64,000 nucleotides of DNA, from contig CAVTRN010000002.1 in the NCBI GenBank assembly GCA_963737155.1, positions 1,312,001 through 1,376,000 of the forward strand, in the 5' to 3' direction. This DNA is from Nitrospirota bacterium (lineage in GTDB: Bacteria > Nitrospirota > UBA9217). Numbering within the stretch: the first letter of the stretch is position 1; every line of letters starts with the position of its first letter. The notes below the pieces were generated by a model that searched no databases, had not been told where the DNA came from, and was given only the letters and a program-made list of their open reading frames with translations. Position numbers and translations under genes: made by a program. Shown here piece after piece: positions 1 to 64,000 of this stretch.

Positions 1-52
1 TTCGAAAAGCGACGGGATCGCGCTCGATGGGTCTAAATACAGTACGTGGTAA
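1..52 (+). CDS. 3' end of a GspG/PulG-like pseudopilin (partial, runs off the window start)
   Basis: Frame from nt 2 reads SKSDGIALDGSKYSTW-stop, matching the C-terminus of the downstream pseudopilin (ALDNTPYNTW). Confidence 0.7.
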   Translation, partial: SKSDGIALDGSKYSTW

Positions 53-72
53 CTGCACGTGCGGAATGAAAA

Positions 73-471
73 ATGATGAAACGGTTATTGTCCCAAAAAG
101 GGTTTACGCTTCTTGAACTTATGATCGTTCTGTCGATCATCGGCGTTCTTATTACGATTGCCCAACCGGACCTCAAGCGGTCCATCATTAAAGCGCGTGA
201 GACGGTTCTCAGAGAGGATTTGTTCCAGATGCGCGATGCCATTGATCAGTATTACTCAGATAACGGGAAATATCCAGCCAACCTGGCTGATCTGATCAAT
301 ACCCAGGAACATGGAAAGAGCTACCTGCGGGACATACCGAAAGATCCTTTTACCGGTGATTCCAATTGGATAATTGTGGCCCCCGAAGAGAGCGACGAAG
401 GAGGCGTCTTGGATGTGCACAGCGCAAGCCCTTTTCTCGCCTTGGACAACACTCCGTACAACACCTGGTAA
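73..471 (+). CDS. Type II secretion pseudopilin, GspG/PulG-like
   Basis: Prepilin cleavage motif KGFTLLELMIV; AIDQYYSDNGKYP and YLRDIPKDPFTG motifs. Confidence 0.85.
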   Translation: MMKRLLSQKGFTLLELMIVLSIIGVLITIAQPDLKRSIIKARETVLREDLFQMRDAIDQYYSDNGKYPANLADLINTQEHGKSYLRDIPKDPFTGDSNWIIVAPEESDEGGVLDVHSASPFLALDNTPYNTW

Positions 472-751
472 TATTTACGTCAAGCCGCCAAATCTGTTTC
501 ATTTACAAACATCTTCCGTCCACTCGATCCTTCTGTCCAAGATTAGAGCATTGGCAATGCAGCAGATCGTTGATCTTAGGACCGAAATGATTATGCCAAT
601 ATGCAGATGATCCCGTTCTGGCAGCATCTTTCGCCGACCTACGACGCCTTTCAGTCCTGGTAAAGTATTTTCTTTTTATCTTGGCTTCTTCCGCAAAGGC
701 TTTCTTAAAAAAAGCTTGCAACCTCAAAGTAAAATCAGTAATATTACAAAC

Positions 752-1378
752 GTGAAAAAAATCAGGGTATTTTTAAAAAAATATTTTATCACCGGCCTTC
801 TCGTCATCTTGCCTGTGTGGGCGACTTATTATGTACTGACTGCACTTCTCGGCGTAATCGACGGCATCCTAGGTGACTTACCGGCTCATATTTTGGGGCG
901 CAGAGTCCCCGGGCTGGGAATTGTCACGCTGATTCTCTTTATTTTGATCACGGGTGTTCTTTTCGCCAATTATGTGGGCAGCCGGATTGTCAGTATAAGC
1001 GATGAATTGCTGCATAGGGTACCCCTCGTTCGTGGCGTTTATTTTACCATAAAACAGGTCATGGAAACGTTTTCCATGAAGCACCAGTTTCACGGTGTTG
1101 CCCTTGTTGAATATCCCCGGAAGGGTTGCTGGAGCGTGGGTTTCATGACCGGTGAAACACAGGGTGGATCTCTTGGTTTGGCTGGAAAATTCGTGACGGT
1201 CTTTGTACCTACCACGCCGAATCCGACGGCGGGATTCCTCCTCATCCTGCCCGAGGCCGAAGTCAAACGTCTTGACATGACCGTGGAACAGGGAATGAAG
1301 TTCATAATTTCCTTAGGTCTCGTGCCAATGAATGAGATTAAGTCGCACAAACTGAGAAACCCGACCCAGGAGGTATAG
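752..1378 (+). CDS. DUF502 family membrane protein
   Basis: YFITGLLVILP, LVEYPRKG and VFVPTTPNPTAGFL motifs; GTG start at 752 chosen (ORF track starts at 716). Confidence 0.85.
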   Translation: MKKIRVFLKKYFITGLLVILPVWATYYVLTALLGVIDGILGDLPAHILGRRVPGLGIVTLILFILITGVLFANYVGSRIVSISDELLHRVPLVRGVYFTIKQVMETFSMKHQFHGVALVEYPRKGCWSVGFMTGETQGGSLGLAGKFVTVFVPTTPNPTAGFLLILPEAEVKRLDMTVEQGMKFIISLGLVPMNEIKSHKLRNPTQEV

Positions 1379-1381
1379 CAC

Positions 1382-2767
1382 GTGCAGCCGACAGTCATTA
1401 TTCTTGCCGCGGGTCTCGGTACGCGCATGAAGTCAGGCCTTGCTAAGGCACTTCACTCGGTTGCGGAAATGCCGCTGATCCACCATGTTCTGAATGCCGC
1501 ATTAGGTCTGGTGCCCGAGAAAATCATTGTCGTGCTGGGGCATCAAGCGGATAAAGTAAGTAATGCCGTCGGCGATGACCGCATCGAGATCGTGCTCCAG
1601 ACAGAACAGCTCGGAACAGGCCACGCCGTTCAGCAGGCAAGCGGCGCTATCTCCGGACGATCAGGGCCGATCGTGATCCTCTGCGCCGACACGCCGTTGC
1701 TGACGAGCGTGACATTGAAGTCAATGATCGATCTTCACCAGAAGACCCGTGCGGTGATAACGCTTGTCACCGCACAGGTTGAAAATGCTTTCGGATATGG
1801 CAGAGTAGTGCGTGGAAAGTCAGGCGTTATACGCGTTGTTGAGGAAAGGGACGCGACTGCCGCGCAGAGGAAAATACGTGAAGTAAACGCGGGAATCTAC
1901 TGCTTTGATCGGAATTTTCTGCTTTCATCCCTGTCGCATCTCGGAAAGAACAACGCACAGGGAGAGTACTACCTTCCCGATGCGATATTGCTGGCCAGAA
2001 AGAAGAAGCGTACCGTGGCAACGCTGCTCTGCAATGACCCTGACGAAATAATGGGCGTGAATTCCCGATACGATTTAAGCCGCGCTGAGGCCATCATGCA
2101 GCAGCGCATAAACCGGCGCTGGATGACCGAAGGCGTAACGATGCTTGACCCGGACACGACCTTCGTAGGAACCGAGTCCCTCCTGGGTCGCGACGTCATG
2201 CTCTATCCGAACGTCAGGATCGAAGGGACGACAAAGATAGGGGATGGATGCGTAATCTACCCGGGTTCGCGGATCCATAACAGTGTGATCGCGAAGAGCG
2301 TGACGGTTAAGGACAATTCGGTCATCGAGGAAAGTCACATTTCCTCAGGCGCATCGATTGGCCCCTTTGCACACCTGCGACCGGGGTCGGTTATCGGTGA
2401 AGGGGCACGAATCGGGAATTTTGTCGAACTGAAAAAATCGACAATCGGTGACGGGAGCAAGGCGAACCATCTTTCGTATATAGGAGATTCTATTGTAGGG
2501 AAGCAGGTAAATATCGGTGCAGGCGTCATTACCTGTAACTACGACGGTTATGACAAACATCGCACAGTGATCGAAGACGGCGTTTTCGTAGGCAGTGATG
2601 CGCAGCTCGTTGCTCCTGTAACGATCGGTCACGGCGCTGTTATCGCAGCAGGCACCACGATAACCCGTGATGTTCCTGCGGACGCCTTGGCTATCAGCCG
2701 CGTACCTCAGGAAATCCATGAAGGCTATGCAGAACGAAGACGAAAATTGAAACAGAAGAAACATTGA
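1382..2767 (+). CDS. glmU: Bifunctional UDP-GlcNAc pyrophosphorylase / glucosamine-1-phosphate N-acetyltransferase
   Basis: ILAAGLGTRMKS, QLGTGHA, GEYYLPD, hexapeptide repeats, HLSYIGD, TCNYDG. Confidence 0.97.
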   Translation: MQPTVIILAAGLGTRMKSGLAKALHSVAEMPLIHHVLNAALGLVPEKIIVVLGHQADKVSNAVGDDRIEIVLQTEQLGTGHAVQQASGAISGRSGPIVILCADTPLLTSVTLKSMIDLHQKTRAVITLVTAQVENAFGYGRVVRGKSGVIRVVEERDATAAQRKIREVNAGIYCFDRNFLLSSLSHLGKNNAQGEYYLPDAILLARKKKRTVATLLCNDPDEIMGVNSRYDLSRAEAIMQQRINRRWMTEGVTMLDPDTTFVGTESLLGRDVMLYPNVRIEGTTKIGDGCVIYPGSRIHNSVIAKSVTVKDNSVIEESHISSGASIGPFAHLRPGSVIGEGARIGNFVELKKSTIGDGSKANHLSYIGDSIVGKQVNIGAGVITCNYDGYDKHRTVIEDGVFVGSDAQLVAPVTIGHGAVIAAGTTITRDVPADALAISRVPQEIHEGYAERRRKLKQKKH

Positions 2768-3042
2768 ACATCACCGGCTGAAAATACAAGCGCCAGGAAG
2801 TAAGCGGGGATGTTTACGTCTCAATAATTTCGGAATCGTCAAAATGTATGTCAGTCTGTTGTTGACGTCATTCAGGCGTGCGCGGAAACGCTGCTTCCTC
2901 ACACAGTATCTGGAAAAAGGATTTTACCCGGGTTTAGCTGTGCAGAACAGGCTTAGTGCCGGGGGAGATTATTTTTTTAACGTATTTATCAAAGGTCCCT
3001 TTCCGATTTTCAGGCCTGCATTCCATTCAAGGAGAGCAACCT

Positions 3043-4872
3043 ATGTGCGGTATTATTGGTTATATCGGTAAGGAGCCGGCGGTCCCGATCCTGATCGAGG
3101 GCCTTAAAAAGCTTGAGTATCGGGGCTATGATTCGGCAGGCGTGGCAGTGCTCCAAAATGGAAAGTTCGAAGTCCGGAGGGCCGTGGGCAAACTCCACAA
3201 CCTCGAGACCCTCTTGCGCGGCGAAACGCTTACCGGGAAAATTGGCGTTGGGCATGTGCGATGGGCCACACACGGAAGGCCGTCGGAGGAAAATGCCCAT
3301 CCGCACCGCGCGGGCAGCATCGTGGTCGTGCATAATGGCATCATCGAAAACTATACAGTGCTCAAGAAACAACTCGAAGCCCAGGGCCGCGTCTTCCATT
3401 CAGAAACTGACACGGAGGTCATTGCGCACCTGATCGACAGTATTGCGCTGAAGGGACCTACGCTGGAAGAGGCGGTGCGCCAAGCTGCTCGGTTACTGGA
3501 AGGCGCATATGCTATTGCTGTCATCGACGAACGGGATCCTGATGTCGTCCTGGGCGCACGCAAGGGAAGTCCCCTTGTGGTCGGCCTCGGCGAGGGCGAG
3601 TTTTTCCTTGCCTCCGATATCCCCGCCGTTCTACACCGAACTAGAGATGTACTGTTCCTGAATGACGATGAAATGGCGATCCTCACTAATGAGGGAGTAC
3701 GCATTACCAATCTTAAGGGGACGACGATAAACCGGGAAATCTCACGGGTTATGTGGAACCCCGTAATGGCGGAGAAAGGCGGCTATCGCCATTTCATGCT
3801 CAAGGAAATCTACGAGCAGCCGCGCGCCATCATGGACACTATGAGGGGCAGGATATCCCAGGAGACCGGAGTTATCCATCTTGGGGAGATTGGTCTTTCG
3901 TCGGATCAGATCAAAAAGGTCAAAAAAATATTCATCGTTGCCTGCGGTACTTCATGGCACGCCGGGCTGGTGGGTAAGTACATGTTTGAGGAGCTAGCCA
4001 AGATTACGACCGAAGTAGATATTGCATCGGAATTCCGCTACCGTAGCCCACTCGTCGGCAAAGACGACCTGTTTATTGCTATTACCCAGTCAGGAGAAAC
4101 CGCAGACACGCTCGCAGCCATGCGGGAAGCGAAGAAGCGAGGGGCTGACGTTGTTTCCATTTGTAATGTGGTAGGGTCAACGGCGAGCCGTGAGGCCACA
4201 GGAGTGATCTACACCCACGCCGGTCCGGAAATCGGTGTGGCTTCGACCAAAGCGTTTACCGCTCAATTAACGGCACTCTATCTTTTCGGGCTTTTTCTCG
4301 GCGGTTTGCGTGGAAATCTTTCCTCGGAAGAAGTGAAAAAACATCTAACTGACCTTATCCACGTTCCTTCCTTGGTTGAGCGATGCCTTGAAACTGATGA
4401 AAGCATTGGGGAAATTGCCAAACACTATTTCAAAGCTTCTGATTTTCTTTATCTCGGCAGGGGACCCAATTTTCCGGTGGCACTTGAGGGCGCGCTCAAA
4501 CTGAAGGAAATTTCCTATATCCATGCCGAAGGCTATCCTGCGGGAGAGATGAAACATGGACCGATCGCGCTCATCGACGAGAACCTTCCGGTCGTGGTGC
4601 TGGCCGGGAAGAACAGCGTCTACGAAAAAATCCTCGGCAACATCGAGGAAGTGAAAGCACGAGGAGGCATCGTAATCGCGATCACGACCGAAGGCGATAA
4701 GGAAATAACAAAAAAGGTGCATCATGCCATTGCCATTCCGGATATCAATCAGCTGCTTATGCCGATTCTGATGGTTGTTCCGCTCCAGCTCCTTGCTTAT
4801 CACATCGCAGTGCTGCTCGGCGCGGATGTGGACCAGCCGAGGAACCTTGCGAAAAGCGTGACCGTGGAGTGA
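3043..4872 (+). CDS. glmS: Glutamine-fructose-6-phosphate transaminase (isomerizing)
   Basis: MCGIIG N-terminus after an AAGGAG RBS; [37 protein letters not shown]. Confidence 0.98.
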
Positions 4873-5043
4873 TCATCGTCACAAAAGAAAAAACAGAAGG
4901 CGGACTTGCTGTATTTATCGGGCATCCAACTTCCGAATTATGAATGAAAGAGATTATTTTGAAAGATGAACTCATTACGTTCTGTTGCCTCTCTGTCTCG
5001 GGGCCTCAATGTCATAGGGATTATAAAAAAGGGGCATTAAACG

Positions 5044-6816
5044 GTGAAAGTACACAAAAAAACGCATACCTGCGGAGAACTTAAAAAGAAGGATGTAGGC
5101 GCAATTGTGACACTCATGGGGTGGGTGCATACGAGACGTGACCATGGCGGCCTCGTGTTCGTGGATTTACGCGACCGTGGTGGAATCACACAGGTCGTTT
5201 TGAATCCGGAAACGTCTGCAGAATCCCACGAACTGGCGCATGATATTCGAAGCGAATACGTGCTCGCTGTGACCGGAACGGTTTCGCTGCGGCCGTCTAA
5301 CACAATAAACGAAAAGCTTCCGACCGGAGAGATCGAAATCGTGGTGAGCGATCTCCGAATTCTGAACACGGCCAAGACCCTGCCGTTCATGATCGAGGAC
5401 GAGACGGACGTGGCCGAGATGTTGAGGCTTAAATACCGATACCTGGACCTCCGGCGACCGAGCCTCCAGAAAATGCTTATGACGCGCCACGTCATTACGC
5501 AGATCGTGCGGCGCTTTCTTGACAGCCATGGATTCATCGACATTGAAACGCCGTTCCTCACGAAGAGCACTCCTGAGGGAGCGCGTGACTATCTTGTTCC
5601 GAGCAGGGTAAATCCCGGCATGTTTTTTGCGTTGCCGCAGTCTCCCCAGCTTTTTAAGCAGATCCTCATGGTAGCGGGTTTTGAACGTTACTACCAGATT
5701 GTAAAATGCTTCCGTGACGAGGATCTGCGCGCCGATCGCCAACCCGAATTCACCCAGATCGATCTTGAAATGTCTTTTATCGACGAAGATGACATCATCG
5801 CTCTGATGGAGCAATTACTGACGGCGGTTGTGAAGGAAATAAAAAACATCGATATAACGACGCCTTTCCCGAGGCTTCCGTACCGTGAAGCCATGGACCG
5901 TTATGGCTCGGATAAGCCGGACACTCGATTTGGCCTTGAACTGAAGGATATTTCTGATATCGCCAAAATATCGGACTTCAAGGTTTTCATTCAGGCCGTG
6001 GAACTGGGCGGCAAGGTGAAGGGTTTTGCTGCTCCCGGCATGGCAGACCTCTCACGCAAGGAAATGGACAACCTGACGAACGAAGTGAAGGTTTTCGGAG
6101 CAAAGGGCTTGGCTTGGATCAAGGTAAATGCATCGGGCTTTGAATCTCCGATCGTGAAGTTTTTCAAGGACGGACAGGTCGAATCTATTGCTGGGCGGCT
6201 CGATGCAAAACCGGGCGATCTCATGATGTTCATCGCTGACAGTCCCAAGATTGTAACGGACACGCTTGGTTATTTGCGCCTGCTCATAGGCAGACGACTG
6301 AAGCTCATCGATGAACGTAAGTTGAACTTTCTTTGGATCACTGAATTTCCGCTGGTGGAGTGGAACGCTGATGAGAAGCGCTACGATTCCATGCACCATC
6401 CCTTTACCGACCCGAGGGAAGAGGATCTTGAATTCATGATGACTGATCCGCTCAAGATCAGGGCCAAGGCCTATGATATTGTGCTAAATGGTTCGGAGAT
6501 CGGCGGAGGCAGCATCCGTATCCACCGTTCGGAGGTGCAGTCACAGATCTTCAATTTACTGAATATTGCAGACGTCGACGCTCGAAACAAATTCGGTTTC
6601 CTCCTCGAGGCGCTTGAGTACGGCGCCCCGCCCCATGGCGGCCTAGCCTTCGGCCTAGACCGGATCACTGCGATATTGACCGGCGCTCAATCCATCCGTG
6701 ACGTCATTGCCTTTCCGAAGACGCAGAAGGCCGTCTGCGTCATGACCGAAGCGCCTTCACGCGTGTCCCCGGCGCAGCTTCGGGAGCTGTCGATCAAACT
6801 GGATATTGTGGAATAA
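5044..6816 (+). CDS. aspS: Aspartate-tRNA ligase
   Basis: RRDHGGLVFVDLRD, PEGARDYLVP, LPQSPQLFKQ, FRDEDLRADRQPEFTQID, GAPPHGGLAFGLDR. Confidence 0.98.
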   Translation: MKVHKKTHTCGELKKKDVGAIVTLMGWVHTRRDHGGLVFVDLRDRGGITQVVLNPETSAESHELAHDIRSEYVLAVTGTVSLRPSNTINEKLPTGEIEIVVSDLRILNTAKTLPFMIEDETDVAEMLRLKYRYLDLRRPSLQKMLMTRHVITQIVRRFLDSHGFIDIETPFLTKSTPEGARDYLVPSRVNPGMFFALPQSPQLFKQILMVAGFERYYQIVKCFRDEDLRADRQPEFTQIDLEMSFIDEDDIIALMEQLLTAVVKEIKNIDITTPFPRLPYREAMDRYGSDKPDTRFGLELKDISDIAKISDFKVFIQAVELGGKVKGFAAPGMADLSRKEMDNLTNEVKVFGAKGLAWIKVNASGFESPIVKFFKDGQVESIAGRLDAKPGDLMMFIADSPKIVTDTLGYLRLLIGRRLKLIDERKLNFLWITEFPLVEWNADEKRYDSMHHPFTDPREEDLEFMMTDPLKIRAKAYDIVLNGSEIGGGSIRIHRSEVQSQIFNLLNIADVDARNKFGFLLEALEYGAPPHGGLAFGLDRITAILTGAQSIRDVIAFPKTQKAVCVMTEAPSRVSPAQLRELSIKLDIVE

Positions 6817-6900
6817 GGAATAAACAGGGGAATAGTGTGGAGAGACGACGGTTAACCGGTGTCTACTCCGTTGATTTCCATGCCCTCTGCCCCATGCTAT

Positions 6901-7077
6901 ATGTCAAATATTAAGTGCAAAGTGTGTGGCAAGAAGGTCGATCTTCGGATCAACTGAAGAACTGTAACTTTTCGCTGCACGGGATGCGGCAAGGAATTCT
7001 CAATCAAAGAATATATCGACGAGATTAATGATGAAATGTGGGAAAAAATATCCCGCAGACCTTGCAACAGAGCATGA
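6901..7077 (+). CDS. Small dual-CXXC (seleno)protein with in-frame TGA, probably selenocysteine
   Basis: Reads MSNIKCKVCGKKVDLRIN-TGA-RTVTFRCTGCGKEFSIKEYIDEINDEMWEKISRRPCNRA-stop; TGA at 6955-6957 is followed by a SECIS-like hairpin. Not in the ORF track. Confidence 0.75.
6969..6996 (+). promoter_or_regulatory. Putative bacterial SECIS element
   Basis: GCTGCA-CGGGA-TGCGGC stem-loop with a G-rich apical loop, starting about 16 nt after the in-frame TGA and extendable by TTC/GAA. Confidence 0.55.
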
Positions 7078-7179
7078 ATAATGTTAATAACCTACCTAAG
7101 CGAGTTGTTCTCTCTTCCAAAAATAAAGTAAAAAAACAAGCTTGGTCCGAGTATTTCGGCGCAAGGCGAAGGGACCGTA

Positions 7180-10100
7180 TTATCCTAGCTTCTCGATCAA
7201 CTCCCTCACTGTAACAAAAAGATCTCCCTCGATCGGATGGACTATCGGTGCATGCCGGTTCTGGTTCAGCTTCATCAACGGTGCATCCGGGTCCTTGTTG
7301 AAGCAAAGGATCTCGGTGCGAGTTCCCACATAGTCTATGTGCTGCGGCGCTCCCGAGATGCCCAGGGCGATGATGAGCTTTGGGTTGACACGGATACCGG
7401 TCTGTCCGATTTGTGCATCAAGCGGCAGCAGCTTTAAATCCTGCGTGACTTTTCGTGTCGCGCCGAACAATGGCGCAAGACCCCGTCCTTCCAGAACTGA
7501 CTTGAGTTCCTGCGCCAGTTCGAATCCTGCGCGGTCCCTGATACCGTATCCGAGGTCGATAATTATGTCGGCTTGTGAGAGCGTGGTCAATGCTTCTGGC
7601 GGGAGAGGCATAAGCCACTCACTCGACAGAGGATACTCGAGCGCAACAGCTGTGAAATTGCTTCGCATCTCCGGTGCACCGAATTCGGCATTCCGGGGAA
7701 TAGTAAGGAATGCCGATTCTTCTCCCAGACGCTCTTTTCTGATAAGCCTGTTGTCATAGGCGGCCATTGAAATTCTCATGGATCGGTCTTCCTGGTACAC
7801 GATTGACCCGATATCCCCGTAAACGTGAACGTGCCGTCCTGTGGAAAATAGCTGAGCGGCAACTACGCCAAAAGCATCAAGCCAGTAGGAACCTCCCAGA
7901 ACTAACGGCTTATCCGATGTTTTGGTGATGACGCGAAGCAGTTCCTCCTTTCCCTCAATAGACAACATACTATCTCCAGTGTCCAGGCAGAAAGCCCGGT
8001 CAGCCCCGTTCGCGCGCGTCAGTCCCAACAGCATGGACCAGAACGCCCTTGGGGCAGCGACGACGGCATTCATCGGTCTGCTGAAACCATCGGCAATTTT
8101 TCTCCCTGCTCGAAGGATCGCGGCATTAGCCTTCTGCTCGCGCGGGTCAAGAATTGCCCAGATCGCGTGGTCGTCAGACAACCTGCCTCGGACTATTTCT
8201 CCCTGATACTCTTCCGCCTGCGCCGAGCGCGCTTGGGCAGCATAGTTACCGAGATATTCAGCAGCAGCCTGAACTGTGGTAATTGTTGCCGCCGGAGCAG
8301 CAGCTCCCGCTGGCCGCTCGAATCGGGGTGTTTGTGCTGCGGCGGATTGAATAGCGGAATTAATCACCATAATATGCGCGAATGACGATGTCACTGTCAT
8401 CGATATATCCTGTTCAGACGGGGCAGTGACACCAGTAATGCTGAGAACGGCCGGTGGGGCAATTTGCTCAAGACCCATCCCATCAGGGCGGGCCAGGAAC
8501 CGCGACTTTCGGTAATGTGTTCTAGAAAGAGCTCCGGCCAGATAGGCGCCGGCTCCCTGCTCGCCATTCAGGCATGAAGATCCTATGGTAATAAGATCGT
8601 ATTGGTTCATTACTTCCAGAGTATGTACAGTGCTTGCAATTTCTGCAGGAGTCGCAAAATTGCAGTTCAACCGGATAAGTCGGTCTGCAGAGGCGGCGGC
8701 TGAACGAAGGAGTTGTTCGTGTCCGGCGTTGCCGATAAGAAGCGCATCGACATAGACCATATTACTACTTTCTGCTTTGAGTGAAAGAGCTTGAGTGACG
8801 CCAGAGAGATCTAAAGGATCAGTGATCTCGACGATCTCTTTGATCGAACCGTGCTCCAGTCTGGGTTTCGGTGACAGATCGAAAACAGGCCGAAGTATGC
8901 AGAGTATCCTGAGTTGAGCCTTGAGAGGGGCTGAAGTTTCGAAGACTGTTTCGACCTGCAAGTATGCCCGGCCAAGCGCTGCATCCGCTGCGCGTACTTC
9001 AGCTAGATCGAGGTTCTGCCTTACCTGCTCCCATGCATATTTAAAGCGGTCCCTGATTGCCGCAAGGCGGGCCAGTGTGCGTTCAGCAGCGCGATCTCCC
9101 GCAATGAGCAGCAAGGGAACATATTCGGGATCGGATTGCTCAAGAAGTTTTTTTCGACAGCCGAGCCATTCCATCCTGTAGTAAATACATTCGAGTCGCA
9201 GAATCTCTCCTGCCATATCCGCGAGCGGGAACAGGGCAGGCTGGAGCATGGCATCGGACCATGATAAATCGCCGAGCAGGGCTACCGCATCTTTAACGAA
9301 TGTACGAAGCATGTTTTTCCATTCGGCAAGCACCTGAGCGCTGTTGTCCCTTGATTGTGCGGTCAGCTCGGGCCATGTCTGCGCCTGGGTGATCAGGTCG
9401 CGTAGGATCAGGAAGCGCTGCACTTCGTTCGTTCCTTCGTAGATCGTAAGGATGCGGGCGTCACGCCGCGCTTTTTCGAGCAGGAAATGTTCCGTTTGCC
9501 CCTGAGGGCCGAAAGCGTATTCGACGAGCGTGAGGAGTTCGTGGATGTCCTCGGAACAGGCGTATTTGGCAATGGCAGACTCCATGCGCACCGATTCGTG
9601 AGGGCGGTCAAAGAGGCCAATGAGATAGAAGGCAAGAGACTCGCTCCCGAACAGGATTGCGGCGGCTTCGCCGAGAAGTTTATCCCGATCGGGAGAAGGA
9701 GTGAGCTGTGAACGCGCTTCATCGAGGAGCTTATGCATGAGCGCTCCGGAGACAACGGCGAGCCCGCAGCGTCCTACATTCAGCGTTTCGAGCGCGTTGG
9801 CCTGTCCATGGCCCTCGTAACCGATTACGGCTTCGCGCGGGACGCGGACATTGTCGATTGATATCTCGTTCGTAGGTGAACCACGCTGACCCATCTTCTT
9901 TTCATCGGCGCCGACCTTGAGCCCTTCGCTGTGGCGGTCCACGAGAAAGCCGGTTACGCCCTCGTCCGTTCGGGCAAAAAGACAAAACTGGGTGGCAATG
10001 CTGCCGTTGGTGATCCACATCTTTGCACCGGTCAGACGGTAATATTCATACATCGGTTTGGTCCCCGCCATTCGCGACTGGCCAATGTCGTGAAACTCGC

Positions 10101-13100
10101 ATACGCTTCCCTTGTAGTGGTAATACCGTGTTCCCCGGTCCGAGGTGTAATCATAATGGTCGTAGTGAATCAAAGAGGATTGTCCATCGGGTGTGCCGTA
10201 TGCAATGCCCTGGCGCGTGAACAGGATTCTGTCCGCATCGATCAGGTAACGGATGTTCTTCTCATCTATCTCGTCGACATAGAAAGCATATCTCCCGTCC
10301 TCAAGCGGTGTGAGCTCCGCGACTGAGAGCCTTGCAATAGTCTTAATACCGCCAGAATCAGATCCCGCCGTGGGTTCAGTCAAGGCAAAGGCGCTCACAC
10401 CGCTGTGGCCGAGATAGCGCAGGAAGAGTTTATGGCATCGCTCCCGGCGAGGCAGCTCATCAAGCGCAGCCACTATATCAGGCATGACATGCTCAAAGAG
10501 TTCTGTGGCATGCTTAAGGGCTGTTATGAATCCATTGAAATCCCCGCGTTGTCCGGCAACACCGGCGCTGTAAAAGGCGCGCAAGAAATTGGAGCTTAAG
10601 TACTTAACCACACGCGTATGACGAATGCGATCGTCCACAAGCTTCATGATCGATTCATACTCTTTCCTGATCCAGGCAGGATCGGGGGAGGAAAAGGATT
10701 TAATGATCCCCGCGAGTCGCTTGCTTATCTCGCCCAAATGCCGGGAGTCATGTGCCAGTGGCGCAAGCTCCTCGCGCACGCGAGGTAACTCATCTTCCAA
10801 CCCGAGAAGGATCGGTGTCGTGCCGATGCTTGTGCTGGCCATGATGAGCAGATTTATTGCCGCATCTCCGAAATTCCCTGCTGCTGAGTTCAGGATATAA
10901 TATTCGGCTTTATGCCAGCCGAGACCGTTTTCGGCTTGTGGAATGTAGGTCGCGAGCCATTTGTGCTCTTTTATTGCCGTGATTACCTCATCGGGCAGGC
11001 TGTGGTCCCGCTCAATTGCGCGTTCAATGAAGAGACCGCCGAAAAATTTATCCCGGCAGTTTATTTTGAACCAGTCGGTAAGTTCAAGCCATCGCGCTCG
11101 CAAATGAGGATCGTGGAGCTGAATTTCAGGAAGATAACGGGGAGAGCGGTCGAAGACGTTCTTCAGAAAGCTACCAGAGGAATGAGGAACTCCCGGAGTT
11201 GTGCAGAACGTTTTGTAATCACTGTCCAGTGCCACTGAGGGAAGGATCGGCTCAGCAGGGAACAGGGCTGATGGTGAAACACGACCGCGTCCAGCTGACA
11301 ATAGAGCTTCCTGAAGCATAGTTTTTGCCTGTCCTAGCAGCACTTCAGCCGCGGCTGCTTCGGCTTCCCTGCTTGTGCCGTTTTCGAGTGCAAGCTCAAT
11401 TTTATGGAGTACGATGCGGATACCAATGAGGAGCGCTTTAACCTGCCCCGCCAGCAGGGAATCCACGTCTTCAGGTAGATCAATGCAGAGAGTTTCGAGC
11501 TCCTCAAGCTGCTTCGCGCGTTTTTCGAGCGGTTCTCCCCGAATAGTCATCGATTTCCAAGATTGGAAAATTGACCTGTCTCTGCCTCGTAAACGGAGAA
11601 GGGCATGCAAAGATGCAGCCGCTCCGTAACCGGGAGAAAGGAATCGGAACAGCGCACTGTCGCGGTAGAATCTCGAGAGCAGATCATCCTCGGAATATGC
11701 AAAACCGCCGAAAACCTGGCCGGCATCGTAGCCTAGGCTGCCGGGCTCAGGGCCGAAAGCAGCAGCGGCGAGGGTTGAAGATATAAGATCAAGTTCGGTG
11801 TCTGGTGTCTCGAGTTCAGCGAAAGAATCAAAGAGCGTTTTTAGCAGCAAGCGCCAGGCTTCGATCCTGCTGATCATGGCTTTTACCGCGCCGAGTTTGG
11901 CGATGCCGTCACGGCCTTCCGTATCGAGCATCTGGCCAGGGAACTGAATGCGGCCTATCGCGTGCTCCGCAGCTCTTCGCGAAAGATAATCAGCGGCTCC
12001 AAGGGCAACGGCAAGATAGGAAAAAGCGCAAGGGATCCCATTATTGTCATGGGCGAGGACGTCGTGTCTTTTCACGCTGCAGTCTAGCGTAACATCGGAA
12101 AATGACGCCGCTCTGAAGCCGATTGTCGGCGTGCTCGTGATCATAACACCGTTTGTGGTTAGCGGTATGATATTTCCCCTCCCTCCCGCTATGAGAAGGA
12201 GTGTATGACATGCGGCAAGTGGAACAAAATTTAATGTGCCCCGGATTCGGACACTTTCAAGACCCTCCTCTATCACGAGATGCTCTGCTCTCACGGCGCA
12301 GATCCCGGGATTGAGCATGGTGCCTGCTGTCCTTAGCGTCTTGATCGCTGCAAACTGGTGTGCTGCAATGAGACCGAGTGCTGGGCTGATTGTTGAGAGC
12401 GCCCTGACCGCTTCATGCGGAGAGTCGGTGTGGTCCGCAATAAATGTGTGCAGCATTGCAGCTCCTGCTGCTCCCAGCGGTTCCTCCTCCCATTGCTTGA
12501 CCACGCGATCCGGAAAGAGAAGTGATATCGATTCATAAGATATGGTCCCGGTGCTTCGTCGCGCCTTTGCGGTCGTCGCAGGAGGTTCGACATCGCGTAC
12601 CCCTCTCCATGTCAAAAGGCGCTGTTCCAAGGTTCGACAGTTGTAGAACACATGGAACAGCTTTCCCTCCATCAGCCGTAATTCGATGGCGGTTTTATCC
12701 GAGTGGATCAGCTGGGATAACCCCTCCCTGCTGTCATTCGAGAGCGCCGTCTCTAGATGCCCGAGCTTTTCGATCAGCCGTTTTCCAATCAAGAGGGGCC
12801 AGGCTTTTCTACTTTTATCCCCGGAGGAAGGAAATTGTTTCACAGCATCCATGAAAGCCAACGTCGCATTCAAGGCAGACCGGCAGGCAGCCTTGATGTT
12901 GTCACTCAGATACCAAACCGTTTCATCGAGTGCCCGTATGATTGCATGCCCAGCCTCAGAAGGGCGGAACCTTGGAGAGGAATCCCTGAGCGAATTCAGC
13001 AGCAGCGATATGGTTCCGCTCTCGGGTCGGTAAATGAGTTTATGGTCCGTGTGTCGGCCCCAGAGTGTGCGGGCCGGCTCGGCGCGCCAGCACGTTTCGC

Positions 13101-15090
13101 ACTTGATACAGTTTTCGTAGTTCACCGTTACCTTGCCGCGTCCCATGAGCGGAACGTCATAAATATAAACCCGGGCGGGACAAACCCACCAGAGTGCCGA
13201 CTTGGACATCTCCTGCTGCTCCGCAAGGGAGTCCGGCCAGAGGGTTTTTATGTGGGACGGGGTGCCCACACGGTATGTGTTGGCAGCGAGCTTTGTCTCC
13301 AGATTTTCACGGACCTTTACTGATTCGAGATTCCGCGCTTTCCTCTGTGATTCGCCATAAGCACTAACTGGTTCGGCTAGAAATTTGTCCACGGGCGTTT
13401 TTATCACGTAAAAACGAAAAGCGTCCCAAACGCCCGTCCAAAGGGCAATCAGAAAGAGCGAGGTGCCAAAGAGGGGAAGGATGAGGAGGTCGCTCAGGTT
13501 CAGGCCGCGTATGACGAGGAGAACGGCCTTTGATAATTTCTTATCTAGCGTCTGTCCGTCATGGGAATAGACCTGCTCGAGCGCGAGCAGGATTGCGGGC
13601 GAAAGCCGTTTGATGAATGAGTTTACAGGCCAAGGCAAATTTGAGGGGTCGATTGTCCCGTTGTTGATGCGAAGCAGGATGCCCAGCTTCGGGTCGGGGG
13701 CGGGTGTTTTTGTGAAGACATTGGCAATCCAGTGCCCGATTGTGGCCGGGTTGAATACGGACATCATAATTGGCTTCCATAGCCTGAGCGATCTGATCAT
13801 CTTCGAGTTGTCCGAAATGGACTCCCTGAGGCCGCGCCAGGAAAGAAGGTGGTTTCTGAGGAACCGTCCTGTTTGAATATAGCTTCCGCTTGATAAGAAA
13901 TGCGCTGATCCGCAGACGATGTCGACAGTCCTGCCGAAGAGGGCCGATGAACCCCCAAAATACTTAGGCCACGTTGACAGATACCGGGCATTTTTGCCGT
14001 ACGCACTGGCCTGGAGTGGCGCAAGATATTCCTGCTCGAGATTTTTCGCATCCGGCGTACGACCTCGGCCCAGTATTGCTTTCACGGCCCGAGCGAAGTA
14101 AAGTCCGGTTGCAGATGCCGGGCCGGTGAAATTCGGGAAGGGGAAGTCGATACCTAATCCGACAGGGGCTCCACCCACGGCAAGGCCGTCTTCAACCAGA
14201 ACAGGCCGTTCGGTCCATCCGCCACTCCTGATGAGCTTAGCTCCATAAGCGGAGAGTTCTGCGCTTCCGGCAAGTTCCTTTATATAGGGTAGTCCCCGCA
14301 ACCACTCGAAAAGTCTGTCGTGGTCGCCGTGGTAATGCTTTTTCAAATTGTCCAAGGGGACCACATATCCGAGAGACAGGCTGTCGCTGTTTGTATACAG
14401 GAACCCCCCGATATTAAGTCTAGCCGTCTTTCCGGCGATTGAAGCATTCCGGATGAGAAGCTCATAGGCGCATCCTTCGCCGGGTTGCAAATTGAACCGA
14501 GATTCGATGTCAGAAGGCTTGAGCGATAGCACTGCTTTCACACCCTGGAGATAATGAGGTTCCGAAACACGTTCGAGCTGTTCTGACCGAATCAGATGGG
14601 AAGCGTCGCCTTCGGCGATAAAAACGATGTCCGCATAAAGTGGCCCGCGGTTTGTCTGGACCCCGACGACTCTTCGACCCTTCCGAAGAAGTGCAAAAAC
14701 TGTTGTTTCGGTGATATGAACCGCACCTTTTCTGTGTGCAAGGTGCGCAAAGTAGGGGTCATAGATGGGTCTGAGCACAGTGTAGCAGTTTTTAAACGCA
14801 TCGGCGTTCATGAACTCCACGCCAACGACGTCAAGACCGTTATGCATGAGAGTTCCGCGCCGGATTACCCGCCGTTCAAAGGGTGCGGTCTCAACGGCTT
14901 CGCGGCCGAAGCAGTCATTTTCAGCAAGAATTTCGGTAAAGTAAACGCATCCCGACCAGTTTTCGGAACCTGCATAAACACCTGCTTCGATCAGCGCAAC
15001 GGATATACCCGCATTGGCAAGAGCGCCAGCAGCGGCGACACCCGCGGGACCGGCCCCGACAACAATGACATCGAATTTATACCGGATCAT
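7180..15090 (-). CDS. Giant multidomain fusion: FixC-like FAD oxidoreductase + FixX-like 4Fe-4S + degenerate acyl-CoA dehydrogenase + acyl-CoA dehydrogenase + ETF beta + ETF alpha
   Basis: FixC: DVIVVGAGPAG...GSENWSG. FixX: CPARVY...CIKCETC. ACAD-like: GRIQFPG, QVFGGFAY, RFYRD. ACAD: FALTEPTAGSD, GAKMWITNG, KMGQRGSPT, IYEGTNEVQR. ETF-beta: LRILCILRPVFD...DPLD. ETF-alpha: QIGQTG, GISGAPQH, NKDPDAPL. Confidence 0.9.
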   Translation of the reverse strand: MIRYKFDVIVVGAGPAGVAAAGALANAGISVALIEAGVYAGSENWSGCVYFTEILAENDCFGREAVETAPFERRVIRRGTLMHNGLDVVGVEFMNADAFKNCYTVLRPIYDPYFAHLAHRKGAVHITETTVFALLRKGRRVVGVQTNRGPLYADIVFIAEGDASHLIRSEQLERVSEPHYLQGVKAVLSLKPSDIESRFNLQPGEGCAYELLIRNASIAGKTARLNIGGFLYTNSDSLSLGYVVPLDNLKKHYHGDHDRLFEWLRGLPYIKELAGSAELSAYGAKLIRSGGWTERPVLVEDGLAVGGAPVGLGIDFPFPNFTGPASATGLYFARAVKAILGRGRTPDAKNLEQEYLAPLQASAYGKNARYLSTWPKYFGGSSALFGRTVDIVCGSAHFLSSGSYIQTGRFLRNHLLSWRGLRESISDNSKMIRSLRLWKPIMMSVFNPATIGHWIANVFTKTPAPDPKLGILLRINNGTIDPSNLPWPVNSFIKRLSPAILLALEQVYSHDGQTLDKKLSKAVLLVIRGLNLSDLLILPLFGTSLFLIALWTGVWDAFRFYVIKTPVDKFLAEPVSAYGESQRKARNLESVKVRENLETKLAANTYRVGTPSHIKTLWPDSLAEQQEMSKSALWWVCPARVYIYDVPLMGRGKVTVNYENCIKCETCWRAEPARTLWGRHTDHKLIYRPESGTISLLLNSLRDSSPRFRPSEAGHAIIRALDETVWYLSDNIKAACRSALNATLAFMDAVKQFPSSGDKSRKAWPLLIGKRLIEKLGHLETALSNDSREGLSQLIHSDKTAIELRLMEGKLFHVFYNCRTLEQRLLTWRGVRDVEPPATTAKARRSTGTISYESISLLFPDRVVKQWEEEPLGAAGAAMLHTFIADHTDSPHEAVRALSTISPALGLIAAHQFAAIKTLRTAGTMLNPGICAVRAEHLVIEEGLESVRIRGTLNFVPLAACHTLLLIAGGRGNIIPLTTNGVMITSTPTIGFRAASFSDVTLDCSVKRHDVLAHDNNGIPCAFSYLAVALGAADYLSRRAAEHAIGRIQFPGQMLDTEGRDGIAKLGAVKAMISRIEAWRLLLKTLFDSFAELETPDTELDLISSTLAAAAFGPEPGSLGYDAGQVFGGFAYSEDDLLSRFYRDSALFRFLSPGYGAAASLHALLRLRGRDRSIFQSWKSMTIRGEPLEKRAKQLEELETLCIDLPEDVDSLLAGQVKALLIGIRIVLHKIELALENGTSREAEAAAAEVLLGQAKTMLQEALLSAGRGRVSPSALFPAEPILPSVALDSDYKTFCTTPGVPHSSGSFLKNVFDRSPRYLPEIQLHDPHLRARWLELTDWFKINCRDKFFGGLFIERAIERDHSLPDEVITAIKEHKWLATYIPQAENGLGWHKAEYYILNSAAGNFGDAAINLLIMASTSIGTTPILLGLEDELPRVREELAPLAHDSRHLGEISKRLAGIIKSFSSPDPAWIRKEYESIMKLVDDRIRHTRVVKYLSSNFLRAFYSAGVAGQRGDFNGFITALKHATELFEHVMPDIVAALDELPRRERCHKLFLRYLGHSGVSAFALTEPTAGSDSGGIKTIARLSVAELTPLEDGRYAFYVDEIDEKNIRYLIDADRILFTRQGIAYGTPDGQSSLIHYDHYDYTSDRGTRYYHYKGSVCEFHDIGQSRMAGTKPMYEYYRLTGAKMWITNGSIATQFCLFARTDEGVTGFLVDRHSEGLKVGADEKKMGQRGSPTNEISIDNVRVPREAVIGYEGHGQANALETLNVGRCGLAVVSGALMHKLLDEARSQLTPSPDRDKLLGEAAAILFGSESLAFYLIGLFDRPHESVRMESAIAKYACSEDIHELLTLVEYAFGPQGQTEHFLLEKARRDARILTIYEGTNEVQRFLILRDLITQAQTWPELTAQSRDNSAQVLAEWKNMLRTFVKDAVALLGDLSWSDAMLQPALFPLADMAGEILRLECIYYRMEWLGCRKKLLEQSDPEYVPLLLIAGDRAAERTLARLAAIRDRFKYAWEQVRQNLDLAEVRAADAALGRAYLQVETVFETSAPLKAQLRILCILRPVFDLSPKPRLEHGSIKEIVEITDPLDLSGVTQALSLKAESSNMVYVDALLIGNAGHEQLLRSAAASADRLIRLNCNFATPAEIASTVHTLEVMNQYDLITIGSSCLNGEQGAGAYLAGALSRTHYRKSRFLARPDGMGLEQIAPPAVLSITGVTAPSEQDISMTVTSSFAHIMVINSAIQSAAAQTPRFERPAGAAAPAATITTVQAAAEYLGNYAAQARSAQAEEYQGEIVRGRLSDDHAIWAILDPREQKANAAILRAGRKIADGFSRPMNAVVAAPRAFWSMLLGLTRANGADRAFCLDTGDSMLSIEGKEELLRVITKTSDKPLVLGGSYWLDAFGVVAAQLFSTGRHVHVYGDIGSIVYQEDRSMRISMAAYDNRLIRKERLGEESAFLTIPRNAEFGAPEMRSNFTAVALEYPLSSEWLMPLPPEALTTLSQADIIIDLGYGIRDRAGFELAQELKSVLEGRGLAPLFGATRKVTQDLKLLPLDAQIGQTGIRVNPKLIIALGISGAPQHIDYVGTRTEILCFNKDPDAPLMKLNQNRHAPIVHPIEGDLFVTVRELIEKLG

Positions 15091-15421
15091 GAGTTCTCCT
15101 GTGAACGAGAGAAGGATGCATGGAACATGAAATTGAAATGAGGAAGGTTTGCTGAGTATTCTTTGGTTAGATTATAGCAAATATTCGCACAGCAAGTTAA
15201 TGCCAAGAGGAGAAATAATTCCAGAATTCGTAATTTTCAAGGGTAATGCGGTCTTGAGATATTGTTTATCATAGACACTGCACCTGCCATTTCTTTCTAC
15301 GCAAGAAGTCCTGATAGTATTTAAACCGCAACTTGACAAAATGCTCTTTCCAGAAAGAATCTCGTGAATGTGTTGGCTTAGGCTTACACTGCCTGAGTTA
15401 CAGATTTTTTCAATTATCATC

Positions 15422-15450
15422 TTGACATGGTGGCGCGACTAATGTATGCT
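15422..15450 (+). promoter_or_regulatory. Sigma70-type promoter of the cold-shock gene
   Basis: TTGACA-17 bp-TATGCT. Confidence 0.7.
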
Positions 15451-15508
15451 TAGCCATCCGTGGACATGTTCCCGGGTAATTTCAAAAACGAAGCAGAGGA
15501 GAAACAGA

Positions 15509-15709
15509 ATGGCAAATGGTGTAGTGAAGTGGTTCAACAACAGCAAGGGGTTTGGGTTCATCACGCAGGAAAATGGTGAGGATGTGTTCGTTCATTTTTC
15601 GGCGATCCAGGGTGATGGTTTCAAGTCCCTGAACGAGGGCGACAAGGTGACCTTCGAAGTTGTGAAGGGGCCCAAAGGCCTTCAGGCAGCCAACGTAAAT
15701 AAGGCTTAA
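15509..15709 (+). CDS. Cold-shock protein, CspA family
   Basis: [37 protein letters not shown]; GAGGAG RBS. Confidence 0.97.
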
Positions 15710-15742
15710 TAAGATTCGGAGAAAATAATACTTAAACACTCC

Positions 15743-15773
15743 AAAAGCCCCTGAAAAATCAGGGGCTTTTTTT
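15743..15773 (+). terminator. Rho-independent terminator after csp
   Basis: AAAAGCCCCTGA-AAAA-TCAGGGGCTTTT followed by a T-run. Confidence 0.9.
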
Positions 15774-15859
15774 ATATCCTTGGCGTTTGCGGGAGGGCGG
15801 GTACTCACCGATTTCTTTGTTGCGGATTCTAAATATTCTTATTTTTATAAAAAACATCC

Positions 15860-16398
15860 TTGAATACCCAGCAGCTTGCTGCTGGGATGAAAAGGATATC
15901 CTGACGAAGTCAGGATGATTTTCTGATACAATACGGGCCATGAGCCCATTGAGAAGAAGCAGACATTGTGTCTATGATCTCAAGTACCATTTCGTATGGA
16001 TACCGAAATATCGTAAAAAACTGTTCGACGTTCGGATGACGAAACGATTGAAAGAAATCTTTCGTGAGATAGCTGAACAGTACGATTTGGAAATAGATAC
16101 GATGGAAGTCATGGATGACCATGTACACTTGTTTTTGGTTGTTCCTCCGAAGTATGCGTCTGCGAAGGTAGTACAAATGATTAAAAGTATCTCCGCCAGA
16201 ATAATGTTCCAAGAGTTCCCGGAGATAAAGAAAAAGCTCTGGGGAGGGGAACTGTGGAACGATGGTTACTTTGTCCGTTCGGTTGGCGACAAAGTAACGG
16301 CGGAAGTGATTAGAAACTATATTCGGTATCAGCATGATGAGCAAATAGGTTTTAGATTCTAGTCAAAATGCCTCGCAGCTTGCTGCGGGGTTATTTAC
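15860..16398 (+). mobile_element. IS200/IS605-family insertion sequence (tnpA only)
   Basis: Y1 transposase flanked by subterminal hairpins CCCAGCAGCTTGCTGCTGGG (15867-15886) and CCTCGCAGCTTGCTGCGGGG (16371-16390); exact ends approximate. Confidence 0.85.
15940..16362 (+). CDS. tnpA: IS200/IS605 Y1 (HUH) transposase
   Basis: YHFVWIPKYR, DHVHLF (HUH), LWNDGYFVRSVG, YIRYQ (catalytic Tyr). Confidence 0.95.
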   Translation: MSPLRRSRHCVYDLKYHFVWIPKYRKKLFDVRMTKRLKEIFREIAEQYDLEIDTMEVMDDHVHLFLVVPPKYASAKVVQMIKSISARIMFQEFPEIKKKLWGGELWNDGYFVRSVGDKVTAEVIRNYIRYQHDEQIGFRF

Positions 16399-17338
16399 TT
16401 TGAGGGGGGCAGACACTTCGCAGCCTCATTATTGCCTCAGCTTTATACGCGGCTGTCTATCTCACTGACTACAGCGGTACCCAGAAGACATACTCGACGA
16501 CCGTACCGCGGTCCGCTACGATGTGAATCGCAGGAGATTCCTATCTCACTCCCTATGACACTTGCGACGTGCACGAACAACGTCTGCTTCGAGCTCACTA
16601 CCCATCAACTTATGTGGAGCAGGATCAGCGCCCCGACGCTTCCGAAATAGAATCCCGGCATGAATCCGAGTTCCATAAACATCAGACCGCCAATAGTTGC
16701 TCCAATTTTCATTCCTGCTTTTACCGGTTCGCGCTTCATGTGGAAGTACTATCTGCAACATAATTGACCGTTTGTTCCGCTTGCACCGCTATGCTTCGAT
16801 ACTTCCATCGTTCAGCCGAAGATCCTGGACGCGGCGGAGGATGAAGTTACAATTTCTATTCCCTCGACCGGAACGCCGACGAGCACGGATGCGAATAGGA
16901 TGGCCTTCGGCAGAATTTTCGGTTCGAGCGCCAATCCGAATATCATTCATGCGAATTTTATTCCCGGTGATCCTCCGAGGAGACTGCCGGGAAGAGCATT
17001 TATCGTGCGAATACCACAAGATATAACAAGGCGCTTCCGAGGCTGATTTTGTTGAGATTGAGATCTTCATGTTTGCATACTCCTTTTTATTTTGCCTTGC
17101 TTTCTGAAATTGCACGAGCCATGTCAAAATATGACCATGTGAATTTACCGGGTGTTCTGTGCGCGTATCTGCAGAGTTGAGAAAAGGGATTAATCTTTTT
17201 TTAGAAATTCAAAGGGAAGAGGTTATATTTAAACGATGGGATGCCAAGAAGTGAGTTAAAAAGCGCTGACGTGCTGTGTTTGTCTTCATCAAAGGGTTGT
17301 GAAAGGAGAAAGCGTTGTCCTGTGCATTGTTGGGCGGG

Positions 17339-18316
17339 TTATTGAGTAAAAAGGAAAACGAATTTTTCGAACAATTCCTTGTGAAAGTTTTTCACCAGGG
17401 TTTCCTTCATGAGTTTGAGCGCTCCGAATGTGTTGAGCTTTTGCTGGTACGAGCGGTCCGAAGTAAGTGCGTCATAAACATCGGCGATGCAGCAGATGCG
17501 GCCGTAGGTGTGAATCTGGTCCTCTTTGAGCCTTCCCGGGTAGCCAGAACCATCCTCTCGTTCGTGATGTTGCATGACGATGATCATGCATTCCTCGGTC
17601 AGCTGATTAGTTTCCTTCAGGATATTGTATCCCTCGGTGGGGTGTAATTTCATAGTGTGCATTTCTTCTTCCGTGAGTTTCCCCCGTTTGTTGATGATGG
17701 AGGGGTTGATGCGGACTTTGCCGATGTCATGCAGAAAAAAACCGGCGCCGAGCTCGTGCATGTCATGGGCATCGGACCCCTTGAAGGCCGACTTGGCGAG
17801 TAAAACCGAAAAGACGCCCACATTCACCGAATGGGTATAGGTGTAGAAGTCATAACATGTGATTTTGAGTAATTCCCTCGATGTAACATCATCGGCTATG
17901 ATGAGGTCAACGATTTCCGAGATGTTTTTTTTTGCTTCGCGGATATTTTCCGCTCTCGGGTCCTCAAAGAGTCGCTCCACGAGAACGCGCGAAGCTTCGT
18001 ATACAAGTTTTGATTTTATTTCCGGCGGAAGCGACAGGTCGTGTATGATCTCGCGAAATTCGGGTGGGACCAGCGTTTCAGGCGACCACGTTTTCGGTGG
18101 AACGATTGTCGGGGGCCCGACCGGAGGTAAATCAGTCCATTCTCCTTTATCCGTATTGATAACTATTTCGGTGATGCCATGGTCGATGATCTTGTCAATC
18201 TGGTCTTGTGATTTTATGATGAACTCGTTTTTTAAAAAAGGGTGCTTGAACCAAGATACGGGCAGCATGATGTACATGCCGACCGCGAGGTCCTGTACTT
18301 TGATCGTCTTATTCAT
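17339..18316 (-). CDS. HD-GYP domain c-di-GMP phosphodiesterase with DUF3391-like N-terminus
   Basis: YTYTHSVNV, LHDIGK, HHEREDGSGYPG, ADVYDALTSDR; N-terminal LAVGMYI..WFKHPFL; ATG at 18316 chosen. Confidence 0.9.
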   Translation of the reverse strand: MNKTIKVQDLAVGMYIMLPVSWFKHPFLKNEFIIKSQDQIDKIIDHGITEIVINTDKGEWTDLPPVGPPTIVPPKTWSPETLVPPEFREIIHDLSLPPEIKSKLVYEASRVLVERLFEDPRAENIREAKKNISEIVDLIIADDVTSRELLKITCYDFYTYTHSVNVGVFSVLLAKSAFKGSDAHDMHELGAGFFLHDIGKVRINPSIINKRGKLTEEEMHTMKLHPTEGYNILKETNQLTEECMIIVMQHHEREDGSGYPGRLKEDQIHTYGRICCIADVYDALTSDRSYQQKLNTFGALKLMKETLVKNFHKELFEKFVFLFTQ

Positions 18317-18422
18317 AGAGAAACATATTACCACAAAAAGGAAAAAAAAAGCACACCTAAGATGAAGTTTGGTCAACCTTCTCGCGGTGTGCCTTAAAAC
18401 GACTTACCGTTTATAAAAATAC

Positions 18423-19814
18423 TTATGTCCAGCGGCTCTGCCGGGCCGGTTTGGTTGATCTGAAATCGGAGAATTTCCCTTCATCCGTCTTTCGGCTTCT
18501 CTTCTCATCTCTCGTGAACCGAGAATCCCTGTTTGATTTCCCGGCGGGTCGAGCAGCGAAGGAGTTTTTCGGTGCCATGCCTTGACCGTACCGTCTTGCT
18601 GCGGTTTCGCTTTGCCCGCGCTTGCCCGATGAAGGGCCTGGCCTGCTTGCGGTAAAACCTCTGCGAAGCGGGCGGGAAGGTTCCAGACCCGGGATCACCT
18701 GCTGCGGAATAGTCTGGCCGATGTAGCGCTCGATCTGGCGCAGGGAATCAACTTCTTTAGAGGAAGCGAAGGAGATTGCAATGCCCGATGCTCCGGCTCT
18801 GCCGGTGCGGCCGATGCGATGAACGTAATCCTCGGCGTTTTTCGGTAGATCGAAATTGATCACGTGGGTGATACCGTTGACATCGAGTCCTCGCGCCGCG
18901 ACGTCGGTTGCCACGAGAAGGCGGATTTTGCCGCGCCGCATGTTCATGATCGTCCGGTTCCGAGCGTTCTGGTTCATATCGCCGTGCAAAGCCGCTGCCG
19001 AATGTCCCTGCGCCGAAAGTTCACGGGCAATCTGATCGGCATTGCGCTTCGTTCCGGAAAAAATGATCGCCCTAGTCATGCCGCTGTCGGCGATCAGGTG
19101 ATTCAGTATCCTGTTCTTATGCTGCATGTCGTCTGCGGTGTGCAGACGCTGTTCGATCGCTTCAAGGGTGGTCTTCTTTCCGGCGATTTCGATGCGCACA
19201 GGGTCTTTAAGCAGGCGCCGGGCAAGTTTCGCCATCGCATTGTCCATAGTCGCTGTGAACATCAGGGTTTGGCGCGAAGCCGGTGTGGCCGCGGCGATAG
19301 TGTCCACTGCGTCGCTGAAACCCATATCGAGCATGCGGTCGGCTTCATCAAGGATGAGAAGCTCAAGACGGGTGAAATCAATTCGTCCTCTTTCCATATG
19401 GTCCATGAGACGTCCCGGCGTGGCCACAATGAGGTCTACGGGCTGGGACAAGAGCCGCTGCTGCTCGAAGTAGGGCATGCCACCAAGAATGGCGCCGCTC
19501 CGGATGCGCATAAACTTTCCGTAGGTGCTTACCGCCGCTGTCACCTGATTGGCCAGTTCGCGTGTGGGTGTGAGCACGAGCACGCGGGGTCCTTTGGATT
19601 TTTTCATTGACGTCGACGGCACGCACAGGCGCATGAGTGCCGGCAGCACGAAAGCTGCGGTCTTGCCGGTGCCGGTCTGGGCCGTGGCGATCAGATCTAG
19701 ACCTGCCAAAGCCTTGGGAATGGCCTGCTCCTGGATCGGTGTGGGTGCGGCATAGCCACACAGTTTAACCGCCTTGAGGATTGCTTCGTTAAGCTGCAAG
19801 GTAGAAAAAGACAT
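18423..19814 (-). CDS. DEAD-box RNA helicase, RhlE-like
   Basis: AQTGTGKT, PTRELA, TPGR, DEADRMLDMGF, HRIGRTGRAG; basic C-terminal tail. Confidence 0.95.
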   Translation of the reverse strand: MSFSTLQLNEAILKAVKLCGYAAPTPIQEQAIPKALAGLDLIATAQTGTGKTAAFVLPALMRLCVPSTSMKKSKGPRVLVLTPTRELANQVTAAVSTYGKFMRIRSGAILGGMPYFEQQRLLSQPVDLIVATPGRLMDHMERGRIDFTRLELLILDEADRMLDMGFSDAVDTIAAATPASRQTLMFTATMDNAMAKLARRLLKDPVRIEIAGKKTTLEAIEQRLHTADDMQHKNRILNHLIADSGMTRAIIFSGTKRNADQIARELSAQGHSAAALHGDMNQNARNRTIMNMRRGKIRLLVATDVAARGLDVNGITHVINFDLPKNAEDYVHRIGRTGRAGASGIAISFASSKEVDSLRQIERYIGQTIPQQVIPGLEPSRPLRRGFTASRPGPSSGKRGQSETAARRYGQGMAPKNSFAARPAGKSNRDSRFTRDEKRSRKTDEGKFSDFRSTKPARQSRWT

Positions 19815-20257
19815 ATTACTCCTTTGATTTCGTGCCCCGGAATATCGTAAGTGAGTCCGGATGCAGAAATCCCGTTAGGGGTTTGCGTGCAGGCCGCAGG
19901 GACACATGGTATTCCTGAGAGCGAAAATGATACCAGCACAAATATGACCGGCATAACTCCATCGTTCGCCAACCATAAGTGCTACTGCATTTTCAGAGTG
20001 AGGGCTGAAAACAAGGGGGGTTGATGATCGATGATATGAAGGGCAGAGAAGATGATGACGTGTGAGTGTACTTCAGTCAGATTCCTGCCACATTGTTAAA
20101 CAGTCGGTTTGTATGATACAGATATTCTTTGAAATAGCAAGAACTATTTTTAAACGCGCGGATCACTAAGAAGCGTAACCCCTCATGCCACGAGAAGGAG
20201 ATGGCTCACGAGGGAGTTATCTTCGCCCAACCTGCGTTTGCCCTCTGTAGCCATGAC

Positions 20258-21262
20258 TCAGAGCGGCATGGTGGGGCGGGGGTTTAAATCGAGTTTCGAT
20301 GTTTCGCCGCGCTTGTAATGAAGATAACCCGTGAGTGCGATCATGGCGGCATTGTCGATGCAGAGGCCCATGCCCGGGAGGTAGAGCGCGATACTCCGTT
20401 TCTCCGATTCCGCTTGCATTTTTCCCCTGAGCGAGCTGTTCGCTGCGACGCCGCCTGCGACTACGATCTTGTCCACGCCTGTTTCAAGCGCTGCCTTCAA
20501 GGTTTTCTCGACGAGAGTATCCACAACTGCTGCTTGAAACCCAGCAGCCACATCCCTGATGTTAAGATCCGGATCGATACCCCTGTCCTTGCTCATGAAA
20601 AGTGCGATATGGTTTCTCACCGCGGTTTTAAGACCGCTAAAGCTAAAGTCGTAACCTTCAAGATGGCAACGCGGAAACTTTATGGCCGTGGGATCGCCTA
20701 CCTGGGCGAGGCGGTCAACCACCGGGCCGCCGGGATATTCGAGACCCATGAGCTTGGCGACTTTGTCAAAAGCTTCGCCCGCTGCATCATCCCTGGTTTG
20801 TCCGAGCAGGCCATACTCACCGAGTCCCCTGACTTGGTAGAGCGCTGTATGGCCGCCCGAAACGAGTAGGGCGATGTAAGGGTAACCGATAACAGGATAT
20901 TCGATATGCGCCGCAAGGATATGCCCTTCACCGTGGTGCACGCCGATAAAGGGGATGTTAAGTGCATAAGCAATGGATTTGGCGACTGATACCCCGACGA
21001 GCAAAGCCCCGATCAGACCGGGCGTGTAGGTCACGGCCACAAGGTTGATGTCGCCGAGTGAGACCGAAGCCGAGACGAGCGCCTCGCGGATGATAGGTAC
21101 CAAGTTTTTCAGGTGCTCGCGGGATGCAAGCTCGGGAACCACGCCTCCGTATTTCTTATGGATGTCGATCTGTGAAGACACGATGTTTGAAAGGACTTTT
21201 TCGTCCTGAAGCACCGCAGCCGCGGTTTCATCGCATGAAGTCTCTATCCCGAGGATAAACAT
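20258..21262 (-). CDS. tsaD: tRNA t6A37 threonylcarbamoyltransferase
   Basis: LGIETSCDET, GGVVPELASREH, HHGEGH, SGGHT, DDAAGEAFDK, FSFSGLKT, DNAAMIA. Confidence 0.97.
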   Translation of the reverse strand: MFILGIETSCDETAAAVLQDEKVLSNIVSSQIDIHKKYGGVVPELASREHLKNLVPIIREALVSASVSLGDINLVAVTYTPGLIGALLVGVSVAKSIAYALNIPFIGVHHGEGHILAAHIEYPVIGYPYIALLVSGGHTALYQVRGLGEYGLLGQTRDDAAGEAFDKVAKLMGLEYPGGPVVDRLAQVGDPTAIKFPRCHLEGYDFSFSGLKTAVRNHIALFMSKDRGIDPDLNIRDVAAGFQAAVVDTLVEKTLKAALETGVDKIVVAGGVAANSSLRGKMQAESEKRSIALYLPGMGLCIDNAAMIALTGYLHYKRGETSKLDLNPRPTMPL

Positions 21263-21371
21263 GGTTTGGTAATCGTAATACTGTCAGGATTACAGTGGGA
21301 CAAGGGACAGGCGGCAAGAGTCAAATAATAAAGTCCTATTGACCTATGGTGCCTGACTCGTGACTCTGTGT

Positions 21372-22328
21372 TTACTGCATTAACCACGATACCGGCACGA
21401 TCTCGAAGCCTTGGTTTCCCGCATCTGCGAGCCACTTGCGGAGTTCAATGATTGTATCAGGATGGGGATGGCCGATACCGATGGCCTTTCCATTTTTTCG
21501 GGCTATTTCGACAAGCTCATCGAGCTGTTTCCGGATGGATGCGGGATTGTCGAAGTCATTGTCTAAGAAAACATCACGTTTTCCGGATCTGAGGCCGAAC
21601 TCTTTTGCCGTGGCGTAGGCAACACTCTTCGCGCTGGTGAGACTATCGAGAAACATCAGGTTCCGCGCTTTGAGATCCGCCATCAGGAACTTCATGGCTT
21701 CTTTATTCTCCGTGAGCGCTGATCCTTCATGATTGTTGATGCCGACTGCACCGGGAACCGACTCGACATCGCTACTCACGGTATTCAAAAATTCCATGGG
21801 GGTCATGTTAGACCGAAGAATCCCGGGCGCCGGCTTCCCGTTCTTGCCCCGGTATTCCATGGGCACGTGGATCAAAACTTCATGACTGCTTTGTTCTGCC
21901 AGCTCCGCAACGTTCTTGGACTGGGCCAGCCCGGGCATGACGGAAAAAGTGATCTTGGCAGGCAGTGAAAGTATATTCCGTGCCTGTTTCACGTCCATGC
22001 CGAGATCGTCGATCACGATGGCGATTTGGACGGTCTTTGACGGCGAGGCGCTGCCTAAAAGTGTTGGGACTGGTTTGTGTTTTAGTAGTTCTCTTTTTGG
22101 CTGAGGCACAGATGGTTTTTCGGGAGACTTTTTGGCAAATGGAGCCATCTCCTGCTTCCTGACCTTCTGTGCCTGCTTCTTTTCCTCTAGGGGATGGAAC
22201 CTGTGCAAAGGTCTCCACAGTACAGCCATGATCAGTACGAGGGAAATCAGGATTCCAGCTATAAGCCAGTGGTCGAAATGGCTGCCTCCCCTTTTTTTCG
22301 CAGGGTGCTTCTTTGTTTTTTTTGCCAT
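21372..22328 (-). CDS. Divergent polysaccharide deacetylase family protein (YibQ-like)
   Basis: N-terminal TM; IAIVIDDLG, HVPME, NNHEGS, FLDSLT, RDVFLDN, IGHP. Confidence 0.9.
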   Translation of the reverse strand: MAKKTKKHPAKKRGGSHFDHWLIAGILISLVLIMAVLWRPLHRFHPLEEKKQAQKVRKQEMAPFAKKSPEKPSVPQPKRELLKHKPVPTLLGSASPSKTVQIAIVIDDLGMDVKQARNILSLPAKITFSVMPGLAQSKNVAELAEQSSHEVLIHVPMEYRGKNGKPAPGILRSNMTPMEFLNTVSSDVESVPGAVGINNHEGSALTENKEAMKFLMADLKARNLMFLDSLTSAKSVAYATAKEFGLRSGKRDVFLDNDFDNPASIRKQLDELVEIARKNGKAIGIGHPHPDTIIELRKWLADAGNQGFEIVPVSWLMQ

Positions 22329-22423
22329 GCAAACATTTTATACATTATTGTGACGAAAAAAACCAGTTTTTTTTACTATCACGGTGGAAACGGTCGTATT
22401 TTACCGCAAAAACTTTTTTTGAC

Positions 22424-22452
22424 TTGACTTAGTCAAATGCGGATTTTATACT
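22424..22452 (+). promoter_or_regulatory. Sigma70-type promoter of the DAHP synthase gene
   Basis: TTGACT-17 bp-TATACT, with palindrome TTGACTTAGTCAA over the -35. Confidence 0.65.
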
Positions 22453-22501
22453 GCAACCATGCAATGCAACCGTATCATGCAGGGAAAGATTGGAGAACCC
22501 C

Positions 22502-23530
22502 ATGAGTTTTGAGTATATTCGTGAAATACCGCGGCCCGAAGAAATTATTGCCGCAATTCCGTTGTCGCCAGAACTGAATGCTGTCAAGAAGAAACAGGAT
22601 CGGGATATCCGGGGAATATTTAACAATGAGACGAGCAAGTTCGTCCTTATCATCGGGCCGTGCTCGGCCCATGACGAAGATGCTGTGTGCGATTATATTT
22701 CGCGGCTTGCCCAGGTCCAGAACGAGGTCAGGGATAAGATCGTTATTATCCCCCGGATATATACCAATAAACCTCGGACAACCGGCATTGGTTACAAGGG
22801 CATGGCTCATCAGCCGAACCCGCAGGAAGAGCCTAATATCGTCGAAGGCATCAAGGCCATCAGAAGAATGCACCTTCGGGCGCTCAAGGAATCCCATCTT
22901 CCAGCGGCCGATGAAATGCTTTATCCCGGAAACTACCCTTATCTTGAGGACGTGCTGAGCTACGTTGCTGTTGGCGCCCGCTCCGTGGAAAATCAGGCTC
23001 ATCGGCTGACCTGCAGTGGTCTCGACATCCCTGTAGGCATGAAAAACCCGATCTCAGGCGATATGGAAGTGACGCTCAATTCCATTCAGGCCGCACAAGC
23101 TCCCCATATTTTCAGCTACAATCGATGGGAAGTAAAGACACCGGGAAATCCCCTAACCCATGCCGTGCTTCGGGGGGCCGTAGACTATCATGGCCTCGCA
23201 GTTCCAAACTATCATTACGAGGATCTCGTCATCTTCGCTGAGTCGTACAAAAAGCGTGGTCTGACCAATCCCTCAATCATTGTGGACACGAACCATGCCA
23301 ATTCGAATAAAAAATTCGCTGAACAGCCCCGCATTGCAAAGGAAGTGATGCGGAGCCGTCAGCATTCTCTATTATTGAAAAGCATGATCAAGGGCTTCAT
23401 GATCGAGAGCTTCATAGAGGAAGGGTCGCAGAAGGTGATGGACAATGTGTATGGAAAATCCATTACCGATCCCTGCCTGGGCTGGAAGGATTCGGAGAAA
23501 CTGATTCGCGATCTGGCCGAGATGGTATAG
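22502..23530 (+). CDS. 3-deoxy-7-phosphoheptulonate (DAHP) synthase, class I-alpha
   Basis: IGPCSAH, KPRTTG, AVGARS, PVGMKN, HAVLRG, DTNHANS, YGKSITDPCLGW. Confidence 0.95.
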   Translation: MSFEYIREIPRPEEIIAAIPLSPELNAVKKKQDRDIRGIFNNETSKFVLIIGPCSAHDEDAVCDYISRLAQVQNEVRDKIVIIPRIYTNKPRTTGIGYKGMAHQPNPQEEPNIVEGIKAIRRMHLRALKESHLPAADEMLYPGNYPYLEDVLSYVAVGARSVENQAHRLTCSGLDIPVGMKNPISGDMEVTLNSIQAAQAPHIFSYNRWEVKTPGNPLTHAVLRGAVDYHGLAVPNYHYEDLVIFAESYKKRGLTNPSIIVDTNHANSNKKFAEQPRIAKEVMRSRQHSLLLKSMIKGFMIESFIEEGSQKVMDNVYGKSITDPCLGWKDSEKLIRDLAEMV

Positions 23531-23875
23531 GTTAGAAAATACAACACTAAGCGCCGAGTTTTATCACCCATGGTTTTAAAAAACCGTCTCTTCACGGGGG
23601 GCTAAGGCGCGGGTCGCGAAACAACCAGAAAAGTATCGTTCTAATGCGATGTGGATAAATGTCTGCCTCCCTGATATACTGAGGGAACTGTCTGGCCGAA
23701 GACAATATCTATACACGGCGTCAAATATAATTGCTCATAAACTTCCATTTTTGGCTTGATATCTGTTATTTTGCAATAAGGACATGCGCAACTATTTATG
23801 ACGCTGAGTATAGATAGCCAGACTGGTCTATCACCATGACGAGTGGTATGTCCATCTCGTCTATGCAATTCCCAG

Positions 23876-24270
23876 AAAGCATCCAGTCTTAACCAAAAAC
23901 GGTCTCGTCAACGTTCCCACCTGTTTCACGGCTTAACCAAAGCTCTTGTCAGCGATGTGCGGCGTCTCCACGATCATCGTGGGGGAACTCAATGGCATTA
24001 GAGATGGCAAGGGATGGGGGAACAGAGAATCAGAAAAATCACAAATGGCCTTTGACCTGATCATCAAAATGCTCACGCGCAAAGACAGCTTAAAGGTGTC
24101 CGCGCTGTGAAAATAGACGGAGCTACACGAGCCAAACCTGTTGTATTGTCATGCAAAGCGAAAATCCAATCGTGATCATGGTGGTCTCTACGTTTTGCAA
24201 CCAATGCGTCGCCGTAATAAATGCTGACGTAAACGGGGTAATCAACATCCTGAAAAGGTGCCTTTCTCCG
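23876..24270 (+). pseudogene. tnpB: Frameshifted, 5'-truncated TnpB (RNA-guided endonuclease) remnant
   Basis: Across several frameshifts: SHLFHGLTKALV / GVSTIIVGELNGIR / NQKNHKWP / FDLIIKMLT / SYTSQTC / GLYV / CNQC..INADVNGVINILKR. Confidence 0.8.
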
Positions 24271-24508
24271 TTTGTTCAAAAGAAGCGGGGCCAATATGTA
24301 TTTGGAGCCACCCTCCTGGTATCTTCTAGGGCAAATAAATGTCTCCTGGAGTAATGGTTGCTTGGCACAGCCCGCGGTCAGCCGGTTTGTCTGGAGAAAT
24401 ATACCAGGTTAGTGACATCAGCTCATAAGCGGGGGACGTGGCAAACATCTTTGCCGCATCTGCGAACAGAATCTATAGTGGCTTGGAGCAGTTGCAGCGA
24501 CTGATTCG

Positions 24509-24543
24509 GGAATCCCCGGCCTTCAGGCCGGGGAGGATGTCAA
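24509..24543 (+). mobile_element. IS605/IS1341-type right end
   Basis: GGAATCCCCGGCCTTCAGGCCGGGGAGGATGTCAA: hairpin plus terminal TCAA, downstream of the tnpB remnant. Confidence 0.8.
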
Positions 24544-24620
24544 GATAATATTGTAACCATGTTAATAGGGTAACCACTTAAATCATCATCGCAGTTGATA
24601 AATAGCACGGGAGGTTGGCC

Positions 24621-25016
24621 ATGAAATGGAAAAAGTATCTTCTGACAGCGTTGTTGCTAATCGTATCTGGCCTGCTGGTATTATCAGCAGTGGCAGAGGA
24701 ACGACAAGCAACAGCGGTAGAGAAATCCCAGCAGAAGGAGCAGTACGAAAAGAGCATGGAAGAACGGCTCAGGAAGCTCGGGAAACAGTTAGATGAACTA
24801 AAATCCAAAGCTGCAACCATGGCAGAACGAATGAAAAAAGACACGAAGGAGGATCTGAATGCTGCTGAAAAAAAGAGGAAGATTGCTTCGCAAAAGCTGG
24901 AACAAATGAGAAACGAAACTGAAGAGAAATGGAAGAAATTTTCGAAGAAAATGAACGAAGCGGTATATGACTTCGAAAAGGCCTATAAAAAGGCGAAATC
25001 CCACTTTAAAGAGTAG
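24621..25016 (+). CDS. Exported, highly charged coiled-coil protein of unknown function
   Basis: GGAGG RBS, signal peptide (MKWKKYLLTALLLIVSGLLVLSAVA), K/E-rich helical body. Confidence 0.75.
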   Translation: MKWKKYLLTALLLIVSGLLVLSAVAEERQATAVEKSQQKEQYEKSMEERLRKLGKQLDELKSKAATMAERMKKDTKEDLNAAEKKRKIASQKLEQMRNETEEKWKKFSKKMNEAVYDFEKAYKKAKSHFKE

Positions 25017-25236
25017 GCATCCAAAGATGTCTTCATGAAAAAAGTTGTCATTCCCGTCTACCAGAAAAGCGCAAAAGAATGAGAAAGCGCGGACTGAGAA
25101 AATCATCAACATTTCCGTCCGGAATCAGCGCGTTTCAGGGAATGCTCTTGGTAAACGTGGGTTTGAAACTGAGATGAAGAAGGATAGTTTCTATATACCA
25201 GCGGGTTCTGCGCGTGGATATCAATTTATTTTAACT

Positions 25237-25362
25237 TGCAATTCCCTGTAGCTTGCTACAGGGAATTGCATAGAGGGAAGAGTTTGAGAAACTGCAGGTT
25301 TCTCAAAAGATAATCGTCTTCCTTTTTATAGATACCCCGCAGCTTGCTGCGGGGAGGTTCAA
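25237..25362 (+). mobile_element. Non-autonomous IS200/IS605-derived palindromic mini-element (PATE/MITE-like)
   Basis: Hairpin TGCAATTCCCTGTAGCTTGCTACAGGGAATTGCA, an internal hairpin, then CCCCGCAGCTTGCTGCGGGG-AGGTTCAA; same GCTTGC core as the IS at 15860-16398. Confidence 0.7.
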
Positions 25363-25368
25363 TAGAAC

Positions 25369-26664
25369 TTATCGTTCTCTTCCTCTTCCGCGGGTGGGAA
25401 TAGAATTTGGCTTTCTCTCTTTTGCTTTTTGAGACAGCCCATCTTCGGGTAATTCCGTTCCCTTTGCTATCACTACAATGCCCGACGGTGTCACATGATA
25501 GTGCTTCCTGTCTGTCTCGACATTATAGCCGATTTCGGTTTCCGGGGGAATGATCACATCCTTGTCGATGATCGCATTTCGAATGCGGCTGTGCCTGCCG
25601 ATATCGACATTCTCCAAAAGAATTGAATCGTGGACTTCGCTGTAGCTGTTAACGCGCACATTGGGTGACAGCACCGAATTCTGAACCCGGCCGCCGCTGA
25701 TGATGCAGCCGTGCGAGACAATAGAGTCTAGGGCAAGGCCGAGTCTTCCGCCTCTCTTTTCTTGGGCGAACACAAACTTGGCTGGAGGGTTCTGCGCCTG
25801 ATAGGTGCGAATAGGCCAGGCCTTGTCATACAGGTTCAGCAACGGGTCCACGCTCACCAGGTCCCTGTTCGCTTCCCAATAGGCATCGATGGTCCCTACG
25901 TCGCGCCAGTACTTTGCTTCTTTCTTGTTCTCGTCTTTGAAATTGTAAGCGCAAACCCGGGAAGTCTTCATCATCTGCGGAATGATGTTTTTGCCGAAAT
26001 CATGGGCCGTGTCCTGAAGGGCATCCGATTGCAGATATGCGATCACGGTTTTGGTATTGAAGAGATAAATGCCCATGGATGCAAAAACCAGGTTCGGCTG
26101 GCCCGGAATATGCTTGGGATTCCGTGGTTTTTCCTCGAACCCCACAATCCGACAGCCATCCTTTCGATCAACCTCGATAACGCCAAAGGCAGCTGCGCTT
26201 TTTTTCGGGATTTCAATCGCGGCAACAGTCGCATCCGCTTTCTGCTCCTGGTGGAATCTGTACATTTCGGAATAATCCATCTTATAAATATGGTCGCCGG
26301 CTAGCACGAGTAAATGATCGGGAGCGTCCTTCTCGATCATATAGATGTTCTGATAGATAGCATCGGCCGTTCCCTGGTACCACTTGTCGCTCACACGCTG
26401 CTGGGGCGGAACGGAAATGATGTACTCATCCAATTCTCCCGAAAAAAGATTCCATGCTAGCCGCAAGTGCTTGTCCAGAGACAGAGACTTGTACTGAGGC
26501 AGAACGGCAATTTTGCGAATCCCGGAATTGATGCAGTTTGATAACGTAAAATCGATGATCCGGTAGATCCCGCCAAAAGGGACTGCAGGTTTTGCTCGGT
26601 GGATGGTGAGGGGATGCAGCCGTTCTCCCTTGCCGCCTGCAAGTATCATTGCAAGAATACCCAT
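25369..26664 (-). CDS. glgC: Glucose-1-phosphate adenylyltransferase
   Basis: LAGGKGERL, RAKPAVPFGG, WYQGTADA, GDHIYKMDY, HDFGKNIIP, YWRDVGT. Confidence 0.97.
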   Translation of the reverse strand: MGILAMILAGGKGERLHPLTIHRAKPAVPFGGIYRIIDFTLSNCINSGIRKIAVLPQYKSLSLDKHLRLAWNLFSGELDEYIISVPPQQRVSDKWYQGTADAIYQNIYMIEKDAPDHLLVLAGDHIYKMDYSEMYRFHQEQKADATVAAIEIPKKSAAAFGVIEVDRKDGCRIVGFEEKPRNPKHIPGQPNLVFASMGIYLFNTKTVIAYLQSDALQDTAHDFGKNIIPQMMKTSRVCAYNFKDENKKEAKYWRDVGTIDAYWEANRDLVSVDPLLNLYDKAWPIRTYQAQNPPAKFVFAQEKRGGRLGLALDSIVSHGCIISGGRVQNSVLSPNVRVNSYSEVHDSILLENVDIGRHSRIRNAIIDKDVIIPPETEIGYNVETDRKHYHVTPSGIVVIAKGTELPEDGLSQKAKERKPNSIPTRGRGRER

Positions 26665-27209
26665 GGATAATCGTTCTCCTGTAAACAGTAATTACAAGTA
26701 AAATAATAGCAGGAGGCAGCGCCAGTGTCAATCAAGGGGGGTAGGCATTTCATAACTCTCCTGCTCCTATCCCTGGCGGATGCGTACGAATGGAAAATCG
26801 CAATTTTCGCATGAAATTTATTTATAGTATTTATGAATCATTCAGGTACGGGGTTGGCTAAAGAAAAGTCTTACGTTCCGGTCTCCGATGTAGTATATAT
26901 GTCATAATCTACGAATCTATCAGGTATCGAGGTTGAACGTTTGCTGCGATTTAAAAATCGAATTTTCTCCGCAGAGGCTTGGCCTGCTATCATGATGACG
27001 TATGTCTTATGGCAGACCCATAAATGGCCTATTGTGTATTTATTAGTATTTAGACTTGATTTTTTATTTGATGGTTGTTAAAATACATCTCCTTCAATTT
27101 CTATAAAATTGGGTTTTTTCTCATAGTTACAAAAAGCAACCCCATGCAATTTTGCATAACGCGAAAGTACTATGCCTTATGTATCTAATTATTAAGGGAG
27201 GTCGCAAAC

Positions 27210-27698
27210 GTGCTCCAGCAGGAAGATTTAAAAAAGGTTGAGACAGTTCTTGATGATGCTGCCGGACAGCGAGGCATTCTCATCGCCGTACTCCAGAGAG
27301 TCCAGGAAAAGATTGGCTACTTGCCAGAAGAAGCCATGGAAATGATTGCCGAAAGGCTGAATTTGTCCCTGAACAACGTGTATGGTGTCGCATCATTCTA
27401 CAAGCATTTCCATTTTAAACCGCGGGGCAAAAATGTGGTCAAGGTCTGCATGGGCACGGCATGCCATGTGAGAGGAGCAAGGGCGGTGCTAACCGAAATG
27501 GAGAACAAACTCGGGATCAAGGAGGGCGAGACCACGAAGGATCTTGCAGTCACGCTCGAGACTGTGGGATGCGTCGGGTGCTGCGCCCTGGCACCAGTAG
27601 CTACGGTGAACGATCAGGACCTTTACGGCGAACTCACCGCGAAGATGGTGGATGACATTGTAGTAATGGCGAGGAGCGAACATGGATCTCACGTTTAA
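27210..27698 (+). CDS. NuoE/HydC-like thioredoxin-fold [2Fe-2S] subunit
   Basis: YGVASFY, CMGTACHVRGA, CVGCCALAP; GGGAGG RBS and GTG start. Confidence 0.93.
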   Translation: MLQQEDLKKVETVLDDAAGQRGILIAVLQRVQEKIGYLPEEAMEMIAERLNLSLNNVYGVASFYKHFHFKPRGKNVVKVCMGTACHVRGARAVLTEMENKLGIKEGETTKDLAVTLETVGCVGCCALAPVATVNDQDLYGELTAKMVDDIVVMARSEHGSHV

Positions 27699-29580
27699 GA
27701 GAATAGAGAATGTCAGCGAGTTGGCTGCCCTTCGTGCAAAGCTGCAGCAGGAGCGAAAGGATGCCGATGTTCACCGCGTGCGTGTCTGCTGCGGGACGGC
27801 ATGCCATGCTTCGGGATCGAACAAGCTGATCAAAAAGTTCGAGGAAGAGGCCGCCCAGAAGCAGGTTAGTCTGGAGATCGTCAAGACCGGATGCCAGGGG
27901 TTCTGCCAGCGAGGTCCGGTTGTGATTCAGGAACCTCAAGAGACCTTTTATCAGAAGGTTAAAATTGGCGATATCCCCGGCCTGTTCTCCGATTCGGTGC
28001 TTCACAATGTGCCCTATCGGAAGCAGCTGTACAGGGAATTCCCGCTTGACGAGCCGAATGTCGCGATGCAAGACATCCCGTTCTACAAAAAACAGAAGCG
28101 CCTAGCGCTTCATCGGAACGGGATAGTCGATCCGTGTAATATTTATGATGCTATACGCGAAGACGGCTATGCGGGCCTGGCCAAGGTTATCGCCGAGATG
28201 AACCCCGACGAAGTCATCGACATCGTCAAGAAGTCCGGTCTTCGCGGCCGCGGCGGCGCAGGCTTTCCCGCGGGACTCAAATGGGAACATACAAAAAAAT
28301 CGGACGCGAAAGTCAAAGCAGTCGTGTGTAATGGTGACGAGGGCGATCCGGGTGCGTTCATGGATCGCTCGCTCATGGAAGGCGATCCTCATTCAGTCAT
28401 TGAAGGGATGCTCATTAATGCCTACGCCATCGGCGCGCAGCATGGATATATTTATGTGCGCCATGAGTATCCTCTTGCCGTTAAGAACCTCGGCATTGCC
28501 ATAAAGCAGGCAGAGGCGCTTGGGTTGCTAGGAAGGAACATCCTCGGGAGCAACCTCGAATTCACTATGGAAATCAAGGAAGGCGCCGGTGCTTTCGTAT
28601 GTGGCGAGTCGACGGCGCTGGTGGCGTCGATCGAGGGGGAACGCGGCATGCCGCGTCCACGACCGCCGCGGCTCTCAGTAGCGGCCGGCGGTCTCTGGGG
28701 CATGCCCACGAACCTAAACAATGTCGAGACCTTTGCCAACGTGCCCACCATCATCACTAAGGGGCTGGATTACTATACGTCGATCGGGACCGAGAAATCG
28801 AAGGGCACGAAGGTGTTCGCCCTGACCGGCAAGATCAAAAATACTGGTCTCATCGAAGTACCGATGGGCATCACGCTCAGAGAAATTATTTTTGACATCG
28901 GCGGTGGCATGCTGAACCCGGACAAACAGTTCAAGGCCGTCCAGACCGGAGGTCCTTCCGGAGGATGCATTCCCGCTCAGTTCCTTGATATGCCCGCAGA
29001 CTTCGATACCCTCGCCAATGTGGGCTCGATCATGGGTTCCGGTGGCATGGTGGTCCTCGATGAAGATGACTGTATGGTGGATGTGGCGAAATATTTCCTG
29101 TCCTTTACCAAGAGTGAGTCATGCGGCAAGTGCCCGCCCTGCCGTGTCGGCACTTGGCAGATGTACGAGATTCTGGATAAAATTACCAAAGGGCAGGGAG
29201 AGTCGGGGGATATCGATCGGCTCGAACAGATGGGCAAGCTGGTTGTCGCCGGTTCGCTCTGCGGACTCGGCAACAGCGCCCCCAACCCCGTTCTTTCGAC
29301 AATCAAATATTTCCGCGAGGAATATGAAGAGCACGTGATTGACAAATACTGTCGCGCGAAGCGCTGCCAGGGTCTAGGGACGTTTCGCATCCGGCCTGAA
29401 CATTGCATCCTTTGCGGTCTGTGCAAACAAGCATGCGCATTCGATTCCGTGATTGAACTCAAGGACAAATTCTATATCGACCAGGATTACTGCACCAAGT
29501 GTAAGGCCTGCTACAGTGTCTGCCCCACGCAGGCAATTGTGATCGAAAAGGGAGGGGCCTATGTCTCAACAGGAAAATAA
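27682..29580 (+). CDS. NuoF/HydB-like FMN- and NAD-binding subunit with N-terminal 2Fe-2S and C-terminal 2x[4Fe-4S] domains
   Basis: CCGTAC..GCQGFC, GLRGRGGAGFP, CNGDEGDPGAFMDR, GAFVCGE, GGPSGG, ESCGKCPPCR, two CxxCxxCxxxC motifs. Confidence 0.93.
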   Translation: MDLTFKRIENVSELAALRAKLQQERKDADVHRVRVCCGTACHASGSNKLIKKFEEEAAQKQVSLEIVKTGCQGFCQRGPVVIQEPQETFYQKVKIGDIPGLFSDSVLHNVPYRKQLYREFPLDEPNVAMQDIPFYKKQKRLALHRNGIVDPCNIYDAIREDGYAGLAKVIAEMNPDEVIDIVKKSGLRGRGGAGFPAGLKWEHTKKSDAKVKAVVCNGDEGDPGAFMDRSLMEGDPHSVIEGMLINAYAIGAQHGYIYVRHEYPLAVKNLGIAIKQAEALGLLGRNILGSNLEFTMEIKEGAGAFVCGESTALVASIEGERGMPRPRPPRLSVAAGGLWGMPTNLNNVETFANVPTIITKGLDYYTSIGTEKSKGTKVFALTGKIKNTGLIEVPMGITLREIIFDIGGGMLNPDKQFKAVQTGGPSGGCIPAQFLDMPADFDTLANVGSIMGSGGMVVLDEDDCMVDVAKYFLSFTKSESCGKCPPCRVGTWQMYEILDKITKGQGESGDIDRLEQMGKLVVAGSLCGLGNSAPNPVLSTIKYFREEYEEHVIDKYCRAKRCQGLGTFRIRPEHCILCGLCKQACAFDSVIELKDKFYIDQDYCTKCKACYSVCPTQAIVIEKGGAYVSTGK

Positions 29581-30166
29581 ATGCCCGTTGGCGGCCACGA
29601 AAAATAAACTCGAAAAATTCTACAATGACGACTCGAAGGACGGCATGTGTTCCAAATGCCATCCCTGCAAGCTCGGGATTTATGACGCTATCAAAATTTT
29701 TGAATTGATACAGGCGGGCAAAGGCGCCGAGAAACACATTGCCCAGCTTCAGCGGATTGCCGTGGATGTTAAGGACGGCGGCATGTGCAAGAAAGGCAAG
29801 GATCATGCGGATATTCTCGGCATCTTTCTAAAGGATCATTCTGAGGATCTTAATCGCCACATCAAGGGCGTGTGCTTAAGCTTGGAGTGCAAATATCTTG
29901 TCCGCTACGAGATCAATCCTGATACATGCACGATGTGCGACAAGTGCCGTGAGGTCTGTAAGGACTTCGCAATCGAAGGCATGAAAGCAGTGCAGTACAA
30001 GGGCGGGTATACGCCCTACCGCATCCGGCAGAAGCGTTGCACCCATTGCGGGGAATGCATTAAGGTCTGCCCTGAAGGGGCTGTTTTCGTATCCGAAGTC
30101 GCGCTCGCGGTTGAGAAAGAGCACGCTAGCCCGGAACGCCATGCAGTCGGGACATGCCCGATATAA
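29561..30166 (+). CDS. Fe-S protein resembling the C-terminal third of NuoF/HydB (NADH_4Fe-4S domain plus dicluster ferredoxin)
   Basis: CSKCHPCKLG...GMCKKG, HIKGVCLSLEC, CTMCDKCREVC, CTHCGECIKVCP. Confidence 0.85.
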   Translation: MSQQENKCPLAATKNKLEKFYNDDSKDGMCSKCHPCKLGIYDAIKIFELIQAGKGAEKHIAQLQRIAVDVKDGGMCKKGKDHADILGIFLKDHSEDLNRHIKGVCLSLECKYLVRYEINPDTCTMCDKCREVCKDFAIEGMKAVQYKGGYTPYRIRQKRCTHCGECIKVCPEGAVFVSEVALAVEKEHASPERHAVGTCPI

Positions 30167-30262
30167 TAAATCACCCACACAAAAACCGCAGAGGCGGGTA
30201 CTAACAGACTGTGCATCTTTATGTTGTCGACATCCAAAGTTACGGATAATCCGGAGGATAAT

Positions 30263-32422
30263 ATGAACAAGATGGTGAATATGGAATTTGACGGCAAGGC
30301 GGTATCGGTCCCCGAGGGAATGACCCTCGTCGATGCCGCGGCGACTGTCGGGATACACATCCCGAACCTGTGCCACATTAAGGAACTGCGCGGCGTAGGT
30401 GCCTGCCGCATGTGCATGGTCGAAATTGAGGGCATGAAAACGCCGGTTACCGGCTGCACGACGCGCACGAAGGAGGGCATGAAGGTCCAGACCAAGACCG
30501 CCAAGGTCGAGGAAATAAGGAAATTCGTGACCGACCTGGTCCTGTCTTTCCATCCGCTCGATTGCATGACCTGCCCCAAGGCGGGAAGTTGCGACCTCCA
30601 GCGGTATGCAGCAGACCTCGGCATCCGAGAATCATCCTTCGGGAGAAAGAGCTTCAATTACGAGCTGAATGACCGCAGTCCCTTCATCACCATCGACAAT
30701 AACTACTGTATTCTTTGCGGCCGTTGTGTGCGTGTCTGCAAGGAACAGGGAACGAATGTGCTCGATTTCATGGGCCGCGGTATCATGACTAAGGTTTCCA
30801 CGGCAATGGACAAGCCCCTTCATGAGTCAGGATGCACGTTCTGCGGGTCCTGCGTGGATGCCTGCCCTGTAAACACGATCATGGAACGTGACCGCTGGCA
30901 GCACGGCAGGGAATGGGACCTCGAAAAGCACGACACGGTGTGCACGGCCTGTGCTTCCGGCTGCAGCGTCACTACGAGCAGCAAAGATGGCAAAATCATA
31001 AAAGTAAACGCAAAGGAAGACAACGGGTACATCTGTGCCATCGGCCGGTTCGGATTCGACTCTCTTCACTCCTCAAACCGCATCACTACGCCGATGAAAA
31101 AGCAGGGCAATAAACTCGTTCCCACCACTTGGGAAGATGCTTTGGAAATAGCGGCAACAGGCCTCAAAAAAGCAGGCGTCAACGCAGGGTTCATTGCCTC
31201 CGGCTCGATTACCACTGAAGAGGCCTATGCCGTTCAATCGCTCGCCCGCGACGTATTGGGCAGCGGCAATATTGACACATCGTCGTCCTCTTATGCATCG
31301 GGCCTCATTTCCGCGCTCCGTATCATGCATGGCAACAGCGGGGTGAGCATTGCGTCTCGTGCTGACCTCCATGGCGCCGATTGCGTGGTCGTGATCGGTT
31401 CTGATCCTTCGCAAAAAAAACAGTCACTCCAGGAAATGGACGTTATGATCCGGAGACGGGCCCAGGCAGGTGCAAAAATAGTTGTAATCAGCACGGTCAA
31501 GACAGACCTTGCCAGCCACCAGAACGCCATCCATATCCAATTGAAACCGGGCACGGATCGTATCTTGCTCGCGGGGCTAATGTCGGCGGCCCTTGCCGAA
31601 GGTGCGGCTCCGTCGGCAAAAGGGCTAGATGCGCTCAAGAAGTCCTTGGTTAGCGTCGATGAAGCGGCAGCCGGATCAGGCGTTTCAACAGACCAGATTG
31701 TTGCCGCCGCCAAGGTTTTTGCTGCAGCTAAACAGCCCGTCGTTGTGATCGGGACAGGGATCTCCGCTGCTGAAGAAGCTTCGCTGCAGGCCCTCAATCT
31801 GGCATTGATCAAAAACGCTGGTGTGCTGCCGCTGATGCCCGAAGTGAATGTTCTGGGTGTCCTTCAGGCGGGATGCCGGTCTGACATGAAACCGGGCTTT
31901 GCCAAAGTTCAAATATCCGGTACTGGATATCAGGACATGAAGTCAGGCATGAAGGCGCTGTTGATAGTGGGCGCGCTTCCTGACGCTGACTTCAATTCGG
32001 ACTTCCTCGTCATTATGGCGAGCCACCTGTCCGGCCTCGTGGAAAAAGCCGACGTCGTGCTACCTCTTTCCGCTCTTTATGAACGGCATGGGAGCGTTGT
32101 CAATACCTACGGAAAAGTAAAAATACTTTCTCAGGCTCAGAACGTCGCCGGTGAAGCAAAAGACGGAGCGGAAATCGCTGCCGAGCTTTCTCAGGCTATC
32201 AGTAAAACCAAGGGATTCATGCTCAGGGACGTCGCCGTGGCCGTGAAAAAATTGAAATCCGGGAAAATGGGTGTTCCCTCGTTCACACCCGTTGAAGCAC
32301 AAGCTGTGAAGTCCACTGCCGGTTCCAGCTCGGCGATTCTGGCGTCGCTTCGAGAGGGGATGCTTTCAGACTCGGCTGTTGCTGCAATTCTTGCGGTGAA
32401 ACAGCCGATGCTCCAAAAATAG
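30263..32422 (+). CDS. NuoG/FdhA-like multi-Fe-S subunit with a degenerate molybdopterin-oxidoreductase fold
   Basis: IPNLC..GACRMC, HPLDCMTC, CILCGRCVRVC, CTFCGSCVDACP, CTACASGC..CAIG; no Cys or Sec at the expected Mo-ligand position; GGAGG RBS before ATG 30263. Confidence 0.88.
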   Translation: MNKMVNMEFDGKAVSVPEGMTLVDAAATVGIHIPNLCHIKELRGVGACRMCMVEIEGMKTPVTGCTTRTKEGMKVQTKTAKVEEIRKFVTDLVLSFHPLDCMTCPKAGSCDLQRYAADLGIRESSFGRKSFNYELNDRSPFITIDNNYCILCGRCVRVCKEQGTNVLDFMGRGIMTKVSTAMDKPLHESGCTFCGSCVDACPVNTIMERDRWQHGREWDLEKHDTVCTACASGCSVTTSSKDGKIIKVNAKEDNGYICAIGRFGFDSLHSSNRITTPMKKQGNKLVPTTWEDALEIAATGLKKAGVNAGFIASGSITTEEAYAVQSLARDVLGSGNIDTSSSSYASGLISALRIMHGNSGVSIASRADLHGADCVVVIGSDPSQKKQSLQEMDVMIRRRAQAGAKIVVISTVKTDLASHQNAIHIQLKPGTDRILLAGLMSAALAEGAAPSAKGLDALKKSLVSVDEAAAGSGVSTDQIVAAAKVFAAAKQPVVVIGTGISAAEEASLQALNLALIKNAGVLPLMPEVNVLGVLQAGCRSDMKPGFAKVQISGTGYQDMKSGMKALLIVGALPDADFNSDFLVIMASHLSGLVEKADVVLPLSALYERHGSVVNTYGKVKILSQAQNVAGEAKDGAEIAAELSQAISKTKGFMLRDVAVAVKKLKSGKMGVPSFTPVEAQAVKSTAGSSSAILASLREGMLSDSAVAAILAVKQPMLQK

Positions 32423-32571
32423 AGTGCGGGAATGAAGCAGAAAAAAGTGCGTTTGCACGGAGTGCGAGTTTAATTAACGTCTTATGTTTTTCCGCTGCCC
32501 TTTTGTATAATGCTCCAGTTCTGTTAGCCAGGGGATAGACTATCTCCTTGAGGAAAGGAATTTTTAAAATT

Positions 32572-34554
32572 ATGAGAGAAGATTTGAAATCCGTTGACCC
32601 GGCTGCGCAATCGATGTTGAAGGTAGCAGCCCAGAAAAAAATGGAGACGTCGTTCGACCGCGCCGACAAGCTTAAACCCTGTCCTATCGGGCATCAGGGT
32701 GCCTGCTGCAAGATGTGCCACATGGGCCCCTGCCGACTTGTGGGCAAAGAAGAGGAGGCAATGGGCGTGTGCGGCGCCGCCCTTCCGGTCGTGACAGCGC
32801 GGAACTTTGCCCGCATGGTTGCAGCGGGCACGGCTGCCCATTCGGATCATGCGCGAGATCTTGCGAATACGCTTCTGGCAGTGGCCCGCGGAGAGGCCAA
32901 AGATTTTCAGATCAAAGACGTGCGCAAGCTCAACCGCATAGCCGGATATCTCGGCATCAATGTTGAAGGGAAGGCAGTGAACGAGGTGGCGGAGAAAGTC
33001 GCCCTCAAATTTCTCGAACAATTCGGCCAGCAGCGTGGAACGCTCGCATATCTCGGTCGGGCGCCCAAAAAACGACAGGAAATATGGAACAAACTAGGCA
33101 TAGCGCCGCGTGCTATTGACCGTGAAGTGGTCGAGATGATGCACCGGACTACCATGGGCGTCGACCAGGAAATGAACAATATTATGCTTGGCGCCCTACG
33201 CACAGCGCTTGCCGACGGATGGGGCGGTTCGATGATGGGCACCGATATTTCTGATATTCTGTTCGGCACCCCAAAACCGGTGAGATCGAACGCCAGTCTC
33301 TCCGTGTTCTCGGAAGACCATGTGAACCTTGTCGTCCACGGACATGAGCCGTCCTTTGCCGAGATGCTCGTGATAGCTTCCGAGGACCCAGAACTCGATA
33401 CTTATGCAAAATCCAAGGGCGCCAAAGGCGTGAAGCTCGTCGGCATGTGCTGCACTGCCAATGAAATCCTCATTCGGCACGGCATCGCTACGGCTGGAGG
33501 TTTTCTGCAGCAGGAATTAGGATTACTTACGGGCATGGTTGAGGCCATGGTCGTCGATGTGCAGTGTATCATGCCCGCCATTGGCGAGTTGTCAAAGAAA
33601 TTCCATACTAAGATCATCACCACGACTTCCAAGGGAAAGATGAAGGACGCAATCCATATTGAGTACGATGAGCATCATGCGCTTGACCTCGCAAAGAGTG
33701 TTGTTCGTCTCGCAATTGACAACTTCCCAAACCGGAAAAAAGAGTTGGTTTCTCCGGCAAACGTTAAACCCGTAGACATGATTGCCGGTTTCTCCCATGA
33801 GTATATTGAATACATGCAAGGAGGTCGGTACCGCGGCTCTTTCCGTCCGCTGAATGACGCCATTATCGCAGGACGCATCCGCGGCGTCGTGGGTCTTGCC
33901 GGCTGCAATAACCCCAGAATCAGTCAGGATAGCTTGCACAATTTCCTGTCTCGAGAGCTGATTAAAAACGATGTCTTGGTCGTTCAGACCGGATGTTCCG
34001 CCATGGCATCGGCCAAGGCGGGGTATATGACTCCTGAAATGGCGCTTGAAAACGCCGGAAAGGGGCTTCGCGAAGTGTGCGAGGCTATTGGCATCCCGCC
34101 GATTCTCCACATGGGCTCCTGCGTGGACAACTCTCGCATCCTGACCGTTGCAACCGCTATTGCGGAGGAAGGCGGTCTCGGCGACGACATCGGCGGTCTC
34201 CCCGCAGTGGGTATCGCTCCTGAATGGATGAGCGAAAAGGCTATCGCAATCGGCACCTATTTAGTGGCCTCCGGTGTACCGATCATTTTCGGGGCGGGAT
34301 CTCCAGTTAGCGCAAGTAAGTCTCTCAAGGATCTTATGGAGAACAAGTGGTGGGATATGTTAAACGCGGGGTTCTATTTTGAGGAAGACCCGGGGAAAAT
34401 CCTCGAACTCACACTGAAGCTCCTCGATGCGGCGCGGGAAAAGCTTAAAATACGCAAGTACGAGCCGGGCAGATTCGGAACCGAACGCGTGCTGATGGAT
34501 ATGGCCGCACGCCGATCCGGCACTTTCGCAACACCTCACGGGAACGATGTGTAG
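32572..34554 (+). CDS. cooS: Anaerobic Ni-containing carbon monoxide dehydrogenase, catalytic subunit
   Basis: CPIG..CCKMCHMGPC, AAHSDH, HGHEP, GMCCTANE, DVQC, GCNN, TGC, GSCVDN, WMSEKA. Confidence 0.96.
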   Translation: MREDLKSVDPAAQSMLKVAAQKKMETSFDRADKLKPCPIGHQGACCKMCHMGPCRLVGKEEEAMGVCGAALPVVTARNFARMVAAGTAAHSDHARDLANTLLAVARGEAKDFQIKDVRKLNRIAGYLGINVEGKAVNEVAEKVALKFLEQFGQQRGTLAYLGRAPKKRQEIWNKLGIAPRAIDREVVEMMHRTTMGVDQEMNNIMLGALRTALADGWGGSMMGTDISDILFGTPKPVRSNASLSVFSEDHVNLVVHGHEPSFAEMLVIASEDPELDTYAKSKGAKGVKLVGMCCTANEILIRHGIATAGGFLQQELGLLTGMVEAMVVDVQCIMPAIGELSKKFHTKIITTTSKGKMKDAIHIEYDEHHALDLAKSVVRLAIDNFPNRKKELVSPANVKPVDMIAGFSHEYIEYMQGGRYRGSFRPLNDAIIAGRIRGVVGLAGCNNPRISQDSLHNFLSRELIKNDVLVVQTGCSAMASAKAGYMTPEMALENAGKGLREVCEAIGIPPILHMGSCVDNSRILTVATAIAEEGGLGDDIGGLPAVGIAPEWMSEKAIAIGTYLVASGVPIIFGAGSPVSASKSLKDLMENKWWDMLNAGFYFEEDPGKILELTLKLLDAAREKLKIRKYEPGRFGTERVLMDMAARRSGTFATPHGNDV

Positions 34555-34578
34555 AGGATGATCTCTTAAACCATTCAT

Positions 34579-34610
34579 GGGGAGAGGCCTACTGGCTTCT
34601 CCCTTTTTTA
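34579..34610 (+). terminator. Rho-independent terminator after cooS
   Basis: GGGGAGAGGCC-TACT-GGCTTCTCCC followed by a T-run. Confidence 0.8.
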
Positions 34611-34638
34611 TTTGCGCCTAAAACGTTCCTCGTGTACT

Positions 34639-35286
34639 ATGAGAGCCAAAGAGTTGGAGGTCTTGGCAGTGTATGAGGGAGAACGGCTAAACAGTATTTC
34701 GCATTTGATCGGATCAGCTCTTGCGGTATCTGGCCTTATTGTGTTGATCGTGAATGCCGTACCTCAGCATGACATCTGGAAGACACTCAGTTCCATCATA
34801 TACGGCGTTACACTGGTGATGCTCTATTTATTTTCAACGCTTTACCACAGTGCTCGCGGGAAAGCAAAAGCTCTTTTCCAGACATTTGATCATGCCTCGA
34901 TATATCTACTCATAGCAGGGACATATACGCCCTTTACGCTTGTTTCCTTGCGAGGCCCATGGGGATGGTGTCTTTTTGGCATCGAATGGGGTTTCGCATG
35001 TATCGGAATACTTCAGGATATCCTTTTTAAAAAACGCCACCATAGGCTTTCCGTTTCGATTTATTTAATCATGGGCTGGCTTGTGGTTGTCGCTCTTGGA
35101 CCACTTGCGCGCGTTGTCCCGTCCGTCGGATTGCTATTATTGGTTTCCGGCGGATTGTTCTATACCGTCGGTGTCGTGTTCTATGCTTTGGACAGAAAGT
35201 TGTCCTGGGGCCATCAAATGTTTCATTTCCTTGTTCTGGCCGGCAGCATTTGCCACTACTTAACTATTCTTTTCTTCGTTATATAA
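34639..35286 (+). CDS. Hemolysin III / PAQR (TrhA-like) membrane protein
   Basis: ERLNSISH, STLYH, DHASIYLLIAGTYTPF, YLIMGW, GGLFYTVG, HQMFHFLVLAGSICHY; start uncertain. Confidence 0.93.
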   Translation: MRAKELEVLAVYEGERLNSISHLIGSALAVSGLIVLIVNAVPQHDIWKTLSSIIYGVTLVMLYLFSTLYHSARGKAKALFQTFDHASIYLLIAGTYTPFTLVSLRGPWGWCLFGIEWGFACIGILQDILFKKRHHRLSVSIYLIMGWLVVVALGPLARVVPSVGLLLLVSGGLFYTVGVVFYALDRKLSWGHQMFHFLVLAGSICHYLTILFFVI

Positions 35287-35719
35287 GCCCTCCATTTTAA
35301 ATTAAAGAATTTGATTAAAGTTCCGATAAGATATTGGGACCGTTATTCTTGCATCTACTGTTTATCTGTGGAAATAGAGCCGAGTACGCGGGCATGGTCC
35401 CGGGATCTGTACTGTTGCAAGTTTATCGGCTTGATAAGGCGCATCAAAAAGCAGTGCAATTTTGTTTTTTTATTGTAGCGTAGCCCGTAATTCGGTGGAT
35501 TCTAACTGGATTTATCGGAGGAGGAGCGTGGCTTTCAGTTTCAGGCGAAAGAAAGGATTAACGATACTTTATCTGATAATAACCCTAGAGGGGAATGCTC
35601 AGCTACAATATCCTGTGGTTCCCCACTCGTTCCGAAAGGACCATATTTAGTATATTTTCTCGTTTATGATACCATATATCGCGCACCTAGAATAATTAAT
35701 AAAAAAATTTTAAAAAAAC

Positions 35720-35747
35720 TTGACAATAGTCCTTTTTTCGGTATGAT
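35720..35747 (+). promoter_or_regulatory. Sigma70-type promoter of the HTH-pilMNOPQ operon
   Basis: TTGACA-16 bp-TATGAT preceded by an A-rich UP-like tract. Confidence 0.6.
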
Positions 35748-35799
35748 CATAACTATACTTATTATACATAATATGATTAAATAGACCGGAGAGGGTAGC

Positions 35800-36000
35800 A
35801 TGGTTACACACAAAAGTGCGAAGAAATACAAAACGAATGAAATTTGTGCTCGTTTCGATATCTCGCGTGCAACGCTTTTTCGCTGGGAGAGTGACGGTTT
35901 GCTGAGTGGAGTTGAACGCGATTGGCGGGGATGGAGAGTCTATAGCCAGGGGAATCTCCGTGAAATTGAAAAAATCATTAAAAGCAAGAATGCCAATTGA
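35800..36000 (+). CDS. Small stand-alone MerR-type HTH DNA-binding protein
   Basis: YKTNEICARFDISRATLFRWESDGLL..ERDWRGWRVYS; GGAGAGG RBS. Confidence 0.8.
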   Translation: MVTHKSAKKYKTNEICARFDISRATLFRWESDGLLSGVERDWRGWRVYSQGNLREIEKIIKSKNAN

Positions 36001-36029
36001 TGCAGCGTTCTCGCTGCTTAGGAGCAATA

Positions 36030-37082
36030 ATGTTTTTTTCAAAAAAAAATGAACCCGTTGCGCTGGACATAGGATCCACCTTTATCAAACTCGTCCAGTT
36101 GAAGGGGACAAATAAAAACTATCAGCTGGTTAAGTTCGGCATGGTTCCACTGCCGCCTGAAGTCATTGTTGAAGGTGCTGTTATGGACGCGGGGCGGGTT
36201 GTGGAGTCTATCAAGGAGCTTCTTGCAGCGCAAAAGGTATCGTCGAAAGACGCCGTGATCTCGGTTTCCGGCAGCTCGGTAATCATCAAACGCGTTTCCG
36301 TCGCAGACATGACTGATGAAGAGCTTGCCGAATCCATTAAGTGGGAGGCGGAACAATATATTCCCTTTTCCATTGATGATGTGAACGTGGATTTTCAGAA
36401 ACTCGGCGCCGGAGCCAATGAAGGGCAGGCCGATGTTCTCCTCGTAGCAGTAAAAAAAGATAAAATCAACGATTACCTAAATCTGGTAAAAGAGGCTGGC
36501 TTGGAGCCGGTCGTGATGGATGTAGACGCTTTTGCTCTTGCGAACATGTACGAACTCAACTATGATGTTGAGGCTGGGACGACTGCTCTCCTGAACATCG
36601 GCGCATCGGTGATGAACATAAATATCCTGAAAGACGGCATGTCCATCTTTACCCGTGATATTACTGTCGGTGGTAACCGTTACACTGAAGCTCTTCAGAG
36701 GGATTTTGGTTTAACCTATGAGGATGCAGAAAAAGTGAAGCGCGGCGAGGAGGTCGAGGGTGCAGACAAGGAACAGATAGCAGCTGTCATGCTGACCGTC
36801 ACTGACGACATCGTGTTCGAAACGCAGAGGTCGTTCGAATTCTTCATGTCCACAACGGGGAGCGGAAAGGTATCCCGTGTTATGGTATCCGGAGGTTGTG
36901 CGAGGATCGGGAATTTCATTTCGACTCTCTCCGAACGGCTTGAAATTCCCGTTGAAGTAATCAATCCCTTCAAAAATATTAGAATTGACCCCAAACGCTT
37001 TGACACCGCACTTATTGAAGAATCTGCTCCCCTCTGTGCAGTCGCCGTGGGGATTGCGATCAGGAGGCCAGGGGATCGATGA
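36030..37082 (+). CDS. pilM: Type IV pilus assembly protein PilM
   Basis: ALDIGS, WEAEQYIPF, VMDVDAFAL, LNIGAS, AVAVGIAIR; AGGAG RBS. Confidence 0.95.
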   Translation: MFFSKKNEPVALDIGSTFIKLVQLKGTNKNYQLVKFGMVPLPPEVIVEGAVMDAGRVVESIKELLAAQKVSSKDAVISVSGSSVIIKRVSVADMTDEELAESIKWEAEQYIPFSIDDVNVDFQKLGAGANEGQADVLLVAVKKDKINDYLNLVKEAGLEPVVMDVDAFALANMYELNYDVEAGTTALLNIGASVMNINILKDGMSIFTRDITVGGNRYTEALQRDFGLTYEDAEKVKRGEEVEGADKEQIAAVMLTVTDDIVFETQRSFEFFMSTTGSGKVSRVMVSGGCARIGNFISTLSERLEIPVEVINPFKNIRIDPKRFDTALIEESAPLCAVAVGIAIRRPGDR

Positions 37083-37627
37083 TCAAGATAAATCTTCTGC
37101 CTACCAAGAAAAGGCCTCCGAAGAAGGTTATTGATCTTCAGCAACAACTGCTCCTCGGGTTCCTGATTCTTGTGCTCGTGCTGATGGCGATGGCCTTCTT
37201 CTGGACGCGTCAAAAGGACCGGATAACGGCTCTTCAGATGGAAAAAGTTTCCACAGAAGCGCGTATTCGGTCCCAGGATGATACCCTCAGGGACGTAAAG
37301 GATGTGGAAGAGGGGCGAAAACAAATAGCTGAAAAGATCGAAGTTATCGAAAAACTTAAAAAAAATCAGGCAGAACCGGTCAGACTTCTTGATGAAGTAA
37401 GTAAAGCCTTGCCAGTGGGCGTAAATTTGACATCATTGATTGAAATCAACGATAACATTAATATCGAGGGCGAAGCTTTCACCAATGATAATGTCGTGAA
37501 ATTTGTAGATAATCTTAAAGCATCACCTTATCTGTCCAATGTAATGTTGCTTGAAACCAGTCAGATCAAACTTGAGACATTTGATATATACAAATATAAA
37601 CTTCAATTTGTATATAAGGGGTTGTGA
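37079..37627 (+). CDS. pilN: Type IV pilus assembly protein PilN
   Basis: MIKINLLP motif, TM helix, coiled coil, operon position. Confidence 0.93.
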   Translation: MIKINLLPTKKRPPKKVIDLQQQLLLGFLILVLVLMAMAFFWTRQKDRITALQMEKVSTEARIRSQDDTLRDVKDVEEGRKQIAEKIEVIEKLKKNQAEPVRLLDEVSKALPVGVNLTSLIEINDNINIEGEAFTNDNVVKFVDNLKASPYLSNVMLLETSQIKLETFDIYKYKLQFVYKGL

Positions 37628-38235
37628 TGGCCTCCTTTTCTTTATTAGAAAAAATCCAGAAGATCCCTACCAAGACACGGCTGATCGTTTTCTGTGGCAT
37701 TGTTGTTCTTCTTCTTATCACCTATATTATTCAATATCAAATCCCCATGAATACGGAAATAAAACAGCTGGATAGTTCGCTATCCGATTTAAGAAATACG
37801 GTGAAAGTAAATGACTCAAGGATTAAAAAGCTTGAAGATCTGAAGACGGAAGTCAAAGCATTGCAGGAGCGATTGGTGGTCCTTACCGAACAGTTGCCCC
37901 CTGGATCGGAAGTGTCCGGTCTCTTGTTGCAGATTCAGAAACTGGTAAACGAATCGGGCCTTGTCCTCAAGCTCTGGAAGCCGGACAAGCAGCGGACCCA
38001 TCCAAGCGGCCTCTATGAGGAAATTCCGATATCTCTCGTTTTGACGGGCGGATACAACAATACGGTGTCATTATTTAGCCGTATAAGCAAACTTACCCGC
38101 ATAGTGGATATTCTCAATATTAAAATGGGCAATGCAAAAGTGGATGCAAGCGGGAATGTTGAATTGGACATTAATTGCACGGCAATGACATTCGCTGCTG
38201 CGGAGAAAAAAGTTGAGCCGAAGAAAGTACAATAG
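37627..38235 (+). CDS. pilO: Type IV pilus assembly protein PilO
   Basis: TM, coiled coil, QLPPGSEVSGLL, YEEIPISL, ISKLTRIV. Confidence 0.9.
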   Translation: MASFSLLEKIQKIPTKTRLIVFCGIVVLLLITYIIQYQIPMNTEIKQLDSSLSDLRNTVKVNDSRIKKLEDLKTEVKALQERLVVLTEQLPPGSEVSGLLLQIQKLVNESGLVLKLWKPDKQRTHPSGLYEEIPISLVLTGGYNNTVSLFSRISKLTRIVDILNIKMGNAKVDASGNVELDINCTAMTFAAAEKKVEPKKVQ

Positions 38236-38734
38236 CTCTTTACCAATCATCGTTCTGGTCTTCATGGCAGGATTCTGGATAGCGGGTTGCTCCAAATCCG
38301 GTGAGGGGCCGAGCACAATGACGCCTATTGCGGCGACGAAAATGGCACAAAAACCCCTTAGCCGGGGCACTGCGACAGCAGTGGAAAAACCGGTGGTTGC
38401 CTACTCTTTTGACTTATTTGGTCGACGAGATCCCTTTGCTCCGCTAGTAGCCAAGGAAGAAAAGAAGGCCAACGCTGATCTTTCGCCTTTGGAGCGTTAT
38501 AATTTGGGTGATTTCAAGTTGACGGCGGTTCTCAGAGGTGGTTTTGGTGATAATGCCATGGTTGAGGCCCCCGATGGCAAAGGGTATGTTGTTCATGTCG
38601 GTACAGTTATAGGGCTGAATAAAGGTGTGGTAAAAGAAATAACAGATAATAAGCTTATTGTCGAAGAAATATCCAAGAACTTTTCGGGTGGTTCGGAACG
38701 AAAAGAAATTGTAATTGAGCTCCAGAAAAAATAG
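38213..38734 (+). CDS. pilP: Type IV pilus assembly lipoprotein PilP
   Basis: Lipobox IAGC, GRRDPF, SPLERY, AMVEAPDGKGY..GLNKGVV. Confidence 0.9.
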   Translation: MSRRKYNSSLPIIVLVFMAGFWIAGCSKSGEGPSTMTPIAATKMAQKPLSRGTATAVEKPVVAYSFDLFGRRDPFAPLVAKEEKKANADLSPLERYNLGDFKLTAVLRGGFGDNAMVEAPDGKGYVVHVGTVIGLNKGVVKEITDNKLIVEEISKNFSGGSERKEIVIELQKK

Positions 38735-38745
38735 GAGGAGAGGCA

Positions 38746-41349
38746 ATGAAATATACTCAACCGCTAAAAGCTTATTGGTTGATTATCCTCATTTTATTCG
38801 TAACTGCATTCCATGGGTGTGCGGCGCAAGGGCCTTCAACTGCGTCGCAGCAGGGTGCACAGGTTGTTCTCACGAAAATTGAACCACGTGAAACGGATGG
38901 GAAAACAGAGATCACAATTGAAGCAACCGAGCCGATACAACAGTACACCTCCTTTCAATTAACTGATCCGCTGCGACTAGTCGTTGATATTGCAGACGCA
39001 AATATCGGAAAACTGCCTGATCGAATAGCCGTGAATAGTGGTGGAGTAACCGATATAACCCCTGCCCAGAAGGATAATATATCAAGGCTTGAATTCGGTC
39101 TATCGCGGGCAGTAGAAACGAAAGTCTATCAGTCTGAAGGAAAACTCGTTATAGAACTAAGCAAACCCGCTGAAGTGGCGCAGACTACCACTGAAACAGT
39201 TGCTCCCGCACCGACGCCGGAGTCAGCAACGCCGGAAACAGTGACCGCACCGACACCAACGCCTGAGTCAGCCACGCCGGAAACAGTGACCGCACCGACA
39301 CCAACGCCTGAGTCAGCCACGCCGGAAACAGTGACTGCACCTACACCGACGCCGGAGTCAACCACGCCGGAAACAGTGACCGCACCAACACCGACGCCGG
39401 AGTCAGCAACGCCGGAAACAGTGACCGCACCGACACCAACGCCTGAGTCAGCCACGCCGGAAACAGTGACCGCACCAACACCGACGCCGGCTACGGCGAC
39501 TGTCTCCGAAAAGACGGAGGCAGCACAACCGGAACAGGAAACGGCCAAATTCGTTACTTCAGTTAGAGCCAGAGTTGGGAAACACGGTATCCAAGTTCTC
39601 ATCACCGGTGACGGGGCTATGAAGCCTAATGCTTTTATGGTGGGGGGCATGAGACTCGTAGTAGACATCCCCGGCGTTCAGAGCAGCGTCAGACCGCGTG
39701 TTATACCAGTTCGCAAAGATGGACTTGACAAAGTTCGGATCGGACAGCATCCCGCACCGGACCTGAAGGTTCGCGTAGTGCTGGACCTCACACAAACGTT
39801 GCCGTATACCGTTACTGCTGTAGGGAATACGGTGCTGATTGCCATGAGCGAGGTTCCTGCTTTGCAGGCGGAGCAGACACAGCTTCAGGAGCAAGCCGCC
39901 GCCCAGGAACAGGAAAAGTCTGTAATTGCTGAGAAGGAAATATCAGCGCAGACCTCTACCCCTGTTCAGCAACCAGCACCGCTGATTGCAGAAGCACCTC
40001 CGGTTAAACAAGAACACGGGGAAGCCGCAAAGTCCGCAACTAGCGTCTCTGAAACGTCGTTGATTACCAACGGTGGTACGAAATTCACCGGGAGAAAAAT
40101 ATCGCTTGATCTCCAGGATGCAGACCTTGTCAATGTTATGAGGCTATTCGCGGAAGTAGCAAATTTGAACATCATTCTAGCTCCTAATGTAAAGGGCAAG
40201 GTAACGGTCCGAATGGTGAATATTCCGTGGGATCAGGCAATGGCTATCATTCTTAAGATGAACGGCTTGGGGTATGTATTGGAGGATCATGTCCTCCGCA
40301 TCGCCTCGATTGGAACATTGGCAAAGGAAGATGAGGAGGAGATGAGGGCCAAGGAAACCAAGAGAAAGGCGGAAGACCTTGTCATCCGAATTGTTCCCGT
40401 GAGCTATTCTACAGCCGCGACCATTGAGAATACTATTAGAAAGTCACTTTCTCCGCGTGGGGAAACCGTGACTGATGCCAGAACCAACACGATCATAGTC
40501 AAGGATATCGAGCGCAATGTCGACGAAGTGGTATCACTTATCAAAGTTCTTGACAAGCCCATTCCTCAGATCATGATTGAAGCCAGAATTGTGGAAGTTA
40601 CGGTGGACTTCAGCAATCAGATAGGTATTCAATGGGGCGGGAATTTCATGGCCAGTGCAGCAACTGGCAATCCCACGGGAGTTGCATTTCCAAGCACAAT
40701 TGGGATAACTGGTGGTCCGACCATGGGGGCTGTGCCGTCCGGAAACGGCAATTTCATCGTGAATGAGCCTGCGGCTTCGGGTGCCACAACAGGCGGCGGA
40801 GCAATTGGTTTTCAGTTCGGGTCTCTCAGCAAGGCGTTGAATCTTGACCTCGTGCTCTCGGCCTTGGAGTCTACTGGTGAAGGTAAAGTCATATCTTCTC
40901 CGAAAGTAAGCACGCTTGATAACAAAGAAGCCAAGATCCAACAGGGACTTTCGATCCCTTTCTCAACAACGTCTGCTTCAGGTACGCAGATACAATTTAT
41001 CGACGCAATCCTATCGCTCGACGTTACTCCCCACGCGACACCGGATGGCAAAATTTTCATGAAGATAGATGCCACCAAAAATGCTCCTAATACCTCAATT
41101 CTGGGGGCCTCGGGACAGCCTTCCATCCAAAAAAATGAGGCTTCAACTGAGATTCTTGTTACTGATGGAGAAACTGCAGTGATTGGCGGTATTCTGACAA
41201 TAGACCACTCGGTAAGTTATACGAAAATCCCATTCTTCGGGGATCTCCCGTTAATCGGTTTTCTCTTTAAAACCAAGTCTACGACCGATAATAAGGACGA
41301 ATTGCTGATTTTTATCACGCCGCGAATTGTTAGACAAGAGATCCTATAG
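38746..41349 (+). CDS. pilQ: Type IV pilus secretin PilQ (two AMIN domains separated by a Pro/Thr repeat linker)
   Basis: PLRLVVDI AMIN motifs, ISLDLQDAD, IPWDQA, QIMIEARIVE, GETAVIGG, ELLIFITPRI. Confidence 0.96.
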   Translation: MKYTQPLKAYWLIILILFVTAFHGCAAQGPSTASQQGAQVVLTKIEPRETDGKTEITIEATEPIQQYTSFQLTDPLRLVVDIADANIGKLPDRIAVNSGGVTDITPAQKDNISRLEFGLSRAVETKVYQSEGKLVIELSKPAEVAQTTTETVAPAPTPESATPETVTAPTPTPESATPETVTAPTPTPESATPETVTAPTPTPESTTPETVTAPTPTPESATPETVTAPTPTPESATPETVTAPTPTPATATVSEKTEAAQPEQETAKFVTSVRARVGKHGIQVLITGDGAMKPNAFMVGGMRLVVDIPGVQSSVRPRVIPVRKDGLDKVRIGQHPAPDLKVRVVLDLTQTLPYTVTAVGNTVLIAMSEVPALQAEQTQLQEQAAAQEQEKSVIAEKEISAQTSTPVQQPAPLIAEAPPVKQEHGEAAKSATSVSETSLITNGGTKFTGRKISLDLQDADLVNVMRLFAEVANLNIILAPNVKGKVTVRMVNIPWDQAMAIILKMNGLGYVLEDHVLRIASIGTLAKEDEEEMRAKETKRKAEDLVIRIVPVSYSTAATIENTIRKSLSPRGETVTDARTNTIIVKDIERNVDEVVSLIKVLDKPIPQIMIEARIVEVTVDFSNQIGIQWGGNFMASAATGNPTGVAFPSTIGITGGPTMGAVPSGNGNFIVNEPAASGATTGGGAIGFQFGSLSKALNLDLVLSALESTGEGKVISSPKVSTLDNKEAKIQQGLSIPFSTTSASGTQIQFIDAILSLDVTPHATPDGKIFMKIDATKNAPNTSILGASGQPSIQKNEASTEILVTDGETAVIGGILTIDHSVSYTKIPFFGDLPLIGFLFKTKSTTDNKDELLIFITPRIVRQEIL
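39196..39490 (+). repeat. In-frame 45-bp tandem repeat (about 6 copies) encoding VTAPTPTPESATPET
   Basis: Unit gtgaccgcaccgacaccaacgcctgagtcagccacgccggaaaca recurs at 39241, 39286, 39331, 39376 and 39421, with partial flanking copies. Confidence 0.95.
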
Positions 41350-41485
41350 TTATTAACAATGCTAATATTACGCAGACAAACTGGCAAATAGATAGAAGTC
41401 CTGAATAGATTCATTTGCGTTTATTTATTAGTGGATTTCAAGATTCAGCTTTATTATATAATCGGTGCAGTTGGAGGTGTCGAAA

Positions 41486-42019
41486 ATGAATATAAACCGT
41501 CGAACGTTAGCTGTTATTTCTCTTGTTACTTTAGCAGTATTTTCTTTATTGATCCAGGGCTGCGGTAACAAGGGCGAAAATGCTCCCGATGGATCAACGA
41601 TAACAATTAACCCGTCGACGCTAAATTTAACTAATCTTTATCTTTATGGCGACGCAATCCAGGATTATCAGGTTATTGTTAAATATAGTGACGGAACGCC
41701 TATCCCCTATGCCGATGTTAGGATTGCGGGGACTTATGCATATCCTGTTGTGAGCAGCGAGGTTGATTCTGCGCCATCCTATGCATTCTATGAGTATCCT
41801 GGCGCGAATGGTAACCCGTCAAATGTACTGGAAAACAACGGGTTTGTGGGGGAAACTGATGCGAATGGGGTTTATCAATTTTCAATTGAAATTTTTTCCA
41901 TGGTTTCGCTCACATCAGGAGGACCGCTGGCTCCAAATGTTTTTAGTGATACCATACTTGTCAGCTCCGGAACAGCTCAGGCTTCTACAACACTGGCTTC
42001 AACCGTAACCGCTCAATAA
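41486..42019 (+). CDS. Putative lipoprotein of unknown function, beta-rich
   Basis: GGAGG RBS, lipobox LLIQGC, Ig-like segments (TDANGVYQFSI); lower GC than neighbours. Confidence 0.75.
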   Translation: MNINRRTLAVISLVTLAVFSLLIQGCGNKGENAPDGSTITINPSTLNLTNLYLYGDAIQDYQVIVKYSDGTPIPYADVRIAGTYAYPVVSSEVDSAPSYAFYEYPGANGNPSNVLENNGFVGETDANGVYQFSIEIFSMVSLTSGGPLAPNVFSDTILVSSGTAQASTTLASTVTAQ

Positions 42020-42076
42020 TATGACTAAACAAACCTACCCTTACAATAATAATTTGAAACAAACAGCATCTCTTCC

Positions 42077-42108
42077 AAGCAGGGCTCTTTATTAGCCCTG
42101 CTTTTTTA
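42077..42108 (+). terminator. Rho-independent terminator at the end of the pil operon
   Basis: AAGCAGGGCT-CTTTATT-AGCCCTGCTT followed by a T-run. Confidence 0.8.
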
Positions 42109-42455
42109 ATTACTTCTAGGAATTTAACCACCAATAATTGCGGTGTCCTGTTCAGACCAGGAAAAAACATTACCGATATATTTCTATGCGGCCGCCGACG
42201 CTAGCCCTGCAACGACCAAAAAATGAAGCATCTTATTGATTTAGAATGAGAGCATCGTGCCAAATGTTTTTTTACGTTGGTGTGGAAATAGAAAACAGCG
42301 AAAAGTGATAGAAAAGGCGGAAGCCGAGTAAAGCGGGAAAGCAAGCGGAGTTCAAAACCACTGGGGATGTAAGGAAATAATGATGGCGAGAAGGCGTTAA
42401 TCCTCGTGGTGTTGAGGGACCGTAGAACCAAACAGGTTTTTTGTCGTTTCTGCTC

Positions 42456-42656
42456 TTATAATTTGTTCTGCTGACTCATACGGAGGTTTTTCTGTCGTCT
42501 TTTTTGAGCTTCCCTTCGCTTTCTCTTCTTTTTCAGAGAAGGTTTCTCGTAAAAGCGTCTATTTTTTAACTCCCGAAATAGTCCGTCATGCTGTATCTTT
42601 CGTTTGAGCAAGCGGATGGCTTTTTCGATGTTGCGATCATCAACTCTTATCTCCAA
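42456..42656 (-). CDS. rpsU: 30S ribosomal protein S21
   Basis: IEKAIRLLKRK, RRFYEKPS..KKRKRREA. Confidence 0.93.
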   Translation of the reverse strand: MEIRVDDRNIEKAIRLLKRKIQHDGLFRELKNRRFYEKPSLKKKRKRREAQKRRQKNLRMSQQNKL

Positions 42657-42982
42657 TTATTCTGTTTCCTTCCTCTGTCCCGATCAAATCCGCTCCGAGG
42701 ACCGCCTCTATTGCCGCCTGAAAAGCCACGATCTTTTTGAGGTCTGGCTTCACTGACATTGATCTGTCGGTCCGATACATTTGTACCATTCAGCGTAGCG
42801 GTTGCCTTGTCTGCCTCTTCGTCATTCGCCATTTCAACGAAGCCGAATCCCCTAGACCGCCCCGTTGCTGCATCAGTCACGATTTTGGCTGAAAGGACGT
42901 CCCCGAACGCCGCAAAGACGTCTTTAAGATTGTCTTCGGTCATCTGATACGATAAATTGCCGACATAGAGCTTTTTGGCCAT
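42647..42982 (-). CDS. RRM-domain RNA-binding protein
   Basis: KLYVGNL (RNP2), RSRGFGFVEM (RNP1), VSEARP, Gly/Arg tail; GGAGGAG RBS. Confidence 0.95.
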   Translation of the reverse strand: MAKKLYVGNLSYQMTEDNLKDVFAAFGDVLSAKIVTDAATGRSRGFGFVEMANDEEADKATATLNGTNVSDRQINVSEARPQKDRGFSGGNRGGPRSGFDRDRGRKQNNWR

Positions 42983-43111
42983 ATTCTCCTCCGTATTCAC
43001 GAAATTGTGCTGCGTTATCAGGTAACCGTCAAAATCTTGGTTTTTATCGCTAAATGGTTATTTGTTTCGGTTTTGCAGAGCGCTTCATCCTCTGTTAGCA
43101 CGGCGCAAAAC

Positions 43112-43151
43112 AAAAAAAGACTGCGACCCTTATCCCTAAGTTTCTGCAGTC
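43112..43151 (-). terminator. Putative terminator downstream of der
   Basis: Minus strand GACTGC...GCAGTC followed by 7 T. Confidence 0.5.
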
Positions 43152-43226
43152 CAGTAATTGACAAAAACTTGCTATTTTTCTTACCTGAATTTGTAATGAT
43201 ACTCTTTATCTATCAGAAAAGTCAAT

Positions 43227-44591
43227 CTATTTCTTCTTCCGAACTGGGCTTTTCACAGCGGCCCGTTCCTCTCTTCTTCTTTTAGTATAGATATTCACCG
43301 GTGTTCCTGTAAACCCGAAGGCATCACGAAGATTGTTTTCAATGTAGCGAAGATATGAAAAGTGCACGCCATCAGGATAATTGACGAAGACGATGAAGGT
43401 AGGAGGCTTGATTCCAGCTTGGGTGATATAGTAATACTTGACCCTTCTACCGTGAAAAAGGGGGGGTTCATGATGCCTCACGAGCTGCTCAAAGACCCGG
43501 TTAAGCTCAGAAGTCGGAACCCGCTTCTCGGTCTCCGCGACTACTCGGTCTATTTCATCGAATACTTTGGTGATGCGCTGTCGGGTTCTGGCTGATATAG
43601 TAAGAACAGAGGCATAGGTAGCGAACTTGAGCCGTTGCTGAATGTCGTTCATGAAGCGCTTGTAGGCCTCTTCCTTGTCCGGAACAAGGTCCCACTTGTT
43701 GAGAACGAGGATGAGACCCTTCCCCTCCTCATGCACGAGTCCGGCGATACGCTCATCCTGCTCGGTTATCCCCTCGGACGCATCAATAAGAACCAGAGCA
43801 ACATCAGCGCGGGTCAGACTTTTCATGGCCCTTATGACACTGTACTTTTCCACTCCCTGGCTTATTTTACCGCGGCTTCTGATGCCCGCGGTGTCTACGA
43901 GGATATACTTTTTGCCGTAGTACTGATACACACTGTCAACTGCATCCCTGGTCGTGCCCGCAACCGGGCTCACAATCATGCGGTCCTCGCCGATAAGGGA
44001 ATTAACGAATGATGATTTGCCAACATTCGGTCGTCCGATAATGGAAATGCGCGGGATGCTTGCTTGTTTTTCATCGTCAGGCCTCTGTCGCGTGTCAGGC
44101 AGCATGCGCCCAAGTTCATCCATCAGATCGGAAAATCCTGCGCTGTGCCGGGCTGACAAGGGGAAAAGGGTGTCGATACCGAGGCGATAAAAGTCCGGGA
44201 TAAGCCCCTCATGACGGGTCCCGTCCACCTTGTTGACGGCATAAAGTACGGGCTTGCCCGAGGCCCTAAGCCAGTGAGAGACCTCGATATCCGCCGGAAG
44301 GAGACCCTCTTTACCGTCCATAAGGAAGATGATGATATCGGCTTCTTCCACGGCAAGTGTGGTCTGCTCCCGCATCTTGGAATACATGTCGTCCTCAGTT
44401 TCCGGCTCGAAACCGCCTGTGTCTACGAGCATAAAACGTTTCCCGTCCCACTCGGCTTCGGCGTAATTCCGATCCCGGGTTACACCGGGCATGTCTTCAA
44501 CGATAGCAAAGTTTCTCCCGATTACCCGGTTAAAGAGTGTCGATTTACCTACATTAGGTCTTCCTACTATGGCAACTACTGGTTTCGGCAT
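43227..44591 (-). CDS. der: Ribosome biogenesis GTPase Der (EngA)
   Basis: Two GRPNVGKS P-loops, DTGG and DTAG, NKVD and NKWD, KH-like C-terminus. Confidence 0.98.
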   Translation of the reverse strand: MPKPVVAIVGRPNVGKSTLFNRVIGRNFAIVEDMPGVTRDRNYAEAEWDGKRFMLVDTGGFEPETEDDMYSKMREQTTLAVEEADIIIFLMDGKEGLLPADIEVSHWLRASGKPVLYAVNKVDGTRHEGLIPDFYRLGIDTLFPLSARHSAGFSDLMDELGRMLPDTRQRPDDEKQASIPRISIIGRPNVGKSSFVNSLIGEDRMIVSPVAGTTRDAVDSVYQYYGKKYILVDTAGIRSRGKISQGVEKYSVIRAMKSLTRADVALVLIDASEGITEQDERIAGLVHEEGKGLILVLNKWDLVPDKEEAYKRFMNDIQQRLKFATYASVLTISARTRQRITKVFDEIDRVVAETEKRVPTSELNRVFEQLVRHHEPPLFHGRRVKYYYITQAGIKPPTFIVFVNYPDGVHFSYLRYIENNLRDAFGFTGTPVNIYTKRRREERAAVKSPVRKKK

Positions 44592-45825
44592 AATAATTGA
44601 TTAACCTTGATTGCGGAGGTTATACTTGCAGATGCGCCACATGCACCTTATGCTGAAGGCTCCAGTGAGCACTCAGCGTTCCTTTGATTATCTGCAAGGT
44701 TCAACTTCTTGCATGTGAAAACGGGTGATGCAAGTCATCCGCTGTGGTTGACAGGCAAACGTGGAAGGCGCCGCCTGTCTAGTATTGAGTTTCCGCTTCA
44801 GTTCTCATGAATTTGATATGCTAATATATCATCTTTAGGATGGGACTCCAAGAAAAATCCTTGCGAATGCCCCCTGTTTATGTTATTTTTCACGTTGTCC
44901 TCCTCGGTATATCTTTATGCGGAGATATGTCGTTCTTGCAGTATGCCTGTTTTTCATTGCGGCACCGCCCGTCTTTGCAGGCTTTCTTACCGTTGGATTG
45001 GTAAGAATTGGGTAATATATTATACGAATACCTCTCAAAATATACCGTTCGAATACCGCAGCAGCGCTACAAAATAGTCGCCCGATGCATAGGCCGTAAG
45101 CTAGAGTTGCCCTCTCGCAGGCGGAGCAGGTGTCTTCCGAGGGCCGCTGAGACAAGTACGAGAGGGAAGGGCCATATTGGCGCAGGCTGGCGGCGAATCT
45201 GCATTTGAAACTCCGCGATTAGCGTGATAATTATAACTTGATTCTGAGGCAACTTGAAAATTTGGATAAGCAGATAAAATGCGCCGAACAACAAATAAAG
45301 CTTCTGAGTATAATCTGTGCATAAAAAAATGCAAATTTAAAGAAAAGTCTCGCATTCCGGCATAGCCATTATGCTGATTTAGAGTTGTATTGATGGCACA
45401 TTTGCCATTGCTGTTTTCATTCATCGTTGCTTACTACGTAGATGATGAATTTGAGGGCGACATTTGTAAGCCTATTCTGCAGCGATCAGATCTAATCATC
45501 TTACATAATTTCAGAACAGACACTGACTCGTTATCCAAAAAACATCCACCGCGTTGGCGAAGGCGACAAAAAAAAATGCCATCCGGTATTTTTAAATAGT
45601 AAGGAAGAGAAAGCTCGAAAAAGATATTGCAAATGAAAAGCGCAGACCCGAGGTTTGGTATTTCGGAGGAAACGCGCCAAACCGACGCCGATCCGGGATA
45701 TAAGCGGGAGTAATCCAGAATTACAGTTATAACGTGCTTAAGGCTCTGGCAACATCTTGCATCTAGGTCCGGCGGTCCGCAGCAATGGGTATGTCATCAG
45801 ACAATCCGATCGGCAGGAACAGGGA

Positions 45826-46494
45826 ATGAAACAGGTTATCATTGCAGAGAATGTTTTGCAAAACTTAGGGGAAAGCGCCACGTTGTTCAAGAGAGGCGGT
45901 TTGACCATTCATCCGGCTCGTTCTTCCGAGGAAATTCTTGTCCTTCACCGTGCGCATAATGTGGATCTCATCATAACGGATTTCGCTTTACCGCAGATGG
46001 GCGGTGTAAAGTTGTGTTCCATTATTCGCAGCGACTCCCGCCTGAAAGATGTGTCCTTGCTCCTGGTATGTGATGCCGCGGCAGTTGCGGAATGCCAAAG
46101 TGCGGGATCCAATGGTGTTATTTCGGCACCTTTTGGCGCAGCGGATTTATTTTCCCGCGTATCGGAATTGTTGCTGATTCCTCAACGGCAGGATATGCGC
46201 GCATTCCTCCACGTTTCTGTAGCGGAGGCGGAGGGGATGTCTTCCTTTCTCGGTGTTTCCCACAACATCAGCATATCAGGCATGCTTTTGGAAACCGAGA
46301 AGAACCTAAAAATCGGAGACCGCCTGCGCTGTATTTTCAGCATTAGCGGCCGGGAAATCGTCGCCGATGTCATAGTAGTGAGAGAAGTACAGGTAGCGCA
46401 GGGGAAATTTCGGTATGGAGTAAAATTTTTGAATCTCAATACGAAATCACTCATTATCATCAATCAATTTGTCATGGGTCGTATCAAACATTGA
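45826..46494 (+). CDS. Atypical receiver (REC) plus PilZ domain protein
   Basis: DLIITDFALPQMGG receiver; PilZ motifs RQDMR and NISISG. Confidence 0.85.
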   Translation: MKQVIIAENVLQNLGESATLFKRGGLTIHPARSSEEILVLHRAHNVDLIITDFALPQMGGVKLCSIIRSDSRLKDVSLLLVCDAAAVAECQSAGSNGVISAPFGAADLFSRVSELLLIPQRQDMRAFLHVSVAEAEGMSSFLGVSHNISISGMLLETEKNLKIGDRLRCIFSISGREIVADVIVVREVQVAQGKFRYGVKFLNLNTKSLIIINQFVMGRIKH

Positions 46495-46580
46495 ATTGAC
46501 AGGTTCCGTATCAGGGTGAGATTACTGAGCCTTCGAAACGTTACCTATCAGTGAATTGAAGTGTTTTTGGAGGGCATGCT

Positions 46581-49052
46581 TTGGACGAACGGTATAATTT
46601 CAAAAAAGTCGAAGAGCGCTGGCAGCGCTATTGGGCCGACAACAAAACGTTCAAGGTTGTCGAGGATGCATCAAAATCAAAATACTACTGCCTCGAAATG
46701 TTTCCTTATCCATCCGGCAGGATTCACATGGGTCATGTGAGAAATTACGCCATAGGCGACGTAATAGCCCGATATAAGCGAATGCGTGGATTCAATGTGC
46801 TTCACCCCATGGGGTGGGACTCTTTCGGACTTCCTGCCGAGAACGCCGCAATCAAACACGGAATTCATCCCTCAGCGTGGACCCTTGAAAACATCGCTTT
46901 TATGCGTGACAAACAACTCAAAAAGCTCGGGCTGTCCTATGATTGGGATCGGGAAGTAACGACCTGCCTCGAGGAATATTACCGCTGGAACCAGTGGTTT
47001 TTCATCAAAATGTACGAACGGGGTCTAGCGTACAAAAAACTCTCTTATTTGAATTGGTGCCCTTCCTGCAATACTGTTCTGGCAAACGAACAGGTTGTAG
47101 ACGGACTCTGCTGGCGATGCAGTTCCGTGGTGACGCACAAAGAACTTGAGCAATGGTTCTTCAAGATCACCGCCTATGCCGAAGAGCTTCTTGCTTATTG
47201 CGACAGGCTAACGGGATGGCCTGAGCGGGTACTTACGATGCAGCGAAACTGGCTCGGCAAGTCAGTCGGTGTTGAGGTGGATTTCATCATAGAAGGCTCG
47301 GGGGAAAAACTTGCGATCTTCACCACCCGACAGGATACGCTCTTCGGCGTGACGTTTATGAGTATTGCTCCCGAGCATCCCATGGTTGAATCGCTCATTC
47401 AGGGCCGGGAAGAGGCCGAGGCCGTTCGTTCCTTTGCCCAGCGCGTGATGCAGGAAGACAAATCGGTGCGCGCCGATGAAAAGCAGACGAAGGAAGGAGT
47501 GTTTACCGGGGCTTATGCGGTGAATCCCCTGAACAATGAAAAAGTGCCGATTTGGGTGGGGAATTTTGTACTTATGGAGTACGGAACCGGCGCAATCATG
47601 TCCGTGCCGGCCCATGATCAGCGTGATTTTGAGTTTGCAAAAAGGTACTCTTTGCCAATCCGGGTCGTGATCCAGAATTCGGAAATAAGTCTGGTCGCTG
47701 AAAAGATGACGCAGGCCTACACTGAAAATGGGGTTATGGTGAACTCAGGCAAATTCGACGGGATGTCCAATACAGAGGCAAAAGAGAAGATCGCCGGCCA
47801 TATTGAACAGAGCGGATTCGGAAAACAGACCGTCAACTGGCGACTCCGCGACTGGGGCATATCACGCCAGCGTTACTGGGGTACGCCGATTCCGGTCATA
47901 TATTGCGATTCGTGTGGAACTGTACTCGTTCCGGAAAAAGATCTTCCGGTCAAGCTGCCGGTTGATGTAGCCTTCACGGGCAAGGGCGGTTCTCCCCTGG
48001 CAGATTCCGTGGTGTTCCGCGAAATAACCTGCCCGAAATGCGGCGGTAAGGCGAGGCGCGAGACGGACACCATGGACACGTTTGTCGATTCGTCATGGTA
48101 TTTCCTGCGATACTGTTCGCCTAAAGAAAACAGCGTTCCCTTTGGCAAGAATGCTGCGGCATACTGGATGAATGTGGACCAGTATATCGGCGGCATCGAA
48201 CACGCCGTGCTGCACTTATTGTATGCGCGTTTCTTTACGAAAGTTTTACGCGACCTCGGTCTTTTCGAGGGAGATGAACCTTTCCTGAACCTGCTAACGC
48301 AAGGCATGGTGATCAAAGATGGCGCGAAAATGAGCAAGTCAAAGGGTAATGTCGTTGACCCTGACTTTATCCTCGCCAAGTATGGCGCTGATACGGCCCG
48401 GCTATTTTCCCTTTTCGCCGCACCGCCGGAGCGCGATCTCGAATGGAGCGACCAGGGCGTAGAGGGCGCATATCGGTTCTTGCACCGCGTCTGGACCATC
48501 GTGTTTAGGCACTGCGAGTTGGTTAAGAAGGTTAAATCCGTTGATCCTAAAGCCAAGGGAGACAAGCTGTACCGTAGAATGCATCTGACGATTAAAAAAG
48601 TGACCGAAGACATCGAACGGGAGTTTCATTTCAACACCGCGATCGCCGCGCTGATGGAGATGGTGAACGAATTATACGACTACGCATCGGGCGACGTGAC
48701 AGAAAAGCAACTGCCAGTGCTGCGTTCGGCGATTGACGCACTCACCTTGCTCATTTCCCCCTTCGCGCCTCATGTTGCCGAAGAGATCTGGGAAGCGATC
48801 GGGAATGATACGAGCATTGCAAACGCTCGCTGGCCTCAGTATGATTTGGATGCGATTAGCGCGTCGGAGGTGAACATCGTGGTGCAAGTGAACGGTAAGG
48901 TTAGAAGCAAACTTATGGTAGCCGCCGGAACTTCCGACAAGGAGATGGAAGCCGCGGCGCTTGCGGATCCAAGGGTTAAAGAATTTATGCAGGGCAAAGC
49001 ACCCCGGAAAGTGATCGTTGTGCAAGGAAAGCTCGTGAACGTAGTGGTATAG
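46581..49052 (+). CDS. leuS: Leucine-tRNA ligase
   Basis: [40 protein letters not shown]. Confidence 0.98.
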
Positions 49053-49100
49053 AACACCTCCTATGGAGCGGAAGAATTTTAACTATTGATACGAGGCGTC

Positions 49101-49637
49101 ATGAATCACGTAAAAAAGTATACTATTGCGATCGCCGCATTCTGGATGATGGCAGCGCTCGCCTCCTGCGGCTACCATTTTACACCGGTGGGAGGTATCA
49201 TCCCGCAAGGAGCAAAGACCATTGCGATTCCGGTATTCCTCAATAACACTTATGAACCCTATATAGATGTCGAGGCCACGAAGGCTGTCGTTGAGGAATT
49301 TCTGACCGATGGCAGGCTCAAGGTCGTCAGCACGGATGCTGCAGATATTGTGTTGAGGGGGAAAGTTACCAAATTCGAGCTTGCTCCGCAGACGTATTCG
49401 ACTAATCCCTATGTAACCTCTTATAATATTACAATCTATGTGTCAATAAGCGTAATCGATGAGAAAACACAAAAGGTTCTCTTGGAGAACTCAAGTGTCG
49501 GAACGGTTTTTAACTCAGGCTATTCGGTGAGTTTGGGGAACATCTCCGAGACGAAGATAGCGAAATCGGCCGCCATCACGAATGCTTGCCAGGATCTCGC
49601 TTCGTCGATCAGGAGCAGGGTTTTGGAGGGGTTTTGA
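49101..49637 (+). CDS. lptE: LPS assembly lipoprotein LptE
   Basis: Lipobox LASCGYH; conserved leuS-lptE-holA synteny. Confidence 0.85.
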   Translation: MNHVKKYTIAIAAFWMMAALASCGYHFTPVGGIIPQGAKTIAIPVFLNNTYEPYIDVEATKAVVEEFLTDGRLKVVSTDAADIVLRGKVTKFELAPQTYSTNPYVTSYNITIYVSISVIDEKTQKVLLENSSVGTVFNSGYSVSLGNISETKIAKSAAITNACQDLASSIRSRVLEGF

Positions 49638-49752
49638 ACTTATCAAAATCCAAGAAGGTCTGTTTCATGGGGACTAGTTCGGTATCCTGATGCAACCGAA
49701 GTTATGAAGATTCTCACTATTTGCAAGAAATTCCCTGGCTTTTTGGCGAAGC

Positions 49753-50751
49753 ATGACAAAATATCAAGACCTCATATCTAGCGTTAAAAAGCACAAGATC
49801 CTTCCGCTCTACTTGCTTTATGGTGAAGAAGCGTTCCTGATCCAAGAGGCTCTTGATCTCATCATCAAAGAGGTTGTAGATCCCGTTTCCGCAGACTTTA
49901 ACTTCAACACCGTTTACTGCCGCGACACGTCGGCGGCGGTCATTGTCGCCCTTGCGCAAACCCTGCCGTTCATGTCAAATATGCGACTCGTTATCGCAAA
50001 AGAATTTGACGCCTTCAAAGCCGGAGAACTCGAGGAACTCGTTCCATACCTCAACGATCCGTCTCCTACAACATGTCTGGTCATGGTTTCCAGCCAGGGA
50101 AAGTATGAAAAAAAATCTGTGGTTTCAGCGGTGGAAGCACAGGGGGCGGTCATCCGTTTTTATCCGCTTTTGGAGAGGGAGATCGTAGGGTGGATCGAAG
50201 GGTGGGCCAGGACGCGAGGTCTTTCCTTGCAGCGCGATGCCGCTCTGTATCTCTGGCAGATTATAGGAAATGACCTTCAGAAGATCGTCAACGAGCTTCA
50301 GAAAGTGGAAATATATATCAAAGAGGGGAAGACCGTTACGTTAGAAGAGGTAAAGATCGTGGTCGGTGATTTCCGGGAGTACACATCCTTTGACCTTGCA
50401 GCAGCTGTCGGGCAAAAAGACCGGGGAAAAGCACTCCTGATACTTTCGCGCCTGATCCAGGAAGGGGAGGCGCCAGCGGGGCTGCTAGGTTCGATTGCCT
50501 GGAATTTTCGTAGGATCCTTCAGGCTAAGGAGATGGAGGCAGCCGGAATCGGGCCTGATGAAATCCTGAGAAAGCTAAGGGTTATTTTTCACCAGACCGC
50601 TCTTTTCAAGGAACAGATGAGACGTCATACCGTGGATGAACTGATAGGGGCTTTTCCCGTGATGCTGTCAACGGATCGCGCCCTTAAATCAAGCGGCCTC
50701 AATGGGAAATTACTTTTAGAGCGTATGATCCTGAATTTGTGCAGTATGTAA
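49753..50751 (+). CDS. holA: DNA polymerase III subunit delta
   Basis: LYLLYGEEAFL, TLPFMS, ELQK, DRALKS; synteny. Confidence 0.93.
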   Translation: MTKYQDLISSVKKHKILPLYLLYGEEAFLIQEALDLIIKEVVDPVSADFNFNTVYCRDTSAAVIVALAQTLPFMSNMRLVIAKEFDAFKAGELEELVPYLNDPSPTTCLVMVSSQGKYEKKSVVSAVEAQGAVIRFYPLLEREIVGWIEGWARTRGLSLQRDAALYLWQIIGNDLQKIVNELQKVEIYIKEGKTVTLEEVKIVVGDFREYTSFDLAAAVGQKDRGKALLILSRLIQEGEAPAGLLGSIAWNFRRILQAKEMEAAGIGPDEILRKLRVIFHQTALFKEQMRRHTVDELIGAFPVMLSTDRALKSSGLNGKLLLERMILNLCSM

Positions 50752-50855
50752 CGAACGAAGAATGTTCGGCGATTGATTCCGGGCGCGGAGAGGGTAAAGG
50801 AACTCCCCTTTCAGCAAAAAAACCGAAAGGGGAATAAATTACTTTACAGGGACTA

Positions 50856-51125
50856 TCAAGCTGACGTGATCTTGCTTACCTTCGTGGAAAGACGCGAGAT
50901 CATCCGGGATGCAGTATTTTTATGTACGATGCCCTGTGAAGTCGCCTTGTCGTAAGCCTTCATTGCCTTAGTCAGGGCTACTTTTGCGACGTCGGCTTTT
51001 TTTTCGGCCGTGGCCAGTTCGACTTTTTTAGCTATCGTCTTGAGCGCGGATTTCGCTGATTTATTGATCAGATGCTTTTTGTCTGCCTGCTTCTGCCTTT
51101 TGATCACGGATTTGTGGATCGCCAC
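50856..51125 (-). CDS. rpsT: 30S ribosomal protein S20
   Basis: AIHKSVIKRQKQ, HKNTASRMISRL; AGGAGG RBS before GTG 51125. Confidence 0.95.
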   Translation of the reverse strand: MAIHKSVIKRQKQADKKHLINKSAKSALKTIAKKVELATAEKKADVAKVALTKAMKAYDKATSQGIVHKNTASRMISRLSTKVSKITSA

Positions 51126-51281
51126 TTCTTGCCTCCTTTGGGTTAAAAACAACTTATTCTTTTAACATAAAGAGGAGTGGACTGTCAAGAAAAAAAACCT
51201 TTTCTTGCCGACCCTTTTCTGATAAAGTTACCGCTCATTTATTAAGACTTAAGCTCAGTCAGTTGCATGAGGTGAATCTGA

Positions 51282-52859
51282 ATGTCCGAAAAGACGAGGA
51301 TCGCCAAGGCGGCAGGCGTTGTCGGTCTTGCCACCTTAGGAAGCCGCTTATTGGGGTATATCCGCGATATGGTCATGTCCTGGGCTTTTGGCACCGGTTT
51401 GGCGGCCGATGCTTTTTACGTCGCCTATCGAATCCCGAACCTCCTGCGCGAGCTACTCGCCGAGGGATCCATGTCAGCAGCATTTATCCCTGTTTTCACG
51501 GAAACGCTTACCAAGGAATCCCGGGAGAGTGCACATCATCTGGCCAATGCGGTGTTCGCGAGACTTCTCATCCTGCTGATCATCATCACCGGATTCGGCA
51601 TCCTCTTTGCGCCCTATGTGGTCAGGATTGTAGCTTGGGGTTGGTCATACAAGGCTGAACATGACAAATACGTTCTCAGCGTTACCCTGACAAGAATCAT
51701 GTTCCCGTATCTCCTGTTCATCGGCCTCGCCGCGCTGGCCATGGGCATGCTCAATTCCCTCCGGTCTTTTCTCATGCCAGCGCTTTCGCCGGTCATGCTG
51801 AACGTCACGATTATCACCGCAGCGGCTTTGAGCCTACGGTTCATGGCCGACCCAATCCTCGGCGTAGCTTTTGGTGTTGTTCTCGGCGGCATATGCCAGG
51901 TTCTTATACAGGTACCAGGGCTCCAGAAACAGAATATGATGGTTCGCTTCCAAATGGAGCCGACTCATCCCGGTGTCATAAAAATGGGCCGGCTGGTGTT
52001 GCCCGTATTCCTGAGTTCTTCGGCGAACCAGCTTAATATATTTATCGGAACCATCTTCGCGTCTTTTCTGAAAACTGGGAGCATTTCCTACTTATACTAC
52101 GGCATGAGGCTTATCCAATTTCCCTTGGGCATATTCGGCATCGCTATTGCCACAGCCGTGCTTCCGACCATGTCCGTCCAAGCAGCACGACGTGAACTTG
52201 AGGAATTTCGAGATACGCTGTCGCTTGGGCTGCGGATTGTTTTCTTCATCATGTTCCCGGCTATGGTCGGCATTATCACACTTCACATGCCAATAGTCAG
52301 CTTGTTGCTCGAACACGGCCATTTCGACCAGTTGTCGACACAGGGAACCGCGACTGCACTTCTTTATTACGCTATGGGTCTCTGGGCTTTTGCGGGAGTG
52401 CGTATCGTGGTGCAGGCGTTTTACGCGCTCCAAGATACCAGGACACCTGTAGCCATTGCCGTAGTCTCGCTTTCCGCCAACATTATGTTAAGCTTCTCTT
52501 TTGTCAGGTGGACCTCATTGGCGCACGGCGGGCTCGCTCTTGCTGTTTCTTTGTCTGCGATGCTCAATATCAGCCTGCTTACCTGGCAGCTCAGAAAAAA
52601 GATCGGCCGCATTGACGGACGCCGAATATTTAAATCTCTAATAAAAATTGTTCCCGCATCACTTGCCATGGGCGTGATCGGTTTGTGGATCAGCATGAAC
52701 CCCCTCTGGAATAAGGGCGGAAATACGTTCGTGAAGGCCCAACTCCTGGGAGGCTGCATAGCCGTTTGCATTATGTTCTACCTTGTCGTAATGTGGATAC
52801 TGAGAAGCGAGGAGTTGAAATTCCTGTGGGGGATGGTGAGGAGAAGGGAGCAGGAGTAG
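51282..52859 (+). CDS. murJ: Lipid II flippase MurJ
   Basis: SRLLGYIRD, AYRIPNLLR..EGSMSAAFIP, RLIQFPLG, FYALQDTRTP. Confidence 0.96.
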   Translation: MSEKTRIAKAAGVVGLATLGSRLLGYIRDMVMSWAFGTGLAADAFYVAYRIPNLLRELLAEGSMSAAFIPVFTETLTKESRESAHHLANAVFARLLILLIIITGFGILFAPYVVRIVAWGWSYKAEHDKYVLSVTLTRIMFPYLLFIGLAALAMGMLNSLRSFLMPALSPVMLNVTIITAAALSLRFMADPILGVAFGVVLGGICQVLIQVPGLQKQNMMVRFQMEPTHPGVIKMGRLVLPVFLSSSANQLNIFIGTIFASFLKTGSISYLYYGMRLIQFPLGIFGIAIATAVLPTMSVQAARRELEEFRDTLSLGLRIVFFIMFPAMVGIITLHMPIVSLLLEHGHFDQLSTQGTATALLYYAMGLWAFAGVRIVVQAFYALQDTRTPVAIAVVSLSANIMLSFSFVRWTSLAHGGLALAVSLSAMLNISLLTWQLRKKIGRIDGRRIFKSLIKIVPASLAMGVIGLWISMNPLWNKGGNTFVKAQLLGGCIAVCIMFYLVVMWILRSEELKFLWGMVRRREQE

Positions 52860-52924
52860 GGTGTGGAACGGTTTCAAATCAGTGCTTGATCAGGAGATTC
52901 CAGCTATGGAAGGAGATTAAAAAT

Positions 52925-53563
52925 ATGATCCTTATGCGACTCGTTGTAGGTCCTCTGCAGGTAAATTGTTTCCTCCTCGCGGACGATAAAACCAAAGAGG
53001 CAGTGGTAATCGATCCGGGTGACGACGCCCCGGAAATTTTGAAAATCATAAGGGAGAAAGGGCTTAAGGTAAAATTTATCATTAATACCCATGCCCATTT
53101 CGATCACATTGGCGCAAACAGGGCCATTAAGGAAGCAACCGGCGCGGAGCTGCTGATGCACGAGGACGATGCGGCGGTTCTTGCCACTGCATCGAGCCAG
53201 TCCCGCTCCTTCGGGATGAATCCCGTTTCCTCCCCGGAACCCGACAGGTTCCTGAAGCATGGAGACGTCATAAAGGCCGGAGAGGTGTCTTTGAAAGTAT
53301 TGCATACGCCCGGTCACACGCCGGGAGGCATCAGCCTGCTGGAGGAAGGGCTGGTTTTTACGGGAGATTCTTTGTTCGCAGGATCCATAGGGAGGACGGA
53401 TTTTCCTGGAGGCGACCTCCAGACGCTCCTGCACTCCATCAGGACGAACCTCATGACCCTCCCGGACGATACCAAGGTCTTCTCCGGGCATGGTCCTGCT
53501 TCAACCATTGGCGACGAACGTACGGAAAACCCCTTCTTGAACGAAGATTCCGGATTTGTATAG
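52925..53563 (+). CDS. MBL-fold metallo-hydrolase (glyoxalase II / YcbL-like)
   Basis: THAHFDHIG, HTPGHTPG, FTGD, GRTD, GHG. Confidence 0.93.
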   Translation: MILMRLVVGPLQVNCFLLADDKTKEAVVIDPGDDAPEILKIIREKGLKVKFIINTHAHFDHIGANRAIKEATGAELLMHEDDAAVLATASSQSRSFGMNPVSSPEPDRFLKHGDVIKAGEVSLKVLHTPGHTPGGISLLEEGLVFTGDSLFAGSIGRTDFPGGDLQTLLHSIRTNLMTLPDDTKVFSGHGPASTIGDERTENPFLNEDSGFV

Positions 53564-53694
53564 TTGGTTTCTCTTGAGGTTTATCAGCTACTGTGGTAAG
53601 ATAAAAAATTCTCATTGAGCGATGCAGGGACGGGAAATACTATTCCGACATCCTGCGCCAGCAATCGCGCAACATGAATCATATTTTATTATGA

Positions 53695-55167
<1,473 letters not shown>

Positions 55168-55241
55168 AACTGGAGTCAACTGAGTACAGGAAACGCGAGA
55201 TAAGGGAAAAAACCGGCTGCAACGGGCTGGGAACATGAATT

Positions 55242-55427
55242 ATGTCGAAAGTCATTCCCATCAGGAAAGTACGGAGCGCAAAAAGCGAGAGCAATTCAGC
55301 CACAGACAGTCATGAGGGGTTCACTCCCTGCAGTCAAGACATGACCATCTGTGGTGATTGTCAAGGGAACAGGGCAAGGCATATGTGCCCGCGCCTAAAA
55401 GAGTGGCTGGCGAAGAATGAAAACTGA
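55242..55427 (+). CDS. Small Cys-containing hypothetical protein
   Basis: 61 aa with C-x6-CxxC-x8-C; fills the gap between guaB and the DUF523 gene in the same orientation. Confidence 0.45.
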   Translation: MSKVIPIRKVRSAKSESNSATDSHEGFTPCSQDMTICGDCQGNRARHMCPRLKEWLAKNEN

Positions 55428-55509
55428 ATGCGCGGCAATTGTCGTCATATGATCTAAAGTCCAACGCTCTGGATGAATTTGTGCCCAGGGCGTTCTTGTT
55501 TGAATTGCC

Positions 55510-56460
55510 ATGGCTGATAAAATAAAGATAGGCATCAGCTCCTGTCTTCTCGGGAACTACGTCCGGTATGACGGGGGAAACAAGCTTGATCATAATCTTC
55601 GGGACACATTCGGACAATTTGTTGAATGGGTGCCAGTGTGTCCGGAAGTGGAATCGGGCCTGCCCGTGCCGAGGGAGGCCATGCACCTTGTCGGGAACAC
55701 CGTTGCTCCGAGGCTTGTAACAAAGATTACCGGAATTGACCACGGAGACCGCTTATCGGGGTGGACGAAAAGGAAACTTCGTTATCTGGACAAGGATGGC
55801 ATCTGTGGGTTTGTATTCAAGGCTCGGTCGCCCAGTTGCGGCTTGGATAACGTAAAAATCCATTCCCGGGCCGGAACAGCGCACGGCAAAGGCTCAGGAA
55901 TCTTTGTAAAGGCATTCATGGACCGGTTCCCGTCCCTCCCCATAGGAGATGAAGAGAGGATGCGGAATGCCGTTATCAGGGAGAATTTCATCGAACGAAT
56001 CTTCGTGTGCCAGAGATGGCGAGAATTTGAAATGCATGACGGCACAACTGCTGGCCTGGTTCGATTTCACGCCTCCCATAAACTTCTTATGATGTCTCAC
56101 AGTATCAAGCATCTGAGGGAACTCGGTGCGATGGTTACGAATGGAGAGAGACTGGGACGTTCCGTTTTATTCGAGAGGTATGAACAGGCTCTCGTGGCAT
56201 GCATGCGGCTTCCAGGAACTGTGAAGAAACACGTGAATGTCTTGCAGTACCTGGCGGGTAATTTCAAAAAACAGCTGTCTTGTGAGGATAAAGAGGAATT
56301 ACAGGATGCCATTCTCTGCTACCGCAGCGGCTTGGTCCCTCTGATTGTACCAATTACACTCATCAGGCATTATGCCAGGCAATATGATATTCCCTATCTG
56401 CAGCATCAGTGTTACCTGAATCCTCATCCGCTCGAACTGATGCTGAGATATCACGCCTAA
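55510..56460 (+). CDS. DUF523 (TudS-like) plus DUF1722 protein, YbgA family
   Basis: GISSCLLG..VRYDGG, VCPEVE.GLPVPRE, SPSCG, FHASHKLLMMSHS, YLNPHP. Confidence 0.92.
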   Translation: MADKIKIGISSCLLGNYVRYDGGNKLDHNLRDTFGQFVEWVPVCPEVESGLPVPREAMHLVGNTVAPRLVTKITGIDHGDRLSGWTKRKLRYLDKDGICGFVFKARSPSCGLDNVKIHSRAGTAHGKGSGIFVKAFMDRFPSLPIGDEERMRNAVIRENFIERIFVCQRWREFEMHDGTTAGLVRFHASHKLLMMSHSIKHLRELGAMVTNGERLGRSVLFERYEQALVACMRLPGTVKKHVNVLQYLAGNFKKQLSCEDKEELQDAILCYRSGLVPLIVPITLIRHYARQYDIPYLQHQCYLNPHPLELMLRYHA

Positions 56461-56586
56461 ACAGAGATTTATTACCTCTCGTTGCTGGCATTCTGGAAAA
56501 CTTTTCGTTTGATTTTACCAGCCTGTGATGTTATTATTTTCGGCACTGCTGAAAAAAGTGAAATATAACGAGGTTCTCCGCAAAAA

Positions 56587-59070
56587 TTGGACATGATGGA
56601 AAAATGGATTGGAAATGTTCTCCACTTATTCAAGAAGTTCGGCCGCTTTGTCTGGGAAAAGTTCAAAGTCTTCTGGTTCATGATCGTCGTTCCGTGTTTG
56701 AAAAATCTGACGCCTAAAAAAGCCCTTAAACTGCTCGGGATAGCCATCGTCGCAGGTGTGGTCTTCGTCGCTTTTCTGTTCTATATCCTTTCCTTCGGAC
56801 TACCCACGGTTGATTCTCTCAAGGACTACAAGCCGAGCCCCGGAACGGTTATTCTTTCTGAAGACGGACGAGTGCTCGGAAACATCAGGATCGAGAAAGG
56901 CGTCTATGTGCCGTTCAAGCGAATCCCGAAATTCATGGTGAATGCGCTGATTGCAACCGAGGATCCCCGATTTTACCAGCACGGTGGAATCGATTTCCGG
57001 GGGATCGTGCGGGCCGCGCTGAAAGACATCATTTCTGTCCAGCTGAAACAGGGCGGCAGCACTATTACCCAGCAGCTCACGAAAGTGGTATTCCTCTCGC
57101 CGGAACGGAAGTTCAAGCGGAAAATCAAGGAAATTATTCTTGCTCGTCGGCTCGAAAAGGAGCTGACCAAGAATGAGATTCTCGAACTCTATCTCAATAA
57201 AGTCTATTTCGGCCACGGCGCATACGGTGTCCAGATGGCGGCTGAGACCTACTTCGGGAAAAATATCTGGGAAGTTAATCAGGCTGAAGCTGCGTTGCTG
57301 GCCGGGCTGCCTCAATCGCCAATGGCCTACTCACCCTATGGCGACATTGACCTGACGAAACTGAGACAATCGCATGTTCTCAAGAGGATGGTCGAGGAAG
57401 GGTATATTAATGAAGCCCAGGCAAAGGACATCTATAACCAGCGCCTCAATCTCGAAAACCTGCGGCTCCAGGAGGAAGTGGCGCCCCACGTAGTCGACTA
57501 CATACGAAAGTACATTGAAAAAAAGTACGGTCTCGATAAACTTTACCAGGGTGGGCTAAAAGTCTATACGACCATAGACTTCGATCTTCAGCGCACTGCG
57601 GTCATGGCGCTCCGAGAAGGTTTGCGCGCCCTCGACAAGCGGCAGGGTTTTCGGGGAAAAGTCGGTTTCAAAAAGCTTAAATCAACAGCAATTCAGTGGA
57701 ACTCTCTTCGCGTAATGGTCAAGTCCGGCGAGAGCTTTAATGCCCAAGTGCTTGCTGTCGATGACAACACCATCACGGTTAAGGGCCGCGGTCTCATTGG
57801 ATACATAATGCACGACGACATGGCTTGGGCGCTTGTAAAGCAGAAGAGAAAAAAGGACGATCCCGAGGTGTTTAAGAAACCGCAGGATGTAGTCCAGGCA
57901 GGCGATATCATCAAGGTCAGGTTCAAGGATTTCGACAAAAAGAAGCAAATTGCATCCTTTATTCTGGATCAGGTACCACTTGTGGAGGGTGCCGTGGTCT
58001 CCATCGAGCCCTATACCGGCTATGTACGTGTCATGGTCGGTGGCTATGACTTTGTAGAGGGCGGTTTTAATCACGCCACTGACGCTAGAAGACAGCCGGG
58101 TTCCTCGTTCAAACCCTTTGTTTATGGAGCGGCGCTCGAAAACGGATTCACTCCGGCATCGATCTTGATGGATCTGCCGGTGATACATGAGAAGAGCGAA
58201 TCCGAGAAGAAAACCTGGAAACCGGAAAACTACGATGACCGGTTCCTGGGCCCCATGCGCATGCGTACCGCTCTCGCGCTCTCGCGCAACGCAGTGACCG
58301 TATCTCTACTCGAAAAAATCGGGCTTGAAAAGACCATAGATTTTGCCCGCAAGGCTGGAATCACCAGCCAGATCAACTATGACTATACTACAGCTTTGGG
58401 CTCCTCGGCGGTCACGCCGCTGGAACTTACATCTGCCTATGCGACTTTCGCTTCGCAGGGCGTGCGCACCGCGCCGATCCTCATAAAGAGCATTGTGGAC
58501 GGCACCGGAGCGGTCCTTGAAAACTATGAACCTCAGCCTGTGGAAGTGATAGATCCGACAACTGCCTATTTAGTCACAAGTCTCTTAAAGAGTGTAGTCG
58601 AAGAGGGAACGGGGCGGGGCGCGAAGGTTCTAGGCAGACCGGTAGCGGGCAAGACGGGAACAACGAACAACTTCATAGATGCCTGGTTTATCGGGTACGC
58701 ACCAAGTATTGTGACCGGCGTCTGGGTCGGGTATGACAACCCCCGGGCTTCCCTGGGCGACAAGGAGACCGGCGCGCGGGCCGCACTGCCTATCTGGATT
58801 CCTATCATGGCCAAGGCGCTCGCTAACAAACCGCCCGATGATTTTGCCCCGACCGAAGATATTGTATCCGTGAAAATCGATCCCGATACGGGTCTTCTAG
58901 CGCGTGACGGCCAGACTGATGCCATCACCGATGTTTTCCGCAAGGGGACGGAGCCAACGCAATATGCTGATATAAACGGGAAAAAAACGGACAAATTCTA
59001 TCTTTTCGATCAGGGTGGCGCTGAAAATGAGACGAAGAAACAGATACCGGAGGACGAGATTCCCGATTAG
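56587..59070 (+). CDS. mrcA: Penicillin-binding protein 1A
   Basis: EDPRFYQHGG, GGSTITQQ, LELYLN, PGSSFK (SxxK), SRN, GKTGTT. Confidence 0.95.
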   Translation: MDMMEKWIGNVLHLFKKFGRFVWEKFKVFWFMIVVPCLKNLTPKKALKLLGIAIVAGVVFVAFLFYILSFGLPTVDSLKDYKPSPGTVILSEDGRVLGNIRIEKGVYVPFKRIPKFMVNALIATEDPRFYQHGGIDFRGIVRAALKDIISVQLKQGGSTITQQLTKVVFLSPERKFKRKIKEIILARRLEKELTKNEILELYLNKVYFGHGAYGVQMAAETYFGKNIWEVNQAEAALLAGLPQSPMAYSPYGDIDLTKLRQSHVLKRMVEEGYINEAQAKDIYNQRLNLENLRLQEEVAPHVVDYIRKYIEKKYGLDKLYQGGLKVYTTIDFDLQRTAVMALREGLRALDKRQGFRGKVGFKKLKSTAIQWNSLRVMVKSGESFNAQVLAVDDNTITVKGRGLIGYIMHDDMAWALVKQKRKKDDPEVFKKPQDVVQAGDIIKVRFKDFDKKKQIASFILDQVPLVEGAVVSIEPYTGYVRVMVGGYDFVEGGFNHATDARRQPGSSFKPFVYGAALENGFTPASILMDLPVIHEKSESEKKTWKPENYDDRFLGPMRMRTALALSRNAVTVSLLEKIGLEKTIDFARKAGITSQINYDYTTALGSSAVTPLELTSAYATFASQGVRTAPILIKSIVDGTGAVLENYEPQPVEVIDPTTAYLVTSLLKSVVEEGTGRGAKVLGRPVAGKTGTTNNFIDAWFIGYAPSIVTGVWVGYDNPRASLGDKETGARAALPIWIPIMAKALANKPPDDFAPTEDIVSVKIDPDTGLLARDGQTDAITDVFRKGTEPTQYADINGKKTDKFYLFDQGGAENETKKQIPEDEIPD

Positions 59071-59140
59071 AGGATATACCGGAATTAGCAGACCGGGATA
59101 GCATGAAGATGATGATAAGCGGGCCAGGGAAGGAAATTGA

Positions 59141-61921
59141 ATGGATTATAAAACAACACTGAATCTGCCAAAAACAGAATTCCCCATGAAGGCGAATCTG
59201 AAAGACCTCGAGCCTCGTCTCATCGAAAAATGGTTGCAGGAAAACATCTACGGCCAGATCCAGCAGCAGGCGGAAGGCAGGCCCACCTATATCCTCCATG
59301 ACGGGCCCCCCTATGCGAACGGCCACATCCATATTGGTCACGCGCTGAACAAGACCCTGAAAGATATCATTGTCAAGTTTAAGACCATGGAAGGGTTCAA
59401 GAGCCCCTACGTGCCGGGCTGGGACTGCCACGGACTTCCGATTGAGCACCAAGTTCTCAAGAACCTTGGCCAGAAGAAAGAAAGGATGAGCCAAAACGAA
59501 ATCCGGAAACTTTGCCGTGAGTATGCCCAGAAATTTATCGACATTCAGCGTAGCGAGTTCAAGCGGCTTGGCGTGTTCGGCGACTGGGACAATCCCTATC
59601 TAACCATGGACTTTGCCTATGAGGCCGCCATCGTACGAGAATTGGGTAAATTTGTCGGAGCCGGGGACGTTTATAAAGGGAAGAAACCTGTATACTGGTG
59701 CGGCTTCGACGAAACAGCCCTCGCAGAGGCGGAGGTCGAATATGCTGATCACGAATCGCCTTCTGTATTCGTGCGATTCGAGCTTCCCGACGCGGCAAAA
59801 GCGCTTCCGTCGCTCAGTGGGAGAAAAGTAGCGATTGTGATCTGGACCACCACACCTTGGACGCTTGTTGCGAACCTGGCTGTTGCGCTCCATCCCGAGT
59901 TCGACTATGCAGCCATCGAACACGAGGGCACGGTGCTTATCTTGGCTGATGGCCTCCTGAAGCAGACAATGGATAAGTTTGGCATCAAGAACTACCAGGT
60001 GATCGAGAAGTTCAAAGGCCGTAAGCTTGAAGGCCTGAAAGCGCGCCATCCTTTTCTTGATCGCGACTCCCTCGTAATCCTCGGTGATCACGTGACTCTT
60101 GAAGCCGGCACAGGAGCCGTGCATACCGCTCCTGGTCATGGTCAGGAAGACTACGAGGCGGGGATCCGTTACGGCCTTGATATCTATGCCCCTGTCGATA
60201 ATAAAGGTCGGTTCACGATGGAAGCCGGCGAGTTCGCGGGTCAGCAGGTGTACAAAGCGAACAAGGGTATCATTGAATTGCTCAAAAGCAGGGGAGCGCT
60301 CGTAGCCGAGGAAAAGATCGTTCACTCCTATCCTCATTGCTGGCGGTGCAAGAATCCAGTGATTTTCCGCGCGACGGAGCAGTGGTTTATCTCAATGCAC
60401 AAAAATGATCTCCTGAAAAAAGCCATCGAAAACATCCACAAGATCGACTGGGTGCCGGTTTGGGGCAAGGAGCGCATTCTCGGCATGATGGAGAACAGGC
60501 CAGACTGGTGCATTTCGCGTCAGAGGGCGTGGGGTGTGCCGATTATCGCCTTCACCTGTAAAGCGTGCAACGAACTCCTCTTGGATCAGCAGGTCATAAA
60601 TCACGTAGCGGACATTGTTGAAAAAGAAGGTGCCGATGCCTGGTTTGAAAGGAGCGCGGCCGAACTGCTTCCGCGGGGGACGGCATGCAAAAAGTGCGGC
60701 CTGGGGAACCTTGCGAAGGAGATGGACATCCTTGACGTGTGGTTCGACTCGGGCGTGAGTCACGCCGCAGTCCTCAAGGAACGAAAAGAACTTTCATGGC
60801 CCGCCGATCTGTATCTCGAAGGCAGCGATCAGCATCGGGGCTGGTTCCAGTCGTCGCTTCTTACGTCAGTGGCAACCACGGGCAGGGCCCCGTATCAAAC
60901 AGTGCTGACGCATGGTTTTACGATGGATGGCTCGGGGAAGAAGATGAGTAAATCGGCGGGCAACATCGTAGCGCCGCAGGAAGTGATAGATAAATTTGGT
61001 GCTGAAGTGCTAAGGCTCTGGGTTTCCTCGGTTGACTATCGGGACGATCAGAAGATATCGCAGGAAATCCTATCTCACCTTGCCGAAGCTTACCGTAGAA
61101 TCAGGAATACTACCCGTTACCTGCTCGGCAATCTTGCGGACTTCGATCTCGCCACAGGCCGTGTCGCCGACAAGGACCTTCTTGAGATCGACCGCTGGGC
61201 GCTGCATCGTCTGCAGAAACTGGTCCAGCGCGTGCGGAAAGCGTATGATGATTTCGAGTTCCACGTCGTTTTTCATTCCATCCATAATTTCTGCGCGGTT
61301 GACATGAGTGCCTTTTATCTCGATATTTTGAAGGACCGGCTCTATACCGCCAGGGCCGAATCCATCGAACGGAGGTCAGGGCAGACCGCCCTGCACGCGA
61401 TTCTTTCTGCTATGGTGCGCCTCATGGCACCGGTGCTCTCCTTCACTGCGGACGAAGTCTGGTGCTACGTGAAAGATGGATCGCCTGCAAAGAGCGTATT
61501 TCTGCAATCCTTTCCGCAGGTCGAGGATAAATATATCGATAATGAACTGGAAACGCGGTGGGAACGGATCATCGCCATCCGCAGCGAAACCGCAAAAGTT
61601 CTTGAAGCACTTCGTCGTGCCAAGAAAATCGGCCATTCTCTGGATGCCGCGGTCAAAATCTATGCAGAGGTGCAACTTTTAGACTTCCTGCAGAGGTACA
61701 AAAACGATCTCGCATTCATCTTCATTGTTTCATCAGTAGAAATTGCAAAAGAAACCAACGCGCCGCCTGATGCCTACACAAGCGATGTTGTCAAAGGGCT
61801 CAAAATTGCGGCCACTCCGGCAGGAGGCGAGAAATGCTCCCGTTGCTGGATGTACAGCGAGACTGTAGGCCAGGTGAAGGACCATCCCGGGATCTGCGCC
61901 AGGTGTGGGTCGAATTTGTAG
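59141..61921 (+). CDS. ileS: Isoleucine-tRNA ligase
   Basis: HDGPPYANGHIHIGH, GWDCHGLPIE, WTTTPWT, EGSDQHRGWF, KMSKS, C-terminal Zn finger. Confidence 0.98.
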   Translation: MDYKTTLNLPKTEFPMKANLKDLEPRLIEKWLQENIYGQIQQQAEGRPTYILHDGPPYANGHIHIGHALNKTLKDIIVKFKTMEGFKSPYVPGWDCHGLPIEHQVLKNLGQKKERMSQNEIRKLCREYAQKFIDIQRSEFKRLGVFGDWDNPYLTMDFAYEAAIVRELGKFVGAGDVYKGKKPVYWCGFDETALAEAEVEYADHESPSVFVRFELPDAAKALPSLSGRKVAIVIWTTTPWTLVANLAVALHPEFDYAAIEHEGTVLILADGLLKQTMDKFGIKNYQVIEKFKGRKLEGLKARHPFLDRDSLVILGDHVTLEAGTGAVHTAPGHGQEDYEAGIRYGLDIYAPVDNKGRFTMEAGEFAGQQVYKANKGIIELLKSRGALVAEEKIVHSYPHCWRCKNPVIFRATEQWFISMHKNDLLKKAIENIHKIDWVPVWGKERILGMMENRPDWCISRQRAWGVPIIAFTCKACNELLLDQQVINHVADIVEKEGADAWFERSAAELLPRGTACKKCGLGNLAKEMDILDVWFDSGVSHAAVLKERKELSWPADLYLEGSDQHRGWFQSSLLTSVATTGRAPYQTVLTHGFTMDGSGKKMSKSAGNIVAPQEVIDKFGAEVLRLWVSSVDYRDDQKISQEILSHLAEAYRRIRNTTRYLLGNLADFDLATGRVADKDLLEIDRWALHRLQKLVQRVRKAYDDFEFHVVFHSIHNFCAVDMSAFYLDILKDRLYTARAESIERRSGQTALHAILSAMVRLMAPVLSFTADEVWCYVKDGSPAKSVFLQSFPQVEDKYIDNELETRWERIIAIRSETAKVLEALRRAKKIGHSLDAAVKIYAEVQLLDFLQRYKNDLAFIFIVSSVEIAKETNAPPDAYTSDVVKGLKIAATPAGGEKCSRCWMYSETVGQVKDHPGICARCGSNL

Positions 61922-62018
61922 CGCATGCGGCACCGTCCCTCTCCGGAACATCTTCGCTTGGGTGAATCGCGGGGTATTTTCAGCTAGAGAAATTGTACTT
62001 TTTCAACTTAGGAGAAGG

Positions 62019-62522
62019 ATGAAAAACAAATATCGCTGGGTCGGCTCCATTATCGGCATAATACTGCTGCTAGACCAGGCCACAAAGTATTTAATTGAAA
62101 AGCATGTCCGCCTGTTCGAGGTTATTCCCGTCATCCCGGACTTTTTCAATATCACCCATGTGATGAATAAAGGTGCTGCATTCAGTCTGTTTGCGAGCGC
62201 TCCCGAGTTATTTCGGAGCTTTTTTTTCACCACGGTGACCACCGCGGCTGTTGTGGTGATCGTCCTCTTGATCCGGAAAACCAACGAGCGTCTGCTGGTA
62301 GTGGCCTTTTCACTCATTGCCGGTGGTGCGGTCGGAAACCTCATCGATCGTGTGCGCTACGGCGAGGTCGTGGACTTCATTCAGTGGTACGTTAAGTCCT
62401 ACTACTGGCCGTCTTTCAACGTGGCGGATTCGGCAATTACATTGGGCGTCTGCCTGCTTGCGTTTGATATGCTGCTTCAGAAACCTGCTAATAGCGGGAG
62501 CAATCGGCCCACGAAGCGGTAA
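62019..62522 (+). CDS. lspA: Lipoprotein signal peptidase II
   Basis: DQATK, NKGAAFS, GNLIDR..VVDFI, FNVADSAI; AGGAG RBS. Confidence 0.96.
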   Translation: MKNKYRWVGSIIGIILLLDQATKYLIEKHVRLFEVIPVIPDFFNITHVMNKGAAFSLFASAPELFRSFFFTTVTTAAVVVIVLLIRKTNERLLVVAFSLIAGGAVGNLIDRVRYGEVVDFIQWYVKSYYWPSFNVADSAITLGVCLLAFDMLLQKPANSGSNRPTKR

Positions 62523-62729
62523 ACAGAGCTCTATAATTTGAGCTGCACTTTATCGATGTGTTTCTCCTGCTGTTCAAAGCGGCTAAGGAATATTATGTGT
62601 CCCATCTGGCTTGAAATACCTCGGCTAGAATTTTCAGGGAGGGTCATCGGCGCTCTCCCTATCAGACTTTATCATCGGGTTTTATCACGATGCAAGACCT
62701 CATAGGTTGTTTCCTTGATTTCTAGTGCC

Positions 62730-63671
62730 ATGGTGCTCATTGTTGTAACGGAAAAACACGTAGGCAAGCGTTTGGACATCTTTATTGCCCACTACGAGCC
62801 TCATATCTCGCGTAATCGTATTCAGGTGATGATCAAAGGTGGCTTCGCTCTCGTCAACGGGAAACCGGTAAAGACCGGATATAAAGTAAAACTCGGTGAA
62901 CAGGTTACGTTGGACATGCCTGAGAGGCCAGTCCGCAAGGTGTTACCGGAAGCCATCCCTTTAAATGTTATCTATGAGGACTCCGATATTGTCGTACTGA
63001 ACAAACCACCAGGGCTTGTCGTTCACCCCGCTCCGGGAAATTATAACGGTACTCTGGTGAACGGCCTCTTGTATCATTACGGGAGCCTGCCGTCATCGGG
63101 GCCGGGAATGCAAGGAAACGAGCGTGAGCGTGCTGGTATCGTTCACCGTCTGGACAAGGACACGTCGGGGGTAATAGTTGTGGCGAGAACCGACAAAGCA
63201 CTCCGTTCTCTTTCAGGGCAGTTCAAGAACCGAGTTGTCAAGAAAAAATACATCGCTCTAGTTGCAGGAGTAATTAAAAAAGGCTCGGGCACTATTGAAG
63301 CAAGCCTCGGCAGGCATGTAAAAGAGCGTAAAAAGATCAGCATCCATACGCACAGTCCGCGGGAGGCTGTCACGAGTTTTGTCGTGAAAGAACGGTATAG
63401 GAACGCGACGCTCGTCGAGATCGAGATCAAGACGGGGAGGACTCACCAAATACGGGTTCATATGGCTCATATTGGGCACCCTGTGCTCGGCGACCGGGTT
63501 TATGGAGGGAGCAAAGCAACAAATTCCGGGGAAGGTGGGATTGCGCGCCAGATGCTCCATGCGGAATCACTTTCACTCCTTCATCCTGAAACAGGGCATC
63601 CCATGACTTTCAGCGTTCCGCCGCCTCGGGACATGATGGATGTCATCGAAAAAAACAGGATAATCAAATAA
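62730..63671 (+). CDS. rluD: RluA/RluD-family pseudouridine synthase
   Basis: S4 domain, NKPPGLVVHP, HRLDKDTSG, TGRTHQIRVH, LHA. Confidence 0.9.
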   Translation: MVLIVVTEKHVGKRLDIFIAHYEPHISRNRIQVMIKGGFALVNGKPVKTGYKVKLGEQVTLDMPERPVRKVLPEAIPLNVIYEDSDIVVLNKPPGLVVHPAPGNYNGTLVNGLLYHYGSLPSSGPGMQGNERERAGIVHRLDKDTSGVIVVARTDKALRSLSGQFKNRVVKKKYIALVAGVIKKGSGTIEASLGRHVKERKKISIHTHSPREAVTSFVVKERYRNATLVEIEIKTGRTHQIRVHMAHIGHPVLGDRVYGGSKATNSGEGGIARQMLHAESLSLLHPETGHPMTFSVPPPRDMMDVIEKNRIIK

Positions 63672-64000
63672 AAAAAGTCTTATAAAAAGTCGCGATTTAT
63701 GTTTTTGACGTTGTTTCCGTTTATCCGGAATGGTTTCTTGTCAGCATGGCATTCGGCAGCATATTTCCGGACAGGCAGGAACGTTAACTTTTTTCAAACG
63801 AATCAAATAAGGATTTTAACCGTTATCCCGGTGGTATATCCTGCGTGCTCTCATCATGCTCTCGCATTCGACAATGGCCTGGGCAGCCCTGCTATCGAAT
63901 TTCTGACTGAAAAGTATGATTTTGGGAAAGTAACCCAAGGGGTGTAGCTGGAGTATCAGTTTGAACACCGGTCCGCGCATTCCCCCTGCTAGGCGCGAAG

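Follow-up and report, generated by a model that had tools for sequence, protein, structure and literature searches.

A conserved single-chain fusion of FixC/ETF-QO-like, acyl-CoA dehydrogenase and ETF modules, a candidate acyl-CoA:(mena)quinone oxidoreductase

The window, a stretch of 64,000 nucleotides from a Nitrospirota bacterium, contains at 7180..15090 on the minus strand a gene whose translation extends over 2,636 aa without an internal stop, among housekeeping genes (aspS, glmS, glmU, a DEAD helicase and tsaD). The first-pass annotation had read this region as one uninterrupted frame joining a FixC/ETF-QO-like domain, a FixX-like ferredoxin, two acyl-CoA dehydrogenase (ACAD) domains and both ETF halves. 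The ORF list and the translation bear out the single frame, and the domain set, its order and all approximate boundaries were recovered by sequence, profile or fold. The features are as follows:

7180..15090, minus strand: whole gene, one ORF of 2636 codons plus stop with an ATG start, full-length homologs known
15171..15200, minus strand: promoter-like TTAACT-18 nt-(TG)TATAAT, 10 of 12 matches, a consensus match only
15096..15100, minus strand: AGGAG ribosome-binding site as read from the sequence, 5 nt upstream of the ATG
13891..15090, minus strand: FixC/ETF-QO-type FAD domain, aa 1-400, GxGxxG at G12/G14/G17, presumed quinone-reducing flavin
13291..13890, minus strand: helical insertion between the FAD and Fe-S domains, aa 401-600, weakly conserved
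13408..13497, minus strand: long hydrophobic helix in the model, aa 532-561, presumed monotopic membrane anchor
12991..13290, minus strand: ETF-QO-type Fe-S domain, aa 601-700, Pfam Fer4_ETF_QO, aligning to 2gmh residues 496-567
13090..13182, minus strand: C637-P-A...C661-x2-C664-x2-C667, aa 637-667, putative ligands of one [4Fe-4S], kept in 44 of 44 sequences
12544..12990, minus strand: linker and helical region, aa 701-849, poorly conserved
11596..12543, minus strand: ACAD', aa 850-1165, acyl-CoA dehydrogenase fold without the catalytic Glu; invariant R1047-x-Q1049-F1050, G-Q1125-x-x-G1128-G1129 and S1133-E-D-D
11101..11595, minus strand: helical extension after ACAD', aa 1166-1330, aligning to the VLCAD C-terminal domain, helices in the model
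9376..11100, minus strand: active ACAD, aa 1331-1905, with TEPTAGSDSGG, KMWITNG and IYEGTNE (E1885) and long insertions in the N- and beta-domains
8956..9375, minus strand: C-terminal helical extension of the ACAD, aa 1906-2045, VLCAD/ACAD9-like by Foldseek
8191..8916, minus strand: ETFbeta-like domain, aa 2059-2300, weakly conserved, with profile matches and no invariant column
7183..8133, minus strand: ETFalpha, aa 2320-2636, domain I and FAD-binding domain II, Pfam ETF_alpha at aa 2504-2585

The fusion is not a singleton; it represents a conserved, uncharacterized family found in many environmental bacterial phyla. Database searches returned 432 proteins at E<=1e-3, and among the matches listed besides the query, 105 of 119 are at least 2500 aa long. 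Full-length copies are present in MAGs of Nitrospirota, Planctomycetota, Acidobacteriota, Gemmatimonadota, Verrucomicrobiota, Lentisphaerota and Gammaproteobacteria; the 43 loci collected, from at least seven phyla, hold intact ORFs of 2330-3053 aa. All modules are present in these 43 homologs (every 40-aa window is occupied at 0.72 or more), conservation is concentrated in the catalytic motifs, and their tree groups them largely by phylum. Database names are generic, either "acyl-CoA dehydrogenase family protein" or "ETF-quinone oxidoreductase". The literature searched does not describe this combination of modules in a single chain, in line with the first-pass statement that no characterized protein is known to have the full architecture.

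The N-terminal part resembles both FixC and ETF-QO. Residues 4-318 match the FixC-like NCBIfam model PRK10015 (E 1.3e-47), at scores well below the cut-offs of the two FixC models (162.5 bits against 466 and 120.1 against 610). The closest structure is 7koe_C, by sequence (E 4.5e-31) and by fold (TMt 0.80, rmsd 2.6); the FAD domain is nearer in sequence to a bifurcating FixC than to ETF-QO. The first 720 residues were modeled with good confidence (pLDDT 87.5, pTM 0.88), and this model aligns with the ETF-QO 2gmh_A over its whole length as well (743 columns, TMt 0.68). The hydrophobic segment noticed at first pass spans aa ~523-561, with a Kyte-Doolittle peak of 2.05, and is predicted as a helix at 532-561. 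Of the 43 homologs, 35 have a peak of at least 1.6 at this alignment position; it was not detected there in four of the six gammaproteobacterial sequences, in L063 and in three from Gemmatimonadota, the last of which have a hydrophobic peak elsewhere.

ETF-QO carries one [4Fe-4S] cluster. By contrast, T. maritima EtfX has two, according to the accessible part of PMC10734219. The fusion follows the former pattern: a single CPA...CxxCxxC motif is placed after the FAD domain, as the 2gmh alignment shows, and is kept in 44 of 44 sequences, in which aa 600-700 contain four Cys (37 sequences) or five (7 sequences). The motif behind the FixX-like label of the first-pass annotation stands, but a module with two clusters of the EtfX kind is ruled out by this cysteine count. 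The Pfam model Fer4_ETF_QO matches at E 0.0073 and 16.9 bits, missing the 24-bit gathering score; in a profile search of the genome the fusion gene reached 22 bits, again under the cut-off.

The center of the protein is occupied by two ACAD modules of unequal kind. The second is intact, as first proposed: PF02771, PF02770 and PF00441 all passed their cut-offs at aa 1357-1899 (N 23.2 against 22.9, M 61.2 against 33.3 and C 65.0 against 22.4 bits), the closest sequence match is ACAD9 (E 1.6e-31), and the helical tail finds 7s7g, 2uxw, 3b96 and 8phe as top Foldseek matches (TMt 0.72-0.76). Family-specific insertions are located at aa ~1430-1560 and ~1585-1680. IYEGTNE is present in this module in 44 of 44 sequences and absent from ACAD'; MCAD-type enzymes carry their catalytic glutamate in this YEGT loop. 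The first module, ACAD', was found only weakly by single sequence (4n5f, E 0.0064) and required a profile of 29 sequences, which matched VLCAD (8ca1_B, 4.1e-11) and 1buc (7.8e-11); profile positions 288-595 match 8ca1_B 281-632. It keeps R[VIL]QF in 44 of 44 and GQxxGG in 43 of 44 sequences, two motifs that have no equivalents in the active ACAD.

The modeled structure suggests a role for these motifs. ACAD' and ACAD are predicted to form one rigid body (pLDDT 89.6, pTM 0.90), and a complex prediction of the two, with FAD riding along, scored 0.84 against 0.02 for the best control, a mark that 58 of 80 solved complexes attained, as did 2 of 110 mismatched pairs, although our run, unlike this calibration, used its own alignment and a riding ligand, and the score may stem from solved ACAD dimers learned by the predictor. 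The runs agree in at least 97% of contacts, with a partner pLDDT of at least 88. In the modeled dimer, Q1049/F1050 contact G1576-D1578, and Q1125/G1128/G1129 contact I1883-E1889; the invariant motifs of ACAD' are those that touch the IYEGTNE loop and the FAD-site motifs of the active ACAD. The description of ACAD' as degenerate is thus correct as to its fold and missing catalytic Glu, but not as mere degeneration: on this model, ACAD' is a conserved partner of the active ACAD and not mere debris. A search of representative sequences with aa 850-1330 gave 113 matches at E<=1e-3, of which 34 listed ones are at least 2200 aa long and match at the equivalent position, the rest being shorter. A separate stand-alone ACAD' family is not supported, as the 33 matches in shorter proteins, at 41-69% identity and several of them partial or on short contigs, form no distinct family.

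Such a division of labor resembles that of the mycobacterial alpha2beta2 ACADs (ChsE4-ChsE5, that is FadE26-FadE27, and ChsE1-ChsE2), and by motif pattern and modeled interface ACAD' resembles their beta subunit. In the accessible part of PMC11153573, one protomer of ChsE4-ChsE5 provides the catalytic Glu and the isoalloxazine and substrate sites, and the other contacts the ADP-ribose of FAD. The mycobacterial enzymes are, however, encoded by separate genes, specific for steroid side chains and devoid of ETF or quinone modules, whereas the halves of the fusion stand in tandem in one ORF, not on two polypeptides, each with a VLCAD-like helical tail. VLCAD, ACAD9 and the long bacterial ACADs are homodimers of ~590-660 aa, with two active sites and a free ETF. 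They give the best fold (7s7g, 8phe, 2z1q, 3owa; E about 1e-14, TMt 0.67-0.76) and sequence matches, and they share with the fusion an ACAD core followed by a C-terminal helical domain, but the fusion has a tandem inactive and active pair within a 2,636-aa chain.

The C-terminal quarter comprises the ETF module, whose two halves are very differently conserved. ETFalpha has, as first claimed, intact FAD motifs: Pfam ETF_alpha (PF00766) matches at 5.7e-18 (65.1 bits, cut-off 27), the profile spans full-length ETFalpha (6fah_A, 5.3e-38), and 26 invariant columns of domain II all lie in the last ~170 aa. ETFbeta gave no match to Pfam or the PDB by single sequence, hence the need for profiles here as for ACAD'; these matched 4kpu_B (2.2e-22 and 6.2e-24), 1o94_C (1.5e-20) and 1efv_B (5.3e-17), which confirms the ETF-beta domain as a fold. 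Among 29 sequences it has no invariant column, only one P and one A being nearly invariant. Lacking any invariant residue, ETFbeta probably serves as a scaffold and not as a bifurcating site, and the competence of the ETF module as a whole is not certain given so unconserved a partner. The EtfB-EtfA order in one polypeptide has a precedent in Sulfolobus acidocaldarius SaETF, which in the accessible part of PMC12042025 is a stand-alone, bifurcating protein with two FADs, unlike the C-terminal quarter considered here with its unconserved beta part.

Genomic context points to fatty acyl-CoA as the substrate. Beta-oxidation neighbor clusters were seen in 8 of the 43 loci, with thiolase in 6, FadB-type hydratase/dehydrogenase in 7 and AMP-binding synthetase in 7, and it is from these neighbors that a fatty acyl-CoA is indicated. 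In L057 all three of these genes directly follow the fusion on the same strand, and in L024 thiolase and FadB genes directly precede it, also on the same strand; the linked loci are gammaproteobacterial, planctomycete and, in one case, unclassified. No beta-oxidation neighbor was seen in the other 35 loci within the flank examined, which was at most 6 kb and often shorter. The first-pass observation that no CoA ligase, hydratase or thiolase is adjacent holds within the window, but its corollary, a wholly unknown substrate, does not hold once these eight loci are considered. Away from the fusion, the host genome carries a thiolase gene paired with a FadB gene; the FadB of this pair and the FadB neighboring the fusion in L024 share 44% identity. 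In a profile search of this genome, the fusion gene was the sole Fer4_ETF_QO-like match, with no other ETF-QO-like match. The genome also encodes two MqnA/D-family proteins (futalosine pathway, menaquinone) and a haem-copper oxidase, and has no Ubi hydroxylase above the cut-off; the quinone in this host is probably menaquinone.

Based on the above data, we propose that the gene encodes a single-chain acyl-CoA:(mena)quinone oxidoreductase that fuses the three components leading from beta-oxidation to respiration, an assignment that we hold to be reasonably likely. A fatty acyl-CoA would be dehydrogenated at the active ACAD with E1885 of IYEGTNE as the base, its FAD being completed in trans by ACAD' (R1047/Q1049/F1050 and Q1125/G1128/G1129), which would pair with it as the other protomer does in an ACAD dimer. 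The FAD in domain II of the tethered ETFalpha would then take up the electrons singly, with ETFbeta and ETFalpha domain I as the base of domain II, and from there they would go to the single [4Fe-4S] (C637, C661, C664, C667) and on to the FixC-type FAD. Lastly, this flavin would reduce the membrane quinone, with helix 532-561 holding the protein to the membrane. The expected content per chain would be three FAD and one [4Fe-4S]. The self-contained, membrane-associated oxidoreductase of the first-pass annotation, which we likewise infer, is strengthened by the beta-oxidation synteny in other phyla and by the sole ETF-QO-like match in the genome.

The order of electron transfer is probably that of the classical ACAD -> ETF -> ETF-QO chain of mitochondria and many aerobic bacteria, whose three catalytic modules are all found in the fusion: an ACAD with a YEGT glutamate, the ETFalpha FAD domain and the ETF-QO-type CPA...CxxCxxC cluster with its FAD domain. 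Unlike in that chain, everything is joined in one polypeptide, so the ETF, elsewhere free to diffuse, is tethered; ETFbeta is degenerate, the ACAD has a single active site as a pseudo-heterodimer, and the FAD domain is nearer to FixC in sequence.

The same wire might serve another thioester, be it branched, aromatic, amino-acid-derived or bound to a carrier protein, as could be suggested by the lack of an adjacent beta-oxidation gene in the window, the large ACAD insertions described above and a different neighborhood in verrucomicrobial loci, where a GlpD-like oxidase and a glycerophosphodiester phosphodiesterase flank the fusion. The nearest ACAD structures are nevertheless long-chain enzymes (VLCAD, ACAD9 and bacterial long ACADs), the neighbors, where present, form the classical fatty-acid set, and the verrucomicrobial ones fit lipid breakdown too, so that we regard this reading as unlikely.

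A little less likely still is operation in reverse, as a (mena)quinol-dependent enoyl-CoA reductase in which electrons would pass via the FixC-type FAD, the cluster and the ETF to the ACAD flavin, for instance to dispose of electrons on enoyl-CoA. In principle, each step of such a chain can run in either direction, and enoyl-CoA respiration through an ETF and a membrane oxidoreductase has reportedly been found in a syntrophic bacterium. Acyl-CoA oxidation has a potential of about -10 mV. With menaquinone at -74 mV (PMC10734219, accessible part), oxidation of acyl-CoA by menaquinone is uphill under standard conditions and the transfer from menaquinol to enoyl-CoA downhill, which matters for a genome that appears to make menaquinone. 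On the other hand, the neighbors in the eight linked loci are catabolic, and the haem-copper oxidase of the host could keep the quinone pool oxidized. Many menaquinone-only aerobes also oxidize fatty acids.

Bifurcation or confurcation of the FixABCX or Bcd-EtfAB kind, with NADH at the ETFbeta flavin coupled to the reduction of ferredoxin and of quinone or enoyl-CoA, seems improbable to us. The best N-terminal match in sequence and fold is indeed FixC of the bifurcating T. maritima EtfABCX (PDB 7KOE), which likewise combines ETFbeta and ETFalpha with FixC and a ferredoxin-like module, and for each ETF half the top profile matches come from bifurcating complexes (6fah_A, 7koe_B, 4kpu_B, 6fah_B). 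Yet ETFbeta, the carrier of the bifurcating FAD, is the half without invariant columns; bifurcating and non-bifurcating ETFbeta matches differ little in E-value (6e-24 against 1.5e-20), and the best single-sequence matches of ETFalpha are the non-bifurcating human and Paracoccus ETFs. EtfABCX is a bifurcating, NADH-driven assembly of four separate subunits without an ACAD. According to the accessible part of PMC10734219, its EtfX has two [4Fe-4S] clusters, and electrons travel from the ETF through Fe-S and the FixC-FAD to menaquinone; the fusion differs in its one cluster, its two ACAD modules and its unconserved ETFbeta.

Returning to the acyl-CoA:quinone oxidoreductase, we advance an extended form more tentatively, at somewhat below even chances: the family would have a single origin, now spread over at least seven phyla, and would be an autonomous respiratory dehydrogenase with three flavins and one iron-sulfur cluster, in which the ETF is an intramolecular swinging arm, ETFbeta its scaffold and the dead ACAD a flavin clamp, and whose wire may reverse in menaquinone hosts between fatty-acid oxidation and quinol-driven enoyl-CoA reduction. 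If the protein works as proposed, the whole acyl-CoA-to-quinone route, which elsewhere requires an ACAD homo-oligomer, a two-subunit ETF and a membrane ETF-QO, would reside in one chain at a fixed 1:1:1 stoichiometry. Separate proteins form only transient complexes, whereas in a single particle holding donor, shuttle and acceptor the swing of the ETF domain could be observed directly, as could its encounters with the ACAD and with the Fe-S part. The ACAD pair would represent a natural subfunctionalization, one copy having become a cofactor-completing pseudo-subunit in parallel to the mycobacterial alpha2beta2 enzymes. Metabolic reconstructions of uncultured Nitrospirota, Planctomycetota, Acidobacteriota, Verrucomicrobiota and others would also need correction, as the genes bear generic names and a separate ETF-QO may be sought in vain in such genomes.

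An assembly chimera or a decaying, functionless pseudogene, which the fusion gene found in pieces in some long-read MAGs (e.g. L016, L025 and L027, plus fragments) might suggest, is highly improbable, being contradicted by the full-length homologs and intact ORFs across phyla, by the phylum-wise tree and by an independent soil run of another study (X5). This run covers all 30 bins of the stretch at 90-99% likeness, and the indels listed for it all fall outside the ORF; three further runs (X1-X3) span 20, 17 and 16 of the 30 bins, and no RNA run was among those listed as containing the sequence. A joint that skips 90 letters (9912->10003) has loose ends at 9890 and at 10020-10031 and sides only 18-21 letters long; it falls on the most conserved ACAD motif, and we read it as contigs of other organisms' ACADs and not as a variant of the fusion gene. 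Lastly, an ESM Atlas search with aa 601-2636 reached a best score of 0.82 against a threshold of 0.9, giving leads only.

The gene for the fused acyl-CoA dehydrogenase–ETF–quinone reductase is a single open frame, as the first-pass annotation had stated: ORF listing and translation give 2,636 codons from an ATG start with no internal stop. AGGAG stands 5 nt upstream of the ATG; some 80 nt before the gene, also on its strand, there is a promoter-like TTAACT-18-TG-TATAAT, a consensus match only. The convergent aspS and the further neighbours (glmS, glmU, a DUF502 gene, an HD-domain gene, a DEAD-box helicase and tsaD) make the gene look monocistronic within housekeeping surroundings, and the earlier remark that no β-oxidation gene adjoins it holds for the window. 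The features of the gene and its product are as follows.

Window 7180..15090, minus strand: fusion gene
Window 15743-15770, plus strand: strong terminator-like hairpin (12 pairs, 6 of them G-C, T-run), in the gap preceding the gene, where AT content is raised (GC 0.44 across 15001-16000)
aa 4-318: FixC-like FAD domain (Pfam and NCBIfam, whole protein)
aa 532-561: hydrophobic segment, modelled as a 30-residue helix
aa 631-672: sub-threshold Fer4_ETF_QO match (Pfam, whole protein)
aa 1357-1899: three acyl-CoA dehydrogenase (ACAD) domains (Pfam and NCBIfam, whole protein)
aa 2504-2585: ETFα FAD domain (Pfam and NCBIfam, whole protein)

No NCBIfam model reached its own cut-off on the protein. Against solved structures, residues 1-720 match Thermotoga maritima FixC (7koe_C, E 4.5e-31) and, in three pieces that include the cluster-binding stretch, porcine ETF-QO; the ACAD core matches ACAD9, CarC and VLCAD. 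The degenerate first ACAD copy (ACAD′) and ETFβ could not be secured by single-sequence search and were established with profiles of 29 homologs. The ACAD′ profile matches VLCAD (4.1e-11) and butyryl-CoA dehydrogenase (7.8e-11), and that of the C-terminal 600 residues matches full-length ETFα (5.3e-38) and ETFβ (2.2e-22, or 6.2e-24 with a β-only profile). The domain boundaries first read from the sequence all hold, with errors of no more than a few tens of residues.

In an alignment of 44 sequences, the query and 43 homologs with intact frames, the second ACAD carries IYEGTNE throughout (44/44), and ACAD′ has nothing resembling this motif. ACAD′ retains instead R-[VIL]-Q-F (44/44) and G-Q-x-x-G-G (43/44), together with S-E-[DE]-D, and the active copy has no equivalents of its own for the first two. 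In canonical ACAD dimers such as MCAD, these C-terminal-domain motifs of one protomer reach the FAD of its partner. The model of the whole pair (aa 850-2045) has a pLDDT of 89.6 and a pTM of 0.90, and the module therefore behaves as one rigid body in prediction; its best fold matches are VLCAD, ACAD9, 2z1q and 3owa (TMt 0.67-0.76), which are long ACADs that end in a helical domain. When ACAD′ (aa 850-1170) and the ACAD core (aa 1330-1905) were predicted as a complex with FAD included, the score was 0.84 and the best control gave 0.02. Among 80 solved complexes 58 attain that mark, as do 2 among 110 mismatched pairs; contact agreement among runs was at least 97%, with a partner pLDDT of at least 88. 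Because ACAD dimers are already among the solved structures, and the score was obtained with a custom alignment and a riding ligand, this pass shows likeness to an ACAD dimer rather than binding. The most confident modelled contacts join Q1049/F1050 to G1576-D1578 of the TEPTAGSD motif, Q1125/G1128/G1129 to I1883-E1889, which belong to IYEGTNE, and E1134 with its neighbours to K1732-Q1735. In the predicted complex, the invariant residues of ACAD′ are exactly those placed against the active-site motifs of the live copy. A partial precedent for such a dead/live pair is provided by the mycobacterial α2β2 ACADs, described as having an α subunit that binds the isoalloxazine and bears the Glu and a β subunit that touches the ADP-ribose (PMC11153573).

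The N-terminal 720 residues were modelled with a pLDDT of 87.5 and a pTM of 0.88, and the model superimposes on FixC with a TMt of 0.80 (rmsd 2.6) and matches ETF-QO across 743 columns. Four cysteines, C637 of the CPA motif and C661, C664 and C667, are kept in 44/44 sequences. The Fe-S region as a whole holds four cysteines in 37 sequences and five in seven, a count that would be enough for one cluster, not two. A single cluster is also the ETF-QO arrangement. EtfX, in contrast, is described with two clusters (PMC10734219). In 35 of 43 homologs, hydropathy over 19 residues peaks at 1.6 or more at the alignment position of the helix, although the sequence itself is not conserved. The peak is missing there from three Gemmatimonadota, which have one around position 458, from four of the six gammaproteobacterial sequences, and from locus L063. 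Since the domains on both sides must face the cytoplasm, we infer a monotopic or re-entrant anchor and not a transmembrane pass. The gammaproteobacterial versions (L057, L058, L059, L062, L064 and L069) are shorter, at 2,330-2,447 aa, with a reduced stretch between the Fe-S module and the ACAD, and their membrane attachment may be different. In the genome carrying the window, two MqnA/MqnD-family genes score above cut-off and no Ubi-type hydroxylase does, which makes menaquinone the likely acceptor in this organism; a haem-copper oxidase subunit I is also encoded.

Whether the ETF module bifurcates is left undecided by similarity, since both halves match bifurcating and non-bifurcating ETFs at similar scores. 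ETFβ, the part expected to hold a bifurcating flavin, has no invariant column in 29 sequences; the last ~170 aa of ETFα have 26. Taken with the single cluster, the unconserved ETFβ favours a plain electron-transfer ETF in which ETFβ would act as a scaffold.

The architecture recurs well beyond this genome. A word-indexed protein search found 432 relatives, and among the matches listed besides the query, 105 of 119 relatives have at least 2,500 aa. Intact frames of 2,330-3,053 aa were recovered at 43 loci when species-representative genomes were scanned, and the record names of these loci cover Nitrospirota, Leptospirillia, Planctomycetota (including Gemmataceae), Acidobacteriota, Gemmatimonadota, Verrucomicrobiota, Lentisphaeraceae and Gammaproteobacteria/Acidiferrobacter; the records looked at were MAGs throughout. 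No module is optional, because at least 72% of sequences fill each 40-residue window of the alignment. Conservation is highest in the FixC domain and at the cluster motif, and again in the C-terminal half of ACAD′, throughout the ACAD core and in ETFα domain II. In a quick maximum-likelihood tree, midpoint-rooted for drawing only, Verrucomicrobiota, Pseudomonadota, Acidobacteriota and Gemmatimonadota each fall on one side of a branch with an SH-aLRT of 100, and Planctomycetota appear in three places; this fits a fusion that arose once and was then passed on largely by vertical inheritance, with some transfer. Within Nitrospirota, 37 of 201 sampled genomes carry the gene, confined to two families (29/44 and 7/7) and found in none of the 24 other sampled families. 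Four database proteins depart from the pattern: among P0106 (2,398 aa), P0092 (2,607 aa), P0159 and P0166, some have ACAD and ETF Pfam domains without a FixC-type Pfam match and others have ACAD′ much nearer the N-terminus, and they may be truncated records or real variants lacking the quinone module.

Contigs of an independent soil run from another study cover 30 of 30 bins at 90-99% likeness, and their listed indels all lie outside the frame; single contigs span 7988-8977 (ETFβ/ETFα junction region) and 12424-13339 (Fe-S/ACAD′ junction region). At 9890-10031, contigs of three soil runs match about 20 letters on each side of a 90-base skip (9912->10003) and diverge from the window beyond it. 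As this site is the most conserved ACAD motif, KMWITNG...GQRGSPTNE, these contigs are probably ACAD genes of other organisms.

Clustering of the flanking ORFs at the 43 loci and in the window bears on the substrate. Neighbour clusters of thiolase (6 loci), FadB-type (7) and AMP-binding synthetase (7) involve 8 of 43 loci in total, counts that are lower bounds because the flanks extend at most 6 kb and are often cut. By record title, the eight loci belong to gammaproteobacterial MAGs (one an Acidiferrobacter), Gemmataceae, Planctomycetia and one unclassified MAG. In L057 all three genes immediately follow the fusion gene on its own strand; in L024 thiolase and FadB genes immediately precede it, again on its strand; L029 has only a divergently oriented synthetase. 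The Pfam identity of the neighbours was confirmed on the L057 and L024 representatives. The six verrucomicrobial loci (L032, L033, L034, L040, L046 and L066) all have a GlpD-like oxidase cluster and four (L032, L033, L034 and L040) a glycerophosphodiester phosphodiesterase cluster, on the opposite strand within about 1-2 kb after the fusion gene; L032:10414-12569, for example, encodes the phosphodiesterase (229 aa) and the GlpD-like FAD oxidase (489 aa). This gene content hints at phospholipid or lipid breakdown. The genome carrying the window has two FadB-like genes with matching thiolases away from the fusion gene, one FadB being 44% identical over its length to that adjoining the fusion in L024, and the fusion gene is its sole ETF-QO-like match. 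About 35 kb past the window end, G000:C2:1410795-1415023 has an ACAD match containing one TAG and one TAA, a 405-aa open frame matching ETFα and a weak thiolase-like match; these may form a bcd-etf-type cluster of their own, in which the ACAD is possibly broken or represents two neighbouring genes. Also outside the window, at G000:C2:1551758-1551886, a weak thiolase-N-like match falls inside a further very long frame (2,792 aa).

Every module of the protein is of a known kind. The novelty lies elsewhere: the fusion is complete, it contains a dead and a live VLCAD-like copy in tandem, its ETF-QO-type module combines a single cluster with a FixC-like flavin domain, and its ETFβ is degenerate. 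The family is already in public databases under generic names, and no description of the fusion was found in the full-text literature searched, a scope that leaves most subscription journals outside. Partial precedents are the EtfB-EtfA fusion described in Sulfolobus (PMC12042025) and the N-terminal ferredoxin domain described for CarE (PMC5861303). For flavoenzyme specialists the architecture is striking and a good structural target, the chemistry expected being the known one. Two low-scoring ESM Atlas leads were also recorded: a 531-aa ACAD+ETF_alpha cluster, mostly from Bacillota (0.80), and an 825-aa ETF_alpha+HpaB cluster, mostly from Acidobacteriota (0.77).
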